64,000 nt of DNA from IMG/VR virus record IMGVR_UViG_3300032167_000048, one strand, 5' to 3'. The DNA comes from a virus (taxonomy: Duplodnaviria > Caudoviricetes). Positions within the stretch are counted from its first letter, which is position 1; the number at the start of each line of letters is the position of its first letter. Shown here one piece after another: positions 1 through 64,000 of the stretch. Position numbers and translations under genes: made by a program. The notes beneath the pieces were generated by a model that ran no database searches, was not told the DNA's origin, and saw only the letters and a program-made list of their open reading frames with translations.

Positions 1-558
1 GCTGCTCAGTATGGTACAAAGAAACAGGTTGCAGATGGAACAACAAAAGTTCTTGACTGTGCTTATGAAACAATTAAAATCGAAGATGGTGCTACAAGTG
101 TAAAACTTAAACATGAACCTATCGTGGAAAGTATTAAATGGATTTACATCATCGAAAACAACGAAGTTGGTGAAGCTTTCGAAGTTGGAGCTGCTGCTTC
201 TGAAAAGATGGCTGTTGTTGCTGATGACGGAACAATTACACTTCCTACAAGTGTAACAAAAGGTAAAGTTTACGTTGAATACGATTTCGAAAACGAAAAC
301 GCTGTTCAGATTGTAAACAAAGCTAGCGAATTCCCAGAAGCTGTTAAAGTTATTATCTATGCATACTTCAGAGATGTATGTAACGAAAATAAAGTATATT
401 CTGGTAAAATCATTTGTCCAAAGGCAAAATTAAATCCAGAATCTGTAGAACTTTCTCTGACTTCTACTGGTAAACATCCATTTGAATTCGTTGTTAACCG
501 TGACTACTGTGCAGAAGAAGGCGAAGACGAATTATTCAGAATTATCGTATCTGAATAA
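1..558 (+). CDS. major tail tube protein (5' end outside window)
   Basis: Frame 1 is open from base 1 to TAA at 556-558. Biased high-expression codons, beta-rich C-terminus (IICPKAKLNPESVELSLTSTGKHPFEF), upstream of chaperone and TMP genes. Confidence 0.65.
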   Translation, partial: AAQYGTKKQVADGTTKVLDCAYETIKIEDGATSVKLKHEPIVESIKWIYIIENNEVGEAFEVGAAASEKMAVVADDGTITLPTSVTKGKVYVEYDFENENAVQIVNKASEFPEAVKVIIYAYFRDVCNENKVYSGKIICPKAKLNPESVELSLTSTGKHPFEFVVNRDYCAEEGEDELFRIIVSE

Positions 559-585
559 TCTAACTTTTAACTAATAAATTTATAT

Positions 586-608
586 GAGTAGGGGTTTATC
601 CCCTACTC
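586..608 (+). terminator. GC-rich hairpin after tail tube gene
   Basis: GAGTAGGGG-tttat-CCCCTACTC 9-bp stem; weak U tail. Confidence 0.55.
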
Positions 609-618
609 TATTATTTAT

Positions 619-1020
619 ATGGAGGTGGTACAGATGGCAGAAAAAAATAATGCAACATGCAGTATATGCGGAAAAGATTACTACATGTGTATGTCATGTA
701 AAGATTCCATTGAGCTTCATCCGTTTAAAAGATTTACTGATACTTCAGAGCATTATAAAGTATTTCAGGTAGTACGTGGATTTTCGACTGGTGTATATTC
801 CAAAGACGAAGCCAAAGAAAAATTTAAAAATATAGATTTAAGCGATTTAGAAAGTTTCAGACCACACATCAAAAATATTATAAAAGATATTTTAAGAGAA
901 GAAAAACCAGTTATTGAAAAGGTTTATTCTCGTAAAAAAAATAAAGTAGATGAAGTTAAAGTGGATGAAAAAATAGATAGCGATTGCGAAAGCGAAAGCG
1001 AAATTGTTGAGTGTGAATAA
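619..1020 (+). CDS. small protein with N-terminal CxxC..CxxC zinc finger
   Basis: CSICG...CMSC motif. GGAGGTGG precedes ATG at 634, the likely start. Confidence 0.6.
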   Translation: MEVVQMAEKNNATCSICGKDYYMCMSCKDSIELHPFKRFTDTSEHYKVFQVVRGFSTGVYSKDEAKEKFKNIDLSDLESFRPHIKNIIKDILREEKPVIEKVYSRKKNKVDEVKVDEKIDSDCESESEIVECE

Positions 1021-1130
1021 TATTGTGTAGATTAATAGAAAGGAAATATTTGTTCACAATCTGTAACAGTATTTCCTTTTTTTTACTGTGTACAATATTT
1101 AGTAAAAATATGGAAATACGTAGAAAATGA

Positions 1131-1376
1131 ATGAAAGAAAAGGTAAAAATTATGAGAGAAATAAGTGATGTAACTGGTATAACTTATGAGCTTGAAGATG
1201 TTGTGTTCTTTAGAAATTTATATCAATCAAGTTTTTATATTGACCATAATGCTACTATTGTAGATGTTTTTACGGATAGTAATGGCAAGCTTGTGTTTGT
1301 TTTTTATCGTGACCAACATGAAAATTTAATAAAGTTATGGCTTGATAATAAAAAGGAAAGCAATAAAGATGAGTAA
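1131..1376 (+). CDS. hypothetical phage protein
   Basis: ORF in operon orientation; no recognised motif. Confidence 0.55.
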   Translation: MKEKVKIMREISDVTGITYELEDVVFFRNLYQSSFYIDHNATIVDVFTDSNGKLVFVFYRDQHENLIKLWLDNKKESNKDE

Positions 1377-1896
1377 AAATGAAGGAAAAATCTTTGAAGA
1401 AGATATAAAAAATAGCGTTCCAGATTATGCAAAATTATTAAGATTGCCAGACCCCCCACACTCTTTTACTCAAAGAAGCGATACAAAGTTTTCTAAGAAG
1501 AATCCGTATGATTTTGAATGCTTTGATTCCAAAAGAAGAACTTTGTATTGTTGGGAGTTAAAATCAACGGCTCAAAAATATATGGGGTTTCAAATGAGCA
1601 AGGATGACGACAGAGAAGTTTTGATTAAATGGCATCAAATAGATGGACTAACAAAGGCTTCTGAATATCCAAACGTAATTGCTGGTTTTCTTTTAAATTA
1701 TAGATTGGATAATGGCGAGCAACTTTTATATTTTTTAGATATTAAAGATTTTAATAAAATGAAAAAATCAATTAGCAAAAAATCATTTAATATAATGGAT
1801 GCCGTTTTATACGGTGCTATTAGAATAAATGGTAACAAAAAAAGAACAAGATGGAATTGGGATTTAGATAATTTTCTAAATCTTAACTTAAATTAA
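1342..1896 (+). CDS. RecU-like Holliday junction resolvase (PD-(D/E)xK nuclease)
   Basis: GKIFEEDI, PYDF, ELKST and IKWHQIDGL match the RecU motif pattern. Confidence 0.7.
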   Translation: MIIKRKAIKMSKNEGKIFEEDIKNSVPDYAKLLRLPDPPHSFTQRSDTKFSKKNPYDFECFDSKRRTLYCWELKSTAQKYMGFQMSKDDDREVLIKWHQIDGLTKASEYPNVIAGFLLNYRLDNGEQLLYFLDIKDFNKMKKSISKKSFNIMDAVLYGAIRINGNKKRTRWNWDLDNFLNLNLN

Positions 1897-1919
1897 CAAA
1901 TTATGAGAGGGTAATAAAG

Positions 1920-2588
1920 GTGATGAATATGTTAAATAAAAATGGTGTTTTTACTTATAAAGATGATTCTTATGATTTTAATTTTAAAACTTCTTTATCA
2001 GCAATGGAAAAATTGTCTTTTGTCAGAAATGTAGTTGACACAATTGTAGATGATAAAAGTTATGATGTTGTAATTAGAGATTTGGTTTTTGATTTTAATA
2101 TTATTGCATTTTTTACAAATATAGATACATCATTTATCGAAATGAAAGACGAAGATGGTAATGATATTAATCATATTCTTCTTATTGAACATTTCTTAAA
2201 TGAGTCTAATGTTGTTGATATTGTAAAGGCAAATATGGAAGACGGAGTAATCGAAGAACTTACAAATGCAATTGATTTAAATGTTCAGTATCTTACTGGA
2301 ATTTGTTTAAATTCAGTTAACAATTCATTGGCAAAATTACTTTCAACATTAGAAAAAAAATTTAATGGTGTTGATTTAGACAGTATGATGCCTATGGTTC
2401 AGAAGTTTGCAAGTATGACTGATGATTTTACAGTAGACAACATTGTTAGCGCTTATATGAATAGCGACATTCACAAAAGTAATATTGTTGAAATTGAAAA
2501 AGCAAAAGCGTCAAAAGAAGAAAAAGTAGAAGTATCAGAATCTAAAAAGTCAACAAAGAAAAAAGAAGATAAAACAAAAAGCGAATAA
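1920..2588 (+). CDS. hypothetical protein, possible tail assembly chaperone
   Basis: Position between tail tube and TMP; acidic helical protein. Confidence 0.4.
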   Translation: MMNMLNKNGVFTYKDDSYDFNFKTSLSAMEKLSFVRNVVDTIVDDKSYDVVIRDLVFDFNIIAFFTNIDTSFIEMKDEDGNDINHILLIEHFLNESNVVDIVKANMEDGVIEELTNAIDLNVQYLTGICLNSVNNSLAKLLSTLEKKFNGVDLDSMMPMVQKFASMTDDFTVDNIVSAYMNSDIHKSNIVEIEKAKASKEEKVEVSESKKSTKKKEDKTKSE

Positions 2589-2598
2589 AAATTCGTAG

Positions 2599-3072
2599 GT
2601 GATATATATGATTATTAAAAACAATGCCCAGCTAACAAAAGCTATAATGTCAAAATGTGTTGACGCTGTGAATAGTGCGGAATTAAAAATTTATGGTGAT
2701 TTTTTTGACATGGTTCACCATTTCTACACAGAGTTTTCTCCAGATGAGTATATAAGAACATATGCATTATACACATCATTGGATTCCACTGGTGCAAAAG
2801 TAAACGGAGATTCTGTGAGTGCAAAAGTATATTTTAATACGCCAAGTTATCAACAAGGCATGATGGAATTACAACATACTCCAGAGCATGGAATGTATGG
2901 TTGGGCTAGTCATAGTGGAGAAGAGGTTCTTGACACTGCGATGACTAGTAAAAAATCACATGGTGGTCATATTAGTGGTACTCCTATTTGGACTACCACT
3001 ATGAAAAAGCTTGGTGGGAAAGCTGGAATAAAAGATTTGTTAAAACAAGAATTAAAAAGTCAAGGTCTTTAA
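2599..3072 (+). CDS. hypothetical virion morphogenesis protein (possibly HK97 gp10-like)
   Basis: Y.RT..L..S motif (EYIRTYALYTS) and position in the tail module. Confidence 0.4.
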   Translation: MIYMIIKNNAQLTKAIMSKCVDAVNSAELKIYGDFFDMVHHFYTEFSPDEYIRTYALYTSLDSTGAKVNGDSVSAKVYFNTPSYQQGMMELQHTPEHGMYGWASHSGEEVLDTAMTSKKSHGGHISGTPIWTTTMKKLGGKAGIKDLLKQELKSQGL

Positions 3073-3096
3073 TCTAATAAGAAAGGAGGATGATTT

Positions 3097-4131
3097 ATGG
3101 CAAAGGGAAGAAAAACGTTTAGAAAAGTTATCACTTCTGACGAGTTAATATCACAAATTAACCCAGAGAACGTTAAGTTAATGGAAAGATTTTTAAAAAA
3201 TTTTGCCACTAAGCGTTCTCCTAAATCTGTTACTGTATATAGAAGTAATTTAAATATATTTTTTGTATGGAATTTATTGGAAAATTCTAATAAGCCATTT
3301 GCAAAAATCAGAAAATTAGAAATGTTAGATTTCTTTGATTATGCGCTAAGTGAGTTGCGTTGGTCTCCAAATAGATTTCACCAATGCCACTCTTCTTTAT
3401 CAAGTTTCTCAGATTGGATTGAGAATTATTATGATGAAGTTGATGGATATGAAAATTTCCGAAACATTGTAAAGAAAATTGAAAAACCATCAAAAGAGGC
3501 GGTTAGAGAAAAAACAGTTTTAAAAGAAGATGATATTGATAAAATATTTATTGTATTAGAAGAAGAGAAACGTATACAGGAGCAATGTTTATTGGCACTG
3601 GCTATTTCTTGTGGTGCTAGAGTTTCTGAATTAGCTCAGTTTACTACGTCCCTTATCGATGAAAACAATACTGTTTTTGAGGGATTATTTTTAGAAACTA
3701 CGGAAAAAATTAGAACAAAAGGTTCTGGAGTTATGGGAAAGATGTTAAAAAAATATATATTAAAAGATATGTTTTTACCATATTACCATAAATGGCTAAA
3801 AGAAAGAGAAAAAATTCTTAAAGATAATAATCAAGAACATGATTTTATTTTTATAACAAAAGATGGAAATCCAGCCAATGCAGATAGACTAAGAGATTGG
3901 ATTGGCACTTGGGGCGACATTGTTGACCAACCATCATATCCACATATGTATCGTCACTATCAAATTAGTCTTTTGAAAAGATTGGAGATTGATGACGATT
4001 TAATTGTATATTTAACTGGTTGGGCTGAGGGAAGCGGTCATACAATGATTTCTATTTATAATGATAATGAATTAAGAGATACGCAATTTGCATGTCTTAA
4101 CAACTTAAAAGATTTCTTAAAAGAAAAATAA
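3097..4131 (+). CDS. tyrosine recombinase/integrase-family protein inside the tail module
   Basis: Catalytic set visible: R (GARVSE), K (RTKG), HxxR (HMYRH), W (TGW), Y (ISIY). SD AAGGAGG upstream. Confidence 0.85.
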   Translation: MAKGRKTFRKVITSDELISQINPENVKLMERFLKNFATKRSPKSVTVYRSNLNIFFVWNLLENSNKPFAKIRKLEMLDFFDYALSELRWSPNRFHQCHSSLSSFSDWIENYYDEVDGYENFRNIVKKIEKPSKEAVREKTVLKEDDIDKIFIVLEEEKRIQEQCLLALAISCGARVSELAQFTTSLIDENNTVFEGLFLETTEKIRTKGSGVMGKMLKKYILKDMFLPYYHKWLKEREKILKDNNQEHDFIFITKDGNPANADRLRDWIGTWGDIVDQPSYPHMYRHYQISLLKRLEIDDDLIVYLTGWAEGSGHTMISIYNDNELRDTQFACLNNLKDFLKEK

Positions 4132-4142
4132 AGTAATATTTT

Positions 4143-4199
4143 AGTAGGCTAGGGTTTAAAATTGGAGTTTTATTGCCAGTTTTATCTAGCCTACTTTTT
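4143..4199 (+). terminator. long hairpin with U tract after the recombinase gene
   Basis: AGTAGGCTAG...CTAGCCTACT arms, inner TAAAATTGG/CCAGTTTTA, followed by a T run. Confidence 0.6.
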
Positions 4200-4265
4200 A
4201 AATTAGAAAATTATTGCACCTTTTAAGGTGCGTTTTATATGCACCTGAAAGGAGTGTGAATATAT

Positions 4266-7200
4266 ATGGCTGATTATACAATCGAGCTGGGTGTCAAGTT
4301 GAATACCAATGAAGTTGACACTAAAATTAAAAGTTATAATAATAAAACAATTAAATTAAAAGCAGATTTTGACCCTAGTGATATCACTACAAAATTGAAT
4401 TCATATAATCCAAAGCCAATTGTTGTTAAATCTACTCTTAACACAGACGGTATAACTGCTAAAATTAAAGCTTATGACCCACGTAAAATGATTCATCTCA
4501 AATCTAAATTGAGCATGGAGAATGTTGAGACAGCTATAAGCAATTATAATAATAGCAAGCCAATTAAGCTTAGTGCAGAATTATATCAAGGAGCGCTTAA
4601 TAAGGCTGTACAAGCTCAGGCTGGAACTGTGTCAGAGATAATTACAGTTAAGGCTAAATTAGATGATAATGCTATTAATAAAGCAATTTCCACTTTTTCA
4701 TCTGGAAATTCTGCAATTCCAATCAGAGTAGACCCAGATTTTAGCAATGTTAATTTTGATAAAGTCGAGGAGCTTTTAAAGGGGTATGAGGCTAGAACGC
4801 CAATAAAAGCCAATGTTCAGATAAATAAAACTGGAATTAACAATGCAATAAGTGAATTTAATACTGAGCTTAAAGGCGATAGAAATAGAGATATTTTGTT
4901 ACAAGTTAAAATAACTGATGCTGCTATTTCTAGTGCATTATCTAAATACAATCAAAGTAATAGTGCTTCTAGCAAAACAGGAATTCCAATTGATTTAACT
5001 ATAAAACCAAATTCGGACTTTGACGCTAGGTTAAAAGCAAAAATAGCAGAATATGAAAAAGTTCCTGTTTCAATTCCAGCACAGTTAATGCCATCATATA
5101 GCAAAGGCAAAGGTTTTACATCTGAACTTCAGAAAGTTCCTATTCCTATTGATGTAACATTACAAAATCCAAAGGCTCTTAATGAGGCTATAAAAGCGCA
5201 AACTGGAAAAGTAGTTCCAGTTAAAGCGGAACTAATACCAACTGCAAATTTTGATGCTAAGATAACCAAGAAAACAATTCCAATTTATGGTGAATTAGAC
5301 CCAAAAAATATCAATGCTACAATAGACGCATTTAAACCAACATCTAAAATAAAAGTTGGTGTTAAATTAGATTCCATAGATGTAAATGATGAGGTAAGAA
5401 AATTACCAAAATCTACTGAGAAGATTGAAGTTGGCGCAAAATTATCTCCAACAAGTATTAATCAGGCTATATCTACCGCAAAGCCAACAAGTTTACTTAG
5501 AGTAAATATTGATATACAAGAGGCTGATGTTAATGCTCAAATAAGCGCAATACAGCCTACTGCCAAAATAAAAGTTTTATTGGATTTTGGCAATGCTAGT
5601 GCAACTGATAAATCTGGTGTGGCTGGTATACAAAATACTCAGTCCCCAGTAATGATGAAGGTAAAATTAGACCGTGAAGATATTAATGGTCAAATTAGGG
5701 ATTTTAAAACAACTTCAAAAATAAAAGTTGGAATTAAAGCTGATTTTGCTAGTCATTCTGGTGGTCAGACTGGTATTCCACAGCAGATTAAAAATTATAA
5801 AACTAATACTAAAATTAGAGTTGGTATTAAGTTACAAACAGACGATATTAATGCTCAGATAGAGGCAATACATCCAACTTCTAAGATTAGAGCATCTATA
5901 GATATAAATAATAGTTTAAATAAAAACGATACTAATGCTGCTAAAGTAAAAGTTCAATTAGACAAAGCTGATATTAATAATCAGATTCAAACATTTACTA
6001 GAGAATCAAAGCAAAAAATGAAATTAAATTTACAGTTTTTTGCGGCAAAGGGAAGTGGCAATAATAGTGTAACGAAACAAATAAAAAGTGCTATTGACCA
6101 ATCAGTAGGTTCAAATAAAAAGATTCCTATTAATATTGAACTTGAGCAAGGTAGCGTACAGAGAGTTCAAAGCCAAATTGATAATATTAGACAACAGATT
6201 ACGCAACTTTCTAATATAAGAATTGATTTTGGTGGTGGAGGCAATAGTGGTGGTGGTCGTGGTGCTGCCGCACAAGCTAATGAAACAGCTGAAGCATTTA
6301 GATATTTAATGTCTATCATAAATGAAATCAACTCAAAAAGAGTGCAGTTAAATAAATTGACTGGTTCTGCTCAAGCATCGAATGAAATAAGAACTCTTAC
6401 AGACCAAATAGATAGACTTGATATCGAATATAACAATTTAATAAATTCTCTTAGCGCTCGTGGAATACAGTTTACTGGAGAGCAGTGGAGTCAGCTTGAA
6501 ACAGCTATGATAAGAGCTGGAAGACAAATAGATATTGTTCAAGCAAAAATGGCCGACAAAACTATTGCTCAAGGTCAAACACAATCATTTAGAGAGCTTT
6601 CGTCAATTCTTAAAGAGATAGACTCTTTAGAGAAAAATATTACAAATTTGAAATTGCAAGGCGGAAACTCAAATCAGATTGCACTGCTTGAGGGAGAATT
6701 AAGAACTTTACAGTCTACATATCAGCATCTTGTAACAACAATGAACACTCCTTTAACCGCTGCTCAGTGGGGTTCATTGTATACACAAATTGCAAAAACA
6801 TCTGAAGATATCGATAGATTAAAAGCAAAATATGCTGACGCAAGGGCTGAGTTTTCAAAAGGCATTAAAGCGAATATTTCTAATGGTAAATTAGGCACTG
6901 AACTTAATGGTGTAATACAGAATTTTAACAGACTTGGCATTGCAAATAGACAAGTGTCTGACGATATTAGACAGTTGCAGGCGCTACTGAAAAATATGGA
7001 CGCTAGTGATGATGTAGAATCTGTTTGTAGCGATTATGAGAGATTTCAACAATTATTACAAACTGTAAAATATGGCATAAAAGATTTGCAAATTCAAATG
7101 AATGAAGCGAATAGACCAGAAATGCTGGCTGCTTCAAAAGAGGCTGCGGTACAAAAATTAAATGGTTTATTCGAAAAAGGTTCTCAGGCTGCAAAAACAT

Positions 7201-10200
7201 ATGGCAACAGAGTAAAAGAACTCAGACGCGAACTCGACAGTGTTGGAAATACCGCTGGTGTTGATTTGGTTAATAAAAAAATTAACAACCTTGCAACAGA
7301 AATCAAAAACTCAGGTCTTCAAACAAAGACGCTTAGTACCGCGTTAAAAGACCAGTTTAGAAAATATTCTTCATACTTCTCTGTATATACCGTATTTATG
7401 TATACAGCTAGAGCCTTAAGAAGCATGTTTGAGCAAGTTAAATCTATTGATGCTGCAATGACAGAGCTCAAAAAAGTTACTGACGAAACTGCTTCATCAT
7501 ATGATAAGTTTTTAACAAATGCTGCTTCAAGAGCAAAAGAAATTGGTACAACAATTGACGGTCTTGTTAAATCAACAGCAGATTTTGCAAGACTTGGATA
7601 TAACTTTGCAGACGCTCAGGGTCTTGCTGAAGTTGCAAATATTTATGCAGTAGTTGGTGATGAAATTGAGGGTGTTGAAGATGCTACTCAGAGCTTAATT
7701 TCTACAATGGCTGCATTTAAAGACCAGTCAAGCGAAATGAGCAATACAGAATTTGCAAATGAAATCATTGATAAATTTAATGAGATTGGTAATAAATTTG
7801 CAATTAGTTCTGGTGGTATTGGTGAAGCGATGAAGAGGTCGTCTTCTTCTCTTGATGCTGCAAACAACACAATTGACGAATCAATTGCGTTAATTACAGC
7901 TGCAAATACTGTAGTACAGAACCCAGATAAAGTTGGTAACGCATTTAAAACAATTTCAATGAGAATTCGTGGTGCAACAACTGAGCTTGAGGAAGCTGGC
8001 GAATCAACAGAGGGAATGGCTGAATCTACTGCTAAAATGCGTAAGGAAATTATGGCTCTCTCTGGCGTAGATATCATGATAAATGACGATACGTTCAAGT
8101 CTACATTTGATATCATGGATGAGCTTTCTAAAAAATGGGAAGATTTAACTGATATTCAGCAAGCTTCAATTATTGAACTTATGGCTGGTAAGCATCAGGG
8201 TAATGTATTTGCATCATTAATGCAAAACTTTGATATAGCAAGAGAAGCTCTTGATGTATCCATAAATTCTTCTGGCTCTGCTATGAAAGAACATGCAAAA
8301 TGGAGCGAATCTATTGAAGCCAGATTATTAAAGATTAAAGCCGCATGGCAAAGCTTATCTCAAAGCTTTTTGCAGTCAGATTTCTTAAAAGGGTTGTTAA
8401 ATACTGTTACATCTTTAGTTGACGGTTTAGACTTTCTTGTTGATAAATTTGGCACAATACCAACTCTTTTTATGGGTGGTGCTGTATTCAAAACATTGTT
8501 TAATAACAGTGGATTTTTTAAAACAATAAACACAGACCTTACTGGTATTATAAATAAGATTGGTGTTGCAAATAGAAGCATTGCAGAATTACAGCAATCT
8601 TTTTCTTCTGGTAAGGCAAATGGCGGAGGATTTTTTGGCGGAATATCTGCTGTTAAAAATTCCATGAGCAAAACCTTAACAGAAAAAGATATATCCAACA
8701 TAAAGGCATATAATGACCAAATAGATAAGTGTGTTGGTTCTCAGACAGCATGGAATCGTACAATGCTAACATCTAGTAGGCATGCACAGAATTTGGTTGC
8801 AAATGCAAAGGGCGGTAAGGTTGCAGTTGACGGTTTAACTGCATCAACAAAATCTTCTAGACTAGCAACTATTGGATTAACTGCTGCTACAACTGCTTTA
8901 AATATTGCTCTTACAATGGGAATTAGCCTTTTAATAACTGGAGTTATTAAAGCGTTAGATAAGGCTATTACAACCAAGAAAGAACTTGCTGAACAAGTTA
9001 CAGAAGTTACAGAAAAGTTTAAAGAACAACACGAACAGCTTAAGAAACTTAAAGGCGATTATGATACTTCTGATGAAAAATCAATGGCTTCTAGATATGA
9101 AAAGTTATCTAAAGGCGTTGATGACCTTGGTAGAAATATATCTTTAACTGCGGACGAATATTCTGAATATCAAGATATTTTAAATAAAATTGCAGAGCAA
9201 ATTCCTAGTCTTGTATCTGGATATGATGAACAAGGAAATGCAATGATTTCTTGCAAAGGAAATGTAGATGATTTAATAGAAGCATATGAAAATCTGATAC
9301 ATCTTCAAAATCAGGAAGTTTTAACTAGTGCTGGTGACATAGGAAAAGATTTTAATAACTCTGCTAAAGAAGCTAAAGGCAATGATTTATGGGGTTCATT
9401 TAGAAAAGGAATGACAAATATGTCTAGCTGGCAGCAGTGGCTTGCCAATGCATTAAATCCTTCATTTGGAGTCTATAAAGCTGTTGATTATATTGCCGAC
9501 TGGACTGTTGGAAATGATATGACCATTGGCACTGCAAGTGCTCTTAGAGAATTATTAAATACTGATAGAGAAGAAGTTGCTGACGTAATATCAAATTATG
9601 ACGAACAGACGTTGCAAGAAATTCAAACGGCATTAAAAGATGCCGATATTGACGTTGGATTTTTAGGGAATAATACAGCGGAAGCATTGGCAGAAGCGAT
9701 TGAAAATGAACCAGCGAAAATAAAAGGAATAATAGATAATTTTTATGGTGATTTACAAGATACCATCGACCCACAAAAATCAGTAGCATTAGCAAAATTA
9801 AGTGAAGCATTTGATGTTAGAAGTTCTCTAAGTGGAGTGAACTACGATAATATTAGCGAAGAAATGAAGGCTATTGCCACACAAACAGTTAATAGTTTAG
9901 ACTTTGATTTCTTTGCGGAGCTTTTAGATAAAGGTCAGACAATTGGGCAATGGACTGATACAATTCTTAATCAACTTAATTCTATTAGCGATGTTGATAA
10001 CGCAAAATTATCTGCGAAATTTAGTTTGGAAACAGAATTTAACAATGGCGAAATTTCATATGGAGAATATGTTAATGGAATTAAAGATGCAGAAAATTTA
10101 ATTTCTGGTCTTGATTTAGATGAAGAAGTTGTAAGTCAAATTAAGTTCAGTTTAAACACAGAAGAAGTCATAGGAAACTATGACGATATTGTAAAACGAC

Positions 10201-13200
10201 TTAATGAAATAGAAGTTGCAAATCCAGAAGAATTTTTGAGCGATTTAACAGCAAGTGAATATTCTGTAATGGTTGACTTGGTAGCAGATGATTTTGATTT
10301 AAGTGGTTTTGACGCTCAGGCTCTTAGAGATTATATTAGAAACCTTGCAGATATTAAAGATGCAATGGCTTTCGAAACAGATATTAGCGTTGATACAACT
10401 GCGTTAGAAGCTTTAAATACCGCATTATCAGAATCTGCTTCTGCTATTGGTCTTACTGAGACATCAATAGACAGTTTGAAATCAAGATATGAAGACCTTG
10501 AGGGTTACGATATATCTACTTTATTTGAGAGAACTGCTAGTGGTATCAAAGTAAATAGAGATGAACTTGCTAGGTTAGAAGAAGAATATCAGAATTTAAA
10601 ACAAGCAGATGTTCAAAAACATTTAGATACTCTTGTTGACGAATATAATAGACTCACAGCCGAGATTGACAACTGTTCAAATGCAGCTGAAAGAGCTAAA
10701 CTTATGTCTGAGCGTGACGGATATGTGTCACAGATTCAGGAACTTGCCGAATACCAAGCTCAATTAGAGGGCGTTACTGGAGCATATAAAAAATGGATTG
10801 ATGCTCAAAATGAACCAGAAGACCATGAGGGTTATGAAGCTGTTGCTTCTGGAAGAAAAGATGTAAAAGCTGAACTTGATAGAGGTATCATGAGCAAATC
10901 AACAAAAGCTTATATCGACCTCTTATCTGGCGAAGATTTATCTGGTAAAAGTATAGATGAGTATGCGGCAGCTTGGGAAAGACTTGGCGAAACAGTTGGC
11001 GAAACTGGATATACCGTTCATGATTTCTTTACAGTTAATGACGAGGGTAAAATTACAAGAACTGGTATTGATAGATTCTTCGAAAGCGTTAAAAGTGAAT
11101 TCGAAGGAATTTATGATGAAGATACTGGATTGTACGATTTTAGCGAGGATAACCTAAAAGCAATTCAAGAAAAATGGGGTATGGGTATTGATGCTATTCA
11201 ACTCATGCTTGAAGCAGCTTCATCTGCTGGTTATGAAGTTGACTGGGGTGGAATCTTTGATGATATTGAAATAGATTTTTCTGATTATGAAACATTAATC
11301 GCTCTTGCAGAATCAGCACAGCAGGCTTTTAATGACTTGGATATTGATGGGCTTGAAGATGTAGAGTTTAATTTTGAAACTTCGAATATTGAATCTGCAA
11401 CATCTGAAATGAAAGAGGCTCAGAAGATTTATAATGACCTTATAGACCCAGATAAAGACGGAAATGTTAATCTTGAAGCGGAGGGCGCTGAGGAGATGAG
11501 GGTTGTACTTTCAACTCTTATATTCCAAAAGCAGCAACTTGAAGATTCAAATATATGTCTTAACATAGATACTTCTCAATTAGATGAATCACAGGCTGAA
11601 ATTGGTGCTGCGATTAGTGCTGTTCAAAATTTTAGAGAAAAATTCAAAAATCTTGAAATAGCTATTAATACTGGCGATGGTATTGAAAATGCAAAAACGG
11701 AGCTTAAATCAGCATTAGATGGTCTTAGTGCTGAGGGAGTTGACGTTGATATTGCCGCCCAACTTATACTTGGTGAGGGTAGCGATGCTGCCGACCTTAC
11801 TGAAAAAGTTAATGCGGCAGTTGAAGCAGTTGGACAACCAGAAGTTGATGTTGGATGCAAGCTTGATGAAACAGCTATTGGGACTTTAAATTCTCAATTA
11901 TTAACTAATTTTACTCCAGAGGCTACTGTTAAAATTACTAAGATTGACGAATCATTAGTAAACAATTATCAGACTACTGAAAAGACTGCTAATGGTAAAG
12001 TTATATGGGATAATGATGAAACATTAGTTAATCAGTTTAAGGCAGAAAAACATGAAGCAAATGGTAAGGTTAAGTGGGATGATGATTCTGCAAGTCTTAA
12101 ACTTTCTGGATGGAGAGCAACTGGTACTGTAACTTGGACTAGTGGAAACAATGTTCAGGTTAAAGTTGTTAAACTTGCTAATGGTACTGCGAATGTAAAC
12201 GGAACTGCTCTTGCTGGCGGTACTACTGGTCGTGCATTTAAGCAAGGTGACTGGAGCATTAAAGACTCTGGAACTGCACTGGTTGGAGAACTTGGTACAG
12301 AAACATTAGTTCGTAATGGTAGATATTATACTATTGGTGATTCTGGCGCTGAATTTATTAAATATAAAAAAGGCGACATAGTATTCAATCACAAACAAAC
12401 AGAAGAACTTTTCAAAAATGGAAGGGTAACTTCTGGTGGTGGTCGCGGAAGAGCTTTCGCAAATGGAAGTTACGCTTCTACTGGTAGAGCGTTTGTAAAT
12501 TCGACTGTATCTGAATCAGATTGGGTTAAAAAATATAAGAATAATTCCAATACAAATAATAACACCTCTAATAATACAAGTAGCAATAGAACAAATACAA
12601 CAAATAGAAGTAATAATAATACAGATACAAAAGATACTGCTAAGGATTTTGAAGAAACATTTGACTGGATTGAAATAGCACTTGAACGTGTAGAAAAAGC
12701 TATTGATAGTCTTGACCAAAAAGCAAATGCTACATATATAACTTGGTCTAAAAGAAACAAGGCTCTTTCCGATGAAATTGGCGTTGTAAACGATGCGATG
12801 GAAATTCAGCAGATGGCTTACGAAAGATACATGGATGAGGCTAATTCTGTCGGTCTTGATAGCAAGTATAAAAAAATGGTTCAGGATGGAAGTATTGATA
12901 TTAACAATATTACCGATGAAGACCTTGCTAATAAGATAAAAGAGTATCAGGATTGGTATGAAAAAGCCCAAGATTGTAAAGACGCAATTGAAGAACTTCG
13001 CGAACAAGAAGCCGAACTTTATGCACAGAGATTTGAAAACGTTCAAAGCCAATATGACGCTGTTGTTCAGGGATATGAACATACAGAAAAAATGCTTGAT
13101 GAATATATTTCTCAGGCGGAAGCTAAAGGTCATATTGTAAGTAGCGAATATTATAATGCGTTAATTGCAAATGAAAAAGCTACTATTTCTGCGCTTGAAG

Positions 13201-15170
13201 ACGAACAGTCTGAGTTAATTGCCAAAAGACAAGAGTACTATGACGCAATGCGTGATAACGGTATGACTCATGAAGAAATTTTGGATTCTGAACAATGGAC
13301 TGAAATGTCTGCTGAGATTGATGGCGTTACCGAAGCCATCGAAGAATCTAATACTGCAATTATTGAATATGGAAATTCAATTCGTGAAGTAGACTGGGAA
13401 GTCTTTGATATGATTCAAGAAAGAATTAGTGCGGTTTCTGATGAAGCAGAATTCTTAATTGAGCTGATGAGTAATGATAAGCTGTTTGATGATAAAGGTA
13501 AGTTGACTGAGCAGGGCGCTGCTACAATGGCAATGCATGCTCAAAAGTACAACAACTACATGTATCAGGCTGATGACTATGGTGCTGAGATTGCTGATAT
13601 TGATGCAAAAATAGCTTCTGGCGAATATGATTCAAAAGACCAAGAGGTTATTAATCGAAGACAAGAACTTCTTGAAGCTCAAAGAGATTGTATACTTGCT
13701 GCTGAAGATGAAAAGCAAGCTATTAAAGACCTTACAGAAGAGGGTATAAATCTTGAACTTGATGCGCTTCAGGAACTTATTGATAAGAAGAATGAAGAGC
13801 TTGAAAGCGAAAAGGATTTATACGAATATCAGAAGAAGGTCAAAGAGCAGACCGAAGAAATTGCTTCTCTTGAAAAGCAGATGTCTGCATATTCTGGCGA
13901 TGATTCTGAAGAAGCAAAAGCAAAGATTCAAGAATTAAAAGTTTCTCTTGAAGATGCTAAAACCGAATTGCAGGAAACAGAATGGGATAAATATATTAGT
14001 GATACTTCTGCTCTCCTTGATACTTTATATTTAGAATATGAAAATATTTTAAATCAAAGATTAGACAATGTCGATTATCTTCTTGAACAAGTTGTTGCTG
14101 GTATTAATGCTACTATGGGCGTTGATGGCACTATTGATACTGCTTTGGGTTCTGAAGGTGCTATTGCTACAGCCATTTCTAACGCTGTTAGTGAGGGCGG
14201 TGGTGTTCAAAAAATCTTAAATAGTGAAGCAACAAGTGTTGGAACTACTCTTTCTACTACAATGGGTAATATTTGGACTACTGGCGAGGGAAATATTAAG
14301 TCTGTATTAACAACATATGGAACTGACTTCCAGAATAAACAGACAACAACTAATGTAGAATTAGGAAAGATAAAATCTGACGTTGCTGCTATGGTAGATG
14401 ATGTAGATAAGGATGCTAAAAAGAAAGTTGAGGAAAAGAAAACTCAAACATCTGCTAATCAGCCTGCTCCTACTCCTGCACCTAAGCCTACTCCTAAGCC
14501 TAAGGACGAAAACAAGAAAGATAATGCGACTGGTGGGGACGGAAAGGCTAAAGTTGGTGACAAAGTTAAATTTGTTAGCGGTAAGTATTATTATGATTCA
14601 TATGGTAAGTCTCCTACTGGTTCTAAAAATCAGGGTAAATATGTTTATATTACAAAAATAAACGCAAAGGGGTCACATCCATATCATATTAGTACTGGTA
14701 AAACACTTGGTAAAGGCGACTTAGGTTGGCTGAAATTAAATCAGATTAGTGGCTATGCTACTGGTAAGAGAAAATTATCAGCTGATGAAGCTGCTTGGAC
14801 TCAGGAAAAGGGTAGAGAATTTATTGTTCGCCCTTCTGATGGAGCTATTCTTACTCCAGTTGCTAAGGGTGATAGTGTTCTAAACGCTAAAGCTACTAGA
14901 AACATTTGGGATATGGCTAATTCCCCTGCTGATTTTATAAGAAATAATTTGAACTTAGGTGGTGCGGATATTCCTAGCGGTTCAAACATTAATAACAATT
15001 ACAATCAGCAGATTGGAAATGTTATATTCAAAATGGACGGAATTAAGAATTACGAAGAAATGTTATCTTCTATGCAAAAGGATAAAAACTTTGAAAAACT
15101 TATTCTTTCAATGTCAATTGATAGATTAGCTGGAAAAAGTTCTTTAGCAAAAAATAAATCAATAAGATAA
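4266..15170 (+). CDS. tail tape measure protein (3634 aa)
   Basis: TP901-type core (IDAAMTELKKVTDET...ADFARLG...VGNAFKTISMRIRG), long coiled-coil regions, VGELGTE and GYATG..EKGRE motifs, N-terminal ~30-aa repeats, precedes Dit and Tal. Confidence 0.93.
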   Translation: MADYTIELGVKLNTNEVDTKIKSYNNKTIKLKADFDPSDITTKLNSYNPKPIVVKSTLNTDGITAKIKAYDPRKMIHLKSKLSMENVETAISNYNNSKPIKLSAELYQGALNKAVQAQAGTVSEIITVKAKLDDNAINKAISTFSSGNSAIPIRVDPDFSNVNFDKVEELLKGYEARTPIKANVQINKTGINNAISEFNTELKGDRNRDILLQVKITDAAISSALSKYNQSNSASSKTGIPIDLTIKPNSDFDARLKAKIAEYEKVPVSIPAQLMPSYSKGKGFTSELQKVPIPIDVTLQNPKALNEAIKAQTGKVVPVKAELIPTANFDAKITKKTIPIYGELDPKNINATIDAFKPTSKIKVGVKLDSIDVNDEVRKLPKSTEKIEVGAKLSPTSINQAISTAKPTSLLRVNIDIQEADVNAQISAIQPTAKIKVLLDFGNASATDKSGVAGIQNTQSPVMMKVKLDREDINGQIRDFKTTSKIKVGIKADFASHSGGQTGIPQQIKNYKTNTKIRVGIKLQTDDINAQIEAIHPTSKIRASIDINNSLNKNDTNAAKVKVQLDKADINNQIQTFTRESKQKMKLNLQFFAAKGSGNNSVTKQIKSAIDQSVGSNKKIPINIELEQGSVQRVQSQIDNIRQQITQLSNIRIDFGGGGNSGGGRGAAAQANETAEAFRYLMSIINEINSKRVQLNKLTGSAQASNEIRTLTDQIDRLDIEYNNLINSLSARGIQFTGEQWSQLETAMIRAGRQIDIVQAKMADKTIAQGQTQSFRELSSILKEIDSLEKNITNLKLQGGNSNQIALLEGELRTLQSTYQHLVTTMNTPLTAAQWGSLYTQIAKTSEDIDRLKAKYADARAEFSKGIKANISNGKLGTELNGVIQNFNRLGIANRQVSDDIRQLQALLKNMDASDDVESVCSDYERFQQLLQTVKYGIKDLQIQMNEANRPEMLAASKEAAVQKLNGLFEKGSQAAKTYGNRVKELRRELDSVGNTAGVDLVNKKINNLATEIKNSGLQTKTLSTALKDQFRKYSSYFSVYTVFMYTARALRSMFEQVKSIDAAMTELKKVTDETASSYDKFLTNAASRAKEIGTTIDGLVKSTADFARLGYNFADAQGLAEVANIYAVVGDEIEGVEDATQSLISTMAAFKDQSSEMSNTEFANEIIDKFNEIGNKFAISSGGIGEAMKRSSSSLDAANNTIDESIALITAANTVVQNPDKVGNAFKTISMRIRGATTELEEAGESTEGMAESTAKMRKEIMALSGVDIMINDDTFKSTFDIMDELSKKWEDLTDIQQASIIELMAGKHQGNVFASLMQNFDIAREALDVSINSSGSAMKEHAKWSESIEARLLKIKAAWQSLSQSFLQSDFLKGLLNTVTSLVDGLDFLVDKFGTIPTLFMGGAVFKTLFNNSGFFKTINTDLTGIINKIGVANRSIAELQQSFSSGKANGGGFFGGISAVKNSMSKTLTEKDISNIKAYNDQIDKCVGSQTAWNRTMLTSSRHAQNLVANAKGGKVAVDGLTASTKSSRLATIGLTAATTALNIALTMGISLLITGVIKALDKAITTKKELAEQVTEVTEKFKEQHEQLKKLKGDYDTSDEKSMASRYEKLSKGVDDLGRNISLTADEYSEYQDILNKIAEQIPSLVSGYDEQGNAMISCKGNVDDLIEAYENLIHLQNQEVLTSAGDIGKDFNNSAKEAKGNDLWGSFRKGMTNMSSWQQWLANALNPSFGVYKAVDYIADWTVGNDMTIGTASALRELLNTDREEVADVISNYDEQTLQEIQTALKDADIDVGFLGNNTAEALAEAIENEPAKIKGIIDNFYGDLQDTIDPQKSVALAKLSEAFDVRSSLSGVNYDNISEEMKAIATQTVNSLDFDFFAELLDKGQTIGQWTDTILNQLNSISDVDNAKLSAKFSLETEFNNGEISYGEYVNGIKDAENLISGLDLDEEVVSQIKFSLNTEEVIGNYDDIVKRLNEIEVANPEEFLSDLTASEYSVMVDLVADDFDLSGFDAQALRDYIRNLADIKDAMAFETDISVDTTALEALNTALSESASAIGLTETSIDSLKSRYEDLEGYDISTLFERTASGIKVNRDELARLEEEYQNLKQADVQKHLDTLVDEYNRLTAEIDNCSNAAERAKLMSERDGYVSQIQELAEYQAQLEGVTGAYKKWIDAQNEPEDHEGYEAVASGRKDVKAELDRGIMSKSTKAYIDLLSGEDLSGKSIDEYAAAWERLGETVGETGYTVHDFFTVNDEGKITRTGIDRFFESVKSEFEGIYDEDTGLYDFSEDNLKAIQEKWGMGIDAIQLMLEAASSAGYEVDWGGIFDDIEIDFSDYETLIALAESAQQAFNDLDIDGLEDVEFNFETSNIESATSEMKEAQKIYNDLIDPDKDGNVNLEAEGAEEMRVVLSTLIFQKQQLEDSNICLNIDTSQLDESQAEIGAAISAVQNFREKFKNLEIAINTGDGIENAKTELKSALDGLSAEGVDVDIAAQLILGEGSDAADLTEKVNAAVEAVGQPEVDVGCKLDETAIGTLNSQLLTNFTPEATVKITKIDESLVNNYQTTEKTANGKVIWDNDETLVNQFKAEKHEANGKVKWDDDSASLKLSGWRATGTVTWTSGNNVQVKVVKLANGTANVNGTALAGGTTGRAFKQGDWSIKDSGTALVGELGTETLVRNGRYYTIGDSGAEFIKYKKGDIVFNHKQTEELFKNGRVTSGGGRGRAFANGSYASTGRAFVNSTVSESDWVKKYKNNSNTNNNTSNNTSSNRTNTTNRSNNNTDTKDTAKDFEETFDWIEIALERVEKAIDSLDQKANATYITWSKRNKALSDEIGVVNDAMEIQQMAYERYMDEANSVGLDSKYKKMVQDGSIDINNITDEDLANKIKEYQDWYEKAQDCKDAIEELREQEAELYAQRFENVQSQYDAVVQGYEHTEKMLDEYISQAEAKGHIVSSEYYNALIANEKATISALEDEQSELIAKRQEYYDAMRDNGMTHEEILDSEQWTEMSAEIDGVTEAIEESNTAIIEYGNSIREVDWEVFDMIQERISAVSDEAEFLIELMSNDKLFDDKGKLTEQGAATMAMHAQKYNNYMYQADDYGAEIADIDAKIASGEYDSKDQEVINRRQELLEAQRDCILAAEDEKQAIKDLTEEGINLELDALQELIDKKNEELESEKDLYEYQKKVKEQTEEIASLEKQMSAYSGDDSEEAKAKIQELKVSLEDAKTELQETEWDKYISDTSALLDTLYLEYENILNQRLDNVDYLLEQVVAGINATMGVDGTIDTALGSEGAIATAISNAVSEGGGVQKILNSEATSVGTTLSTTMGNIWTTGEGNIKSVLTTYGTDFQNKQTTTNVELGKIKSDVAAMVDDVDKDAKKKVEEKKTQTSANQPAPTPAPKPTPKPKDENKKDNATGGDGKAKVGDKVKFVSGKYYYDSYGKSPTGSKNQGKYVYITKINAKGSHPYHISTGKTLGKGDLGWLKLNQISGYATGKRKLSADEAAWTQEKGREFIVRPSDGAILTPVAKGDSVLNAKATRNIWDMANSPADFIRNNLNLGGADIPSGSNINNNYNQQIGNVIFKMDGIKNYEEMLSSMQKDKNFEKLILSMSIDRLAGKSSLAKNKSIR

Positions 15171-15172
15171 AT

Positions 15173-15215
15173 TGGGATGGTGCAAGTTTTTGCTTGCACC
15201 TCTTCCCTATTTTTT
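15173..15215 (+). terminator. rho-independent terminator after TMP
   Basis: GGGATGGTGCAAG...CTTGCACCTCTTCCC followed by TATTTTTT. Confidence 0.6.
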
Positions 15216-15259
15216 AAAGTGCAAATTTTGCACTTTGTAAGTTTGTGAGGTGCAAAAAT

Positions 15260-15562
15260 ATGAATGAAAAAAGATATGAAAAAAGACTTGAATTTCAACA
15301 AAAAATGATTTCTAAACAATCAAAACAAATTGAAGATTTAAAGTTAGAAATTGAAAAATTGGAATCTAAAATTGTAGAAAAAGACAAAGTTATAAAATCT
15401 GTTGATTCATTAAGAAAGGAATTGATGGATGACGTTAACGATATGAAACAGAGAAAAAAAGAATATATTTCTTTGATTGATGAATTAAAAAACATGAAAA
15501 AAATACTTAATCAAGAAGTCTATAAAGGTAGATGGTGGTTGATTAAGTTTCTTATAAAGTAA
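15260..15562 (+). CDS. small coiled-coil hypothetical protein
   Basis: GAGGTG SD before ATG 15260; heptad K/E/L pattern. Confidence 0.55.
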   Translation: MNEKRYEKRLEFQQKMISKQSKQIEDLKLEIEKLESKIVEKDKVIKSVDSLRKELMDDVNDMKQRKKEYISLIDELKNMKKILNQEVYKGRWWLIKFLIK

Positions 15563-15596
15563 AAAATATTAAAAATATGAATCGAGGTGAGATGAG

Positions 15597-16397
15597 ATGG
15601 TAGTATACGATTTTGAATTTGATGGTCAAAGACTTAGTGAGCTTGGAATGACTATTTGTTCATTTGGTGATAAAGGGCTGGAAACAGTTGATAATGGAAG
15701 TCAAGTTTCTTTTAATACGGTGTCTGTTCTTGGAGGTTCTCTTCAGAGAAAGACCAGTGCTGTATATGAAGATTGTTTAGAAGCAACTATTCAAATATGT
15801 AAATATTCATGCGCTACAGATGTAAAAGAAATAACTCCAATAGAACTTAGACAACTTACAAAATGGCTCAATAGAAAGAAATTTTTAAAATTTAAATTCC
15901 TTTCAAATGATTATATTGATTTATATTATGAAGCAAAAATTGATGTTAGTAGAATTGAACTTGATGGAAGATTATATGGGTTAGAATTAAATATCACGAC
16001 TAATCGTCCTTTTGCTCTTAAAGAACCTAGAAAAATTCTTATTAATAATGCTATAAAAGATGGAAAACATTTTATTAATGATACGTCTCATGAAGAAGGA
16101 TATATTTATCCACATACAGAAATTACTTTGGTTGAGGGCGGAAAACTAACTATATATAACGCCATAGAAAATAGAGAAACAATTATTGAAAATTGTGTCG
16201 CTGGAGAAGTTATTACTATGGATTATCCTATTATAAAATCTAATATCTCGTCTCATGATTTAAATATACAGAATGATTTTAATTGGAAGTTTTTTAGAAT
16301 AGCAAATACATATAATAATAGCAGAAATGATTTGATAATTTCATTGCCTTGTATAATGAAAGTTGAATATTCTCCTATTATTAAAGTTGGATTGTAA
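15597..16397 (+). CDS. distal tail protein (Dit)
   Basis: DFEFDG..LSELG start, TTNRPFA motif, position directly after TMP. Confidence 0.75.
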   Translation: MVVYDFEFDGQRLSELGMTICSFGDKGLETVDNGSQVSFNTVSVLGGSLQRKTSAVYEDCLEATIQICKYSCATDVKEITPIELRQLTKWLNRKKFLKFKFLSNDYIDLYYEAKIDVSRIELDGRLYGLELNITTNRPFALKEPRKILINNAIKDGKHFINDTSHEEGYIYPHTEITLVEGGKLTIYNAIENRETIIENCVAGEVITMDYPIIKSNISSHDLNIQNDFNWKFFRIANTYNNSRNDLIISLPCIMKVEYSPIIKVGL

Positions 16398-16411
16398 GGT
16401 GGTGATATCTT

Positions 16412-19400
16412 ATGGCAATTAATATTAAATTTGATTTAGCTGGAAATCCAGAGCCGCCAACAATACTACTTGCTAATAAAAATGGCAATATATTAGGTCA
16501 ATTAAATGTAGACGAAGAAAGCATTGATATTAGCGATAAGTTTAATGATGCTTCTGAATTTAGCTTCACATTAAATAAGTTTGTTGATGATGAAATTACA
16601 AACTTGTGGGATAAGGTTGTTAATTTTAAACTTGTATATTGCGAAGAATGGGATATGTGGTTTGAGATAACTGTTGAACTTGATGAAGAAACAGAAACTG
16701 TTAAAACGGTATTCTGTACACAGCTTGGTCAAGCAGAATTATCACAGCTTAAATTATATAATGTTGAAATTAATACAGAGTCTGATATAGCTCGTGATGA
16801 CTATAAAATAACTATTTTATATGATGAAAACGACCACGAAGCTTCATTATTGCACAGACTATTAAAAGACAAAGCGCCACACTATTCTATAATTTACGTA
16901 GACCCTACTATTGCTAAATTACAGAGAAGCTTCTCTTTTGACGACACATCTATTTGTGATGCATTTATGGAAATTGCAGAAGAAATTGGATGTCTGTTCG
17001 TGTTTCATTCTAATTCTAAAAATGGAAAAATACAAAGAACTATATCTGTATTTGATTTACAGCAGAATTGTTTAAATCCAGATTGTAAACATCGTGGAGA
17101 ATTTACTGATGTTTGTCCTAAATGTGGCGGACAAGATAAAGACGGTAATAAATATGGAATTGAGTATGGATATGGAGAAGATACTAAAATATTTGTAACG
17201 TCTGACGAGCTTGCTTCTGGTGGGATACAATTAAAAACAGATACAGACGCTGTTAAGAATTGTTTTAAACTTGAAGCTGGCGATGATTTGATGACGGCAA
17301 CAGTTAGAAACTGTAATCCAAATGGAACTGATTATATCTGGAGATTTTCAGATGATATGAAGTCTGATATGTCAGAAGAATTAAAAGAAGCATTAAAAGC
17401 TTATGACTTAAAATACAAAGAATATTGTGACACATATAAGTCAGAATTAGATAAAGACTTAGTAAAAAAATATAATGCTCTTGTAGAAAAATATAAAAAT
17501 TATTATGATACTAAGTCAACTTGCTTAAACTGTAAAAACGAAGAGGTGTTTGACGGAAATTGTCCTAAATGTGGTAGCAGCAATGTTTTATCTGGTGACA
17601 GTCTACAACCTATCCCAAATGAAATTATTGGTTATGCACCGTTAATGAATGCTTATTATGACACGATTGATTTTGCATTATATCTTGAATCTTCTCTTAT
17701 GCCTGATGTGGACTTGACTGAGAAATCTCTTTGTTCAGATTGTAAGTATGAAGGGGTTTTTAAAAATACTTGTCCTCAATGTGGTGGTACAAATATTTTG
17801 TCAGGAGCAGAATACCAAGCAAGTTTATTAACGACATCTGCCCTCTCTACTGTTGCTGTAAAGGTTGATAATGTCGAGGGTATATCTTTGTCAACATCTA
17901 ACACTTCTGTTTTATCTATGGCAAAGGTTATTGTCAAATCAACATATAAAGTAGAAATAAAAACATCTTCTTTGTCTGAAGATAAAATTTGGACTGGTAG
18001 TTTTATTGTTACAAATTATTCTGATGAAAATGATACTGCCGAAAGTGGAACTATTAGTGTTATAGTTAATAATGACACGGAAACATATGTAGAGCAATTA
18101 ATAGAAAAATCATTAAACAAAGATAACACGAATGATTATAGTGTTACTGGCTTATTTGAAAAGGAACTTATAGTAATTGACAAAGAAATTGAAAAAATAA
18201 ATGCAGAAATCGAAGAATTAGATAAAAGAATTGAGGAAGACCCATACAATACAGACTTATTAGAACAAAAAGCAGAAGCTGTTGGTTTTCTGAGCGAGCT
18301 AATATTACTGCTTGAAGATGGAAACGAGTTTGGCGGAGAGTTTTATGATGAACTAAAAAAATATGCTCTTAATCCATTAAAAAGTTTTTATGATGCTTGT
18401 GATGCTTGTTTAAATATATTAATAGAGCAAGGTGCTGGTAGCGAAAACGAAAAACCAGATTTATATGAAAATTTATATAATCCTTATCGTCAAAAGTCTT
18501 CCGCTATTTCTAATGAGATTGCACTTAGAGAAGAAGAAATTAATTTGATTAATGGTATATCCAATGAAAATGGTGTTGTAGACCCAAAAGGAATTAAACA
18601 AAATATTGAATCTTGCAGAAATTCTATACAAGATGAACTTAATTTTCAGACTTGTTTAGGAGAGGAATTATGGCTTGAATTCTGTTGTTATCGCAGAGAA
18701 GATAAATATTCAAATGAGAATTATGCATCAGACGGCTTAAACAATGCAGAGTTATTTAAGAAAGCTTCTGAGTTTTTTGAAGTTGCTGAGAATGAAATAT
18801 TTAAAGCTTCTGAGCATCAGCATTCAATTTCTACCACTTTAAATAATCTATTGGCAATTCCAAAATTTAAAGAGTTAATTAAATATTTTAATCTTGGAAA
18901 CTGGATTCGTGTACAAATTGACGATAATGTTTATAGACTTAGACTTCTTGAATACGGAATTAACTTTGGAGATTTTGATAATGTAGATGTAGAATTTTCA
19001 GATGTAACCAAGATAAAAAATGGAGTTACAGATGTGCAAGCTGTTTTATCTCAAGCTTCTTCTATGGCTACTTCTTATAGTTCTGTGAAAAGACAAGCAA
19101 GCCAAGGAGAGAAAAGCAATACTACTTTAAATGATTGGGTTAAAAATGGTTTAAGTGCTACAAATACAAAAATTGTAAGTGGTGTTGATGAATCTATATT
19201 GCTTGGCAAAAATGGATTTTGGTGCAGACAAATAGACCCAGTAACTGGCGAAGTTAGCAATGAGCAAATAAAAATATTTGATTCTACAATTGCCATTACA
19301 GATGATAAATGGAATACTACTAAAACGGCTATTGGTAAATATTATTATATAGATGAAAATGGCGAAGAAAAAATGGCATATGGAGTCAATGGTGAAACAA

Positions 19401-20110
19401 TTATAGGTAAATTTATTTTGGGTAAAAATTTATCTATGCAAAGTGAATCTGGGGCTATGAAGTTTGATGGAGATGGATTATCTATTACAAGTGGAACTGG
19501 AGACAGTGTTGGTACAATGACATTTAATGAAAATGGTCTTGTGGTAAATCATGGTAAAAACACTGTTACAATTAGTCCTAAAACAGAAGAGGTTATGAAC
19601 ATTACCAATGGTGAAGACGAAGTTTTTGAAGTTAATGAAAATGGAGAACTTAGTATTAATGGTAATATCATTGCTCGTAGCTTAAAGTTGGAAAATGGAG
19701 TTAAAATTGACTCTGGCGTTATTACTAACTTGGCTAATGTTGCTACTTCTGGTTCTTATTACGATTTGCTTGATGCACCTACAAAATTAAGCGAATTTAA
19801 TAATGATAGTGGTTTTATTACCAATAGTGTAAATAATTTGACTAATTATTATAATAAAACAGAAACCAATAATTTGTTAAATAAAAAAGCTAATTCGGAT
19901 GATTTGGCTGATGTTGCTACTAGCGGAAGCTATGACGACTTAAGTAATAAGCCAAATTTAAAAGCTGTTGCTACTTCTGGCTCATATAATGATTTATCTA
20001 ATAAACCATCGTTGTCTTCTGTGGCAACTTCTGGTTCTTATAATGACTTGGTTGATATCGATGAGTTAAAGAATTGGGTCTTACAACAGATACAATTTGC
20101 AATCAGTTAA
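16412..20110 (+). CDS. Tal-like baseplate hub/tail protein with three zinc-ribbon inserts and C-terminal VATSGSYxDL repeats
   Basis: Follows Dit; ASEFSFTL N-terminal motif, LGNWIRV central motif, three CxxC-CPxCG inserts, four ATSGSY repeats. Confidence 0.75.
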   Translation: MAINIKFDLAGNPEPPTILLANKNGNILGQLNVDEESIDISDKFNDASEFSFTLNKFVDDEITNLWDKVVNFKLVYCEEWDMWFEITVELDEETETVKTVFCTQLGQAELSQLKLYNVEINTESDIARDDYKITILYDENDHEASLLHRLLKDKAPHYSIIYVDPTIAKLQRSFSFDDTSICDAFMEIAEEIGCLFVFHSNSKNGKIQRTISVFDLQQNCLNPDCKHRGEFTDVCPKCGGQDKDGNKYGIEYGYGEDTKIFVTSDELASGGIQLKTDTDAVKNCFKLEAGDDLMTATVRNCNPNGTDYIWRFSDDMKSDMSEELKEALKAYDLKYKEYCDTYKSELDKDLVKKYNALVEKYKNYYDTKSTCLNCKNEEVFDGNCPKCGSSNVLSGDSLQPIPNEIIGYAPLMNAYYDTIDFALYLESSLMPDVDLTEKSLCSDCKYEGVFKNTCPQCGGTNILSGAEYQASLLTTSALSTVAVKVDNVEGISLSTSNTSVLSMAKVIVKSTYKVEIKTSSLSEDKIWTGSFIVTNYSDENDTAESGTISVIVNNDTETYVEQLIEKSLNKDNTNDYSVTGLFEKELIVIDKEIEKINAEIEELDKRIEEDPYNTDLLEQKAEAVGFLSELILLLEDGNEFGGEFYDELKKYALNPLKSFYDACDACLNILIEQGAGSENEKPDLYENLYNPYRQKSSAISNEIALREEEINLINGISNENGVVDPKGIKQNIESCRNSIQDELNFQTCLGEELWLEFCCYRREDKYSNENYASDGLNNAELFKKASEFFEVAENEIFKASEHQHSISTTLNNLLAIPKFKELIKYFNLGNWIRVQIDDNVYRLRLLEYGINFGDFDNVDVEFSDVTKIKNGVTDVQAVLSQASSMATSYSSVKRQASQGEKSNTTLNDWVKNGLSATNTKIVSGVDESILLGKNGFWCRQIDPVTGEVSNEQIKIFDSTIAITDDKWNTTKTAIGKYYYIDENGEEKMAYGVNGETIIGKFILGKNLSMQSESGAMKFDGDGLSITSGTGDSVGTMTFNENGLVVNHGKNTVTISPKTEEVMNITNGEDEVFEVNENGELSINGNIIARSLKLENGVKIDSGVITNLANVATSGSYYDLLDAPTKLSEFNNDSGFITNSVNNLTNYYNKTETNNLLNKKANSDDLADVATSGSYDDLSNKPNLKAVATSGSYNDLSNKPSLSSVATSGSYNDLVDIDELKNWVLQQIQFAIS

Positions 20111-20130
20111 TAAGGTGAGTTTCATGAAAG

Positions 20131-20493
20131 ATGGTGATTGACATGACAGAAGAAAAGTTTAAGAAAAAACTTGAAAAAATAAAAGAAAAAAATAAAGAAA
20201 TTAAATTCAAAAATAAATTAAAAGCTGAAAAAAATAAGTATAAACGCAAGATGAGTACTTCTAATAAAGTTTTAATTGCTTCTATTATTGCAATTCTTGT
20301 ATTTACAATTGCTTGTTTGTATATTCAATGTGCTACTTCTATGGAAGTCAGCAGCACATTGATTACTTTATGGTATTCATTTTGGACAGTTGAAATTTTA
20401 AGTTTGGCTGGAATTAAAATTTCTAAGGTTATAAAAAATTATGATACTGCGTCTGATGTTGAGATTGAGACTGAAGATGAAAACGTTGGGTAA
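20131..20493 (+). CDS. membrane protein, holin/antiholin-like
   Basis: Basic N-terminus and two hydrophobic segments, within the lysis cassette. Confidence 0.55.
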   Translation: MVIDMTEEKFKKKLEKIKEKNKEIKFKNKLKAEKNKYKRKMSTSNKVLIASIIAILVFTIACLYIQCATSMEVSSTLITLWYSFWTVEILSLAGIKISKVIKNYDTASDVEIETEDENVG

Positions 20494-20810
20494 TGGAGGA
20501 ATATAAAATGGATGTAACTACTTTTTTAATGTTATTGGCTTCATTCTCTACTATCACTGGATTGGTAGTTGAATGTATTAAAAAAATTGTAACTGATAAA
20601 GCGAATATTTCTTACAATGTTACAGCTCTCATTGTTGCAATGGTTGTTGGTATTTGTGGTTGTGGAATTTATTATCAGTTAAGCGCAATTCCTTTTACTG
20701 TTAATAATGTTATTTATATGATTTTAATGGGATTTGCTAGTACATTGGTTAGTACACTTGGATACGACAAAGTAAAACAAGCTATATTGCAGATGTCTAG
20801 CAAAAATTAA
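20493..20810 (+). CDS. holin
   Basis: Three TM segments and ..ST.GYDKVKQ.I C-terminal motif; directly upstream of the endolysin. Confidence 0.75.
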   Translation: MEEYKMDVTTFLMLLASFSTITGLVVECIKKIVTDKANISYNVTALIVAMVVGICGCGIYYQLSAIPFTVNNVIYMILMGFASTLVSTLGYDKVKQAILQMSSKN

Positions 20811-20835
20811 TGGCTTTTATTAAGGAGGTAATATT

Positions 20836-22398
20836 ATGGCTAAACCTGTAATTGTTGGTTCTGCTCGTGTAGACGAGCGTGGACAATACAAGGGTGGACA
20901 AGCTGGTTCTCAAATTGATAAAGAAATTAGCAAACAAGATTGGTATCTTCATCCAAAGGGTTGGATTTTAATTCGACCAAAAGACAGCAAAAAGGCTGAA
21001 AAGATTGCCAAAGACATGGAATATGCTTGTGATTCAAAATACGTTGGATATGACCAAAATCAAAATAAGACTTTATACGAAGCTGTAAAATCATTAGATT
21101 TTGATATTTCTAAATTAAAAACCATGTGTGAAACTGACTGTGCAAGATTAGTTCGCGTATGTGTTAAATATGCTGGGGTTAATGCTAGAGATTTCTACAC
21201 TGGAACTATGAGAGATGCACTTGAAGATACAGGCGAATTTGAAATTTTAACAAGCGATAAGTATTGTGAGTCTAGCGACTATTTAAAACGCGGAGATATC
21301 CTCGTAACAAAAACACAAGGACACACCGTTGTGGTTTTATCTGACGGTGCTAAAATTACAAAGGAAGAAAAGGGTGATAATATGGCGTATACAATGAAGA
21401 CAAACATTGCTCATAAAAGTAATTATGGCGCAAAAAGAAGTCTGTCTCAAATCAAGTATATTGTAATACATTATACTGCTAATGATGGCGACACAGATGA
21501 AAATAATGGAAAATATTTTGATGGTGCAAATAGAAATGCTTCTGCTCATTACTTTGTTGATGATGATTCTGTAACACAGTCTGTTCCAGATGATTATGTT
21601 GCATGGCATTGTGGTGGTGGATTGCAGGGTTCTGGTGGACATTCGTTCTATAAACAGTGCACAAATACAAATTCTATTGGCATTGAAATTTGTGACGATA
21701 TTAAAAATGGTGTTATCTATCCTTCTGCAAAAACAATTGAAAACGTTGTTGCACTTACTAAATCATTGATGAAGAAATATAACGTTCCAGCTTCAAGAGT
21801 TATTCGTCATTATGATGTTACTGGAAAAACATGTCCAGCTTATTGGTGTGGAACAACTGCAAAAAATGCAAAATGGAAAACAGAATTTTGGAACAAACTT
21901 AGTTCATCAACTTCCTCTTCTACTGCATCTACTTCAAAACCATCATCTTCCTCAACAACATCAACAATAAATAAAACTGCACAATGGACTGGCGTTGTCA
22001 CAGCGTCTTCATTAAACGTAAGAACTTGGGCTGGCGCTGAAAATCCTACAGTTGTATTTAGTCCACTGAGTAGAAATAGCAAAGTTGAAGTTTGTGATTC
22101 TAAGAAAGCATCTGATGGAAGTACATGGTATTATATTAAGTACAATGGTAAATATGGATTTGTTCACTCTAGCTACATTAAAAAAGAAGAAGTTGTTAAA
22201 TATAAGACTACTGCAAATCTTAATTTAAGAAGCGCAGCTGGTGTAATTAATAAAAACAACGTGTTATGCGTAATTCCAAAAGGCTCAACTGTTACATATA
22301 AAAATAAATATTCAACAGTAAATGGAGTTAAATGGTATTATGTAACATACAATGGCAAAACTGGATATGCATCTGGTAGCTATTTAAAAAAAGTGTAA
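20836..22398 (+). CDS. endolysin: N-terminal Cys/His peptidase-like domain + Amidase_2 + two SH3b domains
   Basis: DCARLV..GDIL..GHT (CHAP/NlpC-like); IVIHYT, SAHYFVD, AWHCG, NSIGIE, RHYDVTGKTCP (Amidase_2); LNVR/LNLR..WYY..G+ (SH3b). Confidence 0.88.
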   Translation: MAKPVIVGSARVDERGQYKGGQAGSQIDKEISKQDWYLHPKGWILIRPKDSKKAEKIAKDMEYACDSKYVGYDQNQNKTLYEAVKSLDFDISKLKTMCETDCARLVRVCVKYAGVNARDFYTGTMRDALEDTGEFEILTSDKYCESSDYLKRGDILVTKTQGHTVVVLSDGAKITKEEKGDNMAYTMKTNIAHKSNYGAKRSLSQIKYIVIHYTANDGDTDENNGKYFDGANRNASAHYFVDDDSVTQSVPDDYVAWHCGGGLQGSGGHSFYKQCTNTNSIGIEICDDIKNGVIYPSAKTIENVVALTKSLMKKYNVPASRVIRHYDVTGKTCPAYWCGTTAKNAKWKTEFWNKLSSSTSSSTASTSKPSSSSTTSTINKTAQWTGVVTASSLNVRTWAGAENPTVVFSPLSRNSKVEVCDSKKASDGSTWYYIKYNGKYGFVHSSYIKKEEVVKYKTTANLNLRSAAGVINKNNVLCVIPKGSTVTYKNKYSTVNGVKWYYVTYNGKTGYASGSYLKKV

Positions 22399-22510
22399 CT
22401 ATTAACATTATATAGCCAAGAGAGTTTAATCACACTCTCTTGGTTTATCAAGGCATCACACTGCATTGAGATGCCTTTATAATAATGAAAGGATTGGGTG
22501 CTAGTGTGAA

Positions 22511-23209
22511 ATGGGTGATTTAAAACAATTGACACAAATAGACTGGTGGTATGTATTTATTGCTGTACTCCTTCTTCTCATTTGTATTAAAACTGTGTGG
22601 TCATTATTTGACTGGTTTGTTTTTGATAAGCTTGGCATTGAAACAAGAAGAATGAAACAAAGACGGCAAGAAAGCGAGTTGTTAAAGACTACCGCAGAGT
22701 TAGCAAAAGCTACTGCTGAAAGTCTTGATGAATTACGAGCACGACATGCAAAAGATGAAGAAGAATTTAGAGTAAATTTAAATACTTATATGAAAGAAAG
22801 CAGAGAAGACAGAAAGGCTATTCATGACGAAATGACAAAGTTTAATGAAAATCGTGCCAACGATAGACAGGTTTCAATTGAAAGAGAAAAACGTCTGAAT
22901 AATCGCATTACTGAAAGCAATGAACACAGAGATAAAATTATTGATAGTATAAGTGATTCTCTACATAAGCTAACCAATATGTTTGTTGACAAAGAAGTCG
23001 ATGATATGAGGTGGGAAATTTTGAATTTCTGTTCTGCGTTGACATCTGGAAGAAAATATAATAAAGAGTCTTTTGACCATGTAATTCAGATACATGAAAA
23101 ATACGAAAAGGTTCTTAGTGAGCACAACATGGAAAATGGTCGTGTAACAGCTTCTATGGAAGTAATTATGGAAGTCTATAAAGACAAGTTAAAAAACGGA
23201 TTTGAATAA
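22511..23209 (+). CDS. N-terminally membrane-anchored coiled-coil protein of the lysis region
   Basis: One TM helix, coiled coil, C-terminal Y....NG motif. Confidence 0.5.
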   Translation: MGDLKQLTQIDWWYVFIAVLLLLICIKTVWSLFDWFVFDKLGIETRRMKQRRQESELLKTTAELAKATAESLDELRARHAKDEEEFRVNLNTYMKESREDRKAIHDEMTKFNENRANDRQVSIEREKRLNNRITESNEHRDKIIDSISDSLHKLTNMFVDKEVDDMRWEILNFCSALTSGRKYNKESFDHVIQIHEKYEKVLSEHNMENGRVTASMEVIMEVYKDKLKNGFE

Positions 23210-23235
23210 AATAGCAATTTTAAGTGTATTGTTAG

Positions 23236-24855
23236 GTGGTGATAAAGATGGCTTTAAATATTATTAAAAATATAAATATTGACTTTTACGATGATAAATA
23301 TACTTTAATTAATGCTAAACAATATGACGGCAATTCAAGATATGTTACTATTACTTGCTATAATCAAGGAAAGATATTTAATTTAAATCCTAGCAAGCAC
23401 ACTGCATATGTTAGATATAAAAAATCAGATGGTCATACAATTTTTGATTTCTGTACGATAACTCCAAAGGGTCAAATTGAAATGGAATTAACAGAACAAA
23501 TGCTTGCTTCAAGTGGTGTTTGTGACGTTGACTTAGTAGTTATACATAAAGGGAATGCCGTTGTAAATGTTGATACTGGTGAAATTATCACAATAGATGA
23601 CTCATCAATTATATCAACTATGTTATTTAGAGTATATGTATACGAACCTGCGATTGATAACACATTGGTTGAATCTTCAGATGAATATAATGGTCTTAAT
23701 GATTTATTGACAAGAGCTGAAGCAGATTATAAAGCTGTAATTGAAGCTTCTGAACATCATGCGTTAATGTCTGAGTCTTGGGCTATTGGTGGTACTGGTA
23801 TTGAGGGTAGAGCTGATGAAGATACAAATAACTCAGAATACCATAGTCAGATGTCTAAATCATGGGCTGTAGGACATACAGAAGATGATGTTAGAAGTGG
23901 AGAAGATACTGATAATGCTCAATGGTATAGCGGTCAGTCTGAGTCTTGGGCTATAGGTGGGACTGGCAATAGAGATGGTGAAGATATTAATAATGCTCAG
24001 TGGTTTAGTAGTCAATCAGAATCTTGGGCTGTTGGTGACACTGGGAACAGAGATGGCGAAGATACGGATAATGCTCAGTATTATTCTCAAATGTCTAAAT
24101 CTTATGCAATGGGTGGAACTGGTATTGATGCAAGAAAAGAAGAAGATGTTGATAATGCTGAATATTACTCTAGATTAGCAAAGTCATATACAATGGGTAG
24201 CTTTGATGGAAGTACTGAAACGAGAGACGATGAAGGTACTGAAAATGCAAAAACCTATATGGAAACTGCAAAATCTCACATGGACGATGCTAAGGAGCAT
24301 ATGGACAACGCAAAATCTCACATGGATGATGCTAAGGAGTATATGAATAACGCAAAGATTAGTGAAACTAATGCAAAGGCAAGTGAAGATGCATCTGCGT
24401 TAAGTGAAACTAATGCAAAGGCAAGTGAAGATGCATCTGCGTTAAGTGAAGCCAATGCGAGTTTGAGTGAAACAAACGCATTAAATAGCGCTAACAAAGC
24501 TCAATCATATACTGTTGGTGGTACTGGTACTAGAGTTGGCGAAGATACAGATAATGCTAGTTGGTATTATAACGAAATGAAAGATATGTTTAATGGTTTA
24601 AATATTGTATTTGTGCCAAAGGGAACTATATCTTTTGATGAATTGGCAACTGCAAAAGAAACTGCTGTGGCTGGTTATGTATACAATATCAAAGATGATT
24701 TTGTTACAGATGAAACATTTAGAGAAGGTGCTGGCATGACATATACTGCTGGTACTAATATATATTATACAATTGATGGTGCGTGGGATTGTTTTGGTGG
24801 CTCTGCCTCCCCTACTGCTACTGTTGATGAAGTAAAAGAATATTTAGGAATTTAA
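23236..24855 (+). CDS. BppU-like upper baseplate protein with internal repeats
   Basis: AKQYD..SR...K.DG...LTEQMLA..G BppU N-terminal pattern; ~7 copies of S.S(W/Y)A.GGTG..R..EDTDNA.(W/Y)Y. Confidence 0.7.
   Translation: MVIKMALNIIKNINIDFYDDKYTLINAKQYDGNSRYVTITCYNQGKIFNLNPSKHTAYVRYKKSDGHTIFDFCTITPKGQIEMELTEQMLASSGVCDVDLVVIHKGNAVVNVDTGEIITIDDSSIISTMLFRVYVYEPAIDNTLVESSDEYNGLNDLLTRAEADYKAVIEASEHHALMSESWAIGGTGIEGRADEDTNNSEYHSQMSKSWAVGHTEDDVRSGEDTDNAQWYSGQSESWAIGGTGNRDGEDINNAQWFSSQSESWAVGDTGNRDGEDTDNAQYYSQMSKSYAMGGTGIDARKEEDVDNAEYYSRLAKSYTMGSFDGSTETRDDEGTENAKTYMETAKSHMDDAKEHMDNAKSHMDDAKEYMNNAKISETNAKASEDASALSETNAKASEDASALSEANASLSETNALNSANKAQSYTVGGTGTRVGEDTDNASWYYNEMKDMFNGLNIVFVPKGTISFDELATAKETAVAGYVYNIKDDFVTDETFREGAGMTYTAGTNIYYTIDGAWDCFGGSASPTATVDEVKEYLGI
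24268..24450 (+). repeat. two sets of 42-bp coding tandem repeats
   Basis: 24361-24402 equals 24403-24444 exactly (SETNAKASEDASAL x2); 24268-24351 is a near-exact 42-bp pair (AKSHMDDAKE..). Confidence 0.85.
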
Positions 24856-24869
24856 GTGAGGTGAGATAA

Positions 24870-25592
24870 ATGTACGTGATATTAATTAATGATGATAACT
24901 CAATGTATGGTTCACATAAAGAGAGAATTATGCAGAGAAGCAAATGTGTTGACAATTTAGTTTTTGTAGTAAATTCTAATTATAAAGGCAATGATATGTC
25001 TGAAGCTTCTGTTGTGTTGGAATATATTCTTCCAGTATCTCGTGAATATCGAACTGAATATCTCACTCTCTCAGATGAAAGATATAAAGATTGTTTTTTA
25101 CAGTATAAGCTTCCTTTTGATACTAAGCTTACAAAAGAAGCTGGGAAAATTGAATTACAATTAACTTTCGCCTATACTGGATTGGACGAAAATGGAAATG
25201 GAATTCAGATAGTTAGAAAGACTTCTCCTACTACTATAGATATTATTCCAATATCTGCATGGTCTGATATTATACCAGATTCTGCACTTTCCGCTCTTGA
25301 CCAGAGAATTCTTAAACAAGATGCACAGATTAGAGCATTAGAAGAATTAGCAAATGTAATTGATGCTGGTTCAGTTGTTGATAATCTTATTTATGATTCT
25401 GTTGAAGATACTCTTCAGCTTTCTGCAAAAGGCGTTGGAGTTGGAAATAAAGTTTCTGTTAGAGATATGTTAGATGAGGGAATTCCAGTAGTAGAATTAG
25501 ATTCTAATTCTGATGGTTCAGAAAACGAGCCAGAAGACGATAATCATGAAAATGATTGTGGATGTGAAAACAACAATGTTGTTGAATTTTAA
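24870..25592 (+). CDS. BppU-like baseplate/adaptor protein
   Basis: LTKEAGKIELQLTF motif typical of the BppU N-terminal fold; ends in VVEF. Confidence 0.55.
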   Translation: MYVILINDDNSMYGSHKERIMQRSKCVDNLVFVVNSNYKGNDMSEASVVLEYILPVSREYRTEYLTLSDERYKDCFLQYKLPFDTKLTKEAGKIELQLTFAYTGLDENGNGIQIVRKTSPTTIDIIPISAWSDIIPDSALSALDQRILKQDAQIRALEELANVIDAGSVVDNLIYDSVEDTLQLSAKGVGVGNKVSVRDMLDEGIPVVELDSNSDGSENEPEDDNHENDCGCENNNVVEF

Positions 25593-25650
25593 TTTATATG
25601 ATTAGAGGACGATAAACTCGTCCTCTTTTATTATGAAAGGAGGACATGAA

Positions 25651-28600
25651 TTGAGTTTATCATTTAAAGATTCTTTAAAAAATAATATTGAAAAAACTGT
25701 AGCAAAACCATTAAAGTTAGCTGCTACAATGAACATAGATGAACCAAGTGTTGAAAATGTTGGAATTATGACACTTGAAGAAACTCCTAGTGTTGCTGCT
25801 TATTCTGGCGATGGTGGAAATTGGCAACAGCACAATAAATATGTATATTATTCTGTTTTTAATGACAATAATGTTTCAACTATTAGTGATAAAAAAGAAA
25901 TAAAATTAGATGGAAATCAGTTCAATATCACTCAAGAAGAAAATTCTCAGTATATACCGTTTGAAATGAATAGAAAATATGATGGCTATGATTTAACAAA
26001 AGCGGATATTACTATTCATTATACAACTGCAAATGGAAGACATCAGCCTGTTAGACCAGTAAATGTAACTTATAATAATGATAAGATTAGATTTGGATGG
26101 CTTGTTGATGCAAATGCTACGGTTGATGTTGGTACACTTGAATTTGAGATTCATGCTGACGGTATTGTAACTGGTAGCGATAATGTTCCAAGAGCTTATA
26201 CATGGAAAACTAAACGCAATAAAGAGTTGTATGTTTACGAATCTATGTGTGATTGCGAGGGTGTAATCAATGACATTGATAATAGTTGGTTGCAAGAGCT
26301 TGTAACAGATTTAGCTGAAAGCATTGCAGAAGAAGTTAAAAAAGTAGAAGTTGGAAGCTTAGTTACTCAGGCTGAAGACGCTGCTGATAGAGCAGAGACT
26401 GCTGCTAAAAATGCAGAAACTACTGCTACAACTATTGTTGAAAATGCTTTAGAAGATTATAGCACAACATCAGAAATGCAATCATATGTTAATCAGCAGA
26501 TTGCAGATGCTGATATCGAGGGCAAACTGACTGCTTATGCAAAAACAACAGAAGTTAAAGCTTTGGTTGGTAATATTGGCGAAGCCGAAAATCTTGTTGA
26601 TTATATTGATACAGCTGTTGATTCTGTTGATGTTTCAGAACAGTTAAAAGATTATGCTCTTTCAGATGACGTTAATAAGTCTATTGAAAATATTAATAAG
26701 AATTTAACTGATAATTATTATACAATTGCAGATTCTGACTTGAAACTTGTAACTACTCTTGAAGATGGCGAATACGCTACTAAGACAGATGTTGCAAATG
26801 CTATTGCGGCAGAAGATATTACTGCAAAATTAGGTAATTATTATACAAAAGATGAAACATATAATAAGTCAGAAATTGATGAAGCCATTAAAAACGTTGA
26901 GGTTGATTTAACTGGATATGCTACTGAAACTTTTGTAACAGATAAAACAAATCCTTTGGAAAGTTCAGTTAAAACAAATAAAGAAAATATTTCTTCTTTA
27001 AGCGAAACGCTTGGAGAATTGCAAGAAAGCGTTAATGCGATAGATACTTCTCCACGTATTACATATGATGTTGTTTATAATGATGCAGAAGACCCAGATG
27101 TTGGTGAAAATGTATTTGTATTTTATGAAATTGAAAACGAGGGTAAAGAGGGAGAAAAGAAAGAAGCTAAAAAGAAATTCACTATTACTGGTGGTTCTGG
27201 TGGCGGTTCTGGTAGCTCTCTTAAAATTTCATATGTAACAACATCTCCAGTTATAGCAACAGTAAATGATAAAATGTTGATTACTTATAACTTCTCTGGA
27301 ATTGATTCATCTGGTGACGTTATAACAGAGGGTAATTATACATGGAAAATTGGTTCAAAAATTATTGCGTCTGGTATCGCCACAAATGGAGATAATACTT
27401 TTGATGTGACCGATTTTGCAACTACTACAAGTCAGAAGTTTGTATTAACAATTACAGACGATGCTGGAAGCTTGGTTACAAAGTCTTGGACTGTACAAAA
27501 AGTAGACGTAAGATTAGAATCTAATTTTAATGATGCTTATAAATATAATGGAAATGTATCTTTTAATTACACTCCTTATGGTGCAATTGAAAAAGATATT
27601 CACTTTATTTTAGATGGGGAAGAATTAGGAGTGGTAAAAACTTCGACTTCTGGTATTCCTACATCATATATGCTTCCATCTCAAACACATGGAAGTCATT
27701 TATTAGAAGTATATATGACGGCTACTATTAACAATACGTTAGTAGAATCTAATCATATATACAAAGATATTATTTGGTTTGATGACAATACTTCTATTCC
27801 AGTTATTGGATGTGCCACAACTACAATTGATGCGATTCAGTATAATACTATAAATATTAAATACGCTGTGCACGACCCTAGAACAGAAACTCCAGAGGTG
27901 ACATGGCGTATTGGAGAAAACGTATTAAGTGTAGAAACATTAACAGAAAAAGATGAATATGGTTATTATACATATTCATATAAAGCAAATAGCGAGGGAA
28001 CATTTGTATTTACTATTACTTGCGGAGAAGCAGAACCAAAAGTAATTACAATGAATGTCGAAAAATTAAGTATTGATATTGAGCCAGTAACTGCTGGATT
28101 GGCATTTGATTTTGACCCAAACCCTACTGACTATTCTAATAGTTCAGCAAATAGATTATGGTCTGACAAAAATACTGGTGTAAATATGACTGTTTCTGAC
28201 AACTTTGACTGGGTTAATGGTGGATATCAAATTGATGAGAATGGCGATAAGTATTTTTGCGTAAAAGCTGGTACTACTGCTACAATCAATTATAACTTAT
28301 TTGGCGATGACCCTAAAAAAGATGGTAAAGAATTTAAAGTCATCTTTAGAACTAAAAATATTAGAAAGCGTGACACTTCTTTCTTAACTTGTATGAATGC
28401 AAATATTGGTTTAGATATGAAGATTGAACATGCTACTATCTATGAAAGTGGTGGCTCATTAAAATCAAATTATTGCGAAGACACAATCGTTGAATATGAA
28501 TTTAATATAAATAAGTATACAGATATGATGATAGTTATGTCATATGAAGATGGTACTCCTAGTAAGCCTTATGAATATACTGAAACATCATCATTCAAAC

Positions 28601-31600
28601 AGTCTACAGCACAGCCTATTACAATTGGTAGCGATGATTGTGATGTATATATTTATAGAATGAAAGCATATTCAAATTCATTAACAGATACAGATATTAA
28701 AAACAACTTTATTGCCGATGCAAGAAACGCTAGTGAAATGATTACTAGATATAATAGAAATAACATCTATAATGAAAATGGTAGTTTAGTATCTACTTCG
28801 GCAGTTGGTGATTTTAATGTTGATGCTTTAATGAAAGCTGCCCCAGATTTAAGATATATCTTTATTGAAGTTCCATATTTTACATGGGATAAAGATATAA
28901 AGATTGACGATTGTAAAGTTTATTTTAGATATCCTAATGGTACTAGACCACACGATAATTGGGATTGTACTGGCGTAAGACACAGAGGTCAGGGTACTTC
29001 AAGTAACTTGTATGGTTATTCAGGAAGAAATATCGACCTTTGTATGGACAGAGATGAATCTTTGTTTACGTGGACTGATACGGATGAAAATGGAAAACCT
29101 ATTACCGTTGAATCTTCTACTATTACTTTAACAGATACATCAGTTCCTACTGATTATTTAAACATCAAAGTAAATATTGCATCTTCTGAAAATGCAAATA
29201 ATGCTGGCATGGCTAAAAGATTTAATGAATATCAGCCTTTCTTACGTTATGCAAGAAAGAAAGATAGTAGGGTTAAGGACACTATGGAGTTCCACAACTG
29301 TGTTGTATTTATTAGAGAAACTAGTACAGATGTAAAACATACAGAGTTTAATGACAGCAATTGGCACTTCTATGCAATTGGTAACGTTGGCGACTCTAAG
29401 AAAACAGATGATACTCGTGTTAATAATAAAAAAGACCCAAAAGAACATGTAGTTGAAATTACAGACGCAGATAAACCATTATCGGCTTTTCCAACTGGAA
29501 AAGATGGTCATGCAGTATGTCCAATTAACGAATGGACAACTGGTAACACAGCTTATGATGTATTATATTCTAATGAATATGTATATGATGAAGAGGGAGA
29601 ATTTAAGTCATTTGGTGGAAAGACATATGAATTTAGATATGAAATGAAAAATATTACAGAAGAACAACGTCAGGTTAATATTGATACATGGAGAGATTTA
29701 TATAAATTTATTGTTACTTCTACTGATGAAGAATTCTATGCTCATTTAAAAGACTATTTTGTTGTGGATTCTGCATTGTACTTTTATCTGTTTACAGAAA
29801 GATATACTATGGTAGATAACCGTGCAAAGAACTCATTCTGGCATTATGGAAAAGTATATATTTCAAACGAAGAAGCTGCCGCTCTTGGAGAAACAGAAGC
29901 TAGTTATTACATTATTGACGATGAAGCGGCTTCAATCAATAATGGGTATCGTTATGACCTTACATTTGGTTATGACTTTGATACTTGCTTAGGTATTGAC
30001 AATACTGGTGATTATGTATTCTCATACGGAAAAGAAGATACAGATTATTATGTTGATGGAGACCCAACATCTGACTATGTATTCAGAGTTGCAGACAGTG
30101 TATTCTTCTGTAGACTTCGTGATTTATTCCCAGCAGAAATGCAGTCTATGTTCAAAAACAGAGAAGATAAGAATGCATGGAGTTCTGATTCTCTTATTTC
30201 ACAGTGGGATAATTCTCAAGCTCAATTTCCAGAAGAACTTTGGAGATTGGACTATGAAAGAAAATATTATAGAACTTACTTAGGATTATCTATCGATAAT
30301 AGCATAACAACTGCCGATGATAGAATGGCTAGAGGCATAGATAAAACATTCCTTATTGGTAAATTCTTTGGTCGTAAAAAATATGCAAGAAGAGCATTTG
30401 AAATTAATCAGGAAATGTATTTTGCTACAAAATACTTTGGAAATAAAGCTCTTGCTGATAGATTCTGGGTTAGAGGTAATGTGCCTATTGGCGGAAGTAT
30501 AAAACCAAATTACTCTCTTACATTAGTTCCTTATTCTGATATGTATGTATGTGTACAGTATACTAGTACTGGTACTCCAATTCATAAAAAAGCGAAAGCT
30601 GGAGAAACAGTATACTTTGAAAGTGACGCAGAAAGAATGGACTTTATTTATGTGTATGGCGCAAGCTTCATTCAGGAAGTAGGAGACTTATCAAGATGCT
30701 TCATTGGAGACAACAACTTTTCTAGTGCTATTCGTTTACAAAAACTTGTAATTGGTAGTACAGATGACGGTTATGAAAATACATTTATGAACGAGGTTCT
30801 TGTTGAAAACAATCCTCTTTTAGAGTACTTAGACCTTAGAAATGTTTCTGGTATTAACACTGTTGTCAATGTAAGTTCATGTAGTAATTTGAAAGAATTA
30901 TATGCAGAGGGCACTAATGCATCTGGTGTGATTTTTGCAAATGGTGGATTATTACACACTGCTCACCTTCCAAAGATTAATTCTTTAGTAATGAAGAATT
31001 TAAATTATATAACAGATGAAGGTTTTGTAGTTGATGGATATGATAATTTACAGACTTTAATTATTGAAAATACACCTAATATTAATACTTATAATGTTGT
31101 TGATAATTCCCCTATTCTTAATACAGTTAGATTAATTGGTTTGAATTGGGATTCAACATATCAGATTAAAGATGCTTCAATTTTCGACAGATTGATTACT
31201 ATGGGCGGTAGAGATTCATCTGGTATCCTTGACACAGATATGTCTGTATTAGCTGGTAACGCTCATGTTGCTGTGTTAAAACAGAAACAGCAGAGCGATT
31301 ATGACAAGGCTTGGTCTGATTTGGACATTACTTGTAACACTTTAATTTTACAGTTCCCAGTTACATTTGTTAATGAAGATGGAACTGTATTAGATGTTCA
31401 GTATATTGATGAGGGTGGATTTGCTGTAGACCCAATAACAAGAGATATAAATCCTATTGACGTTCCTACAAAAGAAAGCTCAATAAGTACAAATTATACT
31501 TTTGATAGTTGGGATACTGACTTTAAAAAGATGCCTATCTTTGAACCGTTAACAATCACTGCAACATATTCTGAATCTATCAGACAATATGGTATTCAGT

Positions 31601-33075
31601 ATAGAGCTATGGGTAAACCATTAAAAGGATACGAAACACCAGTTGTTGGTAACTATGGTGATAACATCCCTTATGTTGGTTCTACACCAACTTATACAGA
31701 CGAAGAACCTGCATATAAATATTATTTGTTTAATAGATGGAATAAGAGTGGAATCTTAAATGGTGATTTTAATGATGATGACGTTAAAATTGTAGATGCT
31801 ATATTTGATGATTTCAAATATACATCTAGTGCGTTTAATAACGTAGAACTTTCTGAATTAAAACCAGTTCAAATTTATGCGATGAATAAACTTGGAATTG
31901 CCGAAAGCATTATCACAGACGGAGACCCATATTCATTTGTTATCGGAAATGATGTTAACTATGATGATATTGAATCAAAATTATTGATATCAGAAAAGAC
32001 TTATTTTGACGGAACAAATTACATTGATACTGGAATTCGTTTATTTGAAGAAGATAAAGATTTTGTTCTCGCAATCGATTATGAATTCTTAGATGGTACT
32101 GCATCAGATTCAGTATTAGCTGAATGCTTCCAGACAAATGGAAGCAACGGATTTAAACTTTCATATAATAGTGGTGCAAAGTTTACTTGGGGAACAGCTA
32201 CTGATAGTAATAACGTTGGTGAAATTGGTAAGCGTGAAATTATAGTTATCAGACATAAGAAAGGCGATAACAATTTAACTATTTATAAGTCTAATCTTGA
32301 TAATAATAATGTTTTAACTAACGAATTGTCTAGAAACAAGATTACAACTGGTTCATGTTCTTTAATATTTGGAGCTTCCAACCCAGAAGATGGATATTAT
32401 GAAAACAACGCTGTTGGTAATATTCACTGGGCAAAAATTTGGTATGCTGATTTAGGAAATGACATTTGTAAAGATTTAGCTATGTGGACACATGAGTCTA
32501 TTACTTTGCAAGCTTGTGGATTTAGAAAGTATTTCTTATCAGATAATCCATCTAAGAGATGTTCATTTAGCTTATTGGCTTCACACTTATTAGGAAGAAC
32601 AAAATTATGGAATGCTTCCAATGTTAATGATGGCGGTTGGGCTACATCAGCATTAAATACATCTTTAAATGGTAGATTATATAATGCTATGCCAACACAG
32701 ATTAAGTTGTTAATGAAGCAAGTTATTGTTTATTCAAATGACGGTATCACAAATACATCTGTGACTCCTAACAAGTATTATACAGAAGTAACACCTTCTA
32801 ATTGTTATATTACTGTGCCATCTGTTATAGAAGTTGATTCTTCTCAAAATATTGAACCATATAATAGTGAAGGTACACCTATTTCATATATGAGCAGGGA
32901 TGAGTATAGAAAGCGTGCGTTTGATGGTGGAAATTATCATGCTTATTGGCTTCGCTCACCTAATGCAAATTATGCAAACTGGGTATGGCGTGTGGATGAG
33001 ACTGGTAAGGCGCAAGGAATTAGTCAGCCAAATGTTATTAATGGTTATGGCGTATTAATTCAAATATCATTTTAA
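25651..33075 (+). CDS. giant (~2470 aa) tail fibre/receptor-binding protein: BppU-like N-terminus, YTK repeats, LamG-like, CotH-kinase-like, LRR and DUF6273-like C-terminal domains
   Basis: AAGGAGG SD before TTG 25651; RGQGTSS, DNRAKN and YDFDTCLG motifs; LEYLDLRN/LKELYAEG LRRs; GGWATS.L and YWLRSP at the C-terminus. Confidence 0.7.
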   Translation: MSLSFKDSLKNNIEKTVAKPLKLAATMNIDEPSVENVGIMTLEETPSVAAYSGDGGNWQQHNKYVYYSVFNDNNVSTISDKKEIKLDGNQFNITQEENSQYIPFEMNRKYDGYDLTKADITIHYTTANGRHQPVRPVNVTYNNDKIRFGWLVDANATVDVGTLEFEIHADGIVTGSDNVPRAYTWKTKRNKELYVYESMCDCEGVINDIDNSWLQELVTDLAESIAEEVKKVEVGSLVTQAEDAADRAETAAKNAETTATTIVENALEDYSTTSEMQSYVNQQIADADIEGKLTAYAKTTEVKALVGNIGEAENLVDYIDTAVDSVDVSEQLKDYALSDDVNKSIENINKNLTDNYYTIADSDLKLVTTLEDGEYATKTDVANAIAAEDITAKLGNYYTKDETYNKSEIDEAIKNVEVDLTGYATETFVTDKTNPLESSVKTNKENISSLSETLGELQESVNAIDTSPRITYDVVYNDAEDPDVGENVFVFYEIENEGKEGEKKEAKKKFTITGGSGGGSGSSLKISYVTTSPVIATVNDKMLITYNFSGIDSSGDVITEGNYTWKIGSKIIASGIATNGDNTFDVTDFATTTSQKFVLTITDDAGSLVTKSWTVQKVDVRLESNFNDAYKYNGNVSFNYTPYGAIEKDIHFILDGEELGVVKTSTSGIPTSYMLPSQTHGSHLLEVYMTATINNTLVESNHIYKDIIWFDDNTSIPVIGCATTTIDAIQYNTINIKYAVHDPRTETPEVTWRIGENVLSVETLTEKDEYGYYTYSYKANSEGTFVFTITCGEAEPKVITMNVEKLSIDIEPVTAGLAFDFDPNPTDYSNSSANRLWSDKNTGVNMTVSDNFDWVNGGYQIDENGDKYFCVKAGTTATINYNLFGDDPKKDGKEFKVIFRTKNIRKRDTSFLTCMNANIGLDMKIEHATIYESGGSLKSNYCEDTIVEYEFNINKYTDMMIVMSYEDGTPSKPYEYTETSSFKQSTAQPITIGSDDCDVYIYRMKAYSNSLTDTDIKNNFIADARNASEMITRYNRNNIYNENGSLVSTSAVGDFNVDALMKAAPDLRYIFIEVPYFTWDKDIKIDDCKVYFRYPNGTRPHDNWDCTGVRHRGQGTSSNLYGYSGRNIDLCMDRDESLFTWTDTDENGKPITVESSTITLTDTSVPTDYLNIKVNIASSENANNAGMAKRFNEYQPFLRYARKKDSRVKDTMEFHNCVVFIRETSTDVKHTEFNDSNWHFYAIGNVGDSKKTDDTRVNNKKDPKEHVVEITDADKPLSAFPTGKDGHAVCPINEWTTGNTAYDVLYSNEYVYDEEGEFKSFGGKTYEFRYEMKNITEEQRQVNIDTWRDLYKFIVTSTDEEFYAHLKDYFVVDSALYFYLFTERYTMVDNRAKNSFWHYGKVYISNEEAAALGETEASYYIIDDEAASINNGYRYDLTFGYDFDTCLGIDNTGDYVFSYGKEDTDYYVDGDPTSDYVFRVADSVFFCRLRDLFPAEMQSMFKNREDKNAWSSDSLISQWDNSQAQFPEELWRLDYERKYYRTYLGLSIDNSITTADDRMARGIDKTFLIGKFFGRKKYARRAFEINQEMYFATKYFGNKALADRFWVRGNVPIGGSIKPNYSLTLVPYSDMYVCVQYTSTGTPIHKKAKAGETVYFESDAERMDFIYVYGASFIQEVGDLSRCFIGDNNFSSAIRLQKLVIGSTDDGYENTFMNEVLVENNPLLEYLDLRNVSGINTVVNVSSCSNLKELYAEGTNASGVIFANGGLLHTAHLPKINSLVMKNLNYITDEGFVVDGYDNLQTLIIENTPNINTYNVVDNSPILNTVRLIGLNWDSTYQIKDASIFDRLITMGGRDSSGILDTDMSVLAGNAHVAVLKQKQQSDYDKAWSDLDITCNTLILQFPVTFVNEDGTVLDVQYIDEGGFAVDPITRDINPIDVPTKESSISTNYTFDSWDTDFKKMPIFEPLTITATYSESIRQYGIQYRAMGKPLKGYETPVVGNYGDNIPYVGSTPTYTDEEPAYKYYLFNRWNKSGILNGDFNDDDVKIVDAIFDDFKYTSSAFNNVELSELKPVQIYAMNKLGIAESIITDGDPYSFVIGNDVNYDDIESKLLISEKTYFDGTNYIDTGIRLFEEDKDFVLAIDYEFLDGTASDSVLAECFQTNGSNGFKLSYNSGAKFTWGTATDSNNVGEIGKREIIVIRHKKGDNNLTIYKSNLDNNNVLTNELSRNKITTGSCSLIFGASNPEDGYYENNAVGNIHWAKIWYADLGNDICKDLAMWTHESITLQACGFRKYFLSDNPSKRCSFSLLASHLLGRTKLWNASNVNDGGWATSALNTSLNGRLYNAMPTQIKLLMKQVIVYSNDGITNTSVTPNKYYTEVTPSNCYITVPSVIEVDSSQNIEPYNSEGTPISYMSRDEYRKRAFDGGNYHAYWLRSPNANYANWVWRVDETGKAQGISQPNVINGYGVLIQISF

Positions 33076-33080
33076 TATGT

Positions 33081-33110
33081 GAGGGTGTGGGTCTTCCCCA
33101 CCCTCTTTTT
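33081..33110 (+). terminator. hairpin + U tract after the giant fibre gene
   Basis: GAGGGTG(T)GG...CCACCCTC TTTTT. Confidence 0.6.
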
Positions 33111-33125
33111 GTGAGGTAAGAAAAT

Positions 33126-33446
33126 ATGTTTTACAAAGTTATTAAAGATAATAAAGTTATAGATGTGCTCGACCAATTAATTTACTTGAAATATCAACCT
33201 AAGCATAAAATCATGGTTTTAAGTGATGAGAATGAAGCACAAGCTATACTTTCTTCTGACGGAAATACCGTTTGGCATGAACGCACTTTATATAATATAC
33301 CTACTTCAGAAATGCATTTTGAAACAGTGGATTTGATTGAAATCGATGAACATGAATACAAAAAGTTAAAAACATTAAATCTGTCCACACCAGAAGAAAT
33401 AATCGATGAAGTGATTTTATATCTTATTAACAATGGTATTATTTAA
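33126..33446 (+). CDS. small fibre-associated protein (possible chaperone)
   Basis: ORF with GAGGT SD directly after the fibre gene. Confidence 0.5.
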   Translation: MFYKVIKDNKVIDVLDQLIYLKYQPKHKIMVLSDENEAQAILSSDGNTVWHERTLYNIPTSEMHFETVDLIEIDEHEYKKLKTLNLSTPEEIIDEVILYLINNGII

Positions 33447-33460
33447 AAGGTGGTGTAATC

Positions 33461-33598
33461 ATGGGAATTAGTATTTTTGCGGAAGCCGTTAGACGCTTAT
33501 ATATTAACGGAAAAATTGAAAAAGAAAAAATTATGGAATTTCGTGTAGATGGTAAATTAACTATCGAAGAAATGAATTATATTTTAGATGCCCATTAG
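33461..33598 (+). CDS. XkdX-like 45-aa protein (not in ORF track)
   Basis: MGISIFAEAVRRLYINGKIEKEKIMEFRVDGKLTIEEMNYILDAH; AGGTGG SD; RLY..G..GKLT.EE...I pattern. Confidence 0.65.
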   Translation: MGISIFAEAVRRLYINGKIEKEKIMEFRVDGKLTIEEMNYILDAH

Positions 33599-33657
33599 GG
33601 ACTCTAATACTCCATTAGAGTTTTATATATAAAAATTTTATAAAGGAGGAAAAGAAC

Positions 33658-34059
33658 ATGGCTATGAAAGCAAAACATGCATTTGGTAGCAGCGCTGGAT
33701 TAGAATCTGCTATTCAGTCTGGTAGATTAGATAGTTTTGACATCTTGTTTTTAGATGGCGATACTGATAATCCTAAAATTGGTTGGATTGATAAAAATGG
33801 CAATCCAGTAATTCTCAGAGAAGAAGATGAAGTTGTTATTGTTAATGGTGAATCTCTTCCTGAGGCTGGTGAGTCAGGAAAGATTTATGTTCATGGTTCA
33901 GACGCTTATGTTTGGAATGGCAATGAGTTCGTAAACCTGTGCAAACCTACGGATGTATCTGCACTGGAAGAAAAAATTGCTACTAAGGTTACAGCAGAAG
34001 AAGTTAAGACAATGATTAAGGAGTCTGAAGATTCTCTGGTTGAAATCGTAGAATTCTAA
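33658..34059 (+). CDS. fibre/adaptor structural protein
   Basis: SLPEAGESGKIYV..YVWNG motif; ends in IVEF. Confidence 0.55.
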   Translation: MAMKAKHAFGSSAGLESAIQSGRLDSFDILFLDGDTDNPKIGWIDKNGNPVILREEDEVVIVNGESLPEAGESGKIYVHGSDAYVWNGNEFVNLCKPTDVSALEEKIATKVTAEEVKTMIKESEDSLVEIVEF

Positions 34060-34082
34060 AGCAAAGGTGGTGAATATAAAAC

Positions 34083-34952
34083 ATGAATAATAATTTACAA
34101 ACATTGATTGACAATGCCATTGAGAATACTGTTATTAAATTAACAAGTGATATTGTAGTAGCAGAAACTGTAATAGTGTCAAAAAATATTACTATTGATT
34201 TAAATGGTTGTACAATTAAGAACACAGAAGACATTTGGAATACAAATGAAAAAAAATGGTCTTTAATTTCTGTTCGCAATAATGGTATTTTAACATTGTT
34301 AGACAGTAGCGATGCTGGTACTGGTACTTTGTTTGCTAAAGAAAATGATTGCTATGCCGTTGATGTTTGTGACGGTGGTATGTTAATTGTTGAAAGTGGT
34401 ACTTATATTGGTAACATTTCTTCTATTTATGTTCATACTGGTACTGCATATATTAATGGCGGTTATTACAAAGTTCAACAAGTTTCTAGTATGAATGGAT
34501 ATGGGGAAACTATTAACTGCTATGATGCTAACTTTAGAAATGGCACAGCGAAAGTAGTTATATCTGGTGGTTCTTTCTATAATTTTAATCCTACAGATGC
34601 TGCTGAACCTATTGATTGTAATAATAGTTATTTATCTAAAAACACTAAGATGGTTTATGATGAAGAATCAAAGTCTTATGTGATAACTAAACGCGAATTT
34701 AAGATTGTTGCAACTACTGGCGATAAGATTAAATCTCTGGGCATTAAAGATGGACAGCTTATATTCATTCAAGACGAAGGAAGAGTTGCTTTTGATTTTA
34801 ATGGTACTAGAGTTTTTTATGACAATAGTGGCGAATTAAAGGATATTTATTCTAAGATTGCTACTCTTGAAGAAGAAAAAGTTAATGCAACTACAGTACA
34901 GAATATGATTGAAGAATATTCTGAATCTGCAATGGCTATTGTTGAATTTTAG
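34083..34952 (+). CDS. structural protein with pectin-lyase-like beta-helix segment
   Basis: IKLTSDI..ITIDLNG..I.GG repeats; C-terminal KDGQLIF module; ends in IVEF. Confidence 0.55.
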   Translation: MNNNLQTLIDNAIENTVIKLTSDIVVAETVIVSKNITIDLNGCTIKNTEDIWNTNEKKWSLISVRNNGILTLLDSSDAGTGTLFAKENDCYAVDVCDGGMLIVESGTYIGNISSIYVHTGTAYINGGYYKVQQVSSMNGYGETINCYDANFRNGTAKVVISGGSFYNFNPTDAAEPIDCNNSYLSKNTKMVYDEESKSYVITKREFKIVATTGDKIKSLGIKDGQLIFIQDEGRVAFDFNGTRVFYDNSGELKDIYSKIATLEEEKVNATTVQNMIEEYSESAMAIVEF

Positions 34953-34977
34953 AGCCCTAATGATGGAGGTATAAATT

Positions 34978-35451
34978 ATGGCGGATACAAGTACAAAACA
35001 AGTATTGTCTGTAATCGCAACCACCTCCGAAAGAGTTAAAGATTTGGTAATTAAAAATGGGCAGCTTATTTTCTGTCAAGACAGTGGAAGAATTGCTCTT
35101 GACTTTAAAAATAAGAGAAAGTTTTACAACCAAATCGAGGAACTGGACACAGAATCAACTCGTAAAGAGCTTGAATCTCCAATTAACGGAGTTTACTATT
35201 TCGTTATTGAGTCTGCTGTTTTATGGACTTATCGTAATAATGAATGGATTCAGATTACAGCAAGACCACAAGAAGTAGTATTTATTGGTACAGAATTTCC
35301 AGAATTAGGAGTAGAACAGACAATATATACTAATATTGAAGACGGCAATGAGCATATTGCTGTTTGGATTGATGAATTAGGCGATTATAAAATAGTTGCC
35401 GACAGAACTTATTCTATGACATCAGAAGATGTTATAGCATTATTTAATTAA
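34978..35451 (+). CDS. fibre adaptor protein
   Basis: KNGQLIFCQDSGRIALDF paralogous to the C-terminus of 34083; ends TSEDVIALFN. Confidence 0.55.
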   Translation: MADTSTKQVLSVIATTSERVKDLVIKNGQLIFCQDSGRIALDFKNKRKFYNQIEELDTESTRKELESPINGVYYFVIESAVLWTYRNNEWIQITARPQEVVFIGTEFPELGVEQTIYTNIEDGNEHIAVWIDELGDYKIVADRTYSMTSEDVIALFN

Positions 35452-35489
35452 ATTAATATTATTTTTTTATTCAAAAGGAGAATACGAAC

Positions 35490-37121
35490 ATGGCTGAAAT
35501 TAAAAAATATTTAGACACTACTGCACTTGGTACTCTTGTTGACCAGATTAAAGCGGAAGACGCAAAAACTTTAGAAGCTGCAAAAGCTTATTGTGATGGA
35601 AAAGATTCTCAGTTCGAAGTAGCTGGTGCTGCTGCTACTGCTGAATCAAATGCAAAAGCTCATGCTGAAACAAAAGTTAATGAATTAGCTAATGGTGCTG
35701 TAAAAACAAATACTGAAGCAATCGCTGAAATTAAAGGTGATTATCTTAAAGCTGCTGACAAGGAAGCTCTTCAGGGAAATATTGATGGCGTAGACGCTAA
35801 AGCTGATGCAAACGCTGAAGCTATCGCAGCTATTAACAATGCTGAAACTGGTATCTTAAAACAGGCTAAAGATTATGCTGATGCTGAAGATGCTAAAGTT
35901 GAACAGATGGTTGCTGACCTTGAAGCATACGTTGGTGAAATTCCAGAAGGTGCTACAGCTACAGATATCGTAGGATATGTTCAGGAAAAGACAGCTGGAA
36001 TCGCTACAGACGCTGCTCTTGGTGAACTTCAGGCTGCTGTAGATGCTCTTTCTGCGGATGTTGATGTTATCGAAGCTGACTACCTTAAAGCTGCTGATAA
36101 GACAGAAGTAGTTGGTAAAATCGAAGCTGAACAGGCTAGAGCTGAAGGAATCGAAGCTGGATTAGCTTCTAGAATTAAAGCTGTTGAAGATGATTATCTT
36201 AAAGCTGAAGACAAAGAAGAACTTGTAGAAGCAATCGCTACAGCTAAAACAGAAGCTATTGCAACTGTTTTAGGTGAAGGTGTAGACGCAGACTTCGATA
36301 CACTTAAAGAAGTGGCTGATTGGATTCTTTCTGATACAACAGGAGCTGCTGCTCTTCAGACAGACGTTGCTACACTTAAAGAAGAAATGGATGCTGTAGA
36401 AGAAGCTGTAGAAAAAGCTCAGGGAGAAGTAGACGCTCTTGAGGGAGTTGTTGCTACAAAAGCTGACGCTCAGGCTCTTACAGATGCAGTTGCTGATTTA
36501 GAAGAAGCTGACGCTGGTCAGGTAGAAAGAATCGAAGCTCTTGAAGCTAAATTTGGTGGAGCTGAAGGTTCTGTGGAAGACCAGATTGCTGACGCTAAAC
36601 AGGAAGCAATCGAAACTGCTGCTGAAGATGCTACATCAAAAGCTGATGCTGCTAAAGAAGCTGCTATTGCAAAAGCTAATGAGCTTAATACAGCAATGAA
36701 CACTCGTGTAGAAGCTCTTGAAGCTATCGACCATGAACATGCTAACAAAGCAGAACTTGACCTTATCGTTTCTGGAGATAAAGCTAAGTGGGATGCTGCT
36801 GAAGCTAAAGCTCACGTTCATGCAAATGAAGCAGAACTTGCTAAGATTGCTGATGGCGATGTAGCTAAATGGAATGCTGCTGAACAGAATGCTAAAGATT
36901 ATGCTGATGGTCTTGATGAAGCAATGGCTGGTAAAGTTGATGGTGTTGATGCAAGAGTTAAAACACTTGAAGAAACAATCGTTGACAAAGCAGAACAGGA
37001 CGACCTTGATGCTGCTGTAGAAAGAATTGCTGCAAATGAAACTGCTATTGCTGCAAATAAATCAGCGATTGAAAGTTTTGTAGCTATCACATCTGATGAA
37101 GTAAACGCACTTTTTGCGTAA
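35490..37121 (+). CDS. highly expressed Ala/Glu-rich coiled-coil fibre protein
   Basis: DYLKAADK repeats, FDTLKE motif, strong GCT/GAA codon bias, followed by a terminator. Confidence 0.65.
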   Translation: MAEIKKYLDTTALGTLVDQIKAEDAKTLEAAKAYCDGKDSQFEVAGAAATAESNAKAHAETKVNELANGAVKTNTEAIAEIKGDYLKAADKEALQGNIDGVDAKADANAEAIAAINNAETGILKQAKDYADAEDAKVEQMVADLEAYVGEIPEGATATDIVGYVQEKTAGIATDAALGELQAAVDALSADVDVIEADYLKAADKTEVVGKIEAEQARAEGIEAGLASRIKAVEDDYLKAEDKEELVEAIATAKTEAIATVLGEGVDADFDTLKEVADWILSDTTGAAALQTDVATLKEEMDAVEEAVEKAQGEVDALEGVVATKADAQALTDAVADLEEADAGQVERIEALEAKFGGAEGSVEDQIADAKQEAIETAAEDATSKADAAKEAAIAKANELNTAMNTRVEALEAIDHEHANKAELDLIVSGDKAKWDAAEAKAHVHANEAELAKIADGDVAKWNAAEQNAKDYADGLDEAMAGKVDGVDARVKTLEETIVDKAEQDDLDAAVERIAANETAIAANKSAIESFVAITSDEVNALFA

Positions 37122-37158
37122 TTAGTATATCATAGTATAACTAATAAATTTATAAACA

Positions 37159-37191
37159 TGGGGATTCTTTAATTGGAATCCCCTATTTTTT
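37159..37191 (+). terminator. rho-independent terminator
   Basis: GGGGATTC...GAATCCCC followed by TATTTTTT. Confidence 0.65.
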
Positions 37192-37211
37192 AACGATGAG
37201 GTATATATTTT

Positions 37212-37415
37212 ATGAATACAAATATTACAGATTTAGATTCTGATTTGGATTTATTTGAGTTTTTAAAGAGTGCCCTCGGTTGTACGTATATATCTGATTT
37301 AAGAATTAAGCCTTATAATATTATGGCTAAATTTCTTTTAAGTAAAATAGATTTAAAAAAATATTCTAAAAAGCAAGTAGAAGATGCTTTTGATTATATA
37401 AATAAAATATACTAA
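37212..37415 (+). CDS. hypothetical 67-aa protein
   Basis: GAGG SD; LGC.YISDL motif. Confidence 0.55.
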   Translation: MNTNITDLDSDLDLFEFLKSALGCTYISDLRIKPYNIMAKFLLSKIDLKKYSKKQVEDAFDYINKIY

Positions 37416-37472
37416 TAATTAATAAATATGTGAATATTATAAATTCTCTTAAAGAAAGGAGAAAATTTAAAT

Positions 37473-38711
37473 ATGGCAACAAAAACATATATGTCTTTAG
37501 AAAGACTACAAGAATATGATGCTTTATTAAAAACTGAAATTGTGAAAGGCGATGAGTCTTCTCTTGAATCTGCTAAGGCATATACAGATGAAGCGATTGT
37601 CGATAAAGCAAATTCATCTGATGTAGAAATGCAGATTGACACATTGAGTTCACAGGTTGCTTTTATCGGAGATTCAAATGATGATATCGTTGTTGAAACA
37701 GAATTTGAATCATCTAATCTTGCTGGTACAATTCATCGTTTTACTGTAGAAGTAAACTGTGCCCCTATGTATATTCCAGAAGATAATTTGGGAGCAGAAT
37801 TTGCTGACGGAACTGAAATGTATACAGACTATGGCGTTTTAATTCTCCCTAAATCTTATACCGACAAAGGTAAGAAAACTCGTTTGGTAATTAGTGCTCA
37901 TGGTGGTGGTGGCACTGTTTCAGCAGATAGTTCTCAAGCAGAATATCAATCGATTTCGCAGTATCTTGTTGCTAATGGATATGCTGTAATGGACGTTAAT
38001 GGTCTTCCAGAACAATATGCCATTGATAAAGGCAATTTGAGACTTCAGGATTCTGTTGGCTCATATATTGCTATTCAGAGTCATATTAAAGCATATAATT
38101 ATTGCATGGATAATTTTAACTTTTATCCAGAAGTATTTTTAGTTGGAATTTCTGAAGGTGGTATTACAACTACTAATATAGTTTTACATAGTCACATTCC
38201 TGTTTTAGCTCAAGCTGGATGGAGTCCTGTATTAGATACTTATAATCAAATTTGGTTAGACCCTTGGCCTTGGTGCTCTGTAAATGGGCCTGGTGCGGTG
38301 TTAGCTACTGTTTATGGATTTGACCCTATTCCAGACGCGACTTCCACAAAAGACAGGCTTAAATGGACTTATGACGAAAAGAAAATTATGGGCTATAATC
38401 CTATGAAGAGCGGTGTAATTACTGGCTCAGATGGTTTAGAATATAGATATTACCGCTGTCCTGTTAAATTCTGGCATTGTATGGATGACGAAACTGTTAG
38501 ATATGAACCAACTGAAGCATTTATTAAAAGCATTCAAAATGCTGGCGGCACAGCTTATTTAAAATTATATGAAACTGGCGGACATGAAACTGCTTATGTT
38601 GGCGACCCAGTTCCAAACCCAACTGGTAATACAATTAACTTAAATGGTGAGGAGATTGAAATTAAACCAGTGTGTGAAGAAACTTATTTATTCTTCAAAC
38701 GATTTGAATAA
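37473..38711 (+). CDS. alpha/beta-hydrolase (esterase) fused to a fibre-type N-terminal anchor
   Basis: HGGG oxyanion motif, GISEGG nucleophile elbow, H..DD and GGH; N-terminal ESAKAYTD fibre motif. Confidence 0.75.
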   Translation: MATKTYMSLERLQEYDALLKTEIVKGDESSLESAKAYTDEAIVDKANSSDVEMQIDTLSSQVAFIGDSNDDIVVETEFESSNLAGTIHRFTVEVNCAPMYIPEDNLGAEFADGTEMYTDYGVLILPKSYTDKGKKTRLVISAHGGGGTVSADSSQAEYQSISQYLVANGYAVMDVNGLPEQYAIDKGNLRLQDSVGSYIAIQSHIKAYNYCMDNFNFYPEVFLVGISEGGITTTNIVLHSHIPVLAQAGWSPVLDTYNQIWLDPWPWCSVNGPGAVLATVYGFDPIPDATSTKDRLKWTYDEKKIMGYNPMKSGVITGSDGLEYRYYRCPVKFWHCMDDETVRYEPTEAFIKSIQNAGGTAYLKLYETGGHETAYVGDPVPNPTGNTINLNGEEIEIKPVCEETYLFFKRFE

Positions 38712-38725
38712 AAGGAGGAATTTAA

Positions 38726-40807
38726 ATGGCGGAAAATATTAAAGTTCGTTGGCTTGTTGACCACGAACAAACAAAAATTGCTCCCAAAACTTTGTCTACT
38801 CAGATTTTAAATGAAGACGGCACTAAATTTAAAGATACTATTGAAGATTCCGTTTCTGAAATTGATACAAAAATTGATTTACACAGCTCCAATAGTGAAA
38901 TTCATATAACTCCAGAAGAAAAGGCAAGCTATGTAACTGAAGAGTATGTTAAAAATTTATATACAACATTAAACTCAAATACAGTATTAGCATTTTATTG
39001 TGTTGAGGATGTAACAATCGTTACTAACGATATTCCTAAGACATATCCTGCAAACTCAAACGTTGAAGTTAGGCTTGTAGAGGGAGATACATTTGAGATT
39101 ATTCCAACATCGGATAATTCTATTTTATCATTAAGCGCGTTCCCTAGTGCTTTAGGAACATTTTACCCTTGGCTCGAAGGTGTTGCTCAGTTTTCAAACA
39201 TCTTATTTGATATGAATGATGAAGCCATGTATTCAAAATGGAGTCAAGGTAATCAAGGGGTATATCACGTTCAAAGCGCACAGTATTCAAATTGTATTTT
39301 TTGGAGTGATAATCCTTATATTAGCGATGTTTCCAGAAGAACAAATTACACATTAACGCACACATCAGAATTGCCATTGTGTTATTCAACTATTCCAGAC
39401 AATACATTTAAAAGCTTCTATTTGGCTGGTGGCGTAGTTACTGACCCAAACTGGGCAAACCAAGCGTATAAAGATAGTTTTGCGAAAGCGAATTGGGCAA
39501 CACAAGTATTCAGTTACTATGGCGCAAGAACAATTGGCTTGCCTAAGATGTTTGATATTATGCTGCCTAAAGACTGTAGAGGCTTAATGTTTGATGCAAG
39601 AAACATCGAAAACGCAGGAACTTTTAATGCTGTTAACACAACTAACTTTGGTGCAAAATCTGGAAGTTGGAGAGAAGCTTTTGGGGATTGTGTTTCTTTA
39701 AGAAGATTATATATTAAAAATCTTAAAGTCAGTTTGAATATATCATGGTCTCCAGTAGATTATGATTCTATTTCTTACATTATTTCATCAGCTGCAAATA
39801 CAAATGCAATAACAATATCCGTTTCTCCATATACATATAACTTATTAAGTCAATCTGATTTTGATTTAGCTACAAGTAAAAATATTACTATTGCATTGAT
39901 AACTAGTAATTATGTAGAAGACAGACGTTTAAGTGCTATTGCTAATAAGGCTGATGCAAATCATACACATGACGATTTATATTATACACAGATAGAAGTG
40001 GATACTGCTTTAAATGCAAAGGCTGATGCAAATCATAATCATGATGATGTTTATGATGCAAAGGGTTCTGCTTCTGATGCTCTTGATTCCGCAAAAGCTT
40101 ATGCGGATTCTGTTGCTGATACTGCTGCAAACAAAGTTAAAAATGACTTACTTAATGGAGCTGGCGGAGCATATGATACGTTAAAAGAATTGGGTGATTT
40201 AATTGACGTAAACGTTGATGCAATTGACGCTCTTGAAATTGTAGCAGCTGGAAAAGCCGATAAAGAACATAATCATGATGGTGTTTATGATGCAAGCGGC
40301 TCTGCAAATGAAGCTCTTGAATCCGCAAAATCATATACAGACGAAAAAATTGCGGCTATCCCAAAAGTAGATGCTTATACAAAAGCTGAAGTTGATGGTT
40401 ATCTTGCAAATAAAGCAGATAAAGAGCATACACATGATTTATATGAAACAAAAGAAGATGCTCAGTCAAAATACGATACTCTTAATACTAATAAGGCAGA
40501 TTCTGGTCATGGTCATGACGTGGCTACAACATCTGCAAATGGTTTTATGAGTGCTAATATGGTTACAAAACTTGAAAGTATTGAAATGGGGGCAAATAAG
40601 ATAGTTGTTGACTCTACATTGTCTACAACTTCATCTAATCCTGTTGAAAATAGTGTTGTTGCTACAGCAATTAATAGTGCTTCTTCTGCGATTGGAGCTA
40701 ATACAAGCTCTATTGGTGAACATACAACAGCTATTTCAAATCTTCAGACTGCTATTTCTGAAATTCAGGAAATTACAAGCGCAGAAATTCAGACTTTATT
40801 TGCGTAA
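38726..40807 (+). CDS. tail fibre protein with KAD..H.HD repeats
   Basis: H.HD repeats, AYDTLKELG motif, NGFMS..KL..I and S.NPVEN motifs typical of phage fibres. Confidence 0.65.
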   Translation: MAENIKVRWLVDHEQTKIAPKTLSTQILNEDGTKFKDTIEDSVSEIDTKIDLHSSNSEIHITPEEKASYVTEEYVKNLYTTLNSNTVLAFYCVEDVTIVTNDIPKTYPANSNVEVRLVEGDTFEIIPTSDNSILSLSAFPSALGTFYPWLEGVAQFSNILFDMNDEAMYSKWSQGNQGVYHVQSAQYSNCIFWSDNPYISDVSRRTNYTLTHTSELPLCYSTIPDNTFKSFYLAGGVVTDPNWANQAYKDSFAKANWATQVFSYYGARTIGLPKMFDIMLPKDCRGLMFDARNIENAGTFNAVNTTNFGAKSGSWREAFGDCVSLRRLYIKNLKVSLNISWSPVDYDSISYIISSAANTNAITISVSPYTYNLLSQSDFDLATSKNITIALITSNYVEDRRLSAIANKADANHTHDDLYYTQIEVDTALNAKADANHNHDDVYDAKGSASDALDSAKAYADSVADTAANKVKNDLLNGAGGAYDTLKELGDLIDVNVDAIDALEIVAAGKADKEHNHDGVYDASGSANEALESAKSYTDEKIAAIPKVDAYTKAEVDGYLANKADKEHTHDLYETKEDAQSKYDTLNTNKADSGHGHDVATTSANGFMSANMVTKLESIEMGANKIVVDSTLSTTSSNPVENSVVATAINSASSAIGANTSSIGEHTTAISNLQTAISEIQEITSAEIQTLFA

Positions 40808-40836
40808 TACGCAAAATATTAAAATGTGTAGATATT

Positions 40837-40861
40837 AGCCATGCTAAAAAGCATGGCTTTT
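40837..40861 (+). terminator. rho-independent terminator
   Basis: AGCCATGCT-AAA-AGCATGGCT followed by TTT. Confidence 0.65.
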
Positions 40862-40999
40862 ATTTATATATGTTTTAATAGAAAATATTGTGCATGATAC
40901 GTAGATGCATAACGTCAATATTAAAGCATATAAAACTATAATTTTATGAATGAAAAGAGAAACAAATTAATTATAAATTTTGAAAGGAGATTTCAAAAT

Positions 41000-43900
41000 A
41001 TGGGTAAAAAAATTTTTACAGATGAAAGTTTGGCTACGTTTGTAGACGAAACAAAATCATATGTAAATTCTGCTACGAATAAACTTAAAGACGATTTATT
41101 AAATGGAGCTGGAGAAGCATATGATACATTGAAGGAACTTGGTGATTTAATTAGCGAAAATACAGATGCAATTGATGCCCTTGAAATCGTTGCAACTGGC
41201 AAAGCAGATAAAGACCATGTTCATGATATTTATGAGACTAAAGAAAATGCTAAGATTAAATATGATGAGCTTAAAGCTATTCAACCAGATTGGAATCAGA
41301 ATGACGAAACAGCTTCCGATTATATTAAGAATAGAACACATTATGAAGAGGCTGATGTAAAAACTGTCGTTCTTGAAGAAACAATAGTTTATTGGGATGA
41401 CTTAAACTGGGGTTACCATATTGAAAAAGCGTTTACCCTTGAAGCAGATAAATTATATGAAGTAACTCTTAATGGTGAAATTTATGAATGTACATCAAGA
41501 GCAGATGGAGCACTTGGCGTTATTTTAGGTAATGGTTCTATGCCATTTAGGATAATGTGGAAAGCCTACGACCCTCATGTGACTGAAGTAACACATCTTC
41601 CAGAGAATAGTGGCGATTACACTTTTAAAATTTCTCGTATTGATAAAAAAGGCGGATTAAAGCTTATTGATGAAAAATTCATTCCAGATACTATTGCAAG
41701 AGTAGATTCAATTCCTCAGTCTGATTGGAATCAGAATGATGAGACATCTGTTGATTATATTAAGAATAAGCCATTCTGGAGCAAAATGGTTCAAAATACA
41801 ATAGTTTTATGCGATGTACAGAATGTAGATTGTGAAACCGCTAATGATTTTAGCGTTGTATTCTCGGATGCAAATGTTTCTCCTATTGTTGGTGCTACTT
41901 ATAATGTATCATTAAAAACATATCTTGATAATATAGATTGGGGAACACATTCGTGTGTATCATGGTTTCCAGAAAATGAACAAAACGGATATCTTGCGTA
42001 TATTGGTAATGGTAGTTTGTTTGGATATGACGGATATGGAGAAAGCGTTCCATTTCTTATAATTGTTTACTATAATGAAAGCAAAGGTAAGTATTACTGG
42101 AAAATAAGACTTGAAGTCGATGAGTCTATTGTTGCAAGACTTCCAATGAATGTAAAGATTGAAGAAGATTCGTCAATTGAACAAATTAAAAAACTTGACG
42201 AAAAATATATTCCAGATGCTATCGCAAGAATCGATTCAATTCCACAGTCTGATTGGAATCAGAATGATGAAACAGCTGTTGATTATATTAAGAATAGAAC
42301 GCATTATGAATCTACAAGTATTGTAAGAGGAGAAGAACTGTTTTCAGATAATAATATTAGTTTGTTATCTGATGGAGAGTATAACACATTAGATACTTAT
42401 ATAACAAATGATGTTGAACAATATGTGGAAGTTGTATGGGATGATGTTCCATATATGTGCGAAATAAAACAAAATGATGCTAAAAACGTATGCTTCGGTG
42501 ATTCTAATTTAACAGAATATCCATTTTATTATACTGAAGATGGAGCGTTTGATACAAAATTATATGCACGTACTGGAGACCATACAATTATAGTATATAA
42601 CTGTACAGTATCTGAGGTAATTAAGAAAATTGATAAGAAATTCTTACCAGACAGTGTTGGTGAAAATGTAGAGGGTCAGTCTTATGAGAATGTTGTAGTG
42701 GGATACGACCCAGACCCTTCAGTAGGCTTAGTTTATGCTGATAATATTGTTGCTGGAGAAGGTGCTGAAATTTTTAATGATTATTCTAATAATAGGGCTG
42801 TTGGTAAATTCTCTCACGCAGAGGGCGAAAACACACAAGCTAATGGGATGTCATCTCATGCAGAAGGTGGCAACACTATTACTGCTGGCGGATATACACA
42901 TGCAGAAGGCTGGAGTACTAAGGCGACCATGATGGCAGCTCATGCTGAAGGTCAGTTTTCTGTATCAACTGCTCAAGCTTCACATGCGGAAGGTTATAGA
43001 ACACTCGCATGGGGTATAGCTTCTCATGCAGAGGGATATGATGCAACAGCTGGCGGCCACTCTTCTCATGCAGAGGGCAATAATACAAAAGCTAACGGAA
43101 AATACTCCCATGCAGAAGGGGTTGGCACAACAGCTTCGGAACAAGCTTCTCATGCAGAGGGAAGTGAAACAACAGCTTCTGGAGAGGGTTCTCATGCCGA
43201 GGGAATATTAACTACTGCCTCTGGAGATGGTTCTCATGCAGAGGGCTTAGGTTCTATGGCATCAGGAAGCAACTCTCATGCGGAGGGAAGTACTACATAT
43301 GCAACAGGCGCAGCGTCTCATGCTGAAGGGAATAGCACATCTGCTTCAGGAATGTATTCTCATGCAGAAGGGCATGGTGCAAATGCAGTTGGAGCTGAGT
43401 CACACGCAGAGGGAAGCGATACTGTTGCAAATGGAAATGTGTCTCATGCTGAAGGTATGAACACAGAAGCTAACGGAAATATATCTCACGCTGAGGGATT
43501 CTACACTATTGCTTCTGGAGAAAATCAGCATGTTCAGGGAAAATTTAATATACCTGATGTAGACGAAGATGGTAATGCATTAAATAGATATGCTCATATT
43601 GTTGGTAATGGTGGAGATATTGACGAAGAATTAGGAGAATATAAACGTTCTAATGCTCACACTCTCGACTGGGATGGTAACGCTTGGTATCAAGGTGATG
43701 TTTATGTAGGTGGAACTTCTCAGGATGATGGAGTTAAATTAATTAAATCAACAGATATCTTGGAAGAAAAAGTTGGCAGTGATACATTAACATGGGACGG
43801 AGATACAACTGGTAAAGAACCAATGATTAGTAGTACTTTATATCTTATAACAGATAAAGTTCCAACTATTGATGATTTATCAAATGGCTTTGTTGAAACT

Positions 43901-44218
43901 TTAAGCGATGGAAGAACTTATGATACCATTTTATCACAATCAGACGAATGTATTACATTATATTCTGTAATCATAGCAATGAAAGACAATGCTTTAATTC
44001 CAAACAGCGCATCCGTATGTCCTAAAAAGGGTGTTTATTTTGGAAATGCTGGAGTGCACACGGCATCTCTTAAAATTAATGGATTTGCTTGGTCTACTGA
44101 TGTTAAGATTAAGGCTTCATACATTCCAGATGATTTAGAACTTATCACAGTAGATGACATTGATGCTATTTGTGGTGGCTCTATCGAATTTGCAAATATG
44201 AATGAGGGGGCGTTTTAA
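41000..44218 (+). CDS. tail fibre/adhesin with DWNQND repeats and YadA-head-like SHAEG repeats
   Basis: GAAAGGAG SD before ATG 41000; three Q.DWNQNDET..DYIKN repeats; ~17 14-aa (S)HAEG repeats. Confidence 0.75.
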   Translation: MGKKIFTDESLATFVDETKSYVNSATNKLKDDLLNGAGEAYDTLKELGDLISENTDAIDALEIVATGKADKDHVHDIYETKENAKIKYDELKAIQPDWNQNDETASDYIKNRTHYEEADVKTVVLEETIVYWDDLNWGYHIEKAFTLEADKLYEVTLNGEIYECTSRADGALGVILGNGSMPFRIMWKAYDPHVTEVTHLPENSGDYTFKISRIDKKGGLKLIDEKFIPDTIARVDSIPQSDWNQNDETSVDYIKNKPFWSKMVQNTIVLCDVQNVDCETANDFSVVFSDANVSPIVGATYNVSLKTYLDNIDWGTHSCVSWFPENEQNGYLAYIGNGSLFGYDGYGESVPFLIIVYYNESKGKYYWKIRLEVDESIVARLPMNVKIEEDSSIEQIKKLDEKYIPDAIARIDSIPQSDWNQNDETAVDYIKNRTHYESTSIVRGEELFSDNNISLLSDGEYNTLDTYITNDVEQYVEVVWDDVPYMCEIKQNDAKNVCFGDSNLTEYPFYYTEDGAFDTKLYARTGDHTIIVYNCTVSEVIKKIDKKFLPDSVGENVEGQSYENVVVGYDPDPSVGLVYADNIVAGEGAEIFNDYSNNRAVGKFSHAEGENTQANGMSSHAEGGNTITAGGYTHAEGWSTKATMMAAHAEGQFSVSTAQASHAEGYRTLAWGIASHAEGYDATAGGHSSHAEGNNTKANGKYSHAEGVGTTASEQASHAEGSETTASGEGSHAEGILTTASGDGSHAEGLGSMASGSNSHAEGSTTYATGAASHAEGNSTSASGMYSHAEGHGANAVGAESHAEGSDTVANGNVSHAEGMNTEANGNISHAEGFYTIASGENQHVQGKFNIPDVDEDGNALNRYAHIVGNGGDIDEELGEYKRSNAHTLDWDGNAWYQGDVYVGGTSQDDGVKLIKSTDILEEKVGSDTLTWDGDTTGKEPMISSTLYLITDKVPTIDDLSNGFVETLSDGRTYDTILSQSDECITLYSVIIAMKDNALIPNSASVCPKKGVYFGNAGVHTASLKINGFAWSTDVKIKASYIPDDLELITVDDIDAICGGSIEFANMNEGAF

Positions 44219-44766
44219 TGAGTGATTTAGTAATTATTGAACGTCAGGACGTTGTTTCTATTGCAGACGCTGTTCGTAGTAAAACTGGTGAAACCAAAGA
44301 CCTTACTATTGGTGAAATGATTGATGGTATTAAGTCTTCTAGCGGAGCTTCTGTTAATTTGGATGAAGAAGTTGCAACTCAGAACAATCTTATTGCACAG
44401 ATTCAAACAGCTTTGGAAAACAAGGTTGTAGGTTCTAGTGGAACATCTGTTGACACTTGTACTGTAAATTTTTGGAACGATATAATATATGGTCAAACAC
44501 GATTAAAATTCATAGTTTCAACTCTAAATGGAGGTAAAGTATGCGTGTCTAATACTGGGGAAATTGATGGCTTGAATAGTACTTCTTTAGAAAATGTAAT
44601 TTGTGGAAGTTTAGCTATGGTTATTCCTATAAATAGTACTTTTGGTGCAAGTGAACATACGGTATATATTGGTTCAAATACTGAAACTCCTATCGCAACA
44701 ACATACCACTATTTTACTATACCAAACGAACCAAATACAGAAATCAATATTTCAGTTGGAATGTAA
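44218..44766 (+). CDS. fibre-associated structural protein
   Basis: IADAVRSKTG...T..EM...I motif seen in phage fibre proteins. Confidence 0.55.
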   Translation: MSDLVIIERQDVVSIADAVRSKTGETKDLTIGEMIDGIKSSSGASVNLDEEVATQNNLIAQIQTALENKVVGSSGTSVDTCTVNFWNDIIYGQTRLKFIVSTLNGGKVCVSNTGEIDGLNSTSLENVICGSLAMVIPINSTFGASEHTVYIGSNTETPIATTYHYFTIPNEPNTEINISVGM

Positions 44767-44782
44767 TAAGGAGGGATAATTT

Positions 44783-45190
44783 ATGGATTATAAAGTAGAA
44801 TTACAAAATAATAATATTGACCTTGGTTCAATTCTTGAAGCCATAAACACACTTCCTGAGGGTTCTGGTTCTGGAAATAATTCATTTGTTTACGGCACAG
44901 TAACAACTTTATCAGATGATACTGCTGTTGTAGTTCCAGATGTTATTGGAAAAGATAATGTATTGCTAATATATTCAGATTTGTCAGACATTTCATCTAA
45001 TAGAGCTTGTGTTTGTAATGTTTGTATATATGATAATATTTGCGGCAATAGTATTGCATATCAAGGTGAAATCTTTACAACTTATGATGAGGGTTTCATA
45101 GAATATAATAAAAACACTGGAAGCATTGGATTAACATCTACATATAATGAAACATTTGCGGCTGGCAAATATGTATATGCAGCATGGTAA
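44783..45190 (+). CDS. fibre-associated structural protein
   Basis: LQ.NN.DL..IL..IN.LP N-terminal anchor; beta-rich C-terminus ending Y.Y.AW. Confidence 0.5.
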   Translation: MDYKVELQNNNIDLGSILEAINTLPEGSGSGNNSFVYGTVTTLSDDTAVVVPDVIGKDNVLLIYSDLSDISSNRACVCNVCIYDNICGNSIAYQGEIFTTYDEGFIEYNKNTGSIGLTSTYNETFAAGKYVYAAW

Positions 45191-45296
45191 AACAATAATA
45201 AACTGATAATAAAATAACACTTTTATAGGCTACTGGTTTAATAAATTAGTAGCCCTTTATTGTAAATCCTTATAAATATAAAAGGAGGAATAAAAA

Positions 45297-45521
45297 ATGG
45301 CAAATCAATCAATTTATAAAGCATTTGAAAGAATGTGGATGCATATTAATGCGAAAATTGGAAATAAGGCTGATGCAGAATCGGTTGCTTATATAGATAC
45401 ATATGATGGCTCTACTGATGTAGAGGCAGAGATGACTGTTTTAGAATTAAAGGAATATGTAGATAGTTCTATGCCTACATTTACATTAGATGGAACTACT
45501 TTGACAATAACAACAAAATAA
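45297..45521 (+). CDS. small structural protein
   Basis: AAGGAGG SD; ends FTLDGTTLTIT. Confidence 0.55.
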   Translation: MANQSIYKAFERMWMHINAKIGNKADAESVAYIDTYDGSTDVEAEMTVLELKEYVDSSMPTFTLDGTTLTITTK

Positions 45522-45533
45522 GGAGGCGTTTTT

Positions 45534-45764
45534 ATGAGTTTAATTGTAAATGGTACTCAAGTAGACAATATTATTTATAATGGCGTTTCCTTAGACAAGG
45601 TTATATATAACGGAGTTGTTGTTTGGGAAAGTTTTTATTTAGAAGATTTTGAAATAAGCTCAAATGGTAATGGCACATATACAATTACCGATTGGAAAGG
45701 AACACTGAATGGCGAACCAAGTACCAAGCTTATTATTCCTGACGATAGCAGATTAGTATTATAG
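45534..45764 (+). CDS. small structural protein ending in an LRR N-cap-like motif
   Basis: YNG repeats followed by YTIT.WKG..LIIP. Confidence 0.5.
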   Translation: MSLIVNGTQVDNIIYNGVSLDKVIYNGVVVWESFYLEDFEISSNGNGTYTITDWKGTLNGEPSTKLIIPDDSRLVL

Positions 45765-45770
45765 GGAGGG

Positions 45771-47150
45771 GTGATATATATGATTAATTTTAGAAATTAT
45801 CCTAATATTACAAATGTTATTATTCCAAATTCTATAAGTTTGTCAAGTGGTGATTTTAGTAACGCATTTAACAATATGACGAATTTAATTAGTGTTAATT
45901 TTAATCATCCTGATATAACTGATATGAGTTCTACATATTATAATTGCACTAATCTTACTGGTTCTCCAGTTTGTAGCAATGGTGTGACAAATATGAGTTA
46001 TGCATATTGTCGATGCGTTAATCTTACTGGTAATCCTGTATGCGGAAATAATGTAACAAATTTGGCTTATACATATCGTGACTGTTATGGTCTTACTGGC
46101 GCTCCTGTATGCGGAAATAATGTAACAAATTTGGCTTCTGCATATTATAATTGTTCTAAGCTTACTGGAGCTCCTTTATGTGGAAATAATGTAATAAATA
46201 TGGCTAATACGTATTATAATTGTTATGGTCTTACTGGGACTCCTGTATGCGGAAATAAAGTAACAAATATGTCTAGTACGTATGAAGATTGTAGTAAAAT
46301 AACTGGCATGCCAGTATGTGGAAATAATGTGCAAATAATGTTCAAAACATATTATGGCTGTGTAAGTCTTACTGGAAGTCCTGTATGTGGGAACAAGGTA
46401 ACAAATATGTATAGCACATATGAAGGTTGTCGTAAGCTTACTGGTAATCCTGTATGTGGAAATAGTGTGGTTAATATGATGTATGCGTATAAGGATTGCG
46501 AAAATATTACTGGAATTCCAGTATGTGGAAATAATGTAACAAATATGTATGGGGCGTATATAAACTGTCATAATCTTACTGGTTCTCCAGTATGTGGGGA
46601 TAAGATAACTAGTCTATCTTATACATATCATGGCTGCTATGGTCTTACTGGTAAGCCTGTATGCGGAAATAATGTAACGAATATGGCTTCTGCATATCGT
46701 AATTGCGATGGTCTTACTGGCTCTCCAGTATGCGGAGAAAAAGTGACTGACCTAGCTTATGCATATTGTAATTGTTATGGTCTTACTGGTAAGCCTGTAT
46801 GCGGCAACAATGTAAAAAGTTTAGCTTATGCATATTATGACTGCGATGGTCTTACTGGCGCTCCTGTATGCGGAAATAATGTAACAAATTTGGCTTATGC
46901 GTATTATAATTGTTCTAATTTAGTTGGTACAATGTATTGTTACAACAACAATATTACAAATGTAAAAAATTGCTTTTGGAATAAAAATAATAGTAAAAGA
47001 ATTATCATATATGCATATTATAATACAAAGACATGGAATGCTTTAACAACACAAAATGCTAATTCGTTATTTGGAGTTAGTGTTTCATTTGCGAGTAATT
47101 CTGTGTGTCATTATATTGCGAAACGTAATATCTATATACGTAGGTTATAA
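45771..47150 (+). CDS. Cys-rich BspA-like leucine-rich-repeat protein (14 x 22 aa)
   Basis: LTGxPVCGNNVTNM..AY..C repeats; 66-bp DNA period. Confidence 0.8.
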   Translation: MIYMINFRNYPNITNVIIPNSISLSSGDFSNAFNNMTNLISVNFNHPDITDMSSTYYNCTNLTGSPVCSNGVTNMSYAYCRCVNLTGNPVCGNNVTNLAYTYRDCYGLTGAPVCGNNVTNLASAYYNCSKLTGAPLCGNNVINMANTYYNCYGLTGTPVCGNKVTNMSSTYEDCSKITGMPVCGNNVQIMFKTYYGCVSLTGSPVCGNKVTNMYSTYEGCRKLTGNPVCGNSVVNMMYAYKDCENITGIPVCGNNVTNMYGAYINCHNLTGSPVCGDKITSLSYTYHGCYGLTGKPVCGNNVTNMASAYRNCDGLTGSPVCGEKVTDLAYAYCNCYGLTGKPVCGNNVKSLAYAYYDCDGLTGAPVCGNNVTNLAYAYYNCSNLVGTMYCYNNNITNVKNCFWNKNNSKRIIIYAYYNTKTWNALTTQNANSLFGVSVSFASNSVCHYIAKRNIYIRRL

Positions 47151-47200
47151 TGCTGTTATAAAAACAATATGAATTCAATTTTATAAAAGGAGAAAATGAT

Positions 47201-48262
47201 ATGAAAAGATATAATAAAAAGATTGATGTAATTATTCCAGCTTACAATGTGTCAGACAACATTCTTTTTAGATGCTTATCATCTATTGCTTGTCAAGATA
47301 TTGTTGAAGATATTGAGGTTACGATTGTAGACGATGCGTCTACCAAACAAAATTATCATAAGGTTGCAAAAAATTTTGAATCTATTATGAAAGTTAATAT
47401 TTTGCGTTATGAAACAAATGGTGGTGCTGGTGTTGCTCGTCAATATGGACTTGACAACACATCGAATGGATATGTAACATTTATTGATGCTGATGATACT
47501 TTTAATGGAGCTTTCGCATTGAAAGCTCTTAAAAAAGGCATTGAAATGAACAACGGCTTATATCATATGTGTGTAGGCGTGTTTGATGAAATTCATGAAA
47601 CAGATGTAAATCCAATGGATGCGCCTATTTTAATGCCACATGAATATGATATGGTATGGATGTTTGGTAAGCTTTATAGACGAAGTTTAATAGATAAATA
47701 CAACATTCATTTTCATGAAACTTCTCGTGCAAATGAAGATAATGGTTTTAACACAATGATTCGTCTTTGTTTATCAGAACAAGAACAAATTAATTTCATA
47801 CCAGCCCATGTTTATTATTGGCATGAAAACTTAAATAGTATTACAAGAGCTAATGATTGTCAGTATAGTTATGGGAGTTCTGAACGTGATAGTTTTTATG
47901 GATATGTTGAAAATATGATATTTGCAATTAAAGAAGCTAGAAAACGTGCTCCATATAATGGAATGATTACAATGTTTGCCGTAGATTGCATGATTAATAT
48001 TTATCAGTATTACATTGAATGCTATGCTCGTGCAAACGAACATGCAGAAACAAACTTTAAATGGTGTCAAAGATATTATGATGAAATATATAAATATTTA
48101 GAAAATGATATTTCTGAAGAAATTTTTGCACAGCAATATAATAATGTTATAAGAAATGCTTATATGGGTGACAAGATGAACGGAATCATCCCTTGTATGA
48201 GCATTTTTGAATTTTTAGAAAAACTTAAAAATAGTACTGAGATTGAAACTCAGGATAAATAA
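47201..48262 (+). CDS. family 2 (GT-A) glycosyltransferase
   Basis: VIIPAYN, VDDAS, GAGVARQYG, FIDADD and NED motifs. Confidence 0.88.
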   Translation: MKRYNKKIDVIIPAYNVSDNILFRCLSSIACQDIVEDIEVTIVDDASTKQNYHKVAKNFESIMKVNILRYETNGGAGVARQYGLDNTSNGYVTFIDADDTFNGAFALKALKKGIEMNNGLYHMCVGVFDEIHETDVNPMDAPILMPHEYDMVWMFGKLYRRSLIDKYNIHFHETSRANEDNGFNTMIRLCLSEQEQINFIPAHVYYWHENLNSITRANDCQYSYGSSERDSFYGYVENMIFAIKEARKRAPYNGMITMFAVDCMINIYQYYIECYARANEHAETNFKWCQRYYDEIYKYLENDISEEIFAQQYNNVIRNAYMGDKMNGIIPCMSIFEFLEKLKNSTEIETQDK

Positions 48263-48271
48263 AGGAGGAAT

Positions 48272-48763
48272 TTGAAAATGTCAACAGCAAATACAGGTTG
48301 GTTAAAAGATAACAATGGAGAAAAATTCGCTCCTAAAACTTTAAGTTCTCAGGTTATAACTGAGAGCGGAGAAACTTTAAATAGTGTACTTGATAATTTA
48401 GATGATGTAAATAAAATGGGCGACTTCATTGTTGAAGAAGCAACTAGTGGCGAATGGACTTTTAGAAGATGGAATAACGGATATTTAGAATGTTGGTGTA
48501 GCGAACAAGTTACTATAGCAGCTAATCCAACGGCATGGGGAAACTCTTATATAATTAAAGGTTCGGCAATTGACTATCCTTTTGAATTTGCCAGAAGACC
48601 AGCTCAATCAATTAGCCTTTACACTGCTGATGGTAGTTACTGGGTAATACCTAATTATAATACAACAACATCTACTGGTACATATTATTGTGCAAGACCT
48701 ACGACAATGTCAACCGCAGTAACTGGGGTTGTATCGTTTATAGTAAAAGGGTCATTAGTTTAG
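48272..48763 (+). CDS. fibre tip/lectin-like structural protein
   Basis: W.FRRWNNGYLECW..YPFEF...P motif typical of gp53-like fibre tips; APKTLS.Q anchor shared with 38726. Confidence 0.6.
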   Translation: MKMSTANTGWLKDNNGEKFAPKTLSSQVITESGETLNSVLDNLDDVNKMGDFIVEEATSGEWTFRRWNNGYLECWCSEQVTIAANPTAWGNSYIIKGSAIDYPFEFARRPAQSISLYTADGSYWVIPNYNTTTSTGTYYCARPTTMSTAVTGVVSFIVKGSLV

Positions 48764-48783
48764 AATTATAATGGGGGTTTAAA

Positions 48784-49020
48784 ATGATTTCAATAGAATT
48801 ATTAAATAAATATAATATGGTTAGTTTGGACGAGTACAAAGAAATGTTCGGGGACACTATGGATACAGAAATAACATTCTACACCACCTTCTTAATTCAA
48901 ACAGACCACATACCAAATAAAATAATTGAAGCTCAGATTATGGGAAAAGAAATTGGTGATTATACCGAAATCTTGAATTGCAGAGAATATTGCAGAGAAA
49001 AAATTAATGAATTAAAATAA
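48784..49020 (+). CDS. small tail-fibre chaperone-like protein
   Basis: L..TD....K..E...R...R..INEL pattern. Confidence 0.5.
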   Translation: MISIELLNKYNMVSLDEYKEMFGDTMDTEITFYTTFLIQTDHIPNKIIEAQIMGKEIGDYTEILNCREYCREKINELK

Positions 49021-49030
49021 TAATTTTAAG

Positions 49031-49062
49031 TGGCAGTGTTGAAAAATACACTGCCATTTTTT
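49031..49062 (+). terminator. rho-independent terminator
   Basis: TGGCAGTGT...ACACTGCCA followed by TTTTTT. Confidence 0.7.
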
Positions 49063-49100
49063 AGATAATGATTAATCATGAATGAAAGGATGGTGGTATT

Positions 49101-50465
49101 ATGGCAAGCGTAAGTTTATCTTCTAACTCTTATGATGGTCGTTATTATAAATTTACAGTAACTCAATCTGGGACATCTACTACCGTATCATGGAAGTTTG
49201 AAGTTTTAGGTGGAAGCGATAATTATTATACTGCGAGTCCAATTAATTGTACTATTAATGGACATAGCGTTTATTCTAAAGATACTATAACAGATTATAC
49301 AACTCATGCGTTTCCAGCGGCAAAAGGTTCTAAAGAAGGAACTTATAATATTGGTAGCTATGGCTCTTTTAAAGTTGTATTGTCTGGAAGACCGTATTAT
49401 CATACAGCAACTACGGAAGAAAAAACTCTTACACTTGAAAAACCGACATACACCATTTCATATAATGCAAACGGTAGCAATGTTTCTGGTGTACCATCAA
49501 ATCAAACGAAAACATATGGAACAGCATTAAAATTAGACACTAAAATTCCAACAAGAACTGGCTACACTTTTAGCAAATGGAATACAAAAGAAGACGGTAG
49601 TGGTACTAGTTATAATGCTGGCGCTAATTATACAGCTAATAGCGCTGTTGCGTTATATGCTATTTGGACAGAAAATATATTTACTGTAAATTACTATAGT
49701 AACTATGCTACTTATGGTGCTTATCAGGGAAGTGCATTAAATGTAACTTCGAATACAAATATTAAGGTTGCGGAAAATCAATTTTTATACGATGATTCAT
49801 ATACAAACGGATTATCTAATGTTCAGAATACATCGTACTTGTATCTATCAAGAATTGGTTATACTCCTACTGGATATTGGGGCACTTCTACAAGCGGTGG
49901 AACTTTAGTAAACGAAGCTACATCATATACTGGCGAGTCACTTGCTAAAGCGTTTGGAAAAACCATTGCAAATGGTAATGATTCTATTAATGTATATCCT
50001 CAATGGAACAAAAATGTATATAAGTTTAACTATGATTCTAATGGTGGTAGCGGATATATAAGCCAGCAATCTGTAGAATGGTTATCCACTTTTACTTTAT
50101 CGGATAATGTCTTTAAGCGTGAGGGTTATAAGTTTGTTGGATGGCACGCTCGCAGAGATAAAGATATGACTTGGTATGTACCAAATGTTGGATGGCTGAC
50201 CGATGATGAAATTATAGCAAATGGCTATACAAAAAGATTATATGAAAATCATGTAGAGCTTATATTTGGAGATTCTTGGGTTAGCGGTGATGAATATTCA
50301 ATAAGTGAATATACTATGTTTGCGGTTTGGGAAATATCAGGTGTTGTTTATATAGATAACGGAACTTCATTTGAGCCATATCTTGCATACATAGATAATG
50401 GAACTGATTGGGAGTTATATCTTATGTATGTAGATGATGGTGAAAATTGGAATATTATAAGTTAA
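49101..50465 (+). CDS. virion protein with InlB-B (Listeria-Bacteroides)-type repeats
   Basis: YTISYNANG..PTRTGYTF..WNT..LYAIW repeats. Confidence 0.7.
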   Translation: MASVSLSSNSYDGRYYKFTVTQSGTSTTVSWKFEVLGGSDNYYTASPINCTINGHSVYSKDTITDYTTHAFPAAKGSKEGTYNIGSYGSFKVVLSGRPYYHTATTEEKTLTLEKPTYTISYNANGSNVSGVPSNQTKTYGTALKLDTKIPTRTGYTFSKWNTKEDGSGTSYNAGANYTANSAVALYAIWTENIFTVNYYSNYATYGAYQGSALNVTSNTNIKVAENQFLYDDSYTNGLSNVQNTSYLYLSRIGYTPTGYWGTSTSGGTLVNEATSYTGESLAKAFGKTIANGNDSINVYPQWNKNVYKFNYDSNGGSGYISQQSVEWLSTFTLSDNVFKREGYKFVGWHARRDKDMTWYVPNVGWLTDDEIIANGYTKRLYENHVELIFGDSWVSGDEYSISEYTMFAVWEISGVVYIDNGTSFEPYLAYIDNGTDWELYLMYVDDGENWNIIS

Positions 50466-50466
50466 A

Positions 50467-51804
50467 TTGGAGGTGGATATAATGAGTTATGTATTGTTAA
50501 GATGTTCGCATAGCGATAATGACCTTTTTCTTGAAAATGCACAAATTACTGTAGACTTTACATGTTTAAACGGAAGTTTAAAAATTACTAGAATAAGAGG
50601 AAAATATGATGGCAATACTGAAATTTATGATAGTGTTGCTAATAAAATTTATATTAAAATTAATGGCGAAACAAGACCATTATTATTAGATAGTAATATT
50701 AGCTTTGGTTCAAATGAATACTCTTTATTGTATAGCAAATCGGATTCAGATTGTTTTATTTGGGATGGTTTAACTGATGACATGGTTTATGCTAAGATTA
50801 TAATGCCAGAATCCAGTGCGATTTTTAGCGAGTCTGAGTTTGATTTTGATATGCGTATGAATTGGACTGAACATACTATCACTTATGATGCAAATGGTGG
50901 TGAAGGTACTCCAAGTCCAACCACTGGTCTTTACAGCAAGACAACTTATTTAAGCTCACAAAAACCAACTAGAATAGGATATGGATTTTTAGGATGGGAT
51001 ACATCTCCAGATTCTAATATGTCATATAAATATTCAAGTGGTTCTGGCATTGTCATTACAAGTGATATAACATTGTACGCTGTTTGGAAAGAAAAAAGCG
51101 GCAAAGATAAAGTGGTTACAGTGGAATCGCTGGCTTCTTTGCATAAATATAACAAAGAAACATATATACCAACTGGTAGAAAAGATGGAAGCACTATTGG
51201 AAAAAATTCTGTGGCAATTAATACAGACTGTACTGCTTCGTCTGAAAATTCTTTTGCATCTGGAAGCGAAACAGTTGCGTCTGCATATGCATCTCATGCA
51301 GAGGGAAATAAAACAGAAGCTACACGTCAATATTCTCATGCTGAAGGATGTCTTTCGGTAGCAAGTGGAGAATCTTCTCATGCAGAGGGATATCGAACAT
51401 CTGCATCGGCAGACCATGCACATGCAGAGGGCAGATTTACAATATCTTCTGGTATTGGAGCTCATGCAGAGGGTAGTAATACTAGAGCTATTGGATATGG
51501 TTCTCATGCCGAAGGATATGAAACAACAGCAGCTAGCGACTATCAGCACGTTCAAGGAAAGTACAATATTCCAGACGTAGATGAAAATGGTGCTGCTATT
51601 AATAAATATGCTCATATTGTTGGTAACGGTAAATATAATAATCCATCTAATGCACATACATTAGATTGGGACGGTAACGCTTGGTTTGCTGGCGATATGA
51701 GTTTTGATGGAAACATGATTTTGTCTTCTAATCAGTTTGGTGACGAGCTTCCTGAAGCTGGAATTGCTGGCAGAATCTTTTTCAAAAGATTAACAGACGT
51801 ATAA
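50467..51804 (+). CDS. virion protein with one InlB-B-type repeat and YadA-like SHAEG repeats
   Basis: ITYDANGG..PTR.GY.FLGW..LYAVW; ~6 HAEG repeats; SNAHTLDWDGNAW shared with 41000. Confidence 0.7.
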   Translation: MEVDIMSYVLLRCSHSDNDLFLENAQITVDFTCLNGSLKITRIRGKYDGNTEIYDSVANKIYIKINGETRPLLLDSNISFGSNEYSLLYSKSDSDCFIWDGLTDDMVYAKIIMPESSAIFSESEFDFDMRMNWTEHTITYDANGGEGTPSPTTGLYSKTTYLSSQKPTRIGYGFLGWDTSPDSNMSYKYSSGSGIVITSDITLYAVWKEKSGKDKVVTVESLASLHKYNKETYIPTGRKDGSTIGKNSVAINTDCTASSENSFASGSETVASAYASHAEGNKTEATRQYSHAEGCLSVASGESSHAEGYRTSASADHAHAEGRFTISSGIGAHAEGSNTRAIGYGSHAEGYETTAASDYQHVQGKYNIPDVDENGAAINKYAHIVGNGKYNNPSNAHTLDWDGNAWFAGDMSFDGNMILSSNQFGDELPEAGIAGRIFFKRLTDV

Positions 51805-51891
51805 AATGTTTGGTGGTTTGTCAGAAGCAACCGTAAATAAAAAACTGAAGAAATTTATGGAGAGGTCTTGCCTTAGTAGACGATTTTAAAT

Positions 51892-51924
51892 AGGGATATA
51901 CCTTTATGGTATATCCTTTTTTTT
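51892..51924 (+). terminator. terminator ending the late operon (probably bidirectional)
   Basis: GGATATACC-TTTAT-GGTATATCC followed by T8. Confidence 0.75.
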
Positions 51925-52039
51925 ACGATTTTTGCATTACATCTTTTATATATTTTTTAGCAAGATACTTTGCTAACGTTTTGTAATTTACTAGTTTACT
52001 TTCTGTTAGTTTTATAACAACTTTTCTCTTATTTCTCAT
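51923..52039 (-). CDS. 38-aa basic protein divergent from the integrase; candidate recombination directionality factor (not in ORF track)
   Basis: MRNKRKVVIKLTESKLVNYKTLAKYLAKKYIKDVMQKS; AAGGAG upstream; TTGACT-17-TAATAT promoter-like sequence at ~52075-52103. Confidence 0.5.
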   Translation of the reverse strand: MRNKRKVVIKLTESKLVNYKTLAKYLAKKYIKDVMQKS

Positions 52040-52208
52040 ATAACATTTTACTCCTTTTTATAACCTTATTTGTTATATTAATCTATCAAACTATCATAGT
52101 CAATATATTTTACTTATTATTTTTATTATGTTAATATATATTTAGGAGGTGATAGCGATGTAGTAATTAAAAAGGTTATAAGAAATAAATTAAAAGGAGT
52201 GATATGAT

Positions 52209-53831
52209 ATGTCTAGTATATCAAGAACAATTGAAAGAAGTCGAACAAGAAAAACAGCAGTTGCTTATGCAAGATACTCTTCTAACAATCAACGTGAGGA
52301 AAGTATTGATGCTCAATTAAGAGCAATTCGTGAATATTGTGAAAAAGAAAATATTGAATTAATTGAAGAGTTTGTCGATGAGGCACTTACTGGCAAAAAC
52401 GATGACCGTGAAGATTTTCAAAATATGATTACAAAGTTATTAAAGGGTCATATACAAGCAGATTATGTTTTGGTTCATAAGTTTAATCGTTTTGCTCGTA
52501 ACAAATTTGATAGTACTTTGCATAAAAAGAAATTAAGAGACATTGGTGTTAAGGTTATTTCTGTAACACAAAAAATTGATGATACACCAGAGGGTGAGTT
52601 ATTAGAGGGTTTTCTTGAAACAATAGACCAATATTATTCTGCCAACCTTGCAACTGAAGTTAGAAAAGGTCTTAGAGAGAATGCATTAAAAGGTAAACAT
52701 GCTGGAGGTCAAGTTTTATTTGGATACTCTTTGGATGATGATGGGTATTATATCCCAAATGAAAATGCAAAAATTGTGAAACGTATTTTTGAAGAGTTTG
52801 CTCTTGGAATACCTAAAACAGAAATTTGTGAAAGATTGAACGCTGAGGGATATAGAAATCAAAGAGGTAAAAAATTCAATACTCGCACACTCTACGACCT
52901 TTTAAGAAATGAGAAATATATTGGCAACTATGTTTATACAATAGACAAAAAAGAAACTATCAGATTAGATGGTATTATCAAAGGTCATCCAATAAACAAA
53001 GAACTATGGAATACCGTTCAAAGATTATGCGATGAATCTTCTGAAACGCATGGCAGACAAAGAAGTCAAAAAAGATATTATTATCTAACTGGTAAAACTT
53101 TCTGCTCTTGTTGTGGAGAACATATCTGTGGTAATGGCTCTAAACGTTCTGGTGGTAAAAATGGTAAATTAAATTATTACTACAAATGCGTTGGAAAAAC
53201 AAATCATAAAAATGGATGCAAAAATCCAAGCCTGAATAAAGATTGGTTTGAACCAAAGGTGTTAAAAGCTGTTCTTGATACGGTTACAAACAAAGAGCAA
53301 GTTAAAGAGATTGCTCAAATGGCTTATAAAGAAATACTTGAAATGAGAGATGAGCCAGTTGTAAGTACTGCTCAACTGAAAAAAGAATTGGCTCAAATAT
53401 TTAAGAAGCAAGAAAGGCTAACAGACTTATATATGGATGGTGATATGAGCAAAGAAATGTTAGATAATAAAAACGGTGAATTAACAAGACGCAGATTCCA
53501 AATTGAAGAAGAATTAGAAAAAAGAAAAAATATTTTAGACGCAGACGATATCCAAGTTGAAGATATTGAAAATTACATTATTCAATTTATTGAAGATGTA
53601 AAAGAAGATTGCGAATCTATAGACGATGAGTTTATGAGAATCATGTTGAATGTATTTGTTAAGAGAGTTGATGTTAGTATTGAGGAGGTGGTAGTCCATA
53701 TCCATACGCCATTTGGTCGTATGGATAGAGGTGATAGCGTTTGTTTTGGTGGGGTAATCCAAAGACTAACACCCATTAATCTAGTACAAATCTTTCCTCG
53801 TAAAACCAATGTTCATGGTAAAAATATTTAA
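52209..53831 (+). CDS. large serine recombinase (integrase)
   Basis: AYARYSS catalytic Ser, RFAR, recombinase domain, Zn ribbon (CSCCG...C...C) and coiled coil. Confidence 0.93.
   Translation: MSSISRTIERSRTRKTAVAYARYSSNNQREESIDAQLRAIREYCEKENIELIEEFVDEALTGKNDDREDFQNMITKLLKGHIQADYVLVHKFNRFARNKFDSTLHKKKLRDIGVKVISVTQKIDDTPEGELLEGFLETIDQYYSANLATEVRKGLRENALKGKHAGGQVLFGYSLDDDGYYIPNENAKIVKRIFEEFALGIPKTEICERLNAEGYRNQRGKKFNTRTLYDLLRNEKYIGNYVYTIDKKETIRLDGIIKGHPINKELWNTVQRLCDESSETHGRQRSQKRYYYLTGKTFCSCCGEHICGNGSKRSGGKNGKLNYYYKCVGKTNHKNGCKNPSLNKDWFEPKVLKAVLDTVTNKEQVKEIAQMAYKEILEMRDEPVVSTAQLKKELAQIFKKQERLTDLYMDGDMSKEMLDNKNGELTRRRFQIEEELEKRKNILDADDIQVEDIENYIIQFIEDVKEDCESIDDEFMRIMLNVFVKRVDVSIEEVVVHIHTPFGRMDRGDSVCFGGVIQRLTPINLVQIFPRKTNVHGKNI
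53730..53773. other. candidate attP site inside the integrase 3' end
   Basis: GGTGATAGCGTTTG-N16-CAAAGACTAACACC, an 11/14 inverted repeat centred on GG. Confidence 0.45.
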
Positions 53832-53851
53832 CTAGGATTATATCATAATAA

Positions 53852-53891
53852 AATAAACCTTGCAGAACTATTTTTATCTGCAAGGTTTATT
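53852..53891. terminator. bidirectional terminator between convergent operons
   Basis: Perfect 15-bp stem AATAAACCTTGCAGA/TCTGCAAGGTTTATT. Confidence 0.75.
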
Positions 53892-53892
53892 A

Positions 53893-54054
53893 TTACTTAA
53901 TTAAAGAATCTTCAATTACTCTCTTTGCTTCGTCTAAGATGTTTTTGTAATGACCACGAGATGAGACCCACTCATCATTTACATATAAATCATATACATT
54001 ATCACCTCTTAGTTTAATTGTAATATCAAATCTTTTAATTGTTTTGTTATTCAT
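53893..54054 (-). CDS. 53-aa hypothetical protein (not in ORF track)
   Basis: MNNKTIKRFDITIKLRGDNVYDLYVNDEWVSSRGHYKNILDEAKRVIEDSLIK; GGAAGG SD. Confidence 0.55.
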   Translation of the reverse strand: MNNKTIKRFDITIKLRGDNVYDLYVNDEWVSSRGHYKNILDEAKRVIEDSLIK

Positions 54055-54070
54055 TTTATATACCTTCCGT

Positions 54071-54478
54071 TTATATATTGCTTTTAATTCTTTCTTTTAA
54101 TTCTGTAGAGCTTAAAGAATGTTGTCTATGTAAATAGTGTGGAGTTTTGTTTAATTTTGTTTCAACTTCTTTGCCATCCCAATCTTTATCCCTATAATCA
54201 TCACCGAGAAATCTAATAGAATAATTAAGGCTGGATGCTAATAGCTCCAAATCTTTTTTGCCCTGATATGGTATAATTTCATCAATAAATTTTACAGCTC
54301 TTAATTGCATGAATCTTTCATAAATAGATTGAATTGGCTGTTTATTATCTGGAAAACAGTTTAGCCCTACTATTAAATAATCACAATTTTCTTTTGCTTC
54401 TTCAATTGCAATTACATGTCCAGCATGAAGGAAGTCTCCAACAACTGGGTAGAATCCTATTTTCATATCACACCTCAT
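54071..54478 (-). CDS. TagD-like nucleotidyl(cytidylyl)transferase
   Basis: GDFLHAGH HIGH-type motif, LIVGL, ER..QL, GDDY and SST.LK. Confidence 0.85.
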   Translation of the reverse strand: MRCDMKIGFYPVVGDFLHAGHVIAIEEAKENCDYLIVGLNCFPDNKQPIQSIYERFMQLRAVKFIDEIIPYQGKKDLELLASSLNYSIRFLGDDYRDKDWDGKEVETKLNKTPHYLHRQHSLSSTELKERIKSNI

Positions 54479-54490
54479 AAAATTTAAGTT

Positions 54491-54718
54491 TTATAACTCA
54501 TCAAATCTTGTTTGCAACCTTTTAATTTCATTGTCACACCAGTTAATAATTGTATTTTTTAAATCTCCATTTTTATCTGCCCAAGACAAATATATATAAT
54601 CTCTAGTGTTAGAGTTTTCTTTTATTATAGGAGCACTAAACATACACCTTCTTAACTCTCTAATGTATTCAATTGTTCTTGAAATTTCTTGCCCTTCTTT
54701 AAGTGTTTGTTCTGTCAT
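54491..54718 (-). CDS. hypothetical protein
   Basis: ORF with GAGG SD. Confidence 0.55.
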   Translation of the reverse strand: MTEQTLKEGQEISRTIEYIRELRRCMFSAPIIKENSNTRDYIYLSWADKNGDLKNTIINWCDNEIKRLQTRFDEL

Positions 54719-54742
54719 TGCTTACCTCTTAAAATCTTAGTT

Positions 54743-54820
54743 TTAATCGTTATAAATTTCATCTTCCCAGAACTCATCATCATCATCGTCATCTTCTGGG
54801 CTTAAATAATATTTATTCAT
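54743..54820 (-). CDS. 25-aa acidic micropeptide (not in ORF track)
   Basis: MNKYYLSPEDDDDDDEFWEDEIYND; AAGGAG SD 8 nt upstream. Confidence 0.5.
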   Translation of the reverse strand: MNKYYLSPEDDDDDDEFWEDEIYND

Positions 54821-54838
54821 TTATATTACTCCTTATCA

Positions 54839-55000
54839 TTAAAAAATTGATATTAACCATTTAATCGCATATGGTAAATTAATAATTGCACATACAGCAT
54901 CCATTGTCATAAACGCAATATTTTTTGTATGATATCCATGATAGAATGCAAGAGCTCCACATATTACACTCATAACAAAATTAAAAAACATAGTATCCAT
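54839..55000 (-). CDS. small membrane protein (53 aa)
   Basis: GGAGGTG SD before MDTMFF; two hydrophobic segments. Confidence 0.55.
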   Translation of the reverse strand: MDTMFFNFVMSVICGALAFYHGYHTKNIAFMTMDAVCAIINLPYAIKWLISIF

Positions 55001-55019
55001 ATTTACACCTCCTATAACT

Positions 55020-55565
55020 TTAATAGTTGAAATATTTTTTTCTATCAATTTTAACTTTGATTTCTGACGACATTCCTTGAATTGATTTTTCGTACCCATC
55101 ATTGTATATTACAAAGTCAACCTCGTCTTCGATTCCATCAAACTGACCAACATCAGACAAGCTTCTTCTGTACGCTTCTTCAATATTATCGCCACGTTGA
55201 AGAATTTTAATTAGTCTATCTCTACGAGGGACATTGATATAAAATGAGATTATATTAATGCCATTAATTTTACTTACTTGTCTTAATCCATGTGGTGTAA
55301 GCACTGCAATTTTATCATCTGTACAATCTTCTTTTGCAGTTCCATAATGCCATCCGTTATATACAGCAGTCTCTGCAAAAAATCCCTCATTTTTTAATTG
55401 TAAAAATGTTTTATCATCGGTGAAGTGATAGTCAACACCATCTACTTCACCGTCTCTAGGCTGTCTAGTTGTATATGAAACAACTTTTTTATAGCCATCA
55501 TTTTCTACTAAATATTTTTCAATACTAGATTTACCACTAGCTGATTCTCCTACCAATACAATCAT
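55020..55565 (-). CDS. gmk: guanylate kinase
   Basis: GESASGKS P-loop, SYTTRQPRDGEVDGVDYHF and YNGWHYGT. Confidence 0.9.
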   Translation of the reverse strand: MIVLVGESASGKSSIEKYLVENDGYKKVVSYTTRQPRDGEVDGVDYHFTDDKTFLQLKNEGFFAETAVYNGWHYGTAKEDCTDDKIAVLTPHGLRQVSKINGINIISFYINVPRRDRLIKILQRGDNIEEAYRRSLSDVGQFDGIEDEVDFVIYNDGYEKSIQGMSSEIKVKIDRKKYFNY

Positions 55566-55576
55566 AATCTACTCCT

Positions 55577-55726
55577 TTACATATCTCTAACTTTTGCTTT
55601 AAGTTGTTCAAGAAAAATATATTCATCTGTATCATATCTATCTTTTGCTATCATATGTTTTACTTGTTCGTTAATTATAAGGTCGAGTAAAGTAGTTTTT
55701 TCTTCTTTCGTCAACTTCTGGCACAT
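55577..55726 (-). CDS. 49-aa hypothetical protein (not in ORF track)
   Basis: MCQKLTKEEK...KVRDM fills the gap between two co-oriented genes. Confidence 0.5.
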   Translation of the reverse strand: MCQKLTKEEKTTLLDLIINEQVKHMIAKDRYDTDEYIFLEQLKAKVRDM

Positions 55727-55727
55727 T

Positions 55728-55940
55728 TTAAATACCACCCTTATCTAAAATGTCAAATATTGTAATCATATCTTTTCTTGAAATGCTTACTTCTTTAATC
55801 TGTTCTTTTATTTTATTCATGTTAACTTCTATTGGATAGTCATCTAAAAAGTCAATTAATACTTGAAATGCTTGTCTTCCTAATCCTTTACAATGAATGA
55901 GATTAGTTAAAAGCTCTCTTTTACTAATTAAATCGTCCAT
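55728..55940 (-). CDS. hypothetical protein
   Basis: MDDLISKRELL phage-type N-terminus; GGAG SD. Confidence 0.55.
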   Translation of the reverse strand: MDDLISKRELLTNLIHCKGLGRQAFQVLIDFLDDYPIEVNMNKIKEQIKEVSISRKDMITIFDILDKGGI

Positions 55941-55943
55941 ATT

Positions 55944-56564
55944 CTACTCCTTCCAAATATTTGTGTCGCTACAAATTTGTTCCTTAATAAACTCCGTATA
56001 TTCTTTTAATTCTTTTTTGAATGCTTCTTTTTTGTTATATTCGCATGTGAACATTTCAGGACACAACCCATTTCTATATACACATTCTCTAACACACAAA
56101 CTATGTAATTCTGGTTCTAATTCTTTAAATGCATTTACAATTTTATCCCATACATATCTTGTTTCATAGCTTGCACAATTACAGTATCTTTTTCTAGAAA
56201 TATTTATAAAAGCCTGAAAATTAAAAATATATTCGGCACTTTGCAATGTATTTCTATTCGGAACTTCATCATAATTATTTCTATCACTTCTTAATGTTGA
56301 TACAAATGGGGTTGCACCAAGGCTATGTCTAACTAAATGCCCATGAACAAATTGTGGCGCGTCATAAACTTTTACAATAATATGCGGAATTCTGATTGGA
56401 GAATGTTCAGCCATTAGCAATCTTTTTTTCCAATCAGAGTCTGGGTATTTGCCACTGTCCCTTCCAATTGTGGTCATTGTAGCATTTTTAACTTCTTGCC
56501 ACATATCTTCGTGCCATCTCACTTCTACTCTTACTTTTGATAAATCTGCTTTTTTATTACTCAT
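55944..56564 (-). CDS. thyX: FAD-dependent thymidylate synthase (ThyX-like)
   Basis: EHSPI, HLVRH.....S.R and SRKRYC..AS.ETR motifs. Likely start MSNKK, after GGAAGG and a promoter. Confidence 0.75.
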   Translation of the reverse strand: MSNKKADLSKVRVEVRWHEDMWQEVKNATMTTIGRDSGKYPDSDWKKRLLMAEHSPIRIPHIIVKVYDAPQFVHGHLVRHSLGATPFVSTLRSDRNNYDEVPNRNTLQSAEYIFNFQAFINISRKRYCNCASYETRYVWDKIVNAFKELEPELHSLCVRECVYRNGLCPEMFTCEYNKKEAFKKELKEYTEFIKEQICSDTNIWKE

Positions 56565-56649
56565 TTTATCTACCTTCCTTTTAATATATAACCTTAACAG
56601 TATAAAAGCTATAACCAACTGTTAAGATTTAACATCTTTTACAAGTATG

Positions 56650-56688
56650 ATTATAGCTTATTATCTTAACTTTGTCAAGTACTTTTTT
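56650..56688 (-). promoter_or_regulatory. consensus sigma-A promoter for the thyX operon
   Basis: TTGACA (56673-78), 17 nt, TATAAT (56650-55); A-tract upstream. Confidence 0.8.
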
Positions 56689-56696
56689 AAAAAATT

Positions 56697-57329
56697 TTAT
56701 TTTAATGTTTTATAATATTTATCGAAATCAAATTCAAGATATTTCTTAGAACTTAATAAATCACAAGAATGCACAAACCATTCTAAGTTCTTAGATGGTT
56801 TTGGCAATACAACTCCTTTTGCATATGGAGCGGTGTTATATTTCCCCATATGAGATTTGATACACATAACAGTTAAAGGAACAGCCTTTCTCATATAATC
56901 CATATCATTGTCCGACAGTTTATTGTTCTTAAAATATTCTGTTACTGTTGATACAAATAAATTGCCAGCAACTAAAGGATGGTCAAAACGTGTGCTATGT
57001 TTTGGTGTGTCATCTGGTTTGCAACAATCATGTAAAATTAAAGATGCGTAAACAATATCTTCATAAATATCACTATAATCATCTCTATTTAATAATCCTT
57101 TTAATACATCTGATTCAATCATTGACCAAGCAATTCCGACTGTTGCTTTTACGTGTCTTACAAGCCCTCCATCTCCTAAAGAATATGACGGATGATATCT
57201 TCCAGATGATGACGCTGGAATTGTCTGAATGCACTCTGGGCTTGCATTTAATGTGTTTGCTACAACATTTCTCATATGTTCGTTTTTAATAAGATTTAAT
57301 TCTTTTTCAAATAATTCTGATGTCTTCAT
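56697..57329 (-). CDS. HD-domain phosphohydrolase
   Basis: PASSSGRYHP, GGLVRH, LHD, HMG and H..D motifs. Confidence 0.8.
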   Translation of the reverse strand: MKTSELFEKELNLIKNEHMRNVVANTLNASPECIQTIPASSSGRYHPSYSLGDGGLVRHVKATVGIAWSMIESDVLKGLLNRDDYSDIYEDIVYASLILHDCCKPDDTPKHSTRFDHPLVAGNLFVSTVTEYFKNNKLSDNDMDYMRKAVPLTVMCIKSHMGKYNTAPYAKGVVLPKPSKNLEWFVHSCDLLSSKKYLEFDFDKYYKTLK

Positions 57330-57389
57330 TTCTCACCTCTAATGTTATAGGGCATGTATTTTACACGCCCTATAATTTTATTGCTTATA

Positions 57390-58151
57390 TTAATTTACTT
57401 TGTATACGTCTGCATGTCTTGAGCCAAACTGCAATGCTTCGCTATGACTGTTAAAATAAATGTCTACATGACCATACGGAGTTCCTCTGTCCTCAACTGT
57501 ATACACATGTCCATTAATTAAAAGTTTTGTGCCAAAGGCAACACCGCCCATAGCAACTGTTCTTCCAGCTGATGGCATAGTGCCACTTGCTGTTGCGCCA
57601 CCAGCCCATTTTCCACAACATTTAGAGCAGTTGCAATATGCTGTTAATCTAAAGTTGCCTAAGTATTCGCTTGCTTTTTCTTCTGCTGCTTTAATTTTTT
57701 CATTTTTTGTTTCTTCGTCCATTAAGTATTCGTTCCAAAGATAGAAGTGACTATATCTTCCATTTTCATTTAATACTGAAATTTTTGTCCAACCATTATA
57801 ATCAGACATTGCTGTTACTTCTGTATATGGCTTTAACACTTTTGTAACGTTTGAAGTGATATTTGGAAATGGTCTCATATTTAAATATGTTGTAGTATAT
57901 AAAGTTTTGTATTCATCATATTCATTACTGAAAAGCATATCTAAATATTCGTCTGTAATATCTAATGGAATAGCCATTTTCCAATTCTTTACTTCTGTTG
58001 CTTCAATAATTTTTTCTACTTCTGGTTTTTTAGTTTCATTTGTTTTTGTTTCGCTTGTTTTTGTGCTACTCTGTGTTTCTGCTTTCGTTGAACAGCAAGG
58101 AATTACCATCAACGAAAGAGCCATAAACAAAATCAATAAACCTTTTTTCAT
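57390..58151 (-). CDS. secreted SH3 + 3D-domain cell-wall hydrolase
   Basis: Signal peptide, LNMR SH3, TAY..TASG..VEDRG..HVDIY 3D motif. Confidence 0.8.
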   Translation of the reverse strand: MKKGLLILFMALSLMVIPCCSTKAETQSSTKTSETKTNETKKPEVEKIIEATEVKNWKMAIPLDITDEYLDMLFSNEYDEYKTLYTTTYLNMRPFPNITSNVTKVLKPYTEVTAMSDYNGWTKISVLNENGRYSHFYLWNEYLMDEETKNEKIKAAEEKASEYLGNFRLTAYCNCSKCCGKWAGGATASGTMPSAGRTVAMGGVAFGTKLLINGHVYTVEDRGTPYGHVDIYFNSHSEALQFGSRHADVYKVN

Positions 58152-58163
58152 TTTATATTCTCC

Positions 58164-58748
58164 TTATTCTCCCCAGCACTCGGCACGATGTTCGCAATCG
58201 TCACAGTCTAAATCTGTGTCAAGACATTCATCAATTTCATCGCACTCATCACATTCATCACAATATTCACAACAATCATAACATCCGTTACAGTCGCATT
58301 CTTCTTCATATAATTCACTCTGAAGTTTATATCCTTCAAGCTCCCAAATTTTATCAATAATTTTATCCACGCAGATTTCAAATCCCATTTCTTCATCATA
58401 ATTATCTGGGCTTACGCATGCAGATGATTCTACAATAACAAATCCGTTTGGAAGTTCGCATGTTACAATAGTACACTTATCATAAATTGTCTGAATTTCA
58501 ATATTTGATTTTGCAACAATACGTTTAATCATTTCTTCTGTTACTGTTGGAGCTGCTTTTGGTTCTACATATTTTTCAAAATATTCATTATATTCATCTG
58601 TGCTCATTACTCCTTTGTGCATCATGTGTTCACCAAATGCAAATGAAATAATACCACCATCAACACCAATTACTTCTGCGATGTCTCCTTTTTTTAAGAA
58701 GCTTGTTACATCTTTTGTTACGATTAATTTGTCTCCTTTAGCTAACAT
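58164..58748 (-). CDS. phage Gp49-like protein with acidic Cys-rich tail
   Basis: L.NGF...ESSACVSP.NYD..IWELEGY motif; C-terminal C..C repeats. Confidence 0.7.
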   Translation of the reverse strand: MLAKGDKLIVTKDVTSFLKKGDIAEVIGVDGGIISFAFGEHMMHKGVMSTDEYNEYFEKYVEPKAAPTVTEEMIKRIVAKSNIEIQTIYDKCTIVTCELPNGFVIVESSACVSPDNYDEEMGFEICVDKIIDKIWELEGYKLQSELYEEECDCNGCYDCCEYCDECDECDEIDECLDTDLDCDDCEHRAECWGE

Positions 58749-58751
58749 AAT

Positions 58752-59915
58752 TTAGCCCTCACTTTCTTTTCTTTCATTTTTAATTTTATTTGACCACCAA
58801 ACATTCCATTTTTCTACAATCTCTTTCTGTTCTTTTGTAAGAGGATGATTGTATCTCTGTAATGCTTGGACAATCTTATCGTTTCTAACCTCAATTGTTA
58901 CGAGGCTTTCGCTTGGTGCGTCTTTATATCTTAAGAATAAAATATGACACTGACCATCAATAACTCTTTGGATATATGATGCTACACAGTTGTTCTGAGC
59001 AACGGCTTCATCTTTGATATCCTGAGTACAATTTGGATAAAAGAATCTATACTCTCCAAACGTTTTCTCCATATCTTTATTAATTCTATCTTTGAATTTT
59101 TCTTCTTTAAACTGCTGTTTTAATCTATCATAGTTTCTACAAGCAATCTGATGTGTTGTAAGAAAATGTCTAGGGTATTTATCAAATTTATCACTAATTT
59201 GTTTCATCATAGATGCATAATCATAAATTTCACCCAATGCGCTACTTGGAATAATGGCTTCAAATGTCATCAAATAATCAAGATAATTCATTAATCCTTT
59301 TACTGTATATCCATATTCTGAAATAAGCTTATTAAATGTTGAAACACTAACCCAGTTATAATCCCATGTTCTTTCTCCGTAATATTTTTTTACAGATTTT
59401 GTATTATGTAATATGCTATTAATTTCATCATCTGTTAATGACATATATTCAAGCTTATACGCAAGTTGATATCCGTCTGGATTTTCTTTATAATTTTTTA
59501 AAAAGCTATCTGATAATTTAATACTATGTGTTTTACATAATTTAATTAATGCTTTTGGAATGTCATTGATTGTATATGAGAAATTACGAGTATTAATAAT
59601 ATCTTCAATTCCAGCAGAAAAAATCTGTTCGTATTTTGCATAACGTGGAATCTTATCTAAAATTGTTCCAACGTTATTAATGTCATGAAATCTGCTTGAA
59701 TATGTTCTTTTAACAAATGAAAGAAACTTTGCATACTTCTCATCTTCACAACAATTAATAACATCATCCATTGTCAACCCTCTTAACTGAGAGCACAAAT
59801 TAGTTACTGGTTTACCTTTTTTTCCAATACATTCTTTTGTAGCGAAATTATATTTTACTGTCTTGCCATCTTCAAAATCAAAAATTAAAAACTGTCTTTC
59901 TTTATAAACTTTCAT
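58752..59915 (-). CDS. PcfJ-like domain protein
   Basis: E...NNCVASY, ILFLR and TIEV....Q motifs. Confidence 0.7.
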   Translation of the reverse strand: MKVYKERQFLIFDFEDGKTVKYNFATKECIGKKGKPVTNLCSQLRGLTMDDVINCCEDEKYAKFLSFVKRTYSSRFHDINNVGTILDKIPRYAKYEQIFSAGIEDIINTRNFSYTINDIPKALIKLCKTHSIKLSDSFLKNYKENPDGYQLAYKLEYMSLTDDEINSILHNTKSVKKYYGERTWDYNWVSVSTFNKLISEYGYTVKGLMNYLDYLMTFEAIIPSSALGEIYDYASMMKQISDKFDKYPRHFLTTHQIACRNYDRLKQQFKEEKFKDRINKDMEKTFGEYRFFYPNCTQDIKDEAVAQNNCVASYIQRVIDGQCHILFLRYKDAPSESLVTIEVRNDKIVQALQRYNHPLTKEQKEIVEKWNVWWSNKIKNERKESEG

Positions 59916-59960
59916 ACTTCTTTTTCATTCATTATTTAAAACCTTGTTAATAAGTTACAA

Positions 59961-60039
59961 TTGCAAGATAAGGATTTGAACCTTAGTTTAATCTTAGCTT
60001 TGCTATAAGATTCGTGTTATCCATTTACACTATCTTGCA
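59961..60039 (-). ncRNA. tRNA-like element with an elongated, anticodon-less arm
   Basis: Acceptor TGCAAGA/TCTTGCA, D arm GTGT/ACAC, T arm TAAGG-TTCAAAT-CCTTA; anticodon arm is 23 nt instead of 17. Confidence 0.65.
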
Positions 60040-60046
60040 TTAATAT

Positions 60047-60448
60047 GTTATTCGCTATTTACCAGCCTTGCAGATGCTTATAGTCATGTACAACTAAACT
60101 AAACTGTATATCAAGGATTTTGTAAATCTTTATAACTTTACTATTTATTCTTTTAACTTTGACTCATGAAATAAACTTTGAATTTTTAACTTTATTATTT
60201 GAGTTTTACAACTTTAAACTTTACAGTCCCACTATGTAAATATTTATCAATATTTGGCTATAAGTTTAACACACTTACCCATTTTGATAAACAATCAAAT
60301 AAAAAGATTTCCAATCTTTTCCTCTGTTGTTTTTCTAAATCTCAGCTTTTAAGAAGAAGAGGTGTTTCTTTATTGTTTTACATAAGTCTAAGCACCCCTA
60401 AAAGACTTATGAGTTGTAGTCTAAAGTTTTCAATAAACAGCGAATAAC
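60047..60448 (-). ncRNA. candidate ~400-nt structured ncRNA with AAAG heptamer array
   Basis: 17-bp terminal stem whose 3 G-U pairs work only on the minus strand, internal hairpins, 12 AAA(G)NNN units, no credible ORF. Confidence 0.6.
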
Positions 60449-60484
60449 CAATTTATATTAACTACATAAGTAGCTTTCTACTAT

Positions 60485-61141
60485 TTAGTAGTTAACTTCA
60501 ATTTCTGTAATTGCATTAGATACTGAAAGCGCAGCGTCTACTTCTGCCTTGAATGTGTTAATATGTTCTTCTAATGCGTTAATCTTATCCAGAATCTTGA
60601 TAGGGTCTACAAGTTCGTATGTATTTGCTTTAATGAACTGCATTCTAGCCTTTTCATATTCTTCTGTATTCACCTTGCCCTCTTTAGAACCAAATGCACC
60701 AATTACATACTGTTCTGCTCTTTTTTCAAGTTCAGAGCCGTTTTCTCTAAGGATTTCAGCCTGAGCTCTGTTATACTGTTTCTGTAATTCAAGGAGCATG
60801 TGTTCATCAAAAGTAACACCATGATTTTTCATTTCAATAGCTTCTGCCACTGTGTATTCAATACCATTAATTTTTACTTTTGTTACTGCGTTTGACAATA
60901 CAACAGCTTTTTTAATAGCGTTTCTTCTCTTAATCAAATCAGATGCCTTGTCGTAGTTTCCCTGCATAACAGTTTTATATTCTTCAACTGACACGCCTTT
61001 GATTTTATCGTTTGAATGTTTATTTGCTACACAAAATGAACCATTCATAATAGAAGAAAGAATTCTATTATCTAAAAGCTTTAATTCTGCTAATGCTTTA
61101 TGAATTGTCATCTTTTCATTTGTTGCCATGATTTTCACCAT
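60485..61141 (-). CDS. 218-aa helical protein linked to the downstream ncRNA
   Basis: MTIHKALAELKLLDNRI..YTVAEAI..VDAALSVSNA.T.I helical-hairpin pattern. Resemblance to DIP1984/DUF6847-type proteins is tentative recall only. Confidence 0.7.
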   Translation of the reverse strand: MVKIMATNEKMTIHKALAELKLLDNRILSSIMNGSFCVANKHSNDKIKGVSVEEYKTVMQGNYDKASDLIKRRNAIKKAVVLSNAVTKVKINGIEYTVAEAIEMKNHGVTFDEHMLLELQKQYNRAQAEILRENGSELEKRAEQYVIGAFGSKEGKVNTEEYEKARMQFIKANTYELVDPIKILDKINALEEHINTFKAEVDAALSVSNAITEIEVNY

Positions 61142-61215
61142 TTTAACCTTTCTTTTAAACTTTGAATCTTTTAAACTTTATTACACCAACGTTTTATAGG
61201 CTAGACATTGGTAAA

Positions 61216-61285
61216 CAAGAACGGTGGGAGTCGAACCCACGTCTACGACTTAAAGTCATTGCTCTACCTACTGAGCTACATTCCC
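61216..61285 (-). tRNA. atypical tRNA/pseudo-tRNA with shortened anticodon arm (UUA if read as a 4-bp stem + 7-nt loop)
   Basis: GGGAATG-TA-GCTC-AGTAGGTA-GAGC-A-ATGACTTTAAGTCGT-AGAC-GTGGG-TTCGACT-CCCAC-CGTTCTT-G, 70 nt. Confidence 0.6.
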
Positions 61286-61358
61286 GATTGTGTAGGGACT
61301 TCCTACACAGCACCTAAAAAGGAAAGGAGGATTATTTAAAAAAGATTTTCTACAACGA

Positions 61359-61431
61359 CTGCCCCTACTGGATTCGAACCAGTGTAATGCAGGAGTCAAA
61401 GTCCTGTGCCTTACCGCTTGGCGAAGGAGCA
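61359..61431 (-). tRNA. tRNA-Gln(UUG)
   Basis: Canonical cloverleaf; anticodon arm CAGGA-CTTTGAC-TCCTG; no encoded CCA. Confidence 0.92.
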
Positions 61432-61436
61432 ATAAG

Positions 61437-61525
61437 TACACCCTCCCAGATTCGAACTGGGCTTATACCTTGCTAGGGCTTACGACTTATAAGGTCGTGG
61501 CTCTCACCTAATGAGCTAAGGGTGC
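61437..61525 (-). tRNA. tRNA-Ile(UAU) with long variable region
   Basis: Acceptor GCACCCT/AGGGTGT, anticodon arm ACGAC-CTTATAA-GTCGT, 20-nt variable region, T arm CCCAG-TTCGAAT-CTGGG, discriminator A. Confidence 0.8.
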
Positions 61526-61624
61526 TGAAAGGAGTGCCGCCTTTAACGGCTTATTCATTTTAGAATAAGGTTGAGTTCCACTGCTTTATGACAAAAAACA
61601 AAGAATCCAGAGATTCGAAATTGG

Positions 61625-61768
61625 CTATTTATCATTGATTGCAGATTTTGCTCTCTGCTTTTCTCCCTCAATTTCATTACTGAGTTTTCTCATAATTGAA
61701 GTCCATCTTGCATAAGCTGTATGCTTTCCTCTTTTACTGTTTACATTTGAATTCTGATTAAGATTCAT
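61625..61768 (-). CDS. 47-aa basic protein, first gene after the tandem promoters (not in ORF track)
   Basis: MNLNQNSNVNSKRGKHTAYARWTSIMRKLSNEIEGEKQRAKSAINDK; AAGGAG SD. Confidence 0.6.
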   Translation of the reverse strand: MNLNQNSNVNSKRGKHTAYARWTSIMRKLSNEIEGEKQRAKSAINDK

Positions 61769-61799
61769 ATTGTTCTCCTTATAACCTTATTTTTTATTT

Positions 61800-61944
61800 G
61801 CTTCATTTGATATATTTAGTATATCATATTTAAAGCAGTTTGTCAAGTAGTTTTTTGAACTTTTTATTTTTTTATTTCTATTTGTTCGCTTCACTTGATA
61901 TATTAACTATATCATATTTACCATTATTTGTCAAGTAGTTTTTT
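61800..61944 (-). promoter_or_regulatory. two duplicated strong sigma-A promoters driving the tRNA/ncRNA operon
   Basis: TTGACA-17-TATACT (61818-46) and TTGACA-17-TATAGT (61906-34), both with an extended TG and identical AAAAAACTAC upstream; 88-bp period. Confidence 0.8.
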
Positions 61945-61951
61945 AGACTTT

Positions 61952-62407
61952 TTACATTTCTTCAATGTTTTTATATTCTGACAGATTGTGGAAGTAATTA
62001 ACCTTATCATCTAATTCGTATACTACTTTTCTTAATTCGGCTTCTTTTTTCTTGCTATCAGTTCTTGTATACTTCTTCCACATCTTATCTCTTTCTTTGT
62101 GTAATTCAACGTATTTCTCGGTCACATCTTCTTCGCCAATGACGTTAATTACAATTGGTTCTCCACAGAATGGACAATGAGTTAACTTATAATAAGTTTC
62201 TTCTTCATATTCATCTCCCCAGTCATAAAATGATTCTGTGAATCTTATAGAAATTGATGGAGTAATTGTATCTTCGCATTCATCTGTGTATTCGCAAACC
62301 AAATTAATTATAGGATTGTTTTTTAGTTTTTCACAACACCATTCAAATGGCTTATATTTATAACCATCATAACAATCAAATGTCTGTCTGATTAATTCTA
62401 TATTCAT
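61952..62407 (-). CDS. hypothetical protein with CC...CPFCG zinc motif
   Basis: WCCE...HCPFCG. Confidence 0.6.
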   Translation of the reverse strand: MNIELIRQTFDCYDGYKYKPFEWCCEKLKNNPIINLVCEYTDECEDTITPSISIRFTESFYDWGDEYEEETYYKLTHCPFCGEPIVINVIGEEDVTEKYVELHKERDKMWKKYTRTDSKKKEAELRKVVYELDDKVNYFHNLSEYKNIEEM

Positions 62408-62432
62408 ATACTTCCCTTTCGTTTATGTATGC

Positions 62433-62470
62433 ATTATAGCATATAACATTATTGATTGTAAGTACTTTTT
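62433..62470 (-). promoter_or_regulatory. sigma-A-type promoter
   Basis: TTACAA-17-TATAAT with extended TG and the same AAAAAAGTAC upstream motif as the thyX promoter. Confidence 0.6.
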
Positions 62471-62479
62471 TGGGAAAAA

Positions 62480-63148
62480 TTATAAATTATCCTTAAGATA
62501 ATTTAAATATTCATCCCAGAAGCCTTTTACATAAATGTACTCTTTGCTTTGTCTAGCCAGCTTCATTTTCTTCATATCATCTTTTATATTAAAGGATTCA
62601 GATTGCTTCTTGCCTCTCTTGCAAAGACTTTTTGACATGATATCGTCTAAGAAATCATTCGTAACTCTTGAGATGGAAAGTAGCTCGCCTTTAGGCACAT
62701 CCTTGGTAATTTCTTTATATAGTGCGATTTTCTCGGCTGGTATTTCCACATTTGACTTTGGAAGATTACGGCTTGAAAATGGTGAGATACTAGCTCCACT
62801 TGTACGTGCTTTTAATAATTCTGCTACAATTTCAATGTCAGCAGCTTTAAATTTGAATTCTACTTCTTCGTCATTTTCAATATGGTCAACATATTCAATA
62901 CCACTTTCTTTAACTGCTTTAATAATATTATGACCACGTCCAATTGATGGTATATATGCAACCAACCACACTGGTCTCTTATTATCAATATGACCATATG
63001 TGTAAATTCTATTTCCATTTTGACACGAAATATAAACATCTATATCTTCAATGTTCCCATCTGCGTCCCTAGGAAAATCATTTGTGTCTTGGTCTAATTC
63101 ACATAGTAGTCTATATTGTCCTTTGTATCTCATCAAATAATTTGCCAT
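62480..63148 (-). CDS. hypothetical phage protein
   Basis: 222-aa ORF with GGAG SD; no recognised family. Confidence 0.65.
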   Translation of the reverse strand: MANYLMRYKGQYRLLCELDQDTNDFPRDADGNIEDIDVYISCQNGNRIYTYGHIDNKRPVWLVAYIPSIGRGHNIIKAVKESGIEYVDHIENDEEVEFKFKAADIEIVAELLKARTSGASISPFSSRNLPKSNVEIPAEKIALYKEITKDVPKGELLSISRVTNDFLDDIMSKSLCKRGKKQSESFNIKDDMKKMKLARQSKEYIYVKGFWDEYLNYLKDNL

Positions 63149-63150
63149 AA

Positions 63151-63423
63151 CTAATACTCCTTACCTTTAAACAACTCTCTGGCTAAAACAGTTCCACATT
63201 CAATAGTTTCAATATCAAAATCTACTGGCATAATTGCACATTCATGCATTACAACAATTGGAACTTTCATTGTTTCAGCCACTCGACCCTCTTTACCTAA
63301 TTCACTCATAGAATAATTAATAAACATTTCCATGAAATTTTGTGCTTCTTGTTGAGATTCAAACAAGATAATTCTGCCTTTATTATGAAAATAAAGACCG
63401 CTCTTATGCATGATTATAAACAT
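63151..63423 (-). CDS. hypothetical protein
   Basis: ORF with GGTGG SD. Confidence 0.55.
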   Translation of the reverse strand: MFIIMHKSGLYFHNKGRIILFESQQEAQNFMEMFINYSMSELGKEGRVAETMKVPIVVMHECAIMPVDFDIETIECGTVLARELFKGKEY

Positions 63424-63467
63424 ATTTCATTCACCACCTAATAAAATTGGGATTTTAAGTGCTATTT

Positions 63468-63516
63468 TGCACTATATATAGTGCATTAGAAAATGCTAAC
63501 ACACTATATATAGTAG
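63468..63516. promoter_or_regulatory. tandem NrdR-box-like palindromes
   Basis: TGCACTATATATAGTGCA and ACACTATATATAGTAG with centres 32 bp apart; matches the acaCwAtATaTwGtg consensus. Confidence 0.7.
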
Positions 63517-63524
63517 TTAAAAAA

Positions 63525-63764
63525 TTACATGTCTGCCAATCTGTCATTCATAGAATCAATTTTTAATTTGTCTGAATGAGTCATGCCATGTTTACAATTG
63601 AAATCAGTCTTGCCAGCACATAACGGACAAGAGCAATGAACTTTGTTCTTAGAGTATTGATGCAGATTATCATATAATGACGCTCCATGATTATGCTCTG
63701 CGATATTCTTTTTTCTGATTGCCTTGTTATAATCGTTTTTTCTTCTCTCTGCTCTTGTTTTCAT
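63525..63764 (-). CDS. small basic protein with HCSCPLC motif
   Basis: Start MKTRAERR after a GAGG SD. Confidence 0.6.
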   Translation of the reverse strand: MKTRAERRKNDYNKAIRKKNIAEHNHGASLYDNLHQYSKNKVHCSCPLCAGKTDFNCKHGMTHSDKLKIDSMNDRLADM

Positions 63765-63783
63765 AATTGTACCTCTTATAATT

Positions 63784-64000
63784 TTATTTATTTGTACTAC
63801 CGAATCCACCAACTCTTACATTGTCTGTATTACCATTATCAGCAACTAAGAAGTTAAAGAATGCTCCCTGAGCAACTCTATCTCCTTTATTAATTGTTAA
63901 TACATCATTACTAATGTTTTTTAAGAAGATGCCAATGTTGCCATCATTTCCATCATTAGAGTAATAATCCGAATCAATCCATCCAGAAGTGTTGGCTAAC
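63784..64000 (-). CDS. dut: dUTPase (3' part; not in ORF track)
   Basis: LANTSGWIDSDYY...GDRVAQ...RVGGFGST, trimeric dUTPase motifs III-V. Confidence 0.9.
   Translation of the reverse strand, partial: LANTSGWIDSDYYSNDGNDGNIGIFLKNISNDVLTINKGDRVAQGAFFNFLVADNGNTDNVRVGGFGSTNK

Follow-up and report, generated by a model that had tools for sequence, protein, structure and literature searches.

A helical-protein gene and a pseudoknotted RNA with a phased heptad array: a candidate two-part module of mobile tRNA arrays in phages and cyanobacteria

In a 64,000-nt stretch of tailed-phage DNA, referred to here as the window, a gene for a 218-aa protein is followed on the minus strand by about 400 nt that appear to encode nothing, and the locus raises the question of what this region is and whether it belongs to the gene. 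A first-pass annotation had proposed an undescribed system in which a helical protein is coupled to a structured RNA with an AAAG repeat array, bracketed by tRNA-like elements. The minus strand from 60448 to 60047 is a structured, pseudoknotted RNA of 402 nt (Table 1), and its linkage to the gene is close to absolute in both directions. At roughly even odds (a probability of about 0.5), the sequence evidence favors a two-part module of mobile tRNA arrays, consisting of the protein and its partner RNA, in which the heptads would serve as a protein-binding platform.

The tRNA-like gene on the 3′ side begins 7 nt beyond P1, and the tRNA with the UUA anticodon lies 73 nt upstream of the start of the 218-aa gene. 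The two bracketing elements are real in the window, being recognized by both ARAGORN and Rfam, but they are not a fixed trait of the family: a tRNA is found within 150 nt downstream of the RNA in 25 of 66 loci. The two upstream promoter-like sites could drive the whole unit of tRNA, gene and RNA, and no terminator-like site except one tRNA T-arm was seen on the minus strand between them and the RNA. The 402-nt region is free of sense ORFs as first described; each of the three sense frames carries 10-17 stops per 148 codons, and the only ORF of at least 40 aa, 82 aa long, is antisense. Because of the nearby tRNA with the UUA anticodon, coding under a changed genetic code was considered, and it was ruled out since all three kinds of stop codon occur in every sense frame.

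Table 1. Features of the gene-RNA locus in window coordinates, in order of transcription on the minus strand.
Feature	Position	Strand	Remarks
Two promoter-like sites	61818-61934	minus	each 11/12 matches plus extended -10 TG; consensus match only
tRNA-Gln and tRNA-Ile(UAU)	61357-61525		upstream of the UUA-anticodon tRNA; ARAGORN, Rfam
tRNA with UUA anticodon	61215-61286	minus	ARAGORN; Rfam tRNA 57 bits
Gene leader	61150-61180	minus	four UYAAAG-type heptads, then Shine-Dalgarno GAAAGG
Partner protein gene	60485-61141	minus	218 aa, helical; ORF list
Entire RNA	60047-60448	minus	402 nt, P1 5′ arm to P1 3′ arm
P1 5′ arm	60431-60448	minus	pairs with 60047-60064; double changes in 14/18 pairs
RAGATH-27-matching stretch	60359-60444	minus	H-type pseudoknot
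Junction strand	60412-60430	minus	AAAA, P2a CUUUAG (60426-60421), P3a UACAACU (60418-60412)
Pseudoknot helix a/a′	60411-60404 with 60388-60381	minus	strong covariation
Pseudoknot helix b/b′	60398-60393 with 60364-60359	minus	stem of the Rfam model
Variable region	60227-60358	minus	includes hairpin 60320-60302
Heptad sub-array 1	60174-60223	minus	seven units, one of 8 nt; conserved CUG precedes
Heptad sub-array 2	60126-60161	minus	five units; follows 12-nt spacer 60173-60162
3′ domain	60065-60125	minus	conserved ACAAAAUCC
P5	60116-60112 with 60070-60066	minus	99.1% paired, double changes
P5′	60106-60104 with 60073-60071	minus	93.4% paired, double changes
P3b and P2b	60095-60089 and 60083-60077	minus	enclosed by P5/P5′
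P1 3′ arm	60047-60064	minus	near-invariant GGCUG (60067-60063) precedes
tRNA-like gene	59961-60039	minus	aberrant anticodon arm; ARAGORN 'tRNA-???'; Rfam tRNA 48.9 bits

The closing stem P1 has a 17-bp core with three G-U pairs (60448-60432 with 60063-60047), exactly as it had been read by eye, and is lengthened by an invariant G60431-U60064 pair. It is present in both the MFE and the centroid fold of the RNA, which folds with z = -3.4 (0/100 shuffles fold as well). Covariation was assessed in 66 non-redundant relatives, in which P1, P5, P5′, the long-range helix and the hairpin at 60411-60381 covary. For P1, P5 and P5′, paired cells amount to 89.7% against 67.5% in shuffles, none of 500 reaching the observed value. 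Controls in which the partners were shifted by 1-3 columns have 30-46% of their cells paired and covariation scores of 0.09-0.18, compared with 0.637 for the true partners. RNAalifold finds P1, P5 and P5′ independently in the phage set and in the cyanobacterial set. Two conserved G-U pairs, at columns 12/736 in 61 of the 66 relatives and at columns 19/729 in all 66, are valid on the strand of the gene only, so that the RNA is assigned to that strand.

The long-range pairing between UACAACU (60418-60412) and AGUUGUA (60095-60089) that had been noticed earlier is P3, a conserved 7-bp helix whose sequence differs in almost every clade. Together with P2, it carries the junction strand into the interior of the P5 hairpin. 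Because MAFFT shifts the 3′ strand by one or two columns between clades, P2 and P3 were tested without an alignment by pairing cognate and non-cognate partner strands; the duplex energy is -9.6 kcal/mol for the former and -6.2 kcal/mol for the latter, and 0/5000 permutations are as good. P2 is weak in the clade of the window itself. Two further pairings did not hold up. For a possible helix AAAAC(Y)/(R)GUUU, RNAalifold gives the GG of GGUU to P5′ instead, with covariation; a complementarity between a 5′ hairpin loop and the 3′-end GGCUG is not conserved, since the hairpins found upstream in relatives vary and in most cases contain no complement. The family ranges from 240 to 470 nt in length. 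The variable region, in which the second, putative internal hairpin of the first-pass annotation lies, corresponds to a slot that differs in length between relatives and often houses a tRNA or tRNA-like insert; a whole tRNA or tRNA-like fold is present there in 12/33 cyanobacterial and 2/33 phage-type RNAs, with anticodons that vary between species.

The array indeed contains twelve units, seven and five, but AAAG is not the repeated element: the heptad consensus is Y-A-A-a-g-y-U, equivalent to UYAA every 7 nt. The register is exact across the 66 relatives from two phyla, where A2 (0.99), A3 (0.95), U7 (0.96) and Y1 (0.93) stay fixed while positions 4-6 drift. In the window sequence alone the periodicity is modest and is reached by 49 of 2000 shuffles. 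Outside the array, a single heptad site of the window exceeds the null, and it is found in the leader of the gene, where it abuts the Shine-Dalgarno sequence. With 20.8 bits it is the second-best tandem-heptad site in the 128 kb of both strands, followed by a site of 15.3 bits and compared with 13-16 bits in shuffles. Comparable leaders are present in many relatives of the phage clade, and the leader beats all other 57-nt windows of the locus in 15 of 32 phage-clade loci, a count that missed at least one further case, L063, through a mis-called start codon. Leader heptads are rare in cyanobacteria (3/32), so that any feedback through them would not be universal.

The coupling of RNA and gene is equally clear from either side. 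Of 162 loci with the gene, 157 have the array plus 3′ domain behind it; four of the five others are cut off just past the gene, and the fifth, with a partial protein match, is a probable pseudogene. Conversely, a scan with a pattern built on the RNA only yielded 30 true RNAs, and all but one of these directly follow the gene on the same strand (29/30). Relatives keep both the closing stem and the array, whose absence would have told against the first-pass proposal, and P1 begins 5-36 nt past the stop codon; in two loci (L070 and L083) extra ORFs lie between the gene and an intact RNA. Across the phage and cyanobacterial groups, no other neighboring gene is conserved. The pair is found in phages of gut Clostridia, in T5-like phages, in Bacillus, Lactococcus, Vibrio, Pseudomonas and Ralstonia phages, and in cyanobacterial long tRNA arrays, where it is kept at 31-37% protein identity. 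All six cultured phages tested, a T5 strain included, carry the pair (E 6e-15 to 5e-6). The pair occurs in 741 of 50,697 cultured phage records (~1.5%), lytic as well as temperate, according to a protein-mode search; a DNA search of the same phages reached only 2 records. RtcB is encoded in Dulem virus 39, and genes for RNA ligase, PARG-like and NADAR proteins occur in the context of the cyanobacterial copies, which have a median of 14 same-strand tRNAs per 5.6 kb. These copies lie inside long tRNA arrays of the published kind, one of them in Calothrix desertica PCC 7102. The paper on such arrays includes this organism and treats the tRNAs, an HNH gene, rtcB, dpsA and a promoter repeat; embedded hypothetical genes appear in it as empty arrows only, and no non-coding RNA is mentioned.

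The claim that the module is wholly undescribed is only partly true, for the first 86 bases have been catalogued. A match to a known Rfam family was among the findings that the first-pass annotation had named as telling against it, and for this part of the RNA such a match exists. The Rfam model RAGATH-27 (RF03100) matches 60444-60359 over all of its positions (1-86/86) with 88.0 bits against a gathering score of 76.1 (E 7.9e-12), and it matches the same position in 11 relatives, which makes it the same locus as the RNA of the window. It covers 21% of the 402 nt and misses the T5 member and all cyanobacterial members tested. The model includes neither the heptad array nor the 3′ domain, and its first 46 positions, annotated as unpaired, here contain the 5′ arm of P1, P2a, P3a and one strand of the pseudoknot; this supposedly unpaired part pairs with the uncatalogued 3′ domain ~300 nt away. 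A permissive Rfam scan of 58000-64000 found no ROOL, GOLLD, ToxI or Y RNA at E <= 1; ROOL, GOLLD and type III antitoxins were the families against which the first-pass annotation had wanted the RNA checked. RAGATH-27 is an orphan candidate motif of a comparative survey, and the main text of that survey does not contain the name (Weinberg et al., 2017; PMC5737381). A literature search found no paper naming RAGATH-27, nor was a description of the gene-RNA pair found in the literature on DIP1984, septicolysin, DUF6847, phage tRNA clusters and T5 RNAs. The orphan motif is one fifth of a far larger RNA with an obligatory protein-gene partner.

The protein itself has no Pfam family at E <= 0.01, and no recognized RNA-binding domain was found in it with Pfam and NCBIfam profiles. 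Its AF2 model (pLDDT 84.6) is mostly a helical bundle, for which the best solved fold is 3kdq of the DIP1984 family (VIA-align Z 10.1, rmsd 5.8 Å over 150/152 residues; next best Z 7.3; Foldseek E 0.02), a match to be read with the caveat that helical models score high by chance. The window protein shares this fold but is ~65 residues longer. The NCBIfam profile NF038048 (DIP1984) does not match it, and a cyanobacterial homologue reaches 13.6 bits (E 0.055), below the cut-off of 70. We know of no function for the DIP1984 family or 3kdq. The nearest Pfam-bearing Atlas cluster, DUF6847 (PF20935; score 0.86), is a lead only, and PADLOC gave no family beyond an insignificant AbiEi match (E 0.035). 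At E <= 1e-3, 3389 cluster representatives were collected; the family is mildly acidic, with a median pI of 5.7 (range 5.2-8.2).

Under the two-part reading, one half of the module would be a protein of ~210 aa whose helical fold resembles DIP1984, the other a partner RNA encoded directly 3′ of the protein's gene. P1 closes the RNA, and the 5′ junction strand (P2, P3) pairs into the loop of the P5/P5′ hairpin to give a pseudoknotted core. From this core two elements are held out, one being the variable slot, with the RAGATH-27 pseudoknot in the window and a tRNA or tRNA-like fold elsewhere, and the other the single-stranded array of 7 + 5 units, with UYAA at its exact 7-nt pitch. A ribonucleoprotein may arise as the protein assembles on the array, each unit taking up about one subunit. 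Excess protein in the phage clade could also occupy the 2-4 identical units that overlie the ribosome-binding site of its gene, and so limit its own synthesis by negative feedback. Most likely the RNA arises as the tail end of the transcript of the gene, with the flanking tRNAs as the sites of trimming; an RNase P cut at the tRNA-like gene would set the 3′ end of the RNA. The module may act in tRNA supply, tRNA repair or counter-defense. Several observations weigh on the other side of the module reading: the protein is acidic and has no recognized RNA-binding domain, its sole structural relative is of no known function, P2 is weak in the window clade, and obligatory co-transcription without physical contact would also give tight linkage.

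A rather unlikely alternative is that the RNA acts alone or with host factors, for example as an RNA-only machine, a tRNA-presenting decoy or a platform for tRNA-directed enzymes, in which case the protein would do no more than share the transcript or would act somewhere else. The elaborate pseudoknotted core is better conserved than the gene (87% nucleotide identity where the protein is 75% identical), and this reading also draws on the whole tRNAs and tRNA-like folds in the slot with their species-specific anticodons, on the RNA ligase, PARG-like and NADAR genes and on the acidity of the protein; in addition, by our own reading, the unit y6-U7-Y1-A2-A3-a4-g5 fits the anticodon-loop pattern Y32-U33-NNN-R37. 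It is opposed, however, by a linkage of 97-100% both ways across phyla while all other neighbors change, and by the same heptad units on the ribosome-binding region of the gene. Moreover, the hosts range from E. coli through Bacillus to cyanobacteria, so that a common host partner is less likely than a co-inherited protein. Distinctly less probable is a purely cis-acting 3′ untranslated element, either a structured cap against 3′ exonucleases or a processing guide in a tRNA-punctuated transcript, without function in trans. The short distance from the stop codon to P1 leaves no room for a promoter of the RNA's own, and both the terminator-free path from the upstream promoters and the tRNAs often found just downstream suit such an element. 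However, a simple hairpin would suffice for stability, whereas evolution across phyla has preserved 12 phased units, two pseudoknots and junction bases that hardly vary, and the RNA is intact in the two loci with ORFs inserted after the gene.

A type III-like toxin-antitoxin or decoy system, in which the repeats neutralize the protein or are nuclease substrates or sponges, deserves little weight. The locus has in common with ToxIN, CptIN and TenpIN that a protein gene adjoins a repeat RNA and that both are carried by a phage or other mobile DNA, and some endoribonuclease toxins cut at sites similar to such A-rich units. However, ToxIN has exact tandem repeats of ~34-36 nt upstream of the toxin gene, while here degenerate 7-nt units lie downstream; no Rfam antitoxin RNA was found at E <= 1, PADLOC gave nothing beyond the AbiEi match, the protein is predicted to be a helical bundle and not a Kid/ToxN-like barrel, and the pair is carried by the 741 lytic and temperate phages. 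The ToxN/AbiQ family was also checked, and no Pfam or PADLOC match was found, an absence that alone is not an exclusion; the predicted bundle is nearest 3kdq. Hardly credible is the idea that the array works as DNA, as iterons, a promoter cluster or bent DNA, with incidental stems. Phased AT-rich repeats and a weak promoter-like match at 60240-60211 (9/12) are what it can call upon, but the helices that enclose the array covary through G-U pairs which can form on only one of the two strands, the array has the same orientation to the gene in all loci, and repeats every 7 nt do not keep phase with the turns of the DNA helix.

The proposed binding has counterparts in TRAP with the trp leader and HutP with hut mRNA, in which ring oligomers read phased short repeats in single-stranded RNA. 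The array resembles these in its short conserved cores (UYAA), fixed pitch, unpaired stretch and 7 + 5 copies, and HutP sites recur at 7 nt just as the heptads do. It differs in that the window protein is predicted to be mostly helical and no TRAP or HutP domain was found in it with Pfam (E <= 0.01), in that binding here is only proposed, and in that a large closed RNA located 3′ of the gene, and not a 5′ leader attenuator, contains the array. Ro60 (Rsr) and bacterial Y RNAs such as YrlA, which are encoded beside rtcB/rtcA, offer another parallel: a long terminal stem, a tRNA-like module, an adjacent gene for the protein partner and a context of RNA repair genes. However, no TROVE protein was found in the loci inspected (neighboring ORFs, Pfam), no Y RNA matches at E <= 1, and Y RNAs have no heptad array. 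ROOL and GOLLD are likewise large structured non-coding RNAs of phages in tRNA-rich regions, but the RNA of the window is smaller, has an obligatory protein-gene partner and shows no match to them in Rfam at E <= 1.

It is now known that phages use their tRNA clusters against host defenses that cleave tRNAs, and a conserved non-tRNA component of such clusters is therefore a direct lead. A bolder and rather doubtful extension of the module reading would see a widespread and undescribed ribonucleoprotein in which the DIP1984-fold protein polymerizes on the UYAA array with its 7-nt register while the pseudoknotted scaffold presents a tRNA or tRNA mimic, and which intervenes in the cell's tRNA economy during infection or stress; the particle could, for instance, be a decoy or repair platform against tRNA-targeting defenses. 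The pair is present in the model phage T5 and in horizontally spreading cyanobacterial tRNA arrays, and since T5 and E. coli carry it, the predictions can be tested with standard tools.

Finally, the protein matches phrog_1491 (E 6e-57), which is labeled 'tail fiber'. This label is implausible because the region is of a non-structural, tRNA/early type; the gene has tRNAs and early-type genes as neighbors and the giant structural ORFs are on the other strand, its bacterial copies sit within tRNA arrays, and the predicted fold is a helical bundle. Hundreds of phage records have taken over the 'tail fiber protein' label, which the rejection of the tail fiber identity corrects.

The genes at about 54-64 kb of the window lie on the minus strand, and two promoter-like sites are followed there by a small ORF, three tRNA genes, the gene for a 218-aa protein, a 402-nt stretch, a tRNA-like gene and a PcfJ-like gene, in this order. 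Two giant ORFs occupy the opposite strand, which places the RNA locus in a large phage's non-structural region; together with an N4 gp49-family gene, they suggest that this phage encodes a very large protein of virion or RNA-polymerase-like type. Dulem virus 39 is the nearest deposited relative, and Enterocloster and Clostridium records contain homologous proteins. One of the tRNA genes has an ochre-reading anticodon, and no sign of TAA read-through was found in the window's long ORFs. The 402-nt stretch, described as ORF-free in the first-pass annotation, holds 10-17 stop codons in each sense frame; since all three kinds occur in each, coding under a reassigned stop codon is ruled out.

Features of the window around the RNA locus and elsewhere
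Feature	Position	Strand	Basis or remark
Promoter-like site 1	61934-61906	minus	strong consensus-type match
Promoter-like site 2	61846-61818	minus	strong consensus-type match
Three tRNA genes (Ile-UAU, Gln, one with UUA anticodon)	upstream of 218-aa gene	minus	tRNA prediction and Rfam
tRNA-Ile, UAU anticodon	61436-61525		long variable arm, 90 nt
tRNA, UUA anticodon	61215-61286		anticodon in shortened arm
218-aa gene	61141-60485	minus	ORF call
402-nt stretch without sense ORF	between 218-aa gene and tRNA-like gene	minus	
tRNA-like gene, anticodon arm malformed	60039-59961	minus	
PcfJ-like gene	beyond tRNA-like gene	minus	protein family match
Giant ORF, 3634 aa	4266-15170	plus	
Giant ORF, 2480 aa	25633-33075	plus	
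N4 gp49-family gene	58164-58748		

The features reported in the first-pass annotation were all found where it had placed them. The 17-bp closing stem, P1 (60448-60432 with 60063-60047, three G-U pairs), appears in both the minimum-energy and the centroid folds (z = -3.4). The hairpin 60411-60381, the UACAACU/AGUUGUA pairing and the twelve units of 7-8 nt are likewise present in the window sequence. In relatives, the intergenic region consists of two conserved blocks, a RAGATH-27 block (see below) and a 180-nt 3′ block, the latter with 87% DNA identity where the proteins are only 75% identical. Covariation downstream of the gene, a check proposed at first reading, was seen in 66 non-redundant RNAs for P1 and the 3′-domain hairpin P5/P5′: standard pairs fill 89.7% of their cells against 67.5% in shuffles (0/500 reach the observed value), partners slid by 1-3 columns leave 30-46% of cells paired, and the covariation score is 0.637 against 0.09-0.18 in the slid control. 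Double changes occur in 21 of the 26 pairs, P5 is paired in 99.1%, and two nearly invariant G-U pairs fix the RNA strand. When phage-type and cyanobacterial sets were folded separately by RNAalifold, P1 and P5 were recovered in both, and the hairpin 60411/60381 in the phage set with many compensatory changes; it interleaves with the Rfam stem 60398-60393/60364-60359 and thus forms an H-type pseudoknot. Because MAFFT moves the 3′ strand between clades, the junction strand was tested by its duplex energy with its own P5 interior and with those of all other RNAs. Cognate duplexes were favored in the phage set (-9.6 vs -6.2 kcal/mol) and in the cyanobacterial set (-11.8 vs -10.6), with 0/5000 permutations as good in each. 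They are the same two helices throughout, a 7-bp P3 and a 5-7-bp P2, with sequences that differ by clade, and make a second pseudoknot with P5; P2 is weak in the window RNA.

The RNA is real and extends beyond the catalogued motif. With permissive filters, an Rfam scan yielded a single non-tRNA match above threshold, RAGATH-27 (RF03100), at 60444-60359 (88 bits, gathering score 76.1, full model covered); ROOL, GOLLD and antitoxin RNAs, named at first reading as classes to exclude, and also Y RNAs, were not matched at E <= 1. This orphan candidate motif is named in no paper found by the literature search; the RAGATH-27 model consists of a single stem plus an extended conserved 5′ portion marked as unpaired. 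This "unpaired" half forms P1, P2, and P3 with an uncatalogued 3′ domain outside the model. The window RNA is thus a member of a catalogued motif and not categorically unknown. The proposal of an undescribed RNA class fails for the RAGATH-27 segment but holds for the full architecture, which, like the partner gene, the phased array and the range from T5 to cyanobacteria, is absent from Rfam and the searched literature.

Periodicity within the window alone is of modest significance, matched by 49/2000 shuffles, and the deciding evidence is comparison across relatives. AAAG, first taken as the repeat unit, proved to be its local flavour; the core conserved in relatives is U-Y-A-A. Sub-array 1 aligns without gaps in both phyla (pooled unit frequencies: Y 0.93, A 0.99, A 0.95, a 0.69, g 0.68, y 0.79, U 0.96), with the core spanning the unit boundary in seven copies at exactly 7 nt, followed by a spacer, 4-5 further units and a near-invariant AUNAAAUCC running into P5. 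A scan of both strands of the window with three tandem copies of the unit position matrix yielded two outliers, the array (22.7 bits) and the leader of the gene itself (at 61180, 20.8 bits), which continues into the Shine-Dalgarno sequence; the next best site reached 15.3 bits and shuffles 13-16 bits. Phage-clade leaders outscore every other 57-nt window of their locus in 15/32, at least one more having been overlooked owing to a mis-called start codon; in cyanobacteria the leader tops its own locus in only 3/32. A Moorena tRNA array (L149, ~1535-1590) carries the heptamer CAACCTT in perfect tandem (at least six copies) with the same UYAA core and 7-nt pitch, though this tandem could equally belong to the common heptamer repeats of cyanobacteria.

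Searches with the 218-aa protein found 80 viral contigs at 50-76% identity, and its profile found 80 genome loci, ~18 of Clostridia type and ~60 from filamentous cyanobacteria (31-37% identity); the family comprises 3389 cluster representatives at 50% identity, nearly all of 205-220 aa. Of 162 loci, 157 have a match to a profile of the array and 3′ domain downstream of the gene; four of the other five end right after the gene and one has a partial protein match. Conversely, a degenerate pattern from the array start retrieved 119 stretches, 30 of them true RNAs by profile. In 29 of these the gene immediately precedes the RNA on its strand, and the remaining one has just 1.1 kb of upstream sequence. 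All six cultured phages examined have an unannotated 300-560-nt gap after the gene with a profile match (E 6e-15 to 5e-6); in T5_ev219, where the RNA region has no Rfam match, P1 (16-19 bp), P3, P5, the array and leader heptads can be read directly. A small ORF is inserted between gene and RNA in two loci (L070 3151-3418, L083 3133-3531) and leaves the RNA intact, so abutment is usual, not required.

The protein has no Pfam or NCBIfam family and is mildly acidic, with R26, R72, K77, K105, N84, N209, and D202 among its invariant residues. AF2 predicts a helical bundle whose two termini form short strands (pLDDT 84.6), and the sole outstanding match of the model is 3kdq of the DIP1984 family (Z 10.1, next 7.3). 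Homologues occur in 741 cultured-phage records by protein-mode search (T5-like, Vibrio, Bacillus, Pseudomonas, Klebsiella, Erwinia, Lactococcus, and Ralstonia phages). The label "tail fiber protein", carried by phrog_1491 and propagated through T5-like records, is widespread among them and on the T5-locus homologue (L281 1507-2145); given the location in tRNA regions and the helical-bundle fold, with which a tail fiber is at odds, it looks like a propagated error.

Protein loading is the simplest account of the exact 7-nt register, of a protein obligatorily inherited along with the RNA, and of the recurrence of these units at that protein's ribosome-binding site: the protein would read UYAA units, load along the array and, in phages, throttle its own translation when the array is full. 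Direct binding to the units is put at a probability of about 0.5. The proposed working mode is similar to that of TRAP and HutP, although the protein belongs to neither family; the closed stem, internal tRNA slot and RNA-repair neighbors are reminiscent of Ro60 and its Y RNAs, to which the pair likewise does not belong. The context suggests a part in tRNA supply, damage or counter-defence, since it includes tRNA arrays, RtcB in Dulem virus 39 and, in cyanobacteria, genes for RNA ligase, PARG-like and NADAR proteins; a tRNA-directed role for the particle is rated rather unlikely.

No other neighbor genes are common to the groups, and tRNAs recur near the pair (median 14 same-strand per 5.6-kb cyanobacterial locus, 3 per phage locus). 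The cyanobacterial loci correspond to the long tRNA arrays of PMC8421152, a paper that mentions neither the partner gene nor any non-coding RNA. Those with the pair carry a microbial-type PARG macrodomain in 9/33 loci and a NADAR domain in 6/33, and often add RNA ligase and HNH endonucleases (examples: L100 3400-4254, 4509-5249; L108 4576-5082; L160 3281-4240); the set looks like a kit for reversing ADP-ribosylation and rejoining RNA. Other orphan RNAs abound in the same neighborhoods: four loci have RAGATH-36 at 1-1.6 kb upstream of the gene (L074/L078 900-1056, L072 946-1074, L063 1452-1579), and skipping-rope, FuFi-1, RAGATH-18 and phage tmRNA also occur (sites L061 4577-4656, L029 2169-2341, L056 3841-3914, L070 469-878). 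At L106 3224-3294, L150 3182-3251, L159 3177-3251 and in nine further cyanobacterial loci, the RNA contains a whole tRNA or tRNA-like gene, located between P3a and the array. The tRNA bodies are orthologs in the different species, with covariation in the anticodon stem; U33 is missing from some loops, some T-loops are non-canonical, and nearly every species has a different anticodon (atc, gtc, tcc, atg, gag, acc, ctc, gaa, ttg, tgt, ttt).

What the first reader, a model, noticed from the sequence alone, without database searches (positions are those of the whole stretch)
61141..61212. Same AAAG repeats cover the RBS of the 218-aa gene; a 5' hairpin loop is complementary to the ncRNA 3' end
Seen: the 5' UTR on the minus strand reads AAAGUUUA AAAGAUUC AAAGUUUA AAAGAAAG GUUAAAAUG, four AAAG units with the last overlapping the GAAAGG SD. 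Upstream is an 8-bp hairpin (61185-61212) whose loop sequence CUAGCCU can pair with AGGCUGG (60068-60062) next to the ncRNA terminal stem. Inference: the protein represses its own translation when the ncRNA is saturated, and the UTR and ncRNA may contact each other across the ORF. The repeat occurring in both places supports AAAG as the protein's ligand.
Basis: partly seen in the sequence, partly recalled or inferred. Interest (0 to 1): 0.72.

Follow-up and report, generated by a model that had tools for sequence, protein, structure and literature searches.

The report
Partner-RNA repeats reused in gene leader
The short leader of a conserved phage gene carries copies of the same AAAGUU unit that is repeated about a dozen times in the large folded RNA encoded just downstream; this fits a protein that limits its own synthesis through a look-alike of its RNA partner, whereas the proposed leader-to-RNA base pairing is a chance match.

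Summary
The leader (61180-61147, minus strand) holds four AAAG units, and a fifth forms the GAAAGG Shine-Dalgarno. The 13-nt word AAAGUUUAAAAGA occurs twice here and nowhere else in the window.

The repeats exceed chance and are conserved. AAAG[AU]U lies just before the Shine-Dalgarno in 22 of 35 dereplicated Firmicute-type homologous loci. Only 7 of 176 control leaders have it, and composition-matched shuffles give about 6. In five lineages it sits downstream of a consensus promoter, so it is transcribed.

The same unit forms the 7-nt-periodic, unpaired array (60227-60121) of a ~400-nt RNA. That RNA is closed by a strongly covarying helix, and its 5' quarter is Rfam RAGATH-27.

The second claim fails. 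A 7-nt match occurs in 46% of shuffles and in 1 of 35 lineages. Six of the seven target bases (AGGCUGG) sit in covarying helices inside the RNA.

My best reading (confidence 0.45) is that the predicted-dimeric protein binds the array and, as a weaker site, its own leader, blocking the ribosome. No binding has been shown.

This scan has already found the gene-plus-RNA pair on at least ten other genomes. I confirmed it in T5-like phages and in cyanobacterial tRNA arrays.

The parts
61215..61286 (-). tRNA-like gene (anticodon read as UUA, shortened anticodon arm) directly upstream. Its 3' end probably defines the 5' end of the leader.
   Evidence: ARAGORN; Rfam tRNA at 57 bits. No promoter-like site between it and the gene.
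61184..61213 (-). 9-bp hairpin with a 12-nt loop (CUAGCCUAUAAA), starting 1-2 nt after the tRNA-like gene.
   Evidence: RNAfold. Its sequence is not conserved. Other lineages have different small hairpins or none.
61152..61180 (-). Leader repeats: U-AAAGUUUA-AAAGAUUC-AAAGUUUA-AAAG. This is two copies of AAAGUUUAAAAGA, 16 nt apart, and is predicted unpaired.
   Evidence: The homologous position carries AAAG[AU]U in 22 of 35 lineages.
61147..61152 (-). Shine-Dalgarno GAAAGG, overlapping the last AAAG units, 5 nt before the ATG at 61141.
   Evidence: Relatives have GGAG 2-7 nt after the last unit.
60485..61141 (-). 218-aa helical protein gene (PHROG 1491, no Pfam family). Predicted to form a symmetric homodimer.
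60359..60444 (-). 5' quarter of the partner RNA, matching Rfam RAGATH-27. It contains an H-type pseudoknot: stem A 60411-60403 with 60389-60381, stem B 60398-60393 with 60364-60359.
   Evidence: cmscan 88 bits against a gathering score of 76.1. Stem A is 88% paired and 9 of 9 pairs covary. Stem B was read by eye.
60432..60448 (-). 5' strand of closing helix P1.
   Evidence: Pairs with 60063-60047. The 13-bp core counted is 99% paired, and 12 of 13 pairs have changes on both sides.
60121..60227 (-). Array of about 12 heptad units (xAAAGxU), split by a U-rich spacer and unpaired in the consensus fold.
   Evidence: Autocorrelation peaks at lags 7 and 14, clearest in five relatives; in the window itself lags 7 and 8 score alike. 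Conserved columns in A2. No pairs predicted there.
60112..60116 (-). CCUUG, which pairs with CAAGG at 60070-60066.
   Evidence: RNAalifold helix at columns 636-640 with 689-693. Two of its pairs show 11 and 10 double changes and none broken.
60062..60068 (-). AGGCUGG, the proposed target of the leader loop. GGCUG is invariant. AGG lies in the CCUUG/CAAGG helix, and UGG closes and joins P1.
60047..60063 (-). 3' strand of closing helix P1.
59961..60039 (-). tRNA-like element with an abnormal anticodon arm, 7 nt after the RNA.
   Evidence: ARAGORN 'tRNA-???'; Rfam tRNA at 48.9 bits.

Best explanation
The leader units are a low-copy imitation of the heptad array in the partner RNA. The 218-aa protein, probably a symmetric dimer, binds the single-stranded xAAAGxU units of the ~400-nt RNA encoded just after its gene. 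When protein exceeds free array sites, it also occupies the one to four units directly 5' of, and running into, its own Shine-Dalgarno. That keeps the 30S subunit off and caps synthesis, so protein is matched to RNA.

Shown:
- the shared unit, its specificity to this gene family and its conservation;
- its position in a transcribed, unpaired leader next to the Shine-Dalgarno;
- the reality of the structured RNA with an unpaired array.

Inferred:
- that the protein is the ligand;
- that binding represses translation;
- that the array competes with the leader.

The upstream hairpin is more likely a 5'-end stabiliser left after tRNA 3' processing than a contact point for the RNA.
For: 1. The unit is specific to these two places in the window.

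2. AAAG[AU]U lies at -40 to -5 in 22 of 35 dereplicated (88% identity or less) Firmicute-type lineages. Only 7 of 176 Shine-Dalgarno-bearing control leaders in the same loci have it (p = 3.6e-15). For UAAAG[AU]U the counts are 18 of 35 against 1 of 176. Dinucleotide shuffles of the leaders give a mean of 6.1 and a maximum of 13 in 1000.

3. The unit persists where everything further upstream differs, whether tRNA, ORF end or promoter. It recurs in Erwinia phage Special G at 31% protein identity.

4. In L062, L073, L086, L088 and L099, a TTGACA-16/17-TATAAT/TATACT promoter ends 14-39 nt before the unit, so the unit is in the RNA.

5. The units start 21-35 nt before the ATG in those promoter-bearing leaders, and GGAG follows the last unit closely across lineages. 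By established knowledge this is inside the 30S footprint.

6. The leader repeats are predicted unpaired, as is the array.

7. The gene and RNA are co-conserved in 47 of 51 lineages, and P1 covaries.

8. The homodimer model scores 0.65 against 0.00 for the best control. That mark was reached by 20 of 30 proteins solved as pairs and by 1 of 23 solved as single chains. The three runs agree in at least 96% of contacts, and partner pLDDT is at least 85. A dimer suits paired units.

9. Leaders match the arrays better than shuffled leaders do, 7.84 against 6.47 (p = 0.0014).
Against: - No binding data exist.
- The protein is mildly acidic, median pI 5.7, and has no recognised RNA-binding fold.
- The motif is absent from 13 of 35 Firmicute-type leaders. 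In cyanobacteria it is at background (1 of 16 against 1 of 52). Self-control by this route is therefore not universal.
- Leaders do not track lineage-specific variants of their own array, 7.84 against 7.80, p = 0.46.
- The last unit, AGAAAGG, is also simply an extended match to the 16S rRNA 3' end (established knowledge).
- A/U-rich leaders can enhance translation without any dedicated factor.
Confidence: 0.45

Rival explanations
1. The leader units are a factor-independent translation enhancer or standby site: an unstructured A/U-rich tract plus an extended Shine-Dalgarno. They resemble the array only because both are A-rich single strands.
For: The leader is unpaired. AGAAAGG extends complementarity to the 16S 3' end (established knowledge). 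There is no lineage-specific co-variation with the own array. Some distant lineages have G-less units such as UAAAUUU.
Against: Composition-matched shuffles give 6.1 of 35, not 22. Only 4% of other Shine-Dalgarno-bearing leaders in the same phages carry the unit. The G of AAAG and the following U are conserved, which A/U-richness alone does not explain.
Confidence: 0.2
2. Leader and array share a ligand, but it is a host component, for example a ribosomal protein, the 30S subunit or an RNA chaperone. The RNA would act as a sponge, and the 218-aa protein would have another role.
For: The motif evidence is the same as for the best explanation. The protein is acidic and has no known RNA-binding fold.
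Against: The leader motif is tied to this one gene family across phages of very different hosts: Clostridia, an Acholeplasmataceae genome bin (L086) and Erwinia. Gene and RNA are almost always adjacent. Both facts point to a dedicated partner.
Confidence: 0.15
3. The units are cleavage or processing signals that release the mRNA and the RNA from a tRNA-containing polycistron.
For: In the window there is no promoter or terminator between the tRNAs, the gene and the RNA. tRNAs often flank the module.
Against: Lineages with their own promoter keep the units. The units abut the Shine-Dalgarno rather than the tRNA end.
Confidence: 0.08
4. The units work at the DNA level, as operator or iteron sites for a DNA-binding protein.
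For: Direct repeats downstream of promoters can be operators.
Against: The array lies inside an RNA whose closing helix needs G-U pairs on this strand and covaries. The units are strand-specific and adjoin the Shine-Dalgarno.
Confidence: 0.05
5. One reading: the leader hairpin loop pairs with AGGCUGG next to the RNA's terminal stem, linking the leader and the RNA.
For: 7 nt of complementarity with one G-U exists in this window.
Against: 46.5% of shuffles give such a match. Only 1 of 35 lineages has a partner of 6 nt or more, against 8.7% of random windows. L026 changes both arms of its local hairpin while AGGCUGG stays fixed. Six of the 7 target bases are in covarying intramolecular helices.
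Confidence: 0.03

Closest known systems
Phage T4 gene 32 autogenous translational control (from my own knowledge, not checked here)
   Same: The protein first saturates its main nucleic-acid ligand. It then binds an unstructured A/U-rich leader with short repeated words next to a 5' structured element, and so blocks its own translation.
   Different: Here the main ligand would be a dedicated structured RNA rather than single-stranded DNA. The protein is not an OB-fold single-strand binder. The 5' hairpin is not conserved.
CsrA/RsmE titrated by CsrB/RsmZ-type decoy RNAs (established knowledge)
   Same: A decoy RNA carries many copies of a short single-stranded motif. The same motif overlaps the Shine-Dalgarno of the regulated mRNA, and the protein is a dimer.
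   Different: The motif is AAAGUU in 7-nt register, not GGA in hairpin loops. There is no CsrA domain. The only target seen is the protein's own gene, which is encoded next to the RNA.
TRAP of Bacillus, with (G/U)AG repeats in the trp leader and over the ribosome-binding sites of trpG, trpP and ycbK (established knowledge)
   Same: An oligomeric protein reads evenly spaced short repeats in single-stranded RNA. Repeats over a ribosome-binding site give translational repression.
   Different: The period is 7 nt rather than 5-6 nt and the unit differs. There is no TRAP family match, and the predicted assembly is a dimer, not an 11-mer ring.
RAGATH-27 RNA motif (Rfam RF03100)
   Same: The first 86 nt of the partner RNA match above the gathering score, 88 against 76.1 bits.
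   Different: The Rfam model covers only the 5' quarter. The closing helix, heptad array and GGCUG box lie outside it. The library search for papers naming RAGATH-27 found none.
ROOL and GOLLD large RNAs of phages and prophages near tRNA genes (PMC5737381)
   Same: Large ornate RNAs found in phages next to tRNA genes.
   Different: Neither Rfam model matches here at E up to 1. Those RNAs have no dedicated adjacent protein gene and no heptad array.

Membership tests
RAGATH-27 (Rfam RF03100) | Covariance-model score at or above the curated gathering score | tested here: met
   88 bits against 76.1 at 60359-60444. Dulem virus 39 scores 77.2. More distant relatives fall below threshold at 40-61 bits.
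Decoy-RNA titration system of the CsrA/CsrB kind | An RNA with many copies of a short single-stranded motif | tested here: met
   About 12 heptad units, period 7, unpaired in the consensus fold.
Decoy-RNA titration system of the CsrA/CsrB kind | The same motif at or over the Shine-Dalgarno of a regulated mRNA | tested here: met
   Leader units abut or overlap the Shine-Dalgarno in 22 of 35 lineages.
Decoy-RNA titration system of the CsrA/CsrB kind | A protein of the CsrA family | tested here: not met
   No Pfam family for the protein or for 22 relatives.
Decoy-RNA titration system of the CsrA/CsrB kind | The protein binds both the RNA and the leader | not testable with these tools
   No protein-RNA prediction or assay is available here.
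T4 gp32-type autogenous repression | An unstructured A/U-rich leader with repeated words reaching the ribosome-binding site | tested here: met
T4 gp32-type autogenous repression | A conserved 5' structured nucleation element | tested here: inconclusive
   The hairpin is present here. Relatives have different small hairpins or none.
T4 gp32-type autogenous repression | An OB-fold single-strand-binding protein | tested here: inconclusive
   No such fold appears among the matches. The only clear structural neighbour is an uncharacterised C. diphtheriae protein, 3kdq_A (Z 11.1, rmsd 6.7, 151 aligned).
TRAP-type repeat reader | A TRAP family protein and (G/U)AG triplets spaced by 2-3 nt | tested here: not met
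   No Pfam match. The unit is xAAAGxU with period 7.
PHROG 1491, labelled 'tail fiber protein' | Profile match over the full length | tested here: met
   E = 6.4e-57, residues 8-217.
PHROG 1491, labelled 'tail fiber protein' | Actually a tail-fibre component | tested here: inconclusive
   No tail-fibre fold appears among the PDB or viral matches. The gene sits among tRNA genes rather than in a structural module. The label looks propagated.
ROOL / GOLLD | A match to the Rfam covariance models | tested here: not met
   No hit at E up to 1 in 55000-64000.

The most novel reading that the evidence does not exclude
The 218-aa protein and the ~400-nt RNA form an undescribed ribonucleoprotein of tRNA-rich phages (including T5 relatives) and cyanobacterial tRNA arrays. 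In this reading, protein dimers line up on the 7-nt-spaced units, and the particle sets its own stoichiometry through a miniature copy of the array placed over the gene's ribosome-binding site.
Probability: 0.35. Interest if true: 0.85.

Novelty: new variant of a known kind. Interest (0 to 1): 0.68.

Why it matters
The leader copy gives evidence, separate from the RNA itself, that the AAAGUU units are a binding site and not filler. It points to the adjacent protein as the likely reader and turns an orphan RNA-protein pair into a testable circuit.

The pair is widespread. tblastn finds the protein in 741 phage records, and the protein search lists 4295 relatives. It occurs in T5-like phages of E. 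coli, so leader-reporter, gel-shift and deletion tests are straightforward in a model system.

If the reading holds, it adds a phage-encoded decoy-and-operator circuit to the few known cases (CsrA/CsrB, TRAP, gp32). It would also give a first handle on the function of a large RNA class that sits inside mobile tRNA arrays.

Tried and rejected
- **Leader loop pairing with AGGCUGG.** Rejected.
- **Antisense pairing between the leader UAAAGUUU and the RNA's conserved 5' single strand GAAAACUUUAAAC.** Rejected. That strand changes to CCCU or UCCU in many lineages while the leader stays AAAGUUU.
- **Lineage-specific co-variation of the leader with its own array.** None found.
- **The hairpin as a terminator.** No U-tract follows it, and none was called.
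- **AAAG cluster on the plus strand at 33135-33158.** It lies in a small reading frame I read by eye in the sequence (MFYKVIKDNKVI...), which is not in the list of frames of 120 aa or more.
- **Sequence search of solved structures.** Only weak ClpC N-domain rows, E of 0.05 or worse.
- **Foldseek against PDB.** Nothing at E of 0.001 or better.
- **Pfam.** No consistent family. DUF6847 hit 1 of 22 members at E = 0.02.
- **Whole genome.** None is held for this window, so I could not look for further leaders with the motif elsewhere in the phage.
- **Literature.** No paper names RAGATH-27. The supplement of the 2017 survey is not held. The paper on long tRNA arrays mentions embedded protein genes but, in the passages I read, not this one.

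Full report
**1. What is there**

On the minus strand the order is as follows:
- tRNA-Ile(UAU), 61525-61436
- tRNA-Gln, 61432-61357
- a tRNA-like gene read as UUA, 61286-61215
- a hairpin, 61213-61184
- an A-rich leader, 61180-61142
- a 218-aa ORF, 61141-60485
- a ~400-nt ORF-free stretch
- a second aberrant tRNA-like element, 60039-59961
- a PcfJ-like gene

It has AAAG at 61179, 61171, 61163 and 61155, then AAAGG, giving a GAAAGG Shine-Dalgarno 5 nt before the ATG. It is really two copies of the 13-mer AAAGUUUAAAAGA, 16 nt apart.

**2. Is it more than chance in this window?**

Yes.
- AAAGTTTAAAAG occurs twice in the whole window on either strand, both times here.
- On the minus strand, only two places hold three or more AAAG[ACT]T within 45 nt: this leader and 60222-60126 in the downstream RNA.
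- RNAfold leaves the repeats unpaired and forms the 9-bp hairpin. The leader overall is no more stable than shuffles, z = -0.59.

**3. The downstream RNA**

- Its first 86 nt match Rfam RAGATH-27, 88 bits against a gathering score of 76.1.
- A long-range helix P1 (60448-60432 with 60063-60047) closes the RNA. A simple search found P1 in 47 of 51 dereplicated homologous loci.
- On an alignment of 31 Firmicute-type RNAs (A2), the 13-bp P1 core is 99% paired, and 12 of 13 pairs change on both sides. Slid controls give 32-47%.
- A pseudoknot stem is 88% paired, and all nine of its pairs covary.
- RNAalifold independently recovers P1 and that stem. It adds a helix CCUUG (60116-60112) with CAAGG (60070-60066), in which two pairs show 11 and 10 double changes and none is broken. 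It leaves the central array unpaired.
- The array has a 7-nt period. Five relatives, including cyanobacterial loci, peak at lags 7 and 14; in the window itself lags 7 and 8 score alike.

**4. Are the leader repeats conserved?**

I collected 80 viral loci and 68 genome loci, then dereplicated them to 51 lineages at 88% protein identity or less.

In the 35 Firmicute-type lineages:
- AAAG[AU]U lies between -40 and -5 in 22. Among Shine-Dalgarno-bearing leaders of other ORFs in the same loci, 7 of 176 have it (Fisher p = 3.6e-15).
- UAAAG[AU]U is found in 18 of 35 against 1 of 176.
- Dinucleotide-preserving shuffles of the leaders themselves give a mean of 6.1 and never more than 13 in 1000.
- The typical form is UUAAAGUUUAAGGAG, so the last unit ends 2-7 nt before GGAG.
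- The unit survives where the sequence further upstream is unrelated: a tRNA, the end of an ORF, or a promoter.
- In L062, L073, L086, L088 and L099, a near-consensus TTGACA-16/17-TATAAT promoter ends 14-39 nt upstream of the unit. This places the unit in the transcript.

Relatedness of the lineages inflates the Fisher value, but the independent upstream contexts argue against simple inheritance.

The 16 cyanobacterial lineages do not show the unit above background (1 of 16 against 1 of 52).

Among cultured phages:
- Erwinia phage Special G (31% identity) has UAUAAAGUUUAAAAAGGAU.
- T5-like phages have a CAAA-rich leader that shares CUCAAACUUC with their own array.
- Others, such as Vibrio AG74 and Lactococcus 949, show nothing obvious.

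**5. The proposed leader-to-RNA pairing**

- It exists in this window but is not significant. 46.5% of shuffles of the 408-nt RNA give a 7-mer with at most one G-U against the 12-nt loop.
- Only the window itself, of 35 lineages, has a partner of 6 nt or more for AGGCUG in its leader, against 8.7% of random 102-nt windows.
- The close clade L002-L028 has a different local hairpin, AGGC-N4-5-GCCU. In L026 both arms change to AGGUA/UACCU, which keeps the local stem, while the RNA's AGGCUGG is unchanged.
- GGCUG is invariant in all lineages. Its neighbours are occupied: AGG pairs with CCU of the CCUUG helix, U pairs with the G that follows P1's 5' strand, and GG are the first two pairs of P1.
- The target is therefore a structural core of the RNA, not a free landing site.

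**6. The protein**

- The family is large: 4295 relatives. It has no Pfam family.
- It matches PHROG 1491, whose label 'tail fiber protein' looks propagated.
- The AlphaFold model is confident, pLDDT 86.7. It is helical with a small sheet.
- Its one clear solved neighbour is an uncharacterised C. diphtheriae protein, 3kdq_A (Z 11.1, rmsd 6.7, 151 aligned). Its viral neighbours are all uncharacterised.
- It is mildly acidic overall, median pI 5.7, with a net positive N-terminal half.
- A homodimer model scores 0.65 against 0.00 for the best control. That mark was reached by 20 of 30 proteins solved as pairs and by 1 of 23 solved as single chains. The runs agree in at least 96% of contacts, and partner pLDDT is at least 85. 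This supports dimerisation but does not show it.

**7. Context**

- In the window, no promoter-like or terminator-like site separates the tRNAs, the gene and the RNA. Co-transcription and tRNA-type processing are therefore likely. The hairpin 1-2 nt after the tRNA-like gene would then sit at the 5' end of the processed mRNA, where stem-loops are known to stabilise transcripts. This step is an inference.
- tblastn finds the protein in 741 phage records. Twelve of the 14 cultured phages I opened show a 300-500-nt unannotated gap downstream that holds a heptad array, and most also show GGCUG and a closing helix. Aeromonas LAh_8 shows no array, and Lactococcus 949 only a weak one.
- In cyanobacteria the module lies inside long tRNA arrays. 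These are the L-arrays of PMC8421152, which notes embedded protein genes.
- Earlier follow-ups of this scan reached the same view of the gene-plus-RNA pair on at least ten other genomes. I reached it independently before reading them.

**8. Mechanism**

The best-supported reading is a shared ligand for leader and array. The adjacent protein is the obvious candidate, and occlusion of the ribosome-binding site is the effect. In logic this is a gp32- or CsrA-like circuit with unrelated parts.

Against it:
- there are no binding data;
- the protein is acidic and of unknown fold;
- the motif is missing from a third of Firmicute-type lineages and from cyanobacteria;
- the leader does not co-vary with the lineage's own array variants (7.84 against 7.80, p = 0.46), although it matches arrays better than shuffled leaders do (6.47, p = 0.0014).

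I put the full model at 0.45. I put the weaker claim, that the leader units are a conserved functional element sharing a ligand with the array, at about 0.7.

**9. Verdict**

- The first half of the finding (repeats over the ribosome-binding site, same unit as the RNA) is confirmed and conserved.
- The second half (loop-to-RNA pairing) is a chance match, contradicted by the comparative data.
- The regulatory logic is a new variant of a known kind, sitting in an otherwise uncharacterised and widespread phage protein-RNA module.

Noticed in passing
window 59961-60039 (-): A tRNA-like element 7 nt after the RNA's closing helix. ARAGORN cannot assign an anticodon, and Rfam tRNA scores 48.9 bits. 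It may serve as a processing handle for the RNA's 3' end.
   Followed up: partly
window 61215-61286 (-): A tRNA read as a UUA (ochre) suppressor, with a shortened anticodon arm and several G-U pairs in the acceptor stem. The long ORFs in the window are intact under code 11, so there is no sign of recoding.
   Followed up: partly
window 61436-61525 (-): tRNA-Ile(UAU) with an unusually long variable region (90 nt in all).
   Followed up: no
L150 (Escherichia phage T5_ev219, LR597655.1) 2007-3010: T5-like phages carry the same gene, annotated 'Phage tail fiber protein', followed by an unannotated ~340-nt RNA with a closing helix, heptad array and GGCUG box. No Rfam family matches it.
   Followed up: partly
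L104-L148 (cyanobacterial genomes): The module sits inside long tRNA arrays. The RNA there often has a whole tRNA-like insert between the 5' domain and the heptad array.
   Followed up: partly
L074 900-1056; L063 1452-1579 and 809-863: RAGATH-36 matches (133 and 103 bits) in both loci, and in L063 a sub-threshold twister-P1 match. All lie 1-2 kb upstream of the gene in these gut-phage loci.
   Followed up: no
window 59915-59890 (-): The next gene (PcfJ-like) begins AUG-AAAGUUUAUAAAGAAAG, which is two or three AAAG units right at its start codon. This may be chance; I did not check it in relatives.
   Followed up: no
L087 leader; L099 leader: The L087 leader has GGAAAGG three times before the ATG instead of AAAGUU. 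The L099 leader carries AAGGCUGG, the RNA's invariant box in the same sense, just after its promoter.
   Followed up: no
L159 (Aeromonas phage LAh_8) 894-1190: In this phage a gene annotated as a ProQ-like RNA chaperone lies directly upstream of the homologue. Its downstream gap (~790 nt) shows no obvious heptad array.
   Followed up: no
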